This document shows, in pieces, positions 1 through 64,000 of a stretch of 64,000 nucleotides of DNA. Origin of the DNA: Sphyrna mokarran (Eukaryota); contig JAGIQG010000006.1 of the NCBI GenBank assembly GCA_024679065.1, positions 60,512,001-60,576,000 of the forward strand, read 5' to 3'. The notes below the pieces were generated by a model. It saw only the letters and a list, made by a program, of their open reading frames with translations. It was not told the origin of the DNA and did not search any database. Every line of letters begins with the position of its first letter. Position 1 is the first letter of the stretch. A program made the translations under genes and the position numbers.

Positions 1-110
1 GTAGGGATATAGGGGTAGGGCCTGGATAGGATTGTGGTCGGTGCAGACTCGATGAGCCAGATGGCCTCTTTTTGCACTGTAGGGTTTCTATTGATTTCTA
101 TGATTCTATG
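1..110 (+). mobile_element. 3' end of HE1-like elasmobranch SINE
   Basis: ggtgcagactcgatg..gatggcctct..tgcactgtagg followed by a (gattctat)n tail; same family as 2125, 22255 and 63540. Confidence 0.75.
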
Positions 111-272
111 TTAAATAATGGCCAAAGATACACCACAAGGAGAGAACAATTTCAACCATTTAGTCTGGCTGGGCCTAACAAGCGATTTGTCATCCAAATT
201 CAGCCAAAACATCTCAAATTCTGGCTGCAACTATAGTTGCTTCCATTGGAAACAGAAATAGACTTGGCACAC

Positions 273-870
273 TCATGGAATCACAGAATTGTTATGGTGT
301 AGAAGGAGGCTATTTGATCCATCATATCAGCTCCAGCTCTCAAAATGAGCATCATGACTTGGTGTCATTTCCCTGCCTTTTCCTCATAACCCTGCACATT
401 GGCCTGAATATTACCATCCCACTCAGCACAAGAATTAGAGCAGGTGAGGGGTGGACCATGGAAAATCCGTTGACCTTGGTTAGATTTTATGTTTTTAGGA
501 TGAACGAGGCTGTAAAATCCTGCCCATTGTTTCTTTTCAAGTATTCATCTAATGCTCTCTTGAATGATTGAATCTGCCTCCACCACATGTCCAAACCCAT
601 ACCATCAATGTGTGAGAAAGCTTTTTCCCACATCACACTTGCTTCTTTTACAAATCACTGTAAATCTATGCTCTCTTGTTCATAATCCTTTTACAAGTGG
701 GAATGGTTTCTCCCTATTTTTACAACCCACTCATGATTTTGAACATCTCCATCAGATCGCCTCTCAGCCTTCTTCTCTGCAAGGAGAACAGTCCCATTCT
801 CTCCAATTTTTCCTCATAACACGAAGGCTTTCATCTCTGAACCATTCCTGTAAACCTTTTCTGCACTGTG
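273..870 (-). mobile_element. CR1 LINE 3' fragment, interrupted by a MITE
   Basis: Reverse-strand CR1 tail (gaatcacagaat) and ORF2 C-terminal remnants (cctctcagccttcttctctgcaaggagaacagtcc). Confidence 0.7.
401..525. mobile_element. Harbinger/PIF-like MITE
   Basis: Imperfect TIRs GGCCTGAATATTAC / GTAAAATCCTGCCC with a 3-bp ATT duplication on both sides; relatives at 36499-36625 and 59170-59302. Confidence 0.7.
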
Positions 871-2124
871 AGCTGCTGAGCAACAGGCTTTCAAAGATCA
901 TGGAGCTGAAGGACAAGAAAAGGTTGTTCCTCAATTAGGAAGAGTGCAGTCTTTCGCACCAATCAGCTCTGCAGATGTTTACAGAGCTGACTCTTTGCTG
1001 TTTTCAAGTTTCAGCAAGGGCATGACTGGCTGGGGTGGGGGGGAAAGAAGTGTAGGGAGGCGTCAATGAGTGAGAAAACACTAGCATTAAGGGAAGAGAG
1101 ATTGGGAGATGCTGCTAGCAAAGGAAAGACATTCAAGCGCCTACTATTTATGTTAGTTGTTGTCTAGTTTTTGATTTGCTTTGAACATCCTTTCCAGCTT
1201 TTCCTATGCAGGGAAATGCCTGGTTGCTTCCAAGTCTGGGAGCACTCAGCTTAGAGGAATTTGAAATTCTGTATTTGACATGTTGCATGCACCAGGACAC
1301 CTATTTCTGTGAAATCACCCCACTCATTCATTGGAAATGGCATGACCCCAAGGATCAAAAGGTTGGAGATCCCCAATCAAATCCATAGAGGTTTGCCGCA
1401 GCAGGGCAACTGGTAGCAACAACACTACACTGGCATTGTAAATTCATCTAAATGTATACTGTTGTCAATTCTTCCAATCGAATGTACTGTCAATGCAACT
1501 GCACTGTTTCTTGTTTAGAGCCTTTATGCAAATTATCTTGTCAAATAATTTATGCGAACTGCAAAAGTAATTTTTTCAATAAGGTATAGTTTCAAAATTT
1601 CAAGCTGTTGATGGCTGCATTTGAATGAAGGGGTAATAAAAATGTTAAAGCAATGTTGTTAATTCAATAATTCTTTCTTCAAGCAACATCACAACTGGAT
1701 TTAGGAAAACTCAACACCTTTAGGGTGTTCACAACAAGCATAGTTTATAATCAATGCTGACTGACACAAAAACATTATGTGAAAATCACCAAATGTGGTT
1801 CCATTTCGATACAAGTAATTAACTGCTCCAAATACTTAAAACTGGAAAGAATATTTAGTGCAAAACTGTCATCTTCTTTCCATTACCTGCAATTTATTTT
1901 GTTTTTACAGTGTTAAATAATCTTCATAAGCTATCCTGTACATGAACAATAATACTAATTTGAATTGTATTGCAATAGTTCTTTATTTAAACAAAAGGAA
2001 ATCATTAATAAAAGCAATTTTTCACTGCTAGAGTTCCGCACTGCGGCTTAACTGGCAGTGGGGATCTGCAGGTGACCTCTCAATTCCACTGGAGAAGAAT
2101 TAAGTTAGGAAATAAATCTTAATC

Positions 2125-2450
2125 GTAGAATCATTAGAGAATTCCTACAGTGCAGAAAAGGCCGTTCGGCCCATTGAGTCTGCACCGACTATCTGACAAA
2201 GTATCTTACCCAGGCCCTCTCCCCCATCTAATTCTCCCAACACCACAAATTTACCATGACTTATCCACCTAACCTACATATCTTGGGACATTAAGGGATA
2301 ATTTAGTGTGGCCAATCTACCTAACCTCTGGAGTGTGGGAGGAAACCAAAGGAAACACATACAGATATATGGAAAACGTGCAAACTCCACACAGACAGTA
2401 ACTCGAGGCTGGAATTGAACCTGGCTCTATGAGGCAGCAATGCTAACCAA
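2125..2450 (-). mobile_element. HE1-like SINE
   Basis: Reverse-strand tRNA-like head (ggttagcattgctgcctca...ggttcaattcc) and CR1-like tail. Confidence 0.8.
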
Positions 2451-2834
2451 AGTTTTTAATATATGTAAATATATGCATAATCTTTTCAATGGTTTGTATG
2501 GCTGCACAGATTGTATTTTCAAACCAATCTTTAAATAATACCCAATTCCAAGAACTTCATTGAAATGAGATGGGTTCTGTCATTTGTTGTGTTCAGCTAA
2601 CTCAGAACAAAAAATAGTTTGAGCCTATGGCCATCCTGGTCTGTACCTCTCAGCTACTCACTGGCTTGATCAAGTTCAGCAGGATTTACACCTTTAATCT
2701 GCAAAGCTCCCAACTGTGTCTGCAGATGGTCACAAATGCTTCAACCTGGCTTCTTTCAGTAGTTCCCCCGTCATTAGTGATGACATTATGGTAACTGCCC
2801 CTAGACAAAATGTCAGCTGAAACACCATATTTAG

Positions 2835-3095
2835 CTCAAAGAAAGGTGGTTGTGGTTGTTAAAAGTTAATAATCTCAGTCAGGAGATACTCAGGATAATG
2901 CCCGAGGCCCAACCACCTTCAACTGCTTCATCAATAATCTTTCTTCTGTCATATGGTCAGAAATGGGGATGTTTGCTGATGATAGCACAATGTTCAGCAC
3001 CATTTACAACTCCTCAGATGCTGATGCAGTCCATGTCCACGTGCAGCGAGACCTGGGCAATATCAATGCTTGGGCTCAATTAGTGGGCCACAACT
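2835..3095 (+). mobile_element. LINE (CR1/L2-group) reverse transcriptase fragment
   Basis: Degenerate GPTTFNCFINNL...GMFADD...QRDLGNINAWA. Confidence 0.75.
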
Positions 3096-6000
3096 TCAGA
3101 GCTTGACAGCTTTGGATTTGGAAGTATTTCCCAAAATTGTATTGGGGAATCTCTTTCAGAAGTTCTCAGCTAAGGGTTTGCATAGCAAACTTCTGGGTAG
3201 CTATTGTAATGACCCAGATGGAATTCCCACAGAACTCCCACCCACATTCACCACCCCCCTATTCCCTCCCCAGGGAACACCCACCCCCCCCCTCATTACC
3301 ACAGTGTTACATATTCCCTCTAATGCCCCAGGAGACTCCACAAAGGTCTGACCTGACTGGAATTCCCACCGATCCTCAGGCCTTATGCTTTTCCTCCCTC
3401 CAGACCAATGGGAACCCGCTATGCAAGCCCCACCCCCCTCCCACTCTGGCCAGACACCCTCACCCCTGCAGTTACAGGAAGAGGCCTAAATACCTGAGAG
3501 ATTAGACCACAGGGAGGGGCAGTATCAATCTTTGCAACCACTTACTGAATGGTCTTACAAACATAGAGCAGAAAATAACTGACAGCAATAACCTACATTT
3601 AATCTTTAATACAGCAAAAACTGAGATGTGGACAGTAATTAAGCATTCTCATGCAGTTTGACAGTTAGTAACTTGAGAAGTTTGGTTTCAAAGTTGAGGT
3701 AGCCCTCACATATCTCGTTGGGGGAATGTCAGGGGAAATGCTGAAGAAAGGCTTGGACCAGTAGCAGTCACACGATATCAAGAGGCATTTTATAGGTGGC
3801 CATGAGTGGTCCCTTTAAAGGCCCAGACTAACTGGGCGCAGTGCAAGCTCAGCACACATAATAACCAATTTTGCTTGAGAAATATACAATTTTGATTAAG
3901 GCTTTAAGTCATATAAGCAATGTTCCCAAATGTTAAGAATGCTCAGTTCTACAATTTTCAATTGAAATTCTAACTCAGTTTAAACATGGAAGATAGGAAC
4001 TGGAGGAGGCCATTTGGCCCTTTGAGCCTGCTTTGCCATTAATTATGATTATGGCTGATCATCCAACTCAACAGACACCCCTGCTTTCTCACATAATCTT
4101 TGACCACGTTCACCTCAAGTGCTATATCTAGTCACCTTTTCTCTTTCCACAGATGCTGCCAGGCCTACTGAGCACTTTGTTTTCATTTCTTCATGACTGT
4201 TTTAAGCAGCCATTGTTCACAGCATTCAATCTGGCAGCTGACATACTGCCCAGGAATATCAGATGGAATTTAATCCGTCAGGAGCAAGGGGCAATATAAT
4301 GAATGAAGTGGTGGAGAGTGCATCGCCTTTCCCACTTCCACCAATCAAGTCCGAGGCAGGAAGATTTGAGGATGTTCTTCCCTCCTGAAGATCAGTTAAG
4401 ATTCTTCAATGGCCAAATAAGGGCTACCTAAGTGGCTCAGTCTGCATGGTACTGATGCCATGTGTACATGCTGCCAGGTATAGTCTGGAATTCCTGGCAG
4501 TGGTTGAGGTTTCAGTTCCACCTGCTTGGAGGGACTCGGGGTGTCAATGGCCTCACCTGTGGGAAGACTCCATTCTGCTCCCCCATCCTTCAAACCAATT
4601 CTCATCTCCGATCTGTCCCTGATGGACCATCCTGCTTCCTTGTATTCTGGAGCTCTATGACGGCTTCCTTCTTTGGATCTACTTCAGTATCGGCAGTGGC
4701 CACCAGACATTCAGTTTGCAGGACCTGGGACCCTGCTGGTGACTAAAGATGTGCCTGGTTCACTTTCAATCGCATTGCAATGTTTGGGAATGGCCATGTC
4801 GGAGTTGCCAATGGCTCTCTAGCTGCTGGTCATGACCACCATTATGACCACTGAGTGGCAGTGACTGTAATCGGAAGTTCGGGTTGCCAGTGCTGATCTT
4901 TTGCCCAAAACATGCGCCTAATGATTTTCAGTTTCTTCCCTGCCTTGAGTCAAAAGTTTCTTTCTCCTATCCCAACAGCTAAAATTCCAGCACACGTGAT
5001 GAATTCTTCTCTAAATTACAGTTTGCTGAAGCATTGTCTAATCGTTGTCAAGACTTATGTAACAAAATCTGCAGTCCATTCAACACCAACTGATTGGATG
5101 ATGAACAGGCTGATGTTGAGGGTAGGTCAGAGAGATCTGAAGAAATTTGACCCTACTCCATCTTGGTGTCAGCCATTGAACAGAGATTATTTGTCAGGTG
5201 CAAAATCACAACTTTTAAAGCGACAAAGGACAAGAAAAGGCACTTAGTGGAATAAATTACTTCCTGTAGGGGAGCAGGAGGGCAGACTATCCCTGCCTAC
5301 ATTAATATGGGCTTGCTGGCAGCCCATATACACTTGCATTGTTTACATTTACTTTGTGTTACAAATAAAATAAATCAAAGTAGGTAAGCAGAATTGTCAC
5401 TTTTGTCTTTACTAGCAAATTAAATCTGAATCATAGATCATAAACACATTGACTCATGAAGCACTGTTCTGGTGACAACCTGTAATGACTATAATGATTA
5501 ATCTAAGACTATAAAATAATAGTGCATTTTTGTTAAACTTCTTCATAATAATTGAGGTTGATAGCCTTAACTAATATTTGGCACCTTAAGTTGTGCACAA
5601 AATTGAGCTTGTGAATGCACAGATCCAGTGAATAGAAATTTATTAAATTTGGAAGTTGTAAAACACAAAAAAAGCCCAAATAGACCAATAATAAGACTAA
5701 TAAGGCCTCTTAGTTTACAGTTTGCTGAATATAATATGAGCATATTTTGTCAAATGCTGCTGCAAAAGAACATTTTTGTCATAGAGCAATAGTGCAGACT
5801 ACACAATACATACAAAACCTTTATTTGTGGGAATATAGCTCTCAACCTTGAGGCCAGAGAGGTTTTAAACTTTGCCCAGACTTTCATCAGCCTCCTAATC
5901 AGTGTGGAACTATTAACATCAAGCACAAGATGAAGCAACGTCTGTGGCAAGAAGCCGTTTCCCGTGTCTGTCTGAATAATAAAGTACAGATGGCTCGGCA

Positions 6001-8744
6001 ATGCAAGTCAGAATGCAGATATGACAAGAGTTCAAGTTAAATAAGATGAAAATATTATGGTACTTTTGCAGTTGAGGGAACTTTATCTGGAAACCTAAAC
6101 AAAATACTGTCTAATTATGAAGGGACACATAGATAAAAACTGTAAGTGTAAAAGACATTTTCTCAAGTTAATCTGGTAAATCAGTGATTCGGAACCACTG
6201 CCTATATGAACTATATTCATATCACCTAGACAGAGACTGCACTGGCTCCAGACATCTGGTAGCTGAGATAAGGGGGAATAGAACACAGGGGCTATCCTTG
6301 ACTCAAGCAATTGAAAGATATCATGAACTACTAAACAAGGGTCGCAAGGACATGCAGACAGAAACCACAAGGAGGAAAGAGGAAAGGGTCAAGTCCTAAA
6401 GGGAAAAACAAGGAGAGGTTTTTTTTGTACGATACTGATGAGTGATTGTTTGCTCCTCTATTTCTGTTGTTAGTAATGAATCATACTACATACTGTAAGG
6501 CCTTGGAACATTCCATACAGGGAGATGAAATGTTCAGTGGGAGGGAGGTCTTCAATACAATGGCAGCAGAAGGAAAGGTAAGACTGGAGGGTTAAATTCA
6601 TTTTCCGCAATGGTAAGTCACACAGTTAGTTTAGCACACAAAAATACAGCAGAGAGCAGCATACTCTGAAAGATTTAAAACAGAAATGGAATTTGTCCAG
6701 CCAATGTGATTGCATTTGAAGAAATAAAAGTGATTGCTATTTTTGAAACTGATTTGAAAATATTCCAGAGTATATTTAATATCAGAAGCTGCTGCACACA
6801 CATCATGCCTCGCCTACATGAAATCTGCCTGTCAGATCATTCCATTAATTCAGCAGCAAGAAAAATGCTTTTTTTAAATTTTAAAAAAAGCACAACTCAA
6901 ATGGAAGCTGATCACGTGGGTGTGATATCTCCAGGGAGCCAGGGTGTAACGCAGAAAGCAGGCGATTAACAAGAGCGAGATGTAGCAAAGCAGCAGAAGC
7001 GCAGATTCAGCAGTGGAGATGGACTTGTTGCACGTGCTTGTTTTGTGATAAATAGTGACAGGAAGAAGTTAGCAAAGTAAGAAACGTGAAGTTCTAACAC
7101 TGAAGAACTTCATGCGGCGTTGTGCAAAATAAAACTGAACAGAACTCGCAAGTGCCAACAGAAAAATCACACCACAATAATAATTTTTAAAAAAACTAAG
7201 AAATAAACAAACAAACCAACCCATTTTCCAATAAAACCATTGAGTGCAGTCAATACCAAGCTTTACCGATCATTTAGTATATTAAAAGCACACACCCACA
7301 CACCAGAATGTCAGATCCATGCAGTCACCTCTGCTACCATTGTTGTTCACCAAGAGGTAAACTGCTTCCAGCTCTGTCAGTGCAAATCATAATGATGCCC
7401 CACAGAGCACCAAAAATTAAATTGACCTTGTTAGGTGCGAATAAGGCTCTAGGGTCACTGCCATTCTCTGTAATAATCATAACTAAGCCTAAAGATAATT
7501 AAATCTAAGCGAACAGAAAACTTTGAAAGGAAATCAATTTGGACGAGGGCCAGTTAATAGTAAATCCTATCCGTGGGTCAACTTTCTCTTTATTCACAAC
7601 AGAATTACTTTTTAATGCACGTTTTCATTTGTTTCCACCCTGGTTGCTTTTAATCTTGCTGATGTAAAGCCTGACAAGTCACTCTTCTTTAGGCTTTAAC
7701 TGTCAATTAGCTAATAAAGTATGGAGGACAAAACAGAGCAGCCTTTGGATGTTCTCACATGAAGGGCCCCAATGAAAGGCCACTGACTTGAAATATCAGT
7801 TCTATTTTTTTTCTCCACAGAGACTGCCTGATCTGTTGAGTATTTCAAGCATTTTTGGTGTTTAGCTCACAAGCAGATACTTTATGGCAGTGGACACTGC
7901 ATCAAGTGAGTGAAAACCTTGACTGATTTTCAGCCTCTTCGAAGCAAAACATTGAAGAAAACTGAAGTGTCCCAACCACTTTACCAACTGATCCCAATTA
8001 TTGGATATAGATCAGGAATCAAAGCCAGGACTTCATTGTCATAAGGGTGTTTTTCCCTATCATTTGAACAATGTTTACTCCTCCTTTAACTTACCCTTTT
8101 TATAGGCATTAGTTTTACTTTTTCCCGTGGCAGTTCCTGTGCCAAGTCACTAAAGCAGACTCTGTCTCGCTCTAACTGTACAAGCAATTTTTAAAAGTTT
8201 TTAAACTTTATCTTTATGACTGTAAAGGAGTTAAAATGACTAACAGCTGTCTTAAATCAATACTAAACTCTGCTTTGTGTTGCCTACCCTGAGGTTAGTT
8301 TTCAAACTGACTAGCTTACGCCTCACTATAAATTTGATGGGCATGTTTTATTTCATTATAATTTAAAGATACTTGGCTGAAACTCACTTTTATCGCCATT
8401 CTGTTTATGCTCACTTGAACATTTTGATTAAACCACAAATTTATTGCAGGCACATGGACTATTCCTATTTAATGTAATAAATCGAACTAACACAAAATAA
8501 TGTGTTTTTTTAAGAAAGGTGCAGTTATCAATGTGTTGAGCCCCATCTTTAAGGAAAATAGCACTTTCCTCACTTTGACCGGGGGTCAACACCGAGAGCC
8601 CCTAAGCTGAAATGTGGAGTGACTGAGACATGAATATGAACATTTCCAGTTCTCAGGTAACCCACCGAGGAAGAATGGGCAACAAAGAAGAAATTAGCTT
8701 AACAAGTAAATATCAATCCAATTTGTGCACATTTTTGTATGGGA

Positions 8745-9133
8745 TTAGTGGTATTATCACTAGACTATTAATCCAGAAACTCAGCTCATGTCTGCGCACT
8801 CAGGTTTGAATCCCACCATGGCAGTTGATGGAATGTGAATTCAATCAAAAATATCTGGCATTCAGAATCTATTGATTATTATAAAAACCATTGCCGATTG
8901 CCAGAAAAATCCACTTGGTTCACTAATGTCCTTTAGAGAAGGAAATCTGCTATCTTTACCTGGTATATGACCTGGTCTGGTCTACATGTGACTTCAGAGT
9001 CACGGCAATGTGGTTGACTCTTAAATGCCCTCTGAAATGGCCTAGCGAGCCACTTAGTTTCAAGAGCAACTAGGGATGGGCTATAAATGCTGATCAGCCA
9101 GCAACACCCATGTCCCACGAATGAATAAAAAAG
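8745..9133 (+). mobile_element. tRNA-derived SINE with LINE-like 3' tail
   Basis: ggtttgaatcccaccatggca...ggttcactaatgtccttta...atgaataaaaaa; copies at 18980-19360 (+) and 30165-30930 (-). Confidence 0.75.
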
Positions 9134-9525
9134 AATACTAGAAACACATATTACGATCAGCTGTAAAATACAATGTTTTGCAGTGGGGGATGGGGAGGAA
9201 ACTGGAAACTAATTTTAGAAAAGTATTTTAAAAGAAGTTCAAGCAACCTCCATTTCCTTTTTAAAGCAGATTAAATATTAATGGTGCTAAATCTTTACTC
9301 ATAAAAATTTCTGGGATATATAAAATTGATGTATAAAATACTGCTCTTAAAAAGGATCAGTCTTATGCATAAGCTGCCTGCTTATATGAATAGTTAGGAG
9401 TGACACCAAGAACCAATTCAACCCCTATATTTTTTAAAAAAGGTATCAATTAGTTATATCCAGCTGGAAGCAGCTACCCTGCCATTTATCCCCATCACAG
9501 GAAATAAGTGCTTCCAAGGCCTTAC

Positions 9526-9687
9526 CGTTGGTATCATGGTGATTGTGTGGAGGGATGGCCATATACGGGTCTATGCTTTCTGAGGACGCAACAACATTCT
9601 TCTGATCCAGCATCCGCCCATGGGCATCATAACCCTCCTTAATTGCTGTAGGAGGGGTGGTAGTGGAAAAGGCAGAACTGAAGTGGC
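9526..9687 (-). CDS. SEMA6A: SEMA6A stalk exon, GHFSSAFSTTTPPTAIKEGYDAHGRMLDQKNVVASSESIDPYMAIPPHNHHDTN
   Basis: 162 nt, phase 1-1; CAG acceptor, GTAAGG donor; similar to human GHSSSLL...EGYESRGGMLD...HNHQD. Confidence 0.9.
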
Positions 9688-10729
9688 CTGTCATTATTGT
9701 AAACACAGTCAAGGTCATTCTATTCTACTCAGGCTAAGAATCTGAACTTTTTGGTTAAGTCAGGAAAAAAAAGCAACATCTGCTCTAGTACAACTCAATT
9801 GTCTTTTTATTTTACATCAAATAAACTTAATCTACTTTTCTTCTTTCACATTGAATCTGCAGTGAGGAATGTAGGCAACAGTGACAACTTATACCCAGCC
9901 TGCGGCACATTGTATCAGTGTGACAGAAGCTTAGAGTAACAATGACAGCAATAGAAATTCTCTTTGAAAGACGGAGAACTGCTTACTTTAAGGATTGTTA
10001 ACTATGATTTTGCCACATAATTGTGCTCCAGTCCACCAGGCCTAATCATTAAAAGGGATTTATTTTGCTTCGTGCTACAGGCTGAAAGATCACTCTGACA
10101 GGAGCATTTCATTATGACCATCAACTGTGACAGGATATATTGCTTTAGCAGCCGACCTTATTAGTGTAACTCGAGGGTGCATTTATATTACAGGAAAAAG
10201 AATTGGGGGTGGGTGAAACAGCTTGCATTGTTAATGCCTCGTTTCACGAGGTAGACCATTGTTTGAAAACAAATTACAGGGAAAAATGCACATCCTGGTT
10301 AAAAGACAATTGCCTGAAGTGTTGCCTTCCTACAAACATGATATAATGTTCACCTATGGTGGATTGTAAATTAAAATTTTCAGCACGCATAAATTCTACT
10401 TTGTAACAGCACAGAACTATTATTTGAGGTCAAGGGCAATATGATTAACTGTTAAAATTAATCTGATTTTAACACTGTTGCTCAATGTTTCTCCTTTAAT
10501 TCTCCCAATGTTATATGGGAATCTGTCCACTTTTTAGCCCTTCCATTAATATGTCAAAAATTCAGAAAAAATGACTTAAGAAATACAAAATGCTGATTTG
10601 TTTAGACACAAAAACCTCCAATATACAATATAAAGGATCTTCCAATAAGAAGTCAACAGAATAGGTAAGAAAGCCATGTTTTTTTGAAACTGTTCAGCTC
10701 TTAACTTTCTTAATTGGCAAGTGCCAACG

Positions 10730-11070
10730 TGGGATATAGTTCTGAGCCCTACAGATCAGGCAAACCATAGTCCTTTGCTGAGTTCATGTTTATCATTTGC
10801 ACTGCTACAATTCATCTTATTGCAATTGGGTTTGGAGGGCAGACGATGAATCAAAAGGCAGATTTCTTGCTCCTGATAATTATTCAGCAGCCCCTCCTAA
10901 AACAGTGCAATGTGTGTGAATGTCCGTGGAGACAGCATTGAATCAATCGTCTTTGCTATTCTCCATGAATGAATAGCCTGCCAACTGTCTGGACTCACAC
11001 ATGAAGTATAGGCACTTGAGCAAGAATCTGTGCTTGCAGGAGAGACAGCAGGGAAAAGGGAAGAAATCAA
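10730..11070 (+). mobile_element. LF-SINE-like ancient SINE
   Basis: Blocks resembling the remembered LF-SINE consensus: ctgagccctacagatcagg, gctcctgataattattcag, gaatagcctgccaactgtctggactcacacatgaag. Confidence 0.6.
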
Positions 11071-11638
11071 TAGCATGGAGGAGGGATAATAAAGCTTAGT
11101 GGCTTAGTATATTACAATCTTAGCTGCTGACAGACAAAACTCATGGCTTCACTTCATATTCTTCCATTATGTCTGGAATGATCCAAAAGTAAGGTCTTTC
11201 CCAGGACTCTATTTGTAGCAAGTTTTAACTTAAATAAATCTCTTTTAGAGGTTCATGTATTTTTTAAAAATTTGAGAACGGCACCACACGCAAGAAAGGA
11301 TCCAATATTGTAGAACTTAGGATAGTATATAATCAGCATGCCCATGCATATATATGCAATGTATTAGACAAAATAGTGCTGTTTATCATCAATCAAGGAC
11401 AGCCACTATGATAAAGCACTACAAATACTCTAATCAGTAGAACCTTGGATCTAATGTCATGCAACTGTCTGCAAAAAGCTAATTAGAAAAGTTGAACATT
11501 AACTACAAAAGACAGACAAAAAAAACAAAGTAACAAATAGCTAAATGATCTACATTGGAGGAAGGATTGATTCGAGGTTAAAATATGTGCATTCTAGAAT
11601 AAAGTCAATAAAATTGGGTTACAAAAAAAAACACTGAC

Positions 11639-11689
11639 CATGTATTGTATCACGAGACATTTCATGGCCTTGTGGAGTGGTTGAAAAGT
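11639..11689 (-). CDS. SEMA6A: SEMA6A 51-nt cassette exon, DFSTTPQGHEMSRDTIH
   Basis: ttgttttcctcttag acceptor, GTCAGT donor, phase 1-1, no stop. Aligns with the remembered 17-aa insert of the long mammalian isoform (DISTPLPDNEMSYNTVY). Confidence 0.85.
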
Positions 11690-11889
11690 CTAAGAGGAAA
11701 ACAATGGCGGAAATGAAAACAAAATGCCTCAAAAAAAAGGAAGGGAAATAAAAGATAACAGCAATAAAGCATCTTGAACATAAATAAATTCACCATAGAT
11801 AAAATATAATCAGGAATTGGGAAAGGCACAGCATGAACTAAATGCTCATGTCACCAATTAATCAAACAACAGAATCAAGGCAGACTTAC

Positions 11890-11910
11890 CATTCAGTGCC
11901 ACAAAGGAGT
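11890..11910 (-). CDS. SEMA6A: SEMA6A 21-nt microexon, NSFVALN
   Basis: ccttttccttcttgttttttgcag|ACTCCTTTGTGGCACTGAATG|gtaagt; phase 1-1; peptide identical to remembered human sequence. Confidence 0.93.
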
Positions 11911-12951
11911 CTGCAAAAAACAAGAAGGAAAAGGTGTCAAAATGGTAACCTCAACATAATCAACTCATTCAGGATTACATAATATTTGTTAACAATTTGT
12001 AAGGTTTCTTTTTGCAAATCAAAAGCAGTGGAATAATTAGAATTTGCAAAGCAATTTATAGAGAACTGTGTTACATGAGGCATTTCGAAAGTAACAGGGA
12101 ATATAACAATTCAGAACTTGTAAACGGAAGAGGAAACAGCATTGTTTGGAAGTCAGTGCCTGTACAGACTGCTTCATATATTTAAAACTTGCCTAAACCA
12201 TGCTAACCACAATCATTTCGTCAGGAGCTAGTTTCCTAAGTGAATAATACAAATATTTTTATAAGATCGAAGATTTTGTTGTCTATTTCTAGTCTTGTTG
12301 TTGTTCATCCTTTGTGTACCTGAAACTACCAAATAAGAGTCTGAGGGATACAGAACAAGGGAATGCACAAGAATCCTTTCTATACCAAGGTATTTTGAAA
12401 AAAAATGTTTAAAGAGAATCTCCCATTTATAATAAGGTTTTAGATTACTTTTTTGAATACAGTAAGCTGGTAAAAAGTATTTATATTTAAGACCTTCTCA
12501 AACAAACAATATCCTTTAGTCAAGGCATAATATTTACAAAAATATGAAAGATTACCATTTTGTCTGTAATTTTTTTGTCATTGTATAGTTTATTTTTACT
12601 CTTAAGACAATTATCTAATAAATTGCAGAAAATGGGTTATTCTCTTGTAGGAGTGCTTTTAGTCAGCATTAACAATAAACTATCCTGTATTGTCCACTGA
12701 ACTGCAAAAACAACAGTTAAAATTGTACTTGGCACCTTATAATGATGTAGTAAGAGCCAAGTACCAGGCTTGTGTCAATGAGTGAGTAGCAGTTTTCAAA
12801 GATTGCAAATTTACACATTAAGATATTTTCCTTAATGTACTTTCACACGGTTAGAAATGATCTATAACACAAACACTATCCTTTTGAAATAATTTTACAA
12901 CAGGGACATCAAAAAAGTATATTAACCCAACAAAAATACAGGTGAGCTTAC

Positions 12952-13010
12952 TTTGGCAATCTCCCAGACCATCTGTGTTGCCACGTTCAATGTCTTGCTC
13001 AAATGATGAC
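12952..13010 (-). CDS. SEMA6A: SEMA6A exon 16, SSFEQDIERGNTDGLGDCQ
   Basis: 59 nt; TAG acceptor, GTAAGC donor. Confidence 0.96.
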
Positions 13011-14467
13011 CTACATAAAACAAGGAGGCACATCCAATGGTTACAAACAGTAAAATGATACATATTAGCACACAAAACTGAAATGTGGTGTTCAGTTCAT
13101 GCTTTGGTTGGAATTTTTCATTGTCAGCATGAGGCACCTTCATATCAAAATAATCTGACTCTGAAAGTGCTGGTTAGGTGATCTCAACTGAGGCCAAGGG
13201 AGGAGCAAAATTATTCTCCTGTCTCTAGGCTGGACAGAGCATTGTGGGGAAAGGGCTGAGTGAACCAGGTAAGATCATTATTTGTGACCGAGTCTTAATG
13301 GTGTGCTGCCTCCAAGCTGTAAAGTGGGGTTAGTATGAGTATGCATTGAAACAACACTGCATTGTAGATCTCTACCATATTTCTGATTCATACAACTGTT
13401 AAATAAAGCATGCAGCATTGCTAGCAAAGCACAGCGTGCTAGGATATAAGTTTGTTGAGTACTGGCTTTTCTTCAGGGTAGAATATGCACAAAAAATTCT
13501 ACATCCTAAACACTGCAACTTGCCAAAAGTCCTGCATCTAAATGGAAATATACTAACGTCACATACAACAGGAGAGGTTTTAAAGAACAGGCTTATAGTC
13601 AAGGCCAGAACTAAGGCACGGAAGTAACATTTTCATGGGAAAAAGGATAGAATTGGCTATCATGCTAAAAGCATCAGAGAAATCCTGGCAATTAAATTTG
13701 GTGCATACGTTTAAAATGTTGGTTGCTCATCATTTGCTTTTAGGACGCTAAACAGCCTCTAAGCCTGCAATATTGCAGCAAAGAAATCAATGCTCACTCT
13801 GAACAGGAAGTGCATCACCAACCATACCGCTCAAAGCTTATATGTCAGTGTGGAGTTAGGCTCTTATATGTTAACAGCCTTTTACTCTTGACAACTTAAT
13901 GGTTCTATGTAAATAAATCTCAAAGCCCAATATCATGCCTCATCATTCAAGCACAAAGGAATGGTTCCTGCTCCATTTGTGTTCCCAAAAATAGGCACGA
14001 TCAAACTTCTGGGCTTATATGTTGTACTTGTGCCCTTCTAATATGGGGATTAATAAAAATGTTAATTTATAATAAAAGATTGAAAAACAAGATAAGGAAT
14101 GTTTAGTTACTGCTGTAAGTCACTGGTACAAGATACTATACCATTTGGAACTGTTACATATTAACATATAGAAATTTGCCCTTCATTTGATTGTGTATGC
14201 ATTGTTGGAAAAACTCCCGTGGTCAGTGTTGGATCTGTGTCTGTGGGCTGTCAGTTTGCCAAGCTCCAGATTTCAACTGTGCTCTAAAAAAAACTTGTGT
14301 TCTTACCCACTGGAGGGTGTAAAATCAAGTGGCAAAGTGCCACTATACTTTCAGCAGTGTTATGACCTGGTACTGCAGGATATGTATCACCTACCAGGCT
14401 GTTACAGGTGAAGTATAGGCTGAATACATCTACAGAGGCTGGGAGTATGACACTCAAAACATAAGCT

Positions 14468-15335
14468 TTTTAAAATGTTTTTATGGGACATCACTAGCTA
14501 AACCAGCATTTATTTCCCACTCCTGATTGTCCTAAGTGGTGGTGAGCTTTCTTGAATCACTTCAGTCTATATGATGTAGAAATAGCGGATATCTACAGTA
14601 TCCTTAGGAAGGGAAATCTAGGATTTTGACCAGTGGCAATGAAGAAATGACAATATAATCCCAAGTCAGGGTACTGTCTCGGAGAGGAACTTGCAGGTGA
14701 TGGTATTCCTATGAGTCTGCTGATCTTGTTCTTCTAGATGGTAGAAGTTGCAGATTTGGTAGGGGTTGTCAAAGGAGGCTTGGTGAATTGCTATAGTGCA
14801 TCTTGTAAATTGTACACACTGCTGTCACTGTGCATTGGTGGTGGAGGGAGTGAATGTAGTTAAGTTGGTGGATGGGTTGCCAATCGAGCAAGTTGTTTTG
14901 TCCTGGACAAGTGTTGGGCTTCTTGAATGTGGTTGAATGTTGGAGCTGCACTCAACCACATAAGTACAGAATATTTCATTACGTTCCTGATTGTGCCTTG
15001 CAGATGATGAAGAAACTTTAGGGAATCAGGAGGTTGAATTACTCGCTGTAGGATTCCCAGGCTTTAACCTGCTCTTGTAGCCACAGTATTTATATGGCTA
15101 GTCCAGTTTAGTTTTTGTAATTCCAGGATGATGATGGTGGGAAGGCGGCGGTGGGAAGGGCGGCGGTGGGAAGGGGGGGGGGGTGGTGGAGATGTGGGGA
15201 GAGAGAGAGAGAGAGAGGGGAAGAGGAGGAGGATTCATTGATAGTAATGTCATTGAATTTATAGGAAGATGGCTTGATTCTCTCTTGCTGGAGATTCATT
15301 TCCTGGCATCTGTATGGTGCAAATGTTGCTTGAAA
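14468..15335 (-). mobile_element. LINE (L2/CR1-group) 3' fragment with internal G-rich and (GA)n expansion
   Basis: Shares its 3' tail with the 8745 SINE family; homologous to 41055-41500. Confidence 0.7.
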
Positions 15336-15557
15336 AAAGCACCAACTAATTTTCTATATTAGTGGGTGACATTCTATACTCCAAGAGAAGTCTGGGGACA
15401 TACAACAAACACTTTTACACTATTCATTGCAAAAGGTGAATCCTTGCTAAAAGGACCTTGAGCTTTTGTTTGGTCAGCCTTGCCGTTACTTGATTAACTT
15501 CTCTGGTCAAGGGGTTTCACTCATTCACCTCTTTATTCTTTAAAAGAGATCACTTAC

Positions 15558-15635
15558 TTAGTTGCAGATGTTAGCTGTGCACACAATCCCTCCTTCAACC
15601 AACCACAGTAGGGATCTCGAGAAGCGATACATGCC
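15558..15635 (-). CDS. SEMA6A: SEMA6A exon 15, ACIASRDPYCGWLKEGLCAQLTSATK (PSI domain)
   Basis: 78 nt; CAG acceptor, GTAAGT donor; RDPYCGW motif. Confidence 0.96.
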   Translation of the reverse strand, partial: GMYRFSRSLLWLVEGGIVCTANICN

Positions 15636-15836
15636 CTGGGGAAGAGACAAAAAAAACTTCAAATAAATATTCTGGTCATCATTCATGAAAATCACAGAAG
15701 TAGAAAACCTGCCCCATTTAGCCCAGATAGCCTCATCTTGACATCTGGCTTTCATGTTACTTCAAAATTACTTGCCTGCAATTTGAAAAACAAACTTTCA
15801 AAAATGACACGTCCCAGTGGAACATCCTCAACTCAC

Positions 15837-15977
15837 TTTTTGCATTTGCTGTGACGTTCACATCGAGCCAGAGGCACCCTCACAACACAAGTGGAGAATG
15901 CCACAAAGAGAGAGTTGCTGGGCTTATCAAGTTGCATACCGACAATTCTTCTTTCTTCCACGCCATCAATGCTGCAC
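15837..15977 (-). CDS. SEMA6A: SEMA6A exon 14, CSIDGVEERRIVGMQLDKPSNSLFVAFSTCVVRVPLARCERHSKCKK (end of Sema, start of PSI)
   Basis: 141 nt; TAG acceptor, GTGAGT donor. Confidence 0.96.
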
Positions 15978-16521
15978 CTAATACAGAAGGGCAAAATTGA
16001 CATTGGTGGATTTACACACTACACATAGAGATTGTGATTGAGTATGTCAGTTGTCAATCTAACCTTTCACAAAATATCTCTGCCACCATTAAAGCATTGC
16101 TACTTCCAAGTGTTACAAGCATTCATACAGCTACATTTATCTATAGAAGTATTCCAGGCTTTTAAACAAAGTTTGCCATAATTCTCACCTCTTCTCGCTT
16201 GTAAGCACTCAGTGGTTCCATTTCCCTAGGTATTAGCTGCGCTCTTATGTTATATTGTTACATTATTCGTAAAGAGCTACGAACCAATTGTTATGTGATT
16301 ATATATCCTGGGGGGTCACATTCACTGTCGCATTGCAGTCACGTGTCACATATCACTGCATCAACTGATCAGTCCACCAGCAAGAATGGCAAGAAATACA
16401 CTTGATTGAAGCTCCAGCACTTTGAACCTCTTTGATGATTTCAAACTTTTGGGAACAACAAGTCATAACACTCCAATTTGTCAATCTTAGAGACTATGCA
16501 TTCAGTTTCCTGTCAGGTTTC

Positions 16522-18720
16522 ATAGAATCATAAAGCGCAGAAAAGGTCCTTCAGTCCGTCAAGTCCGCACCAACATATTAGAAACACCTGAACTTTAATA
16601 TGCCTTTTCACTTCAGAGATCTGTGGACAAACACGCCAAGGTCTCTTTATTCCACAGAACTTCCTAATGTCTCACCAGTTATTGAATCCTTCCTTGCCAA
16701 ATTACTCCTTCCAAAGTGTATCACTTCACACTTTTCAAGATTAAATTCTATCTGCCACCAATCTGCCCATTTGACCATCCCATCAATATCTCCTTGTAGC
16801 CTAAGATACTTCACCTCACTGTTAACCATCCGGCCAATCTTTGTGACATCTGCAAGCTTACTAATCCTACCCACCACACCCCCCCCCCCCCCCCCCGCTG
16901 CCACATAGTCATCTATGTTGTTTATATAAATAATGAATAATAGGGGACTCAACACAGATCCCTGTGGTACATCACTGGACACTGGCTTCCAGTCTCTAAA
17001 GCAGTCTTCTGTCATCTCCCTCTGTCTCCTACAACTGAGTAAGAAGTCTCACAACACCAGGTTAAGGTCCAACAGTTTTATGTGGCAGCAAAAGCCCCTA
17101 GCTTTTGAAGCACTGCTTATCTGGTGAAGGAGAAGCATTTTGAAAGCTAGTGGCTTTTGCTACAAAATAAACCTGTTGGACTTTAACCTGGTGTTTTGAG
17201 AGTTCTTACGGTGTTTACCCCAGTCCAATGCCGGCATCTCCTCATTATCCTACAACTGAGCCAATTTTGAATCCATTTTATCAAATTACCTGCATCCTAT
17301 TGAATTTACCTTCTTTACAAGTCTTCCATGTGGGACTTTGTCAAAGCCTTTGCTGAAATCCATACAAACTACATTGACTCCACCATCCTCGTCTACACAT
17401 CTCCTCAAAAAAATGCAATCAGATTTGTTAGGCATGATCTTCCTGTGACAAAGCCACGCTGCCTATCCTTGATCAAGTTTTGCCTCTCCAAGTAAAGATA
17501 GATGCTCTTCTTCAGAACTTTCTCTAATAGTTTCTCTACCACTGACATGAGACTCACTGGTCTGTAATTCCTTGGTTTATCTCTACAACCCTTCTTAAAT
17601 AGTGGAATCACATTAGGTATTCTCCAGTTGTCTGGCACTTCTCCTCCATGGCCACCGAGGAATTGAAAATTTTGATTAGAGCCCCTGCAATCACCTTCCT
17701 TGCCTCCCACAGCAGCTTAAGACACAATTCATCTGGATCTGGAGCTTCATCCATTTTTAAGGCTGCCAACACCTCCAAAACCTTATCTTTCCCTGTGTTA
17801 ATTTGCTCAAGAACCTCACAGTCTCTCTCCCTGAATTCTATACCATTGTCCTCATTCTCTTGGGTGAAGATGGGTATGAAACATTCATTCAACATTACTA
17901 ATGTCCTCTGGTTCCATCCACAAATTGCCTCCTTCTTTCCTAATGGGTCCCACTCTTTCTCTGGTTATCCTCTTTCCATTGATATACTTATAGAATATCA
18001 CTACTTTATCAGCCAGAGCTTTCTCATATCTTTTTGCATTCTTTGCAATTGCTTTCTTAAACTCTACCCTGCACTTTCCATATCTCACAAATGCCCCTAA
18101 TGATTTGGTCCCCCTGTACTTTTTAAGTGTCTTTTTTTTCCTTGTAAATGTATCCTGAATATCCCTGATTATCCGTGGTTCTCTGGGCTTGTTATTCCTA
18201 CCTATCACCCTGGAGGGAATATGTTGGACTTGCAGCCTTTTTGAATGCTCCCCATTGCTCTTCTGTAGATTTTCCCATTAGTAGTCGTTCCCAGATTACC
18301 TTGGCCAGATCCCATCTTATTTTATTAAAATCTGCTCTCTCCCAACCTAAAACCTTTTTTGCAGCTTGTCTATTTCCTTGTCTATAACAAGTTTAAATTG
18401 TACTACGTTGTGATCACTACCACTAAAATGTTCCCCCTCTTCCCCTCACCACCTATCTGATTTCATTCCCCAGAATTAGGTCCAGCACAGCTCCTTCCCT
18501 TGTTTGACCCTTCATATATTGATTTAGTAAGTTCTCCTGTACACATTTCAAGAAATCTGCTCATCCAAGCCTTTAACACCATGTATAATTTAATGTTGGA
18601 AAAGTTGAAATTAGCTAATAAAATCACCTATTGTGCTTCACTGTCTATTCAATTGTCAGGAGGTGAAATTACAACTAAGCCTGAGGCTACCATCACCCAA
18701 TTTCCATTTACTTAAGACAT
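16522..18720 (-). mobile_element. CR1 LINE ORF2 (RT) fragment, degenerate
   Basis: ORF pieces NVIPLFKKGCRDKPRNYRPVSL, VPQGSVLSPLLFIIYIN, KWADWWQIEFNLEKCEVIHFG; frameshifted. Confidence 0.92.
17040..17247. mobile_element. Penelope-like palindromic element nested in CR1
   Basis: ~75-bp inverted arms; 13-bp direct repeat TCCTACAACTGAG at 17027-17039 and 17248-17260. Confidence 0.7.
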
Positions 18721-18979
18721 TCCACCAGAAGCAGAACTGTTGGCTCGTTTGTCTTTGCCAAGTCTGAAGTTTACCAAAGTTAACAGTAGTAATCCCAACT
18801 GGGATCAGTTAGCTTAGCATATATCAGTGACTGAACTTGGGATCTTACTAATGTATGTGAGTGAGTACATTACCATGCAGTACACTTACTCGCTCTGTCA
18901 TTATAGAAATTACTGATAAAACTACACAAAATTTCAGTCAATTTGAAGTAACAGTTGGGGATGAGGTGAATTGAGATAT

Positions 18980-19360
18980 ACATAGTAATGTTACTGGATT
19001 TGTAATCCAGAGGTCCAGGCTAGTACTTTGGGGTCATGGGCTCAAGTCCCTCATGGCATTCCTCATGTGGAATTTAAATTCATGAGTTAAATCTGGACTC
19101 AGTAATGATGACCATCAAACAATCTTCAATTATTGTAAAAACCCATCTGGTTCACGAACATCTTTTAGGGAAGGAAATCTGCCATCCTCACCCAGTTTGC
19201 CATGTGACATTTGACTCCAGATCCACACAATGTGGTTGACTCCAAAGTGCTTGGAGAAATGACTGAGCAATTGCCACTCAGTTCAAGAGCAATTAGGGAT
19301 GGGCACAAATGCTGGCCTTGCCAAAGGTGCCCACATTCTATGAAAGATTTTTTAAAAAAT
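18980..19360 (+). mobile_element. tRNA-derived SINE (same family as 8745-9133)
   Basis: aaaacccatctggttcac...ttttagggaaggaaatctgccatcc...ttagggatgggca. Confidence 0.75.
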
Positions 19361-20016
19361 AGTTACAGTAAAATAATGTTTGATGAGCTTTCCTATTTTG
19401 ATTAAAAGAACAAAGCCTTGATTTTAACTCAGAGCACAAGTCCTGCAAGTGGGTGGCAGGATGACTGTCAAGCTGGAGTGGGGTCCGAATCATTCTACCT
19501 CCCAGACCTCATCCCGATCTTGGCTGTAAATCCCCTACATAATGCTGACATAAATCCATCCTTAGCTATCGGGCTGCAATGAGATGACCAGACATTGCTG
19601 GGAATCAATGGAGAATGGTCCCTGGAATTCAGGTACAAGCTATGCGAGTTGGGGAGCATTTGGTTTTGATCAGAGTGGGGTGGGGGTGGGGGGAGGGGGA
19701 GGCAGGCTCCTTCCAGTCCACAAAGAAAATAAACTTTAAATAAAATTAGCTTCCTAGCATGCTCCTGCTTTGTCAGGTTTTGCAGATAAGGCATAACTGC
19801 TTGTTAAAAATTGCTCTGGAGTGCAAGTAACAAAATACTATGGGGGCCTAAAATAGTCCTCAACTGCACTCCCAAAGTGTGCATGTTAAAATAGTGTGGA
19901 ACAACAGTGCAATGCAAACAACATTGCTTAATTTTACCAGCCCTGTTCTTTTAGGCGTGGGTTTTTAAAAAATTTTTTTTGCTTCAATCTCAACTGTAAG
20001 CTTGAGATGGACCTAC

Positions 20017-20190
20017 TTCTCTACATTGTAGATGTCAATCTCCTCCAGGAAGATGCTGTCGTTGATGGACCCCATGTTTGCTTTGGCCAGAAACTTCAAG
20101 ATGATTCCTTTTTCTGACCCTAGAAAGACAACAGTGTAATTCTGGTAGGGACCCGCAGCAGTATCCACAGCAATTCTGGTCAATCGATAC
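20017..20190 (-). CDS. SEMA6A: SEMA6A exon 13, YRLTRIAVDTAAGPYQNYTVVFLGSEKGIILKFLAKANMGSINDSIFLEEIDIYNVEK
   Basis: 174 nt; CAG acceptor, GTAGGT donor. Confidence 0.97.
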
Positions 20191-21146
20191 CTGTTGAAAA
20201 AATAATCAGCTGGTTTCATTTACTTTATTATTACACTGGCCTGCATTTTAAACCTAATTGTACAGGACGTGAAGAAGGAACTAATTTTTAAGAAGCATAT
20301 TGTAGTATTCTTTCAAATTTGGTCTTTTATCATTACACAGCAATAAAATAAAAACATACTAAGGCTAGAATGCAATGGAAAAAGGATAAGCAACAACAAG
20401 TTGAGGATGACGAGACCAAAATGAAGTGGATTTGTTAAGAATATAACAGAGAACTTTTGCTAATGTATAAACTATCAAATTCATCCTTCTAACCAAGTTA
20501 GTTCCCATTTAACAGTAATGTGCAGACTTAAGAAACAGACAAGCTTTCTTTTGTTCACCTACACTGGCAGACCGACAGAACTTAAGAAGAAAGCTTCTCT
20601 TTAAAACATCTGAATACATCTATATCAAGGGCTGCATTGTTCAACCCATGAAATATGATTTTTATAGAACTGCTCTTTCTCTATATATGGGCATAACAGT
20701 GCACTCACTGTTAAACTCTTCCCAGCTGTTCTGCCTTCAACCAAACTCCACAGAAAGTCACGCACTAAACAAACATTTCCCTAGCACCCACACTGCTACC
20801 AATGAACAGTAGCTCACACAAATCAGCTGAAACCAGGATCTGTGCTCACAGCCAGGACAACAGAACCCCCTTAGAAAAAAATTAAAATGAAAACATCAGA
20901 AATGTATCGAAGGTCAAACAGACTCAAAAGGGAAACAGATTAATCGGTGGGAAATATGGATCGGTAGAGCTGTTGTTTGAGCACCATGATTGCTGTTTGA
21001 AGTTTAAAATAGGGTCTGAGGTATGCAAGCAAGTTTTTGGGGTGAGGTATACCAAATGCCAACTTGGTGAGAGTGTTGGTGTGAGTGCAGTAAACAGCCA
21101 CTGTAAGTGGGCAGGGAGAACAAGGAGTCGCAGAGCAGGCAGGTCC

Positions 21147-21342
21147 TGGGAGGGATTCTCCCACCTCCCAGCTGCATACTTCCAGCGATGGAAGGCGGTG
21201 TGCTGTTCGCTAGCAGTGGGATTCTCTGACTCCGCTGCTGTCAATGGGATTTTCCACTGATGCTGCGAAACCCACATATGGGGGTGTGCTGCTGGTGGGA
21301 CCAGAGAATCCTGCTGGAATGAACATCCAGAGAATTCTGGCC
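21147..21342. mobile_element. Harbinger-like MITE
   Basis: Ends GGGAGGGATTCTCC ... GAGAATTCTGGCCC. Confidence 0.65.
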
Positions 21343-21469
21343 CAGATAGCAATCACTGTGGTTTGATGCCAGCACAGATAATTTGGAGCTTATTGTTTCA
21401 ACTAATGCTGAACAAATGATGATACTACTATGGCTTATGAAAGGGATCATCATTATTTAGTTGATTTCT

Positions 21470-21910
21470 TCTGGGTTTTGCTAGAGTTCTACAAGTGTTT
21501 GGTACTTTCTATCTTTGCTTCAAGTTGCAAAAGTCTTCAGGGAGTGATGCGGCAGATATTGAAGGACTTTTTGCTGACTTCAGACATCTGTGCCAACTGG
21601 CTGTTCCCAAACATGGGTACACTACCATGCACTTCCCTTAGAATCAGTATGACTTAATGAGTAGAGACCACGAAAGCTGGTCAAACTGCTGGAAGAGAGA
21701 GAATGAGGAGGAGGAGGAGGAGGAGGAAAAGAAGGGCTCTCAGTAGGAGATCATATTCACCCAGGGTATTCAGCAAACAATTGTCCAACCTGGACTTTGG
21801 TGAGCGACACTATGTGAGAAGCCTGTACTTCCATTAGGACATATTCACTGAAATTGAAACCTGCTGTGTCCATTACTGCAACCACAGAGCTGGGCAAGGA
21901 CAGCAATGCT
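21470..21910 (+). mobile_element. Harbinger transposase (HARBI1-like) N-terminal remnant
   Basis: Translates RRSYSPRVFSKQLSNLDFGERHYVRSLYFH*DIFTEI; homologous to 57080-57400. Confidence 0.6.
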
Positions 21911-22254
21911 CATGGTTTTGAAAGTGACATTGAGAAGGAATTCTTTATGTACCCAGCTCCTTTCAGTCTGGAGTTCTTGGCAATAGCTTGCAGTTTGTCA
22001 TCTACAGTTGTATAACATACATCAGTGACACTATTCATTGAGAGCTTTCTTACTGAAACAGGCAAAGCAAAGAAGTGGTAGTAATCACAAACCCAATTCC
22101 CCATTCACCAACTGTCCCACATGTTATCTTCACTCTCTCACTAACCATCATAGCATCCACTTGGTTATAATGAAATAATAAAAATTACTACAATATAAAT
22201 ATTCCAAATCAAATTTATCAATCAAGCCATGTTCTTTTGCATATAAGCATCAAC

Positions 22255-22565
22255 TAGTCAGTGTTCAGTATTGCTGCCTCACAGCTCCAGGGACCGAGGT
22301 TCAATTCTGGTCTTGGGTAACTATGTAGAGTTTGTACATTCTCCTCATGTTTGTGTGGCTTTCCTCTAGGTGCTCCACAGTTCAAAGAGATGTGCAGCTT
22401 AGGTGGATTGGCTATGTTAAATTGCTCTTTAGCATCCAATGATGTGTTGTTTAAGAGGATTAGTGGGTTAAATATGTGAGGTTACACAGTTGGGGTCTAG
22501 ATGGGATGCTCTGTTGGAGCAGGGTCGAATGGTGTGCTTCTGAGCTATAGGCTATGATTCTATGA
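22255..22565 (+). mobile_element. HE1-like SINE
   Basis: tgctgcctcacagctccagggaccgaggttcaattc head; tatgattctatg tail. Confidence 0.8.
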
Positions 22566-23001
22566 GTGTCTGTTTTCCCTTTATCTATTCTAGTGCTCCT
22601 ATGCAGTGCTTTTCCAGTGGTTGCAAAATGGCTGGTGCTGACTTTCAGTGGACAAGATTGCAGTTGGCAATCTGTGGATTAAAACAACATTACATGGGCA
22701 GCATCAGCTTAGACTGGCTGGCTGATAGTCAACAGCATGGGGAGTGGTTGGAGGATGAATGCAATCAACCTAAAAGAGGGCAGCAAGTTCATGCTTCATG
22801 GAGCCACTGCCGCTGCCCAAAGCAAGCATTTTAGCAATTGTCAGTGATTCCTGGCGTACACTGCCTATTTAATAGAATAGATAAAACAAAAATAATTAAC
22901 TGCAGGCAGGATAAACTCTTTTCAAGCACTGAAGCTAATTCTTAATTTGGGGAATAATGCCAGAACAGCTAAAAGACATTGCAGTACTCTTAAGTTAATA
23001 T

Positions 23002-23704
23002 TGAATATTATTGATGAACAGAGGGATCTTGGTGTATATGTACATAGATCCCTGAAAGTAGGCAGTCAAGTCGATAAGGTTGTTGAGAAGGCACATGGAG
23101 TCTTAGCTTTTATTGGTAGGGGGATTGAATTTCGGAGCCGCAACGTCATGTTGCAACTGTACAAAACTCTAGTGCGGCCGCACTTGGAGTATTGTGTGCA
23201 GTTCTGGTCCCCACATTATAAGAAAGATGTGGAGGCATTGGAGAGGGTACAGAGGAGGTTTACCAGGATGTTGCCTGGTATGGAGGGCAGGTCTTATGAA
23301 GAGAGGCTGAGGGATTTGAGGTTGTTTTCGTTAGAAAGGAGGCGGCTAAGAGGGGACCTTATTGAAACATATAAGATGATTAGAGGTTTAGATAGGGTGG
23401 ACAGTGATAGCCTTTTTCCTAGGATGGAGAAAGCTAGCACGAGGGGACACAGCTTTAAATTAAGGGGTATAAGTTATAGGACGGATATCAGAGGTAGGTT
23501 CTTTACCCAAAGGGTGGTTCGGGAGTGGAATGCCCTGCCTGCAGCAGTTGTAGATGCGCCAAGTTTGGTGGCGTTTAAGAGGTTAGTTGATAAGTATATG
23601 GAAGAGAAGGGAATGGTTTAGTTTGGAGGGGCATTGCTTTTTACATTGGTCGGCGCAACATCGAAGGCCGAAGGGCCTGTTCTGTGCTGTAATGTTCTAT
23701 GTTC
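23002..23704 (+). mobile_element. Young 5'-truncated CR1 LINE (ORF2 C-terminus plus 3' UTR)
   Basis: Uninterrupted frame RDLGVYVHRSLK...LYKTLVRPHLEYCVQFWSP...LFSLERRRLRGDLIETYK...WNALP ending at 23621; (gttctat)n tail; candidate TSD TAATAT. Confidence 0.95.
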
Positions 23705-23724
23705 TAATATGAGCAACCACTGAC

Positions 23725-23880
23725 CTGACCATTGTCCTCAAAAACCATGGCCTATTGTCAATTGAAGGTACTGCTTCATCCAGAAGAGGGTGGGTTTTAA
23801 TGAAGTTGAGCGTATCATCTGGGAATCCGTTGGAGGTCCCAAATCGTTCCAGCAATACTGAACCTGCACAAGATCCAGGC
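23725..23880 (-). CDS. SEMA6A: SEMA6A exon 12, PGSCAGSVLLERFGTSNGFPDDTLNFIKTHPLLDEAVPSIDNRPWFLRTMVR
   Basis: 156 nt; CAG acceptor, GTCAGT donor. Confidence 0.97.
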
Positions 23881-24659
23881 CTGTGGAACAGAACAAAGAT
23901 GAGGATTGTTAGAGAGGGAAAAGGCAGCCAGAAGCAACAGCTTTGCAAAATAGGTGCTTGGTAAACTTCTTGAGGATTACGATGACATTCTAAGATGAGG
24001 TGATAAAGGAAATTAAACAGTGTGTCTTGCCCATTAAACTATTCGTGCACTTCCTTTGGATGTTTTAATTTTTCAATGGGTCTTGAAGACTGCTTTCTTC
24101 TGTTACACTTGGAATCCTACCAACTGCTCAGCTAATTCACACTGTGGCGGCTGTGTTCAAGAAAAAAGCTTCCAACTTCTCATGAACAATTACTAAACTT
24201 CCAATCACAATGTACGCTGTGTTCTTTTAAAATATTTATCTAGGTCATCATTGATACTATTAATTATTTATCAAATAAACTAGATGATTCCCATTGTGAA
24301 CTATAATTGATGAGCCATTTTACATATGAAGCTGAAAATAAAGAGACTGATTGCTTGTCAAATACTGTGGAACAACAGTTCTCATTAATGGAATTTTATC
24401 AATTCTTTGCTCTGTTATCCAACAGCAGGCAATGACCTTTATTAAGTTAAATAGGCTAATGTCACTGCAAGAAACAATCAGAGAAGAATTTTAAGCATGC
24501 GCCAAGCATTTGTATATGCATTCTCCACAATATACTTTTGCAGTCTGATTTAGAGACATAGTTATTTATGGATTGCTATACATTTGTTATACAAGTTAAT
24601 GGATTTTTTTTTGTGTGGTCAAAATACTATTAAAACCCTCAAAATGTTGGTCTAATTCA

Positions 24660-24850
24660 GGCATTGCCTAGTCAATATTTTATCCTTCAATCAAGATTGT
24701 TAAAAAATACATTACCTGGTCATTTATCTCAATATTATTGTGGGATCTTGCTGTGCATAAATTGTCTGCTGCAATCCCTACATTACAGCAGTGGCTTCAT
24801 TGACTGAAAAGCATAAAGGACATTCTGAGACCATGAAAGCCATGATACGA
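24660..24850 (+). mobile_element. SacSINE/DeuSINE-like 3' fragment
   Basis: caatattttatccttcaa...tgtgggatcttgctgtgcataaattg...cctacattacagcagtg. Confidence 0.65.
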
Positions 24851-24852
24851 AT

Positions 24853-25685
24853 GGGCCGGGATTCTCCCAAAGACAAATAAGTGCCCAACAGGAGGATTAA
24901 CAAGAGACTTTCCTACCCATATTTTGCACTTTCTTACCTAAATGATTATTTGACAGTATTTCAGAGGGATTTGTGTCATTACGTGGGAGGTGGGGGAATG
25001 GGACTTCATCCCACGAGCCCATTCCCCCATCCTCATGGCCAGGCCTGACATTCCCCCTCCTTCCCCCCACATCCCCTCCAATCCCATCCCTGATGGGTAT
25101 CCCTGACACCCTCACATAATCAATCCTGATTGCCTCCTCACTCCCTTCCCCATCGATCCCATTGCAGAATGGAAGTAGGTCCCTCCCCCACATCCCCCCT
25201 CATTAGGCTGTGCCCCCCCCTTAGGTGCCGTCCCCTCTGTCACCACACCACTGATACTACCCAGTGCTCGGCGGACAGTGCCAGCGTGCCCATTTGGCAG
25301 TGCCAACCTGGCACTGCCCAAGGGGCATCTCCTTGCTCCCAGAATCCTGGGGGAGCCTCACTGGCCTCAGTCCCCTCCAGTGGGGTGAGTACGTCACTTT
25401 CCCATTGGTGGAGAACTGTTGCAAACCCCACTGGTGTAAACCTCTCCCAGCAGGAGATGAAACACTAGCAGGCCCACAGACTATTGTCCTGGGCCCACTG
25501 ATCATATAAAAATAGCTATTTCCATCCAGTAATTAGCCCTGCGCTGATTTTTAGTGTGGAGCTGATTTAGTGAAAAAAAAGGGCTTGGAAGACTTGTGAT
25601 CAGCCAGACGCTAGTCACAAATCTCACTAAAGGCCACCCGCTTATGTCTACTCGAGAAGTGCAGCACGCCAGGAGAATCCCAGCT
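24853..25685. mobile_element. Non-autonomous Harbinger-like DNA transposon
   Basis: TIRs GGGCCGGGATTCTCC / GGAGAATCCCAGCT; C-rich interior with repeated ggcagtgcc motifs. Confidence 0.7.
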
Positions 25686-26720
25686 ACGTTCTTTCTTGTT
25701 GCATTAGAGGTTTCTTGTTTTCCCAGTGAAAGTACAGAGAACATAGACTGAACTCTTGCTTTGACTACCATTCTCTTGTGTAGGCAGGGTTCTATAGCTT
25801 TCAGTCATCAGACATAGTGTGCTGCACAATATCCAAGAACCTTATTACAAGCAAGAAGACAAATTAGTAGAGCACAGTTCAGCCACAGAGGAACGCAATT
25901 CCCATCAATAATGCATGGTGTGGTATCATCAGTAGTCACTAAGCCTACATTCTGACCCACCTCATCTAAAAGACAGCGGCTTAAGTGGAAGTAACCTAAA
26001 AAAATTTTATGCATAATTTGAATTCACGTCGTCTCAATGATCTGTGATATGTCATTTCTTTACATGCTTGGTTTATTTTTATGCGGTATGGTGAAAAAAA
26101 TCTTTGTTGTGTATATGCAATAATATGTTTATCAGAAATAAATGAAAGAAGTGTTTTGTGCTGTGCAGTAATGCCCTCAAACCTAACTTTGAAAATCAAA
26201 TCAAGCTGGCCAATCTTTCATCAGTTAAACAGAATCACGACGGCAGTTCAGCTCTGCATTTAAACAAAGTCCACGAACGACAATAGAAGCAGATCATTTG
26301 TTTTCTGTGACTGGTGTAAGAATCTAAAAAGAGCCCAGGTAAAATTAACCAACTGCAAAGCTTGGTTCAGGTGACAAAACAGTGAACAAATCTGCAGCCC
26401 CATTCCTTAACTTTTGTTCAATATCTTTTGTGTGAGAAAATGTTGTCCTTTCAACTGTTGAAAGCTGAGGGTCACGTCATGTCCACTGCAAACATGTATT
26501 GGAATGGAGAGAAGTGTGATTAGTTGCTTACTGAATTATGGAAAAAATCTTGTATTCTTTCTTCAAACAAAATACTTGTATTCATTTCATCTACTCATTC
26601 TACTGGAAAATGAGAAAACCTTAGGGTCATTGACAAGAGGTTTTTATACGGTTTGAATATTTCCAGCTGCTTTTTAAAAAAAACTTCTTTTAAAATATTT
26701 CTTAAAGTCAGCCGGTGTAC

Positions 26721-26852
26721 CTTGGCTTAGGAACTCGGTCTTCAGGGACTGGTGTCCATGTGGAATCAGAGGATTTCTGCTCTTTAAATCGACCAGTAAA
26801 AACTGTGGCAATGTCCTCCATATCATAAGCACAAACTGCCGAGCCAGGGATA
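26721..26852 (-). CDS. SEMA6A: SEMA6A exon 11, [45 protein letters not shown]
   Basis: 132 nt; CAG acceptor, GTACAC donor; GSAVC motif. Confidence 0.96.
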
Positions 26853-27745
26853 CTGCAATGAGACATTTACCAGAAAAACACTGTTCGTTCAATAGCCACA
26901 TAGTAAATCAATCCTTAAACACATTCTCTAAAGTTAGCTTCTTGTTCTGCTACTAAATAATTACTCCGTAATGACCCCTCATGCAGCTTGAGTATTCTCT
27001 CCCCTTCGCTTCCCTTACTCCTGTTAACACAGCCCCATGCAGAGGACCTTAGAGTACTGCAATGGTTCATATGTTGTGGCAGGCTCTGCTTGTCCTGCAA
27101 ACTTTCCCAGTCTTTTAGGCTTTTACTTTATCTGTCCCTCCGTCAGAAAATGATGGCCAATTAAGCAATGGAAAAAAAATTAACAAGATAAACTACTGCT
27201 AGTTCTATAAACAAAACATAACAAAGCAGCAATAAAAAGTCTAAACATTTTAGATTCTAGTCACGCTTGGAAACAGATGCATTGCTTTTGTTCATTGTAG
27301 CAGTTAATGTAGCCTAAGAAAAATCCTCAGAGATAGAACACTACTGACACAACGCAACAAGTTATATTTCTGAAGCACCTTTAATGTCAGAAAATGTCTC
27401 ATGGTACTTCACAGAGTCATTATAAAATTATGAGAATTATAAAACAGGTATGAGGCTTAACAATGTGAATTCAGAAATTCATTTTTCTGAAAATGCAAGT
27501 GCATACAATTTTTTTAAAATTTGAAGTAACAAGTACCGGAAGGAGAAAAAGAAGAAAGAAATGGTACATGCTTATCATGTGGTCTAGAAAATGTATTATG
27601 GGACCCCAGTAATATTACATTCGATCTGCACTGAAACAGCAGCCTTCAATTCATTGTAGTAATTTAAACAAGCAATGTAATTCCAAGATATTCATTCCAA
27701 TGAACCTTAATCTGACATCTCAAAGTCTCTCTAGAAAACACTTAC

Positions 27746-27963
27746 CTATTATAAGGGGTAGAAAATGTTGCTAGAATAACATCACGGCCTTTAATACGGA
27801 CAACGTTTGTCACTGACTGCAAGATGTTGAAGTAAAAGTGAGAGTCCCCAGGTACAGAACAGTTGAGACGGGCCTTCACGAAGGATGTCCACTGCTTCTC
27901 CAATACTCTTTGAGAACCTCCCATGTCATTTTTACAGACCCGGGCAACTCTTGGGAAAAGCAC
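27746..27963 (-). CDS. SEMA6A: SEMA6A exon 10, [16 protein letters not shown]...[15 protein letters not shown]...ATFSTPYN
   Basis: 218 nt; CAG acceptor, GTAAGT donor; KARLNCS motif. Confidence 0.98.
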
Positions 27964-29042
27964 CTGAAACAAAACGAAGGCAAGAGTTTTAAAATTCCTT
28001 TCAGCTCTGAAACAGTCAATTTCTGACCTTCAATACATCAGCTCACAATTAAAAATATTACATAAATTGAATCAAGTCTCCAGTGGGACAGCATAAGAGT
28101 TCACAGCTATGCTTAATCAAAGAGCGTTTTATGAATTATGCTTCTGAGGATTGCTGCAAATTATATTAACAATTTCTATTAATATTATCTGAAAAGATGT
28201 GACTAAAAGTTAGGTATTTCTCCTGAGATTTTTATTTCAGTGATCATGCACTGCAGGCTCAATATAGTGGATCAATTACTTTAAAAAAATACTGATCTTA
28301 AAATACCATTGTTAGAAATAATACTCTGCCTTTAAGAAATATATTTATATCATGTTTCTTAGAAGGGGTATGTTTAGAATTCAACTCTATTTACATTGTA
28401 CTGATCTGTCTGCAACAGGCAGCCCCATGCTAAGAATGCAGGCTAATAATTGATCTTACCTAATGGGGTAGCTGTTTTAATCTGAATTAATACATTTTTG
28501 ATTATGTCTGGTTTTTCCCCTGGGGTTTCAGATTACAGTATGATTAGATTGATTAACGGAGGTAGAGTCATGCGAACAGAAGGAATTGAGAATACAGGGA
28601 AAAGCAGATAGCTTTCTGCTTAGTCCTGAAAGAAATAAGAGGTATCTCTCCCTCTTTCTCTCTCTGCATCAGATTCTGTCAACACTCAGTCACTTTTTTG
28701 GAGAGTGGTGAGTTGCATACCAGTTCTGAGGGGAGCGGGGATAGTCAGCCGGCTGCAGAGAGCTTGGCTGCCGTTTTGCAAGGATGCACCGATCTCTCAG
28801 TGGACTAGGAAACCCCCCTCCCACCCTGACACAGACATTGTGCCCCCACACTCAACCCCCCCCAACCCTGATACAAGTCACCTGCATTAGGCCCTTCTGA
28901 TGGGTGCCCCTGCTGGATGATCAAAATGCCCCCATCATGGTTTCCTCCAAGATTCACATCTGCATAATCCCCCTTCGCATACTCACTCTCCCGCAACCCC
29001 CCCCCCCCCCCCCCCCTCCCCCCCCACCCCCGTCATAGCTCA

Positions 29043-29089
29043 CAGTGGACATCCTTTGTGAAGGCCCTTCTCAACTGTTCTGTACCTGG
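29043..29089 (+). repeat. Inverted duplicate of part of SEMA6A exon 10 (27848-27894)
   Basis: 45/47 identity to the reverse complement of 27848-27894, aligned by hand. Confidence 0.95.
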
Positions 29090-29200
29090 CAGCACTCCTG
29101 GCATATTGCCTGAGTGCCTGGTGGTCACTGTCAGGGTGCCTATTCGGCACCGCCCAGCCTTGCCCTTGACCCTCTAGGAGGCATCACTGGCCCTCCAAGG

Positions 29201-29268
29201 GCTTGTATAAATTATTACACACAAACTGAAGGCTGCTGTTAAGTGTAGGTTAAATATAATTTTACCGG
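29201..29268 (+). repeat. Inverted duplicate of part of intron 10 (27606-27673)
   Basis: About 54/69 aligned columns identical to the reverse complement, including the exact block tgaaggctgctgtt. Confidence 0.85.
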
Positions 29269-30164
29269 AGAACGTCTGAGAGACCCCATTTCTCTTGCCA
29301 TTAAAATTTTGGAGAAAATTTCTTCCTTTGTCATGCTATGCAGAGCTCATGGTTAATAGACAACAAAATATACAGATGTTGATATAACCATCAGACAGAA
29401 GCATGCTGTAAGGATGGCATTATTTTAAGGCATCTCTAATGAATTAGAAATTCTTATTACCAATTCTCAGGGCAAAAACAAATTAGGTATGAATGCTTTG
29501 TAATGTCATCCATTGCGTTAATGAGCACAGAAGTACTTCATCTTCCTTTCATTTACCCGTTAATGATATTACAAATCTGTTCCTTCTGATTCATATTTAC
29601 ATACCAGGGAAACAAGTTAATTCAATTCACTGTTGTTTTTTGAACACTGACAAAAATGAGCTATTTCAATTGTGGTCAGAGCCTTCTTCCTCTTCATTAC
29701 AGAAGTCCATGAGGATGCTGCAGCTCCTCAAGGTTGATATTTTAGTACAAACAGTAGTCAGCTAGTTTCAAATGTTGGAATTATTTTCATGTGGATTGCT
29801 TCATTTTCAGTATGCATCCAGTCCCAACTCAATCCCAGCCATCGCATAAGATTAACATTGACAACTAAACACACCAAACAGCCAAAGCAATATTACATCT
29901 GCAATCTTAGTGACTCTACTTGTGACTAATAAATAAACTTTAATTTTATTACAAAGTAATTGATTTTGGAGCATTATGGGATGCCCAAACAGCATGAAAG
30001 GTAATATATAAATGTAAGTTTTTTTCTGTAATATTATTTAAATGTAAGCAATATAGTTCTATGCAGTGAGAGGAATGTGTACATTTTCTGTAAGAAGCAT
30101 ACAAAGTATCTCAACAAAGGTAAATAAAATGATAGCAGGATACTAAAATTGTGATGTCAGAGTT

Positions 30165-30930
30165 TTTTAGTCACTTATGGGATGTGGGTGTTGCTGGTTG
30201 AGTCATCATCAGAACATTGAAGAGTTAACCAGATTACTGTGGATCTGGAGTCACACGGAGCCACTTGAGATGGTGGATCTTTCATATGCGGAGAGAGTAA
30301 GTTGGTTAAGATTATATTCACTGGAATTTAGAAGAATGAAAGGGGATCTCATAGAAACTTACAAAATTTTAACAGGGTTAGACAGGGTAGATTCAGAAAG
30401 AATGTTCACAATGGCTGGGGTGTCCGGAACTAAGAGTCATAGTTTGAGGATAAGAAGTAAACCTTTTAGAACTGAGGTGAGGAGAAATTTCTTCACCCAG
30501 TGGGTGGTGAATGTGTGAATTCACTGCCACACAATGTAGTTGAGGCCAAAATGTTGGCTGATTTCAAGAAGAAATTAGATATAGCTCTAGGGGCTAATGG
30601 GATCAAAGGATTTGGAGGAAACAGAGAATCAGGATATTGAATTTGATGATTAGCATGAATGGCAGAACAAGCATAAGGGCCAAATGGCCACTTGTATTTC
30701 TAGTTTCTATGTTGGCCAGGCTGGTAAAAACAGCAGATTTCCTTCCAAAAAGGACATTAATGAACCAGCTGGGTTTTTACAACAATGGTTTTATTATCAT
30801 TATTAAGACAGCTAATTCTAGATTTAAATTTCATCATCTGCTGTGGTGGGATTAGAACCTGGGTCCCCAGAGCATTACCTCGGGTCTCTGGATTACTAAT
30901 CCAACGACAATATTGCAACACCACTGTCTC
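30165..30930 (-). mobile_element. tRNA-derived SINE (8745 family), split by a CR1 insertion
   Basis: Tail at ~30165-30262; body and head at ~30711-30930. Confidence 0.7.
30262..30710 (+). mobile_element. CR1 LINE 3' fragment
   Basis: LSYAERVSWLRLYSLEFRRMKGDLIETYKILTGLDRV...RRNFFTQWVVNV; tail tttctagtttctatg. Confidence 0.9.
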
Positions 30931-31139
30931 TCCCAGTAATTGAAAAGCTCTAAAATTAGTAAATTTACGGAATTAATCCCCAGTGTGCTGAGTAAAACAG
31001 GAATCAGGGTGCTATAGCAAATTTGGATTGAGTAAAAGGTAAAGATCAAAAATCGTCATGGTTTCTGCTCCTGATCTTATTGGGCATAGGGAGTGATCAG
31101 GTTGGGTTCAGCTGTGATACCTGCCATGGCTGCATCATT

Positions 31140-31430
31140 AGAATCCATCAATCATTGGTCAATTACAGCAGAGAAAGAAGCTATTCAATCCACCTTGCCC
31201 ACGGGCAACATGACTAGTCCCACTTTGCTGACCCTTCCCTGGGACCCTGAATTTGTTTACTCTTTGGGTTCTTATCCAATTCCCTTTTAAAAGCTACAGC
31301 TGAAGCTGTCTCCATCACACTCTTAAAAGTACCATGTTCCAGATCCAAACCACTCCCTCCATAAAAATGCTTTTCTTCATTGATTCTTTTGACATTCACC
31401 TTCAACCTCTGCTCTCTGGTTCCTGCTGAT
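31140..31430 (-). mobile_element. Old CR1 3' fragment
   Basis: Reverse-strand remnant ...VMETASAVAFKRELDK and CR1-type tail. Confidence 0.6.
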
Positions 31431-31777
31431 ACTATTCAAGTACACAGACCATGAGAGTCAGTTAGTTCACGGAACTATATCTAACAAGAGTCAAAATATT
31501 CCGGAGAGATGGGGAAATGGGATGGAGGGCCAGACCGTCAGATTAATACACATGAAGTAATATTCTCTTCATGGATGAGTCATTGTGATCTGTCCAGCTA
31601 CCATGCCAGGGAGCCAGGTGGTTGATAAAAAAACAATTTTGAATATTTCTCTGCTATTTAAAAAATCCACAAATAAACATGATACATCAAGGCAGCCTTC
31701 CAATGGATGAGATTACTAATGTCTACATCTTTTCTAGATTATGATCTCATGATATTCAAAAAAGCCTTGATCTCTAC

Positions 31778-31866
31778 CTTTCCCATGGTGTTGTATTCTA
31801 CAGCTATTTCCCGAAAGAAGAAGTAGATATAATCATCATAATCCACAGCCTTGACAAAATAAGGTT
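31778..31866 (-). CDS. SEMA6A: SEMA6A exon 9, EPYFVKAVDYDDYIYFFFREIAVEYNTMGK
   Basis: 89 nt; CAG acceptor, GTAGAG donor; YFFFRE motif. Confidence 0.97.
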
Positions 31867-32765
31867 CTGTAATAGAATAAAGAAGCATATATTAAATACT
31901 TCATCTGTAAATATAGTTTAAGCACCAAAACCTTTTGATGTTTTAAATTAATTTAACCAGTAAATACAGTGCTCTTCTATATTAAGGTTCAGATTTTGTT
32001 CTTGTCAGTTGCACCTTGTACTTTGAACTTTCATTGACTGATAGGTCATTTGTTTGTTCAGTCTTTGAAGTAATGTGACCTCTATTATACCACGTCAAAC
32101 ACTTTAATATAACCAGCAATAGAGGTTTTGTGTCAACTGACACAAATAAGAAATAAAAGTTTATCATGAATGCTTGGCTGAATCCAAATTCCACTAATGG
32201 TTATAACACAGCAGGGATTAACGATATAACTATGAAGAAAGTTATGAGCTGTGTTTAGATTGACAATTCTATTTGCTCCTAATAGGTAATAATTCTAGTG
32301 GATTTTGAATACCAGTTTATTTTAGCTTGCCCAATCTGCCTTTTAAAAATGAACCAAAGCTTGGAAGATATTGGCAAATCATCATACCAACTGGATCTGA
32401 GAAATTCCAGGCACACCCGCCTTTGGTAGGCTTCTAAAATTTATCCCAATGTGCGCAATATCATCCCTAACTCCTCCAAGAACTTCTGAGCTAAAGAATG
32501 GATTTGTTAAAACCAAAGATGTAAAATGAGAATATGAAAACATTCACAAGGAGCATGCGGAGTGTTTCTACATCTTATGATGACCCAAGGTGTGCATTAC
32601 AGATATTCAATGACTTCACTTGGAGTTCACTCAAATTAAACCACAAAAGATAAAACCTGTTTCATTCGAGGAAAATGTAAACCACAAGATCTTTAGAAGT
32701 TGAAAATAATGATATTTTGGAATCTTGACAACATAGTCATCAAAACAACATCTTTGTTTCCTTAC

Positions 32766-32885
32766 CTTTCAACCATTTTGAGTCATGTTTTACTGTCCGT
32801 AGTGTTGGACTTTCTCCAAGACTCCGATAAATAACAGCATCAATTGCAAGGAAGTCTGTTACAGTTGCTGAATAAAGCTTGCCTT
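32766..32885 (-). CDS. SEMA6A: SEMA6A exon 8, [40 protein letters not shown]
   Basis: 120 nt; CAG acceptor, GTAAGG donor. Confidence 0.97.
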
Positions 32886-33642
32886 CTGAAAAAGGTACAA
32901 TAAAAAAGATGCTCAGTATTAAGCAGTTTAATTTTTATGAGAAATATATTGTAAAAACATTAGATTTCACACATATCAAACAATGAAAGATAAAAATCAG
33001 AAAATTGCATCAGTTACTATTTGATTCAGTTTCATATTCATCTCAAGTATGTCAGACAAGAATTAACTTTGGTCAACAAGTGTGAGATAAACTCTAAATT
33101 ATTCATATAAGTTGGCAGTCAGACTACTAACCAATAATTACAAATTGATAGTGGCTACTAACATATTCATCTCACAACAATCAACAATACTATTAGTGTA
33201 GAGGTTTCCTACGAATCCCAAGATATGTATATCTATCATAACCTTGAAGTCTGATTGAAATATTTTCTCCAATATAGCTCCAATATGTCTCCAATGTGTA
33301 CACCAGCAGAATCAAGGAGTTTGATGACTGGATCTCCTTGTGCTCTGAACTGGGTATTTTAAGAATAGCAATTCTAAACAAATCTAAAAATATTTAAAAA
33401 ACTACACATTATCACCATCAGCAAAACTGCCGAACATTGTGTGGTCAGTTTTCTGATTTTAACTAACTCAGAACTCAATTAACAAGTTTCCTCTCATTGG
33501 GGTTGACTTCTTCCTGAGAACCTAGCTAGCTGGCCATATACCTTTTTTTCTGCACCCTTCAGTATGTACACAAAATGGAAGGTTAACACATCAGATTCCA
33601 CCTGCATGGGCCTGTCAACTCTTTTCCCAACAGTGAAACTGT

Positions 33643-33780
33643 AGACTGGAATTCTCTGGCTATTCACTCCAGTAGGATTCTCTGGTCTCACTGCAGGAAA
33701 AGGAGATTTGGCTCAGCACCAAATTCTTTGTTCTCGCTTACAGTGGTGGTGGGACATGAATGACCAGAGAATTCCGACCC
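33643..33780. mobile_element. Harbinger-like MITE
   Basis: Ends GACTGGAATTCTCTGG ... CCAGAGAATTCCGACCC. Confidence 0.65.
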
Positions 33781-34746
33781 TATAAATGAGAAGCATCTCT
33801 ATCCCATGCCTGACCTCTGGCCAATAAATATAGATATTCACTAATATTTTAAATTATCAATATCTGGTTCAAAAAGTATGTCTGAATCTAAATCTATAAT
33901 TTTCCAGCTCTGTTGTATGTAACTGCAACCCCTTTTGAGCTATATTTAGTGCAATAGCAGTATTTTTAACCTAAGTTACATTAATTGGTAGTAAACTCAT
34001 AAATCCCAAATAGTTGACAGACATAAAAGGTCACAATAAAATAATGTTAATCAGGAAATATAGTGTGTTTAATCAAACAGGGATTTGTCTGCAAGTTCCT
34101 TTCAACCACAGAGGTAAACAACTTGCTTTAATAGTGCACTCTGAATATAAATAATTTCTAAAGGCATTTCACAGATGGGTATATGGAAAATGGGCACTGG
34201 GCCAGAAAAAGACTCATTAGGAGAGATGACCAAATACTTGGCTGAAGAAATGGGATTTGAGAAGGTTTCAAAGAATAGACAGGTGGAGAGTTGGTAGGAT
34301 TTAGGAAGGAATTTTGGCAAACAGAACTCATGAAATTTTTAGCTCGGCTGTTAAGCATAAAAGGCAGAGGGATACACAAGGGGCTAGAGTCAGAGAAACA
34401 GAATCTTGAGATGAGGTGAAAGAGAAAACAGGGTTTGAAATAATTGCTGAAACAGAGCGAAGTGCGGCATCTGATATTTGAAGTTGAAGATGAAGTCTTG
34501 GGACAGATAATCAATAATTGATCAGAAGAACAATATTTAGTAGCCCCCATTGTCAATTTTCCAAACTATACACTGCTGTTGTGGTGACAAGGCTTTAGTG
34601 CACTTCTTCACATTCAGAAAATATGTTACTCTTTTGTGAGATGGTAGAGATAGGGAAATCAGAGCAATCAATTCTTCCTGACTGAATATTTAATGAAATC
34701 ACACTGTGCCTACTGAATGTAACACAAAGTTTAGACAAATGCTTAC

Positions 34747-34840
34747 CAGCAAACAGTGCAACATTTGCATGTTTTGGATCATAAGGACATCTTGCCATTC
34801 CACTTATGTTGTCATCTCCAAGCACATCCAGTGTGTCCAA
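34747..34840 (-). CDS. SEMA6A: SEMA6A exon 7, [31 protein letters not shown]
   Basis: 94 nt; CAG acceptor, GTAAGC donor; RCPYD motif. Confidence 0.96.
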
Positions 34841-35779
34841 CTGAAACCGATCAGAAGAATTAATGTTCAAATTCTTGGATATTAGTTAAGAACAATATTA
34901 TTAACTTACACAATAATATACATTGTACTCAGTAAGGCCACTGCAATGGTCTTATCACAGTTTAAAGGAATGGTTCCACAATCCAGTTATCTCAGTGGGG
35001 TACAGATACTATGAGGGAGGACACAACCTATGATCTTCCCTTCATTAAAGTTAACAGAAAAGACTGGAAAATGCCTCCAAGATCCATTCCTGACGAGCAC
35101 TGTTCTCCCAATAGAAACATTGTGAACCTTTAAATTATCCTATAGATTTCTCATATCACTACCTTTGCACATTTGAAGGAAGGATTAATTGAACAAAGCA
35201 GCACTATAGAGGAAAGACAATAGAATAGAGGCAATAGAATAAAAGATGAAATTAAGATTCATAGCACGCATGAATGAACATATCAAAACAGTAGAATGTT
35301 GAAATAGCATAACAGTAATATGTGAACATTTAAGGAATTGCAGTTTCCCAAATAATTCCACAAAGAAGACCGTACTTCAGAGCATGATCCAACTACAAAC
35401 ACATAATAAAAGACTTGAGAAGAAGCTTGTCCGCTGTTGTTTCTTGAAAGAAATTTGAAAACTGTAGGCAAAGCCAAAATTAATAATTTGTCCTGATATG
35501 CTGCACAGGTATCTCTTTAAAGCAGCTTGCAAGTTTCTGCTTTTATTGCTTTATTAACTGGGTAATGGTAGGTAAGAATGCTACCTGGAAATGTGGTCAA
35601 CATCCAACAATGCTTCTATTTCTACTGTCCTTCCCCCAGTAGCTGCAATATTCTAACTTGCTCTTCTTGGAGCTTTGAAACTTGCTTTCACTTCACTTGA
35701 ATGATGCTTGTAACTTCCTAAGTGGTATCAGAATAAATGTCCAGCTTATATTGCAATAAGCTACACAAACCAAGAAAAT

Positions 35780-36135
35780 TGCACATTTGCTTGCCTGCAT
35801 TGTGAGGTTGGTGACCTCAGCTGGTGCAAGAATACAACTCAATTGATCTCTGAACCTCTCTGCAGGCAGAGAAAACAACCCTAGTGTTAGCTTCTATTTA
35901 TATCCAGTGATCCCCTGTTGGACAGTGCATACATCTAAATATCAAAGTACATTGTGAGACTTTGTCTGTCATGTTCCCTCTTGTCAAAATAACCTGCTGC
36001 CACTCGTTGGCCAAGTCCAATTATAAAAATTGTCACCTGGAGCGAGGTACTACAGCGCAGTCAATATCTGTAGAACTTTGTCACTGCAATAAACAATTAA
36101 TGAGTCTTCAGAGAAGAAAAAAAGAAATTAAAATT
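35780..36135 (+). mobile_element. LF-SINE-like ancient SINE
   Basis: tatccagtgatcccctgttggacagtg...aataacctgctgccactc...gcgaggtac...gtagaact...cttcagagaag. Confidence 0.55.
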
Positions 36136-36184
36136 AAAAATAAAACTGTTGGTGCTGCATCAACTAAAAAAAAACTTTATTTGT

Positions 36185-36690
36185 GTTAGCTTTGGCTCAG
36201 ACTGGCCAGCCAGATGGTAACACTCACCTCTGCTTTAGGAGGCTGTGAGTTCAAGCCCATCTCCTGAGACTCAATCACCTAATAAAGACTAATGCTTCAG
36301 TTCAGTACTTAGCAAGTGCTAGTTGTCAGAGGAGCCATCTTTTGGATACAGCTTTGTATCCAAAAGTCCGATTTGCCGTCTCTGATGGTATTAAAAGATT
36401 ATTCACAGAAGAGCAGGATTTTTGATGCTAACCAATATTTTATCCTTCAAATATTGTCCACAAAAACAGATTATCTAGTCATTGCTGGGAGCTTGCTGTA
36501 GACAGGTTTTCCGGCCTCGCTCACCTCAAAACCAGAAAATTCCACACGAGATCAATAGATTTTCCATTGTCTGTCCCTTGCCCCCTCCAATTCCCATTGC
36601 GGGCAGGATGGTAAAATTTCTCCTGTTGTCTGCCACTTTTCATGAGATTGCAATGGTTATTATCCATGAAAAGTGAAATGCTTTGGATAT
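36185..36690 (+). mobile_element. SacSINE/DeuSINE-like element interrupted by a MITE (36499-36625)
   Basis: tRNA head tggctcag..gagttcaagccc; Deu-like core agaagagcagg..ccaatattttatccttcaa..aaacagattatctagtcatt. Confidence 0.7.
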
Positions 36691-51236: not shown

Positions 51237-53842
51237 AGTAGCGCAGCTAGCTCACGTCTTGTTTTCACTTAAGCCTGCGGAGAAAGGAAAATAATGTCAA
51301 CTTTGTATCCAATCAGGGGTTTTAACTATGACTGTGAAAGATTGGTAATGAAAAATAGCATTATTTTGCATTTCACATATACGTCCATTGTTCAGAAATC
51401 AAGAGAGAAGGGAATAGAGAGAAAGAAAGAGAGACACAAAAGACTAAAAGCGAAATGAGGGAAAAAAGAGATAATGTTTTGCCTGCATTCAAAAATTCAT
51501 CTAAGTATCTAGGTAAAGCATTTCCAACTAATGTATCAGGATAGAAATTGGAAAAATTCTTATCCCCACATTCCAAATGCTTTTCAAAATCATTCAGTTG
51601 TTTTTATTTTGGACAATTCACAATTTTCTGGATTGTCCAAAATAAACCAAACAAAAAGAGTAGAACAAATAAGAATGGAATTAAATGGACCAAAGATTTC
51701 AAACCTGGCATCACTGTCTTGTTGACACTAACTGGTCTGGAAGAAATTTATTCAAATATACTTTTGTGCCAACTTTTAATTATCAATTCCAAAACAGAAT
51801 TTAATTTACATTCTGCTGAACCCTGTGTAATTGCATACCTAAAATCAACACTGCAATATATTCAACAATTAATCCATTACACATTCAAATCTTGTGTTGT
51901 GGTTGACAACTATGCAGTCTAGAACGATGTCTGCACACAAACTTACCTATCTGCCTTAGGATAACTATTAAACCAGCACCAGAGACTGCCCAATGCTACT
52001 CTGACAAGGATTACAACCTCCACGGTCTGATAATAAAATATGCTAACAAGGCAGTGTGTTCTGAAGATGCTGCAATGCAATTATCTTAAAGCAGTATAAG
52101 CAAGTACAGCTCAATCGCTGTCATATGACCTCCTGCATTTCAAGGACTATTGTAAAGAGGGCAGATCCAATACTTATTGCAAATGACACCTGGAATAGAC
52201 CTCAGGCCAGTAGAGTCAGTGGTTAATAATGTAAACTAAGTCTTTTTGAATTCATCGAATTTAGTGCTACAAAAATACATCAGGAGAAACACTCCTAAAT
52301 TGGCACAGGCCCACCTCACCCCTGACTCTCACACCCAAACTACTCTAATTCTTGAACACTAAAAAGGTATGTAAACTCAGTTCTCAAATCCCACAAATAG
52401 GAAAACATTGGCCTGGATATTTCTCCTGAGACAGGTATGTGGAGCTGGGGTCTTTGTTCCAGTGGGGAGGACATGGGGGAGGTGGAATATAATACAGGCT
52501 GCACTTCGCCACAGGGCTGCCATGTTGTAAGGGGGGGCTGCTTAAAAGGCCTATTTGATTCTCTGGGGCATATTCCCAGTTGTATCCTTAAACATTAAGG
52601 ACTTTGGTTCACACCCTCACATTCCCTCGCACGCTGCCCACTCTCCATGTGTATATATGTCAACTTGTACCAAACAATGACCCCAAACAACCTCAATGGC
52701 TTCTTATAGCCTCTATACCAACTTAATATTAACTCACGATTCTTCATCCACCTCATTGTCTATTATGGCTCCTATGGCAATTTTGTGCCAACTCACGGCA
52801 CACCTCTCTCTCTCCCTATTCCAAGCTCTTACAACATCTATGCCAACTTAACTAGTATGTACCATGGGCAGATCACAGGGGTTGTGCTGAGATGAATTAA
52901 AACAAAGTGCTAAATATCTTCACTATTTAAAAAAAACTCTCATTCATGAAAGCCCATTTAATAAATTTAAATCCTGTCAATCACTTAATCCTTTATGAAA
53001 ACAAGTATTTGTATTCATGACTCCACAAAAACAACTTTTTGAAATGTCAATCAACCTGCAAATTTATAGCAGCCTCCCCTCCCTCTTTAGGGCACTTGGT
53101 GTTATGTCATCAAACTGCTATTGAAATTGCTGGAAGAAATTTTATTTAAACTCTCAGATGAAGCCAGGTGTTATTTTGAACTTTAAAGGGCCAAGAACTT
53201 AAATACCTTGAAAACAAGGCAGTTCTGCATATGTTATGCATGCTTCAAGAGCATTTACAGTTGTTCCAAAAATCTGTAATTCAAACACAGTGGGAAATGA
53301 TACATTTTCCAGCAAAAAAAATCCACATTGAATTCAAATAGCACTGTTGAGCTTGAGTTTCCCACATGTGGGAATGACTTCCCACTACAATAGCAATCCC
53401 ATCCTTCCCCCAAAGAAAATGGTTTCTGCCAGGTGCAATGTCAGTAAAACTTGATCTGGGTCCATCCTCCATTTGATATGTCATGAAGTTTCCATGACGC
53501 AGCCAAAATCTTGGTTGCTCTTTTTCCAAATCACTACTCCTGGATTCCCAAAGAACCCTTGTTTTCTCTTCAGCAAGCTTATTCTTCCTACGGCACACAT
53601 GTACAGAAAACAAAAGGAGTGCAAAATTGTGGGTGCATGTAGTTGACATTTATATGTTTCTGCGTTTTTCCTCGAATGTATTTTTAATTCTATACTTCAT
53701 TTGCTGCAGGCACATGATCACTGTAGAAGCTGATAGCAGGGATAATCAGGAAAATGATGGCCATTTATTACCGATAGCTGGTTCTAACAATACTGGCCAT
53801 TCAAGGGCAATGTCCCACAGCTGTTAATTACACAAATATCAG

Positions 53843-53883
53843 ATTGTTATGCAAATTCCTCTAAACCCACTATGGATTTGCAT
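53843..53883. promoter_or_regulatory. Candidate Sox-POU composite site plus an inverted second octamer in intron 1
   Basis: ATTGTTATGCAAAT (53843-53856) and ATTTGCAT (53876-53883). Confidence 0.4.
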
Positions 53884-53994
53884 ATTAATGAGTTTCAATA
53901 CTACATTTTCATGTCAAACCTGAATTACAATAAAATGTTATAATAATAATGTGCTAAAATTCTGTATTCTTCACCTCACCATCGTAAGGGAAGA

Positions 53995-54460
53995 CAAACA
54001 GAGAACCTGCATTTATATAGCAGCTTCCATAATCTTACACATTTCACTACTAATTAAGTACTTGCTGTAATACAATACAGTTACAGTTGTAATGTTGGAA
54101 ATGCAATAGCCAAGATGCACACAGCAAAGCCTGACAAAAAGAAATGTGATAATGACCAAATGATATGTTTTATTTATGTTGGTTATTAAATAAATATTGG
54201 CTTGGACAACAGGAGAATTCCCCTGTACTTAGAATAGAAAATAAGACTTCTTATATCCATCTCAGAGAAAGATGATGCCATGGTTTAGCATCTCATTACC
54301 TCCAATAGTGGAAAATTCCCTCAATACTGCACTGCATTGAGATTATCTGCTCTAATGGGTCTTTTCTTATTTGTCACTTACATAAATTCATGATTCTCTG
54401 GAACGTCTTGAACCATGACCTGCTGACTCAAAGGTGAGAGTACTACCACTAAGACACAAC
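53995..54460 (-). mobile_element. SacSINE/DeuSINE-like element
   Basis: Reverse-strand Deu-like core (taaatattggcttggacaacaggagaattcccctg) and tRNA-like head. Confidence 0.7.
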
Positions 54461-54539
54461 TAAATACCTATCATATCACAAATTGCTCTTCGAAAATTCC
54501 TGAAAGTTATATCAAAGCTAGTTTGCTGGCAAGCGACAC

Positions 54540-54885
54540 TGACTAATCTCCTGCAGCTCTAAAGCCCTCTGAGTTATCCAAGTTCTCCAATTTTGGCCTC
54601 ATAAATATCACCAATTTTAACTGCCACACAACTGGCTTCAGCGAACATGGTTGTAAACATAATTTCTCTTCCTAAACTTCTCAGCTTCACTTTCTTCCTT
54701 TAAGGCACACCTTAACATTTAGGCCTTCGAACAAGTTTTTAAACATCTGCTATTTTGTATGATCTTATTTGTCCTAATATCTCCTTTTGTGGCTCAGTGT
54801 CACATTTTATTCGGTAATGTCCTTGCAAAGTGAATTGGGTCATTTTAGTTGCTCGATAAATACAAGCAGTAGTTGTGGAGGCACA
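54540..54885 (+). mobile_element. L2-like LINE 3' fragment
   Basis: tcctttaaggcacaccttaa...gaacaagttttt...tgtggctcagtgtca...ataaatacaagcagtagttg. Confidence 0.55.
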
Positions 54886-55489
54886 AAGACATGGCCCCAT
54901 CTCACCTCTAACAAAATCAGGCAGTTTTATTTCACTGTGAGAGGCCTTGGGTACAGGAACATGATGACTGAAGATCAATATGTGTGTCATGTGCAAGCAT
55001 TGCACGGTGTATTGAATTGGGTAAAGATATTCACATCCTCGGATCTGCCTTGCATGACAGGACATAATACAACTCAATTTAAAACAGTAATCAAGTATAA
55101 ACATTCCATAACAGCTTATACTGGAACAGGAAAAAGGAATGAAAGCTGTTCAAGGTTTCTACTTTTGCCATTCATAGATTATTAAGGTTCCAATTGTGAA
55201 GCATTGCTGTCACTAGGTTTATTCAACATAATGATAGCAACACATAATGGGAAATAAAAGGTTTTTTACTGCCATATCAATACACTTTTCAATGCTGTCA
55301 CTACTCCTGTGCTAGCAGATTGTTTACAATATAAGAATCACTTAAGTCAATACTCCAACATTGTGTAATATTCTAAACAATCTCTTTACAAGGCTCTACT
55401 TTAAATCAAAACTTACTTTAGATAATTCTTAGGCTGAGAATTACTGGTTGAGTTTTAAAAGATTGAAACAGCATTGCAGTAACTTAAAA

Positions 55490-55685
55490 CAACAGCTCCT
55501 AAACAGGCTGAACATTTGCATCATTGTATCTCTTCCCCTGCACTCTAGCCATGACTTTAACACTGCATTCTACACTCTCCCCTTTCCTTCTCTATATACG
55601 GTCTGTTTTGTCTGTATAGTGCACAAGAAGCAATACTTTTCACTGTATACAAACTCATGTGACAATAATAAATCAAGTCAAAAAA
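55490..55685 (+). mobile_element. Rex-like LINE 3' end
   Basis: Matches 43580-43724. Confidence 0.7.
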
Positions 55686-56825
55686 TTCCAAAGCTATTAA
55701 AATGGACTCAGCCTGTCTAGAAAACCTCAGAGACAATCACCTTGGTGGAGTGTGAATGGATCTTCTCTTGATCCATTCATAAAACATTCAATCATCTGTG
55801 TATTCAACGGGACGATGACCAAGCATTACATGTAATCACTTTGGACAATGGACTCTTGCTACATAAGAAATTCAGAACCTAATCCTGTAAACCACAGACT
55901 GGAATCAACTAGATATAACAATATTTGGGTAATTGGTCAGGTGGTGAGAAGGGAGCATGTGATGAACATAAAAGGAAGTTATTTGCTTCCAGAAATTGTT
56001 TTCTTCCAGGCCATAAGGAGAAGCAGATGAGACACTGAAGAGGTAAGACCCTGTGAGTGGCATACTCTCTCTTTCTCTTTATCCATCCTGCACGCCAGAG
56101 CCCTGTCTGCTGTCCAACCATCAAAATGATACAAGCATCACTTTACAAATTAACCCAGCAGCTGCTGTTTCAGAAGCAATGATTATCTAACAGTATCTTT
56201 AAACTACCTCGATGTCAAATCCCGAGGGACCTTTGAGCCCAATCTAAAACTATCCAAGTTATCAATCTACAAGATCTGCATATCACTAATTAATACTAGG
56301 CTTTAAAAATCTGCTTAATCTGACTCCCATGTGTGTGTGCGCGCATACGTGAGTCCATTAGTTAACATATGCATTAAAGTTGGAGTATTTTTATTATTTT
56401 CTTTAGCCTGGATGTTAAGTCCAATAACTATGATTCTTTTTCCTTTTAAAATGTTACAAGGAAACCTGTCTGTGTGTGCTTTTTATTGTCATGGCACATA
56501 AACATTTAAACACTCAATGAATTGAAATGTACATCCTTTAAAAACAATCCTGTTACAGTCAAGCACAGAGTGGGAAAAGAAAGGAGGCATTCTACTCTAG
56601 CTCACCTGACCTGTTAGTGAGGATCTGAAATCACTTGGTATCAGTGGTACTCCTGCAACACCAGTTATTCATCTTAATGTTATAAGGGCAAATACCTTTT
56701 CAAACCCAAATTTTGACATGATGGAAATCAATCTATAAAATTATACTCTGTGTGTGTTCTCTTATATCTTTCAGAATATGCTGAACGGAGTTCCCAATTG
56801 GCAGACACAGCGTGTGTGCATACTG

Positions 56826-57400
56826 TGGGGCAAATTGTGCCAGATCTATTTTGGAGCAGGTGTTACTTCCCATGCAGTGAATGGCCATTAGAGGTTGTGC
56901 AATGGTGATTTGATAACAGCGGTGCCACTTTGGAGCTTAGCACTCCAGCCAACATCTTCTCTTAACCCCGCATAGCTGAATATACGTTCAGCAACAGGAA
57001 GGACTTCACACGAGCACTATTTAAAGAAATCATCAACTATCTAGAGATTAGACGCAGTTGATTTCTCTGGCTCCTGCTATGATTTTATAAGTGCTTGGTA
57101 TTGTCCATAGTTGTTTCCAAGTTGCAAAAAGTCTCCGGCAAGTGGTGGATCTTTTGCTGACTTTAAGGCTTTGGAATTAATCAGTTACCTTCAGACATGG
57201 CCGAACTTATAGGCATTCGGGAATAGCGTATGGAATGGAGAATGAACAGAAGCCATGGAAAGCAGGACAAGATACTAGAAGCGGGGAATGGGGAAGTGGG
57301 AGAAGGGGTTTTGGCAGGAGATGCTCATCGAGGGTGTTCAGTGAGCAATTTTCTGACCTGAACCTCAGTGAGAGTCAAAATGTGGGGCATCTGTATTTCT
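56826..57400 (+). mobile_element. Harbinger 5' end with transposase N-terminal remnant
   Basis: RVFSEQFSDLNLSESQNVGHLYF; homologous to 21470-21910. Confidence 0.6.
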
Positions 57401-59169
57401 ACATTCGGTCCTCAATGAAATCTGACCCGACAGTAACTACAACTGCAGACTCCGAATAGGACAGAACTCCTATACCAATTACTGTGACAGTGATGGTGGT
57501 GATAAGCTTTCATGCGTGTGATTCCTGCCAAGTTGCATTTAGAGATAGCTGCAACATCTTATAATTTTTGTACAGATCACTGAGGCCATCCATCTGTTCA
57601 TCGGAAGCTAACCAAACTTCATTCTCTCTTTGAGAAAAGGAGGAGCAGTTGGCAGCCAGCTTGACTAATATTGCAGGCTTTCCCCTGGTGCTGAATACAA
57701 TAGACTGCACACATATTGTTTTGCCATCGCCACATATCAACTCTGAGGGAAAGGGATAGCAATGAGATTGGTTTAGATAATCTTATTGTAAAAGCAGCAT
57801 TGGTATCATACAATGGGCTGAATTACTTCCTTCTGGACTCAAATTTCTACAGAGGTTGCCTCAGTTTGGATACATAAATGATAATCTTATCCAACTTTGT
57901 ACCATAATCATTCCTCATTTAATGGAGCATTACATTAATTACAAATGAATTCTGTTCAAAAGTTATTAACCTTAATGTACTTTACTCTTTGCTTTGTTAG
58001 TATAATTAGTGAAAATTTAAGGCTATCTTCCTGGTAACCATTAGTATTCAAGGATTGCCATAGCATTTACTTTCCTCAGATGAATCTTGATTGATTCCCA
58101 AGGCCATTTTAATAAATCATCGTTCAATCATACAATCATGATTTGAGAACCATAAAATAAATTTTAAACATATAATTGGTAATATTTCCAATAGTAGATG
58201 AATTGTATTCATTAAAGAAAGTTCATCACTCATTGCCCCAAATGTCCCACTGAAGGAGCCAGAATGCCCCAGAAATTAGCATCAAGAAAGTTGAACCCAT
58301 CTTATTGGTTTCCTGCCAAAAATTCTGTACCTTTGTCTGGTGATATCCTTCCTTTCAATTGCTTGCTCAGGCTGGAGCAGATCGTTTAAAAAAAATCTGC
58401 TGTGTGCTACTTATTTCAGAGCTAGCTTTCAAATTTCATAGTCTATTCATCAATGAGGCTGTTTGTTTCCAGTACCACCCTCATCCCACCTCCAGTATCA
58501 TGAAGCCTTGTCTGTGTTTTTGTTTTTGACAGATTTGACTTTTCCAACGCTCTTTTTGCTTTCTGAGCTCTTTTTGAGTTTCTCCAGAAACAAACAGTAA
58601 CTTGTAATTTTCTGCCCACATCCCCATCTTGCACTAAGTTCTGATTGCAAATCACTTCTAACCTCACCAGTAATCTGAAATATTGAATTCAGTCATATTA
58701 TTAGTACTCTTGTTTTCTCTCTGATCCATGAAACCTGCCTTGCCACTTTTTTCCACCTTAATTTTTGTCAGCTCTGCTTCATTCTTCCACCATTCCTCAG
58801 TGTTTGTTTCCCCTCTGTGAAATACCTTACAACTTTATTCAAAAATGTTTGATAATTGTGAATAAATGCAAAACAATGATAATATTATGATAGCTAACAG
58901 AAGAGAATGTCAGAATCAGTTTCTTCCTACATTTACATCAGCAATCATCTTTCTTCGTTGGGTATCTAAACCATAAATCATTAGTCATTTCAGAAGGTAA
59001 AAGATTATAAGTATTCTCTACTATTACACCCAACCCCTATCCTCATCCTGTCCAATTGTTTCAACAACCTTTCTTCAAGAATTTCTTCAGCTCCTATATT
59101 ATTCCTCTCCTCATTCTATATCTATGGGGTGCATCTTCTTTCAACCCTTCACATCAAATAAAAACCAAT

Positions 59170-59302
59170 GCTGGAATTCTACCGCCCCACCCGCCATGAA
59201 ATTGGAGTGGGCAAGGGTCAGACAATGGAAGTGTCCGTTAACCTCTGCGGAATCTTCCGGTCTTGGGACAAGCGAGGCCATACTTGTTGTATTTAACTGG
59301 GA
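59170..59302. mobile_element. Harbinger-like MITE (401-525 family), truncated
   Basis: gctggaattctaccgccccacccgcc...acaatggaagtgtccgttaacct. Confidence 0.65.
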
Positions 59303-62300
59303 AGATTGTTTCTGGTCTTCCTCCTGTGTTAAAATTCCAACTTTAAATCACCAATAAAAAAAAAACATGACTTTCAGGCAAGGACTGTAGGAATTACTTT
59401 TTGCAGAAGATTGGGAGCAGGGGGAATGAACAGCACTTGCGCGAGAGCAGCTGAAGCTGGTGGAGGGAATGGGCTGAGAAACAGACCTCAAAGGAGATAC
59501 CACAGAATATGTTGCACAACAGAGACAGAGGTCACTGTCTAGACTTCACAGTTAAGAATTATCCCCATTAAAATTCCACTGTCATATGTGTTTTTTTTAA
59601 ATCATCACTCCACAGTGCGATTATAGTTTTAACAGTCCTTTAAAACTGTGACTAATTATACATTACTTCTCTCCCCTTCTCCCTTAATTTATTTTTCACT
59701 CGTGCAAAGCTTCTCCAGGTGCCACCTGACTTCCTTTACAAATGGTGATGGGCAACTGAACTATAAAGGCATCAACAAGACCAAACCTAATGTTGTTCTA
59801 ATCCAACAGCCACACTCAGCAGGGGTTAATGAATGATGATTGAGAGCAGAAACTCTGATCTACAGACAAATAAGACAAATGAAGTTTTGTTGCAGAGCAT
59901 GAAATTTTAAGCCAGGAACAGAAGCTGGGACCTACCTGATCTGTTTGGTTGAGTTTTCATTTAACAAATGAGCATTCAATGACATAATTCTAAGCCAGTG
60001 TTCCAGACAGTTCATACCAGTATTTATAGCTGTCTCATTTCAAGCTGCTGCAAGTCCCAGGCAGAATAACTTTCTGCTGCTTCCAGTGATTCACGCATCA
60101 CTTTATACCTAATATCCACTGGCAGTGAAATCAGTACAGAACCCAAAGTGTTGCGCTGTAGCATTAGTTTGGCATTCTATAAGCCAATCTCTGTGTTTAT
60201 ACGTACACGAGCAGATGAACACCTTTCTTTTCAATAAGTACTGTATCAATCCATCACTACACAAGCCATTCAAAAGCAGCAAGAAAAACAGAATCAATCA
60301 CACAATGGTTAATCCTCACAAGAAGTAGATAAATAGACAATGCCGCCTTTGTTACCATCTTTTGGCAGCTTCAGGCTTTCTATACATTTCGCTCGTATCT
60401 CGATCTTTTCAGAAAGTTCAAAGGATTTGAAACAAATTAAGTCAAAACAGATGACAGCTGCACTTTGGCATGTTTGGTCATTATAAAAATGTTTTTAAAA
60501 AGCATTTTTAAAGAATTAAAGAACAATCATTTATGTTTTGATCCTAGCACTTTTGAATGACACTATCAGTGGTGCAAAGATAGTTTTCATCTTACCATAT
60601 AGGTAATAGGAAGCTTCAGAGAGATCCTTTTCTACAAATCATAAGCTAGTGCAGCTGAGAGGGAAATCTGACAAGGTCTAATGCTTTATCTGGAGGGTAC
60701 AAGCATTACAATACAAAACTGTAAACCTGTCAGACACATCAGCATTATCCACTGGGCCAATATTGCTCCAGGGGTTAACACAACTTTGAAGCACAAATGA
60801 ATGTTTAAATTGAACCAACCCTCTCCTGACCTACACAACACTTTTAATAACTACACTCTAAATAGGAAACTGTCTGTTACGGCATGGTCCGTTAGATTGA
60901 AGTCCAATATCCCTGCTCTAGCAAAGAAGCTCAGTCAGCCAATCAATTCTGTTTGTAACCTTTACTGCAAATGGTCCCCCTGGGATCTCACAGGACACCT
61001 GTTCAGTTCAATTTGCTGCATTAGTAAACAGGCTAAAGAAGACAGACAGCCACTAAGAATTTTACTGGAAGGGCAGAGGACATGCTACGAGGGTCGAAAG
61101 CCCAATCAACTGCAGGGAGAGGATAGCACAATGAGCAGGGGCCTAAAGAGTGCTACGTGGAATTTTAAGATACCAGGGGTCAGGCAGGCAGGCCCTAACA
61201 ACTGGGGAGAGCTCCATAAGTACTGGCAGCGCTGATGACATCTGGGGGGGGCCCTCCATGAGTAACGAACCTCCCAAAGAGTCATGCCCTGGTGATTGCC
61301 ATCAACAAAATTATTGGTAGACTAGCCAAAGTGGTGGAGGGAAGACTTCCCATGCCAATTTTCCAGCCTTCCTGCCCTTCAGCCCATCACCAAATGGCTA
61401 GTAAAAATTCTGGGCACAGAATCAAGATGCCTGCTGGATCTGTCTTTGCACATTCTTCCTCCTTCTGCCATTTTTTTTTAACAAATCATTGTCCATTCTC
61501 TAAATCAAGCACAGAAATCATCATTTCAAGAAATACATATTTCGATTTCTGAAGTGTAAAATCAATAGTGGTATCAGGAAGGGATCTTTTTATGCCACTT
61601 CAATAATTTCTCTCAAAATCCCCCTCGGCAAGTAGGATGAAATATCCCACCTCATCAACATTTTTACAACTTGTTATACTGGTTCCTTCAGTTAATAATG
61701 GAATCTCTTTCCACAGACAACTAGGCTAAGTTCAGAAATCCAATAGCATTCTGTAGTGCTGAAACTCAAAGAGGTGTGTGTAAACAGCTCTTCAGTTTGT
61801 TTGCATTTCCACAAATTTTAATCCCAGCTTTACCTTGTGGTTTAAATGTACACAAAACACTATTTACATACAAACATGAGATCTGTTTAAAAAAAAGCAC
61901 ATGACTGGGTTTTTCAGGATGACTGCAAGGGCCTTTAAAACTAACGGGAAGGCTTGAGATGCAGACATCCTGTCCCCATTTCCGACAGGTTCCACTTCTG
62001 CTGGGAGGAGAAAGAGGGAGGGGAATGATTTACAAGAGGAGGGAAACCTGAACTTAGCAGGCCCATCTGAAGTAACTGCTAACCCTAAGGGCCTTTGCCA
62101 CAGAGTGGGAGTAAAAGTTGATGCAGTATATATAAAAGCTTCTGGAGAATGGTAAGGTCTGTTTGATGTCTTTAACAATCTGAAGTTTTTTTTTAAATCC
62201 CCTGCTCTTTAAACTGCAAAAAAGAGCTGGCTGCAGCTATCATTATTTTTTTAAAATATGCTGGGTTACTTTGATTGACAGTCAAGTTTGGGGCAAAGGG

Positions 62301-62737
62301 TGGAGTGGATAGGGGTTTGAGGTGGTGAGGACTAGAGGGCAGAAAAATCTTCTAGAACAATTGCAACTAAGTCTCAGGGAACAAAGGCAGACCTTCTGAC
62401 CAGCCTACATCAGCACTCAGTCATTCCTGTGTCCTCTTAGCATTTGTTTCAAGGTTAGCCTGGCTCAATATCATCTCATGTCCCTTAAGTCCATGGAGTG
62501 ATTCTGGGCACATGTTACTGAGGAAGGTCACATGTGTAAACATTTCCTGACTCAAGTTATTTGCCAACCAAAAGTCCTCCTGCAGTGGAAGCTGTTCCTG
62601 ATCCAGTCAGCTTATGAATACAAGCTTCAATGGTCTCCTGGAAATATGGGCTGGACTTCTCTCATTTCCTATTTATACCTAAATGGTTTTTATAGAGATA
62701 TAATGAACAGTGATACTGAGGCTTCTGATATTACCAA

Positions 62738-63050
62738 AAATAAGAAGCCTCACGACACCAGGTTAAAGTTCAACAGGTTTATTTGCAATCACAAATTTTC
62801 GAAGCTGCTTCATTAAGTGAATGGAGGTCAGTTCACAAATACAGCATATATAGGCAAAGACACAATTGCAAGATAATTACAGATTGGAATGTGAAGAATA
62901 GTTGGAATGTGAGTTTTTACATTATTACGAAACTAACAGGAGTGGTCTACTTTAAGCAATAAGCTAGAAGGTAGGTATGTATAAGACACAAGTTGTTGAA
63001 GGACAAGAATCAATACAGCTTCAAGTGAAACCACCTGATGAAGGAGCCCA
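62738..63050. mobile_element. Penelope-like element remnant
   Basis: taagaagcctcacgacaccaggttaaagttcaacaggtttatt matches the 17040 arm; cacctgatgaaggagc near 63032. Confidence 0.65.
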
Positions 63051-63539
63051 TTTCTGTGCCATCTAACATGTAATCCCGTCATTATGTAAAGCGCAGTATA
63101 AGCAAAAGTCTTTATATTTTATTTCAGTTCTGAAGTTGAACAATTAACACTATTACAGCCATTTAAGGGACAAAAAGCCTCTTCCCTTCGTGCAATATTT
63201 TCTATGATTCTGTTCTTTATTCGAAGGAGAATAAAAAGTAATGCCATTGCCTTCAACAATTAGGCAATATTTGATTTGGAGGATGACAAATGGATACATT
63301 TCAGTCTTATTCCATTCTATGTTTCGATGTAAAAATTGTTGAAAAGCATTCCTGAAGAGTGGCTCTTTAAACAACAAATGCAATTTATTCATACATTAGA
63401 ATTTTTCATTTAGTTCCTAAGTAAGCAAAACTTCAAGAGCAAGTTTCCAGTTTGAGTTGAAAGAGGCATTAATCCCTGTAACCAAAAATAAGGGATCTGT
63501 GGAACATCTTTGTACAACTATTTGAATAAAATTCAGCTT

Positions 63540-63875
63540 CAGTCACAGAATCACAAATCCCTACAGTGCAGGAGTCTGCATCAACTCTCCACAAAACATC
63601 TTACACATACCCTGCCCCTGTCCTATTCCCGTAACCTCACGATTTACCATGGCTAATCCACCTGGCCTATTTTCAACATCAAGGGGCAATTTAGATAGCC
63701 ATCCACCTAACTTGCAAATTTTTGGATTGTGGGAGGAAACTGCAACAAGAAAGACACCCATTGAAGGCATGGAGTGAATGTGCAAATTTTGCATAGACAA
63801 ACACCCAAGGCTAAAGATAAACAGGGTTTTCTGATGCTGTGAGGCAGCAGTGCTAACCACTGAGCCACCATGATG
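63540..63875 (-). mobile_element. HE1-like SINE
   Basis: Reverse-strand head catggtggctcagtggttagcactgctgcctcacagc and CR1-like tail. Confidence 0.8.
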
Positions 63876-64000
63876 CCCTAAGCCTTCATGCTTACATGCC
63901 GCCATGTACGATTATGCTGTTTTTACAGATTTGAGTTCTTATGCAAGTGTCAAAGCTGCCAGAAAAATGACTTGGCATAAAGTGCTTTCTTGTTGCACCT

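Follow-up and report, generated by a model that had tools for sequence, protein, structure and literature searches.

Templated insertions of the kind termed MMB-TI (Osia et al., 2021; PMC8421209) are, in the portions of that report drawn on here, short inserts copied from a nearby template, carried in the germline, with microhomology or interrupted microhomology at their junctions and a small loss at the recipient site. Among human germline templated insertions, microhomology was found at 138/155 and 135/148 junctions, and the yeast signature places the template within 100 bp (PMC8421209). A related process, outlined in excerpts of another study, is the four-point template switch (Löytynoja & Goldman, 2017; PMC5453318), in which a short stretch gives way to a reverse-complement copy, so that a new inverted repeat able to form RNA structure arises without selection; classical bacterial quasi-palindrome switching, by the same account, perfects an old repeat in register. 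According at least to its summary, one study finds short-range, orientation-reversing switches to be common in human and yeast (10.1101/2020.03.06.980458), and RNA hairpins arising by template switching have already been published (PMC8794818). Duplexes between an intron and a coding exon of the same gene are known from the excerpted accounts of GRIA2 Q/R (PMC3553965) and FLNA (PMC6900863), both of which hold a CAG glutamine codon in the duplex. The GRIA2 duplex is imperfect, edited and conserved across vertebrates, a shark sequence included, and that of FLNA is imperfect, edited, conserved in mammals and deletion-tested.

The locus described here lies within the window, by which is meant the whole 64,000-nucleotide stretch of Sphyrna mokarran DNA that was analysed. 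Comparison of the window with itself by blastn paired a 47-mer in intron 9 of a minus-strand gene with the reverse complement of part of exon 10 (E 2.7e-14; arms 1a and 1b in Table 1). On re-measurement the match given by the initial annotation stands, as does its spacing of ~1.15 kb with the intron copy upstream of the exon in the pre-mRNA: the exon source is 1148 bases from the copy, in the opposite orientation. The copy ends sharply, the 40 bases beyond each end being without similarity to the exon side, and exon 10 is the sole other match to the 47-mer in the 2.77-Gb genome. Both mismatches fall at CpGs of the exon, as had been noticed, but only one is a C>T change of the deamination type, the other being a G>T transversion. 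In the pre-mRNA duplex they give the one A-C and one A-G mismatch proposed earlier; the A is on the intron strand in both cases, where it is left unpaired, and both base pairs are abolished. Most probably, this inverted copy of exon 10 sequence took the place of 19 bases of a dispersed repeat, in this lineage, through a microhomology-mediated template switch during replication or repair; it likely has no selected function.

Table 1. Position and strand of the features at the SEMA6A locus, and of unique local inverted pairs elsewhere in the sampled genome
Feature	Position	Strand	Remarks
Arm 1a, young inverted copy of an exon 10 segment	29043..29089	+	45/47; exon sense on +, antisense in pre-mRNA
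Arm 1b, source in exon 10	27848..27894	-	Codons Q273 to G288 (window's own exon count)
SEMA6A exon 10, 218 nt	27746..27963	-	Exon mapping, protein match
Arm 2a, older inverted arm in intron 9	29201..29269	+	54/69 with 27606-27673; present in X2, X4, X9, X10, X15
Arm 2b in intron 10, 72 nt beyond exon 10 donor	27606..27673	-	No other match in genome
Right junction, 5-base microhomology CCTGG	29085..29089	+	Common to exon and pre-existing repeat
Left junction, 6-base local repeat ending in CAG	29033..29045	+	X15 only; probable slip
Decayed, truncated, C-rich dispersed repeat; recipient of copy	28682..29200	.	
C-run beside copy	28986..29036	+	~10 bases longer than in one relative
227-base unique inverted pair	L061:68-294 and 1068-1292 (G000:C1215:60492068-60493292)		91%, 774 bases apart, two genome places
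Other unique local inverted pairs	L144:2413-2560, L167:1133-1214, L132:7735-7776, L121:2988-3027, L067:2664-2704		83-89%, 366-1687 bases apart

Coding exons 2-11 of the minus-strand gene were mapped within the window, under a numbering taken from the initial annotation and from the human exon order. The best PDB match of the gene peptide is Semaphorin-6A (E 1.6e-40), with Semaphorin-6D at E 1.2e-29; judged by its sequence, the gene is a SEMA6A orthologue. At window 27881-27879 (minus strand) the exon has FVKAR, against FLKAR in solved Semaphorin-6A chains, and the valine codon is common to the relatives X15 and X16 of the runs described below, because their exon contigs differ from the copy at two places only. 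The early SEMA6A introns also hold a 172-base direct pair of 77% identity (43573-43744 and 55531-55701).

The polarity of the event was read from contigs of eight of the 24 runs listed, namely X1 (DNA of the same species), X22 (same species, presumed RNA) and six relatives (X2, X4, X9, X10, X15, X16). A contig of the orthologous intron was found in five of the six relatives, which share 0.17-0.20 of words, may be one clade and hence one comparison, and include none close enough to date the gain; X16, whose orthologous intron is without contig cover, was counted neither way. In all five (X2, X4, X9, X10, X15) the fit to the window begins at 29085 and includes arm 2a, and to the left of 29085 the contigs continue with letters that do not fit. 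Record 7 of X10 spans the insertion site with 69 letters against 105 in the window, 26 of the difference being owed to the insertion. A loose end of X15 matches the left flank of the window at 10/11 letters and then runs on with 19 C-rich letters against the 45 of the window. The 16-base junction of the relatives is present within four mismatches in 7 of the 28 copies of the repeat family in this genome (shuffled controls: mean 0.58, maximum 3, in 200 shuffles), and the junction of the window in 0/28. As the repeat family carries the relatives' junction, the relatives represent the old state and the copy, on the evidence of these alignments, is a gain in this lineage by which 19 bases of repeat were replaced.

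Template switching into a decayed repeat, suggested by the initial annotation, is supported by the contigs of the relatives, the junctions of the repeat family and the microhomology. The microhomology at the right junction is nevertheless the five nucleotides CCTGG and not the ACCTGG that had been proposed, because X15 has C before CCTGG; the earlier six bases came from a different position of the repeat. On the + strand, CCAGG occurs within 27001-29000 only at 27848. At the left junction, 29040-29045 repeats the letters that the relative has at 29033-29038, and its last three letters, CAG, also open the copy; in this one relative, the pattern points to a short slip with a 3-base microhomology.

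The Harbinger-like (PIF/Harbinger) identity proposed for the recipient repeat in the initial annotation was probed in two ways, which gave neither support for that label nor evidence against it. No DDE transposase family was found by Pfam in 59 open frames (17 of the window and 42 of the 79 repeat-locus frames), although a non-autonomous element would have none, and terminal inverted repeats with a 3-base target duplication gave no consistent ends in 29 repeat loci. Matches to RVT_1 and GIY-YIG were assigned, by position, to neighbouring elements. Between exon and copy, 28320-28570 is a very high-copy repeat with a summed contig depth of up to about 20,000, because of which the short-read contigs of all relatives examined are broken there. 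Elsewhere in the window, 17039-17105 and 17143-17209 form a 67-base hairpin (88%, 37-base loop) that matches 62741-62785 too and is likely, from its sequence pattern, to be a small palindromic dispersed element.

Contigs of the same species leave room for an artefact of assembly or polishing beside the C-run, which the copy adjoins: X1 yielded an exon contig and a contig from 29150, with 29028-29149 uncovered (96% of the run read, record filter applied). Such an artefact is nevertheless very unlikely, since the copy has two private differences from the exon contigs of X1, X15, X16 and X22, one of them a CpG transition, joins ancestral flanks by microhomology with a 19-base loss, and has comparable pairs of 83-91% identity that are frequent in the genome; the window is also without any N.

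A second inverted pair, absent from the initial annotation, connects intron 9 with intron 10 and encloses the arm 1 pair, the centres of the two nested pairs being 63 bases out of register. The 111 bases that separate arms 1a and 2a in intron 9 are part of the dispersed repeat and resemble the corresponding exon-intron sequence no more than shuffled letters do (score 14, shuffles 15 +/- 2). The start of arm 2a coincides with the end of the repeat-family likeness, as alignments stop at 29188-29200 in 21 of the 28 copies, and this coincidence suggests that arm 2a may likewise have been copied in at a broken repeat end. Arm 2 was also considered as two copies of a dispersed repeat, a reading that was dropped: a genome search gave no other match to it, it had no match in the flanks of the repeat family, and the relatives show single-contig depth there.

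The nested order is compatible with one event, and a single old inverted duplication could have made both arms, with arm 1 later lost from the relatives, which are perhaps one clade; the 19 letters of X15 end in CATCC, which is found in the copy too. We regard this as extremely unlikely, because the relatives hold the intact family motif (7/28 versus 0/28), which a deletion would not restore, because arm 1 is 96% alike and arm 2 only 78-85%, and because the stretch between the arms is repeat and does not resemble the corresponding exon-intron sequence. The same very low probability covers templating of arm 1 by pre-mRNA, whose polarity equals that of the proposed DNA template and which is indistinguishable from it here.

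The preferred reading, a template switch into the repeat, can be laid out step by step. The nascent minus strand, with arm 2a already copied, would stall in the repeat (the direction of synthesis is not readable from the sequence). Arm 2a, at that time ~85% or more complementary, would anneal to arm 2b where the sense strand of intron 10 was single-stranded; with the letters of the relatives, this DNA duplex has an energy of -47.8 kcal/mol. Pairing of arm 2 would keep the strand end near the exon and the only CCTGG of the neighbourhood, to which the strand end CCAGG would anneal with a register offset of 63 bases. Copying would then proceed over about 42 bases of exon 10, the strand would return via CAG with the 6-base slip, and 19 bases would be lost; both arms have decayed since. 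A guiding role of arm 2 is suggested by the nested geometry, the register offset of 63 bases and the finding that none of six background pairs has a second arm; we give it about an even chance. An unguided switch would yield an identical scar. The junction pattern does not discriminate between a replication switch, MMBIR and polymerase theta. Stalling at a G-quadruplex was considered as a trigger and dropped: for a minus-strand switch the G-run lies on the far side, and it was retained.

How common such copies are was estimated from 120 stretches of 10 kb on 11 contigs (20 adjoining the window and 100 elsewhere), together with the window. There were 211 inverted pairs within 5 kb, of which 199 had at least two matches elsewhere in the sampled DNA and were dropped as repeats. 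The remaining 12 comprised two in the window, two weak pairs (E 4.7e-5) and two with one match elsewhere, which were excluded, and six unique pairs outside the window (1.2 Mb, E <1e-5) of 41-227 bases, 83-91% alike and spaced by 366-1687 bases. A genome-wide check found exactly two places for 3/3 of the background pairs submitted to it. At E <0.001, a second arm was present in 0/6 of the background pairs; the L132 pair has a weak one at E 0.005. The L061 pair lies ~16 kb past the last SEMA6A coding stretch, which is a long one (L060:8445-7180). Unique local inverted copies thus occur at ~1 per 200 kb, or an estimated ~14,000 per genome (5,000-30,000), a figure that low-copy repeats left in would lower and the edges of the 10-kb stretches raise. 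Coding exons make up roughly 1% of such a genome, so about a hundred copies derived from exons would be expected. As a scar, the SEMA6A copy therefore carries little weight, some of these copies coming necessarily from exons. Nesting by chance was put at a rough 2 in 10,000 per event, or about 2.5 genome-wide, a post hoc figure with assumed windows.

The alignment of orthologous introns also allows the rate of change since insertion to be followed. The exon contigs of X1, X15, X16 and X22 each have two differences from the copy and show neither of its changes, which means that both changes arose in the copy; in X2 and X10 no difference was seen in the exon 47-mer among the rows listed (40 of 220). 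In the flanking intron, changes common to X2 and X10 against the window number 14 in 473 bases (3.0%) among the rows listed (40 of 220), with X10 at low depth. From this rate 1.2-1.4 changes are expected in the copy against the two seen, a count of low power that is compatible with weak selection. The intron 9 alignment, proposed earlier to date the copy and to look for compensatory changes, finds the copy absent from 5/5 informative relatives and shows no deficit of changes in it. Arm 2 has six common changes in 136 bases (4.4%) versus the 14 in 473 (Fisher p 0.41, same 40 of 220 rows). Its arms match at 57/68 positions with the letters of X2 and 58/68 with those of X10, compared with 54/69 in the window, and its RNA duplex has an energy of -66.6 kcal/mol in the window versus -79.6 with the relatives' letters; the pairing of arm 2 decayed in the same lineage that gained arm 1.

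CpG sites decay faster than average, which would shorten an age estimate made from the changes in the copy. At the epaulette shark mutation rate of 7e-10 per base per generation, as given in an excerpt of that study (PMC10587355), even the lower 95% bound of 0.24 changes in 47 corresponds to some 7 million generations, and the copy is hardly brand new. The description 'newly arisen', if taken to mean very recent, is not supported, given two changes in 47.

The consequences for the RNA were considered from predicted folds. The duplex that the initial annotation envisaged is predicted in a 1741-nt stretch of pre-mRNA, with an arm 1 energy of -87 kcal/mol and a mean pair probability of 0.95, and arm 2 pairs in the same predicted fold. 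The duplex holds eight exon adenosines, six of which would be recoding (Q273R, T275A, K279E, K279R, N283D, N283S), and N283S/D removes an N-C-S sequon. According to the portions consulted of one survey, editing across animals favours long duplexes that are nearly perfect, and hyper-editing, rare in coding regions, tracks long duplexes (PMC5625713). The copy could on these grounds be a lineage-specific editing-complementary sequence, now under selection, through which ADAR recodes exon 10 (Q273R, K279R/E, T275A, N283S/D). Against this, the copy is absent from five relatives, whereas the GRIA2 Q/R duplex is described as conserved in vertebrates (PMC3553965), there is no shortage of changes in the copy, and the A of the A-C mismatch belongs to the intron and not to the exon.

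The presumed RNA run bears on the same question. X22 gave one contig of 5744 bases that spans the 47-mer and continues in exon sequence to either side. Ahead of the 47-mer it has 1041 letters, of which the coding sequence would account for 816 bases; a spliced mRNA carrying a leader of ~225 bases would have this length, the kind of run being presumed. No A-to-I change was seen in exon 10 in this one contig, which has only the two known differences, contigs being prone to drop minority variants; this indicates that there was no majority edit in that sample. Selected recoding by ADAR is accordingly given little credence, and weak bystander A-to-I editing of the predicted duplex is possible. A search of the literature on SEMA6A editing or intron complementarity, SEMA6A skipping, the origin of editing-complementary sequences and shark editing, mostly at the level of titles and abstract openings, found nothing on this locus. 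A further version is distinctly improbable, namely that a de novo editing-complementary sequence arose in two steps, the old arm having steered the exon capture, with minority recoding of the Sema domain (Q273R, K279R, N283 sequon lost) confined to this shark lineage and to its neural tissue. If true, the birth of a recoding site could be dated and reconstructed, and the relatives would serve as natural knock-outs.

Splicing offers another functional reading: the arms could place the 3' splice site in a loop and flank exon 10, so that the exon is skipped and the transcript decays, or a cryptic donor could be provided by the new GT at 29085-29084. In the predicted fold the nested arms enclose acceptor and donor, loss of exon 10 from the mRNA would shift the frame and bring a stop nine codons on, and the CAG/GTACAG made by the insertion (29088-29080, minus strand) equals the real exon 11 donor AAG/GTACAC in consensus match. 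However, the splice sites lie outside both arms, the pairing of arm 2 has weakened in this lineage as given above, and its G-U count is without strand bias (6 versus 4). The new donor is also one of 15 among the 179 intron 9 GT sites with at least six of nine consensus matches, upstream acceptors are weak, 4/4 candidate pseudo-exons end in a stop, and the exon 10 sequence is retained in the presumed mRNA contig. A role in splicing is for these reasons highly unlikely. The editing or splicing element proposed in the initial annotation is thus not borne out: the copy is restricted to one lineage and decays at the neutral rate, and the presumed mRNA contig is without extra change. The copy is most likely real, lineage-restricted and neutral.

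Compared with the systems known so far, the shark copy shows, in its sequence, the features of germline microhomology-mediated templated insertion that were looked at, which would make it a kind of mutation already known. It resembles MMB-TI, in the parts of the report cited, in its short insert, nearby template, junction microhomology, small loss at the site and passage through the germline, and the microhomology at both of its ends fits the human germline templated insertions; it differs in the 1.15-kb distance to the template, in having a coding exon as source and in the older inverted arm that adjoins it (PMC8421209). With the four-point template switch, as excerpted, it shares the reverse-complement replacement of a short stretch, the new inverted repeat and an RNA structure without selection, although the shark event is of longer range, and in contrast to the bacterial quasi-palindromes its young arm is offset by 63 bases in register and lies 111 bases from the old one (PMC5453318). 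Because the states before and after can both be read, the event can be spelled out at single-base level. The position of the young arm next to the old one suggests that an inverted copy, once present, may seed others over kilobase distances; long exon-intron duplexes, from which recoding sites can form, could grow in this way without selection. Like GRIA2 Q/R (PMC3553965) and FLNA (PMC6900863), the shark gene carries an intron complement of its own coding exon with a CAG glutamine codon in the duplex; unlike them, going by the excerpted accounts, its copy is near-perfect, lineage-restricted, placed upstream of the exon and decaying neutrally, in a duplex that is a prediction.
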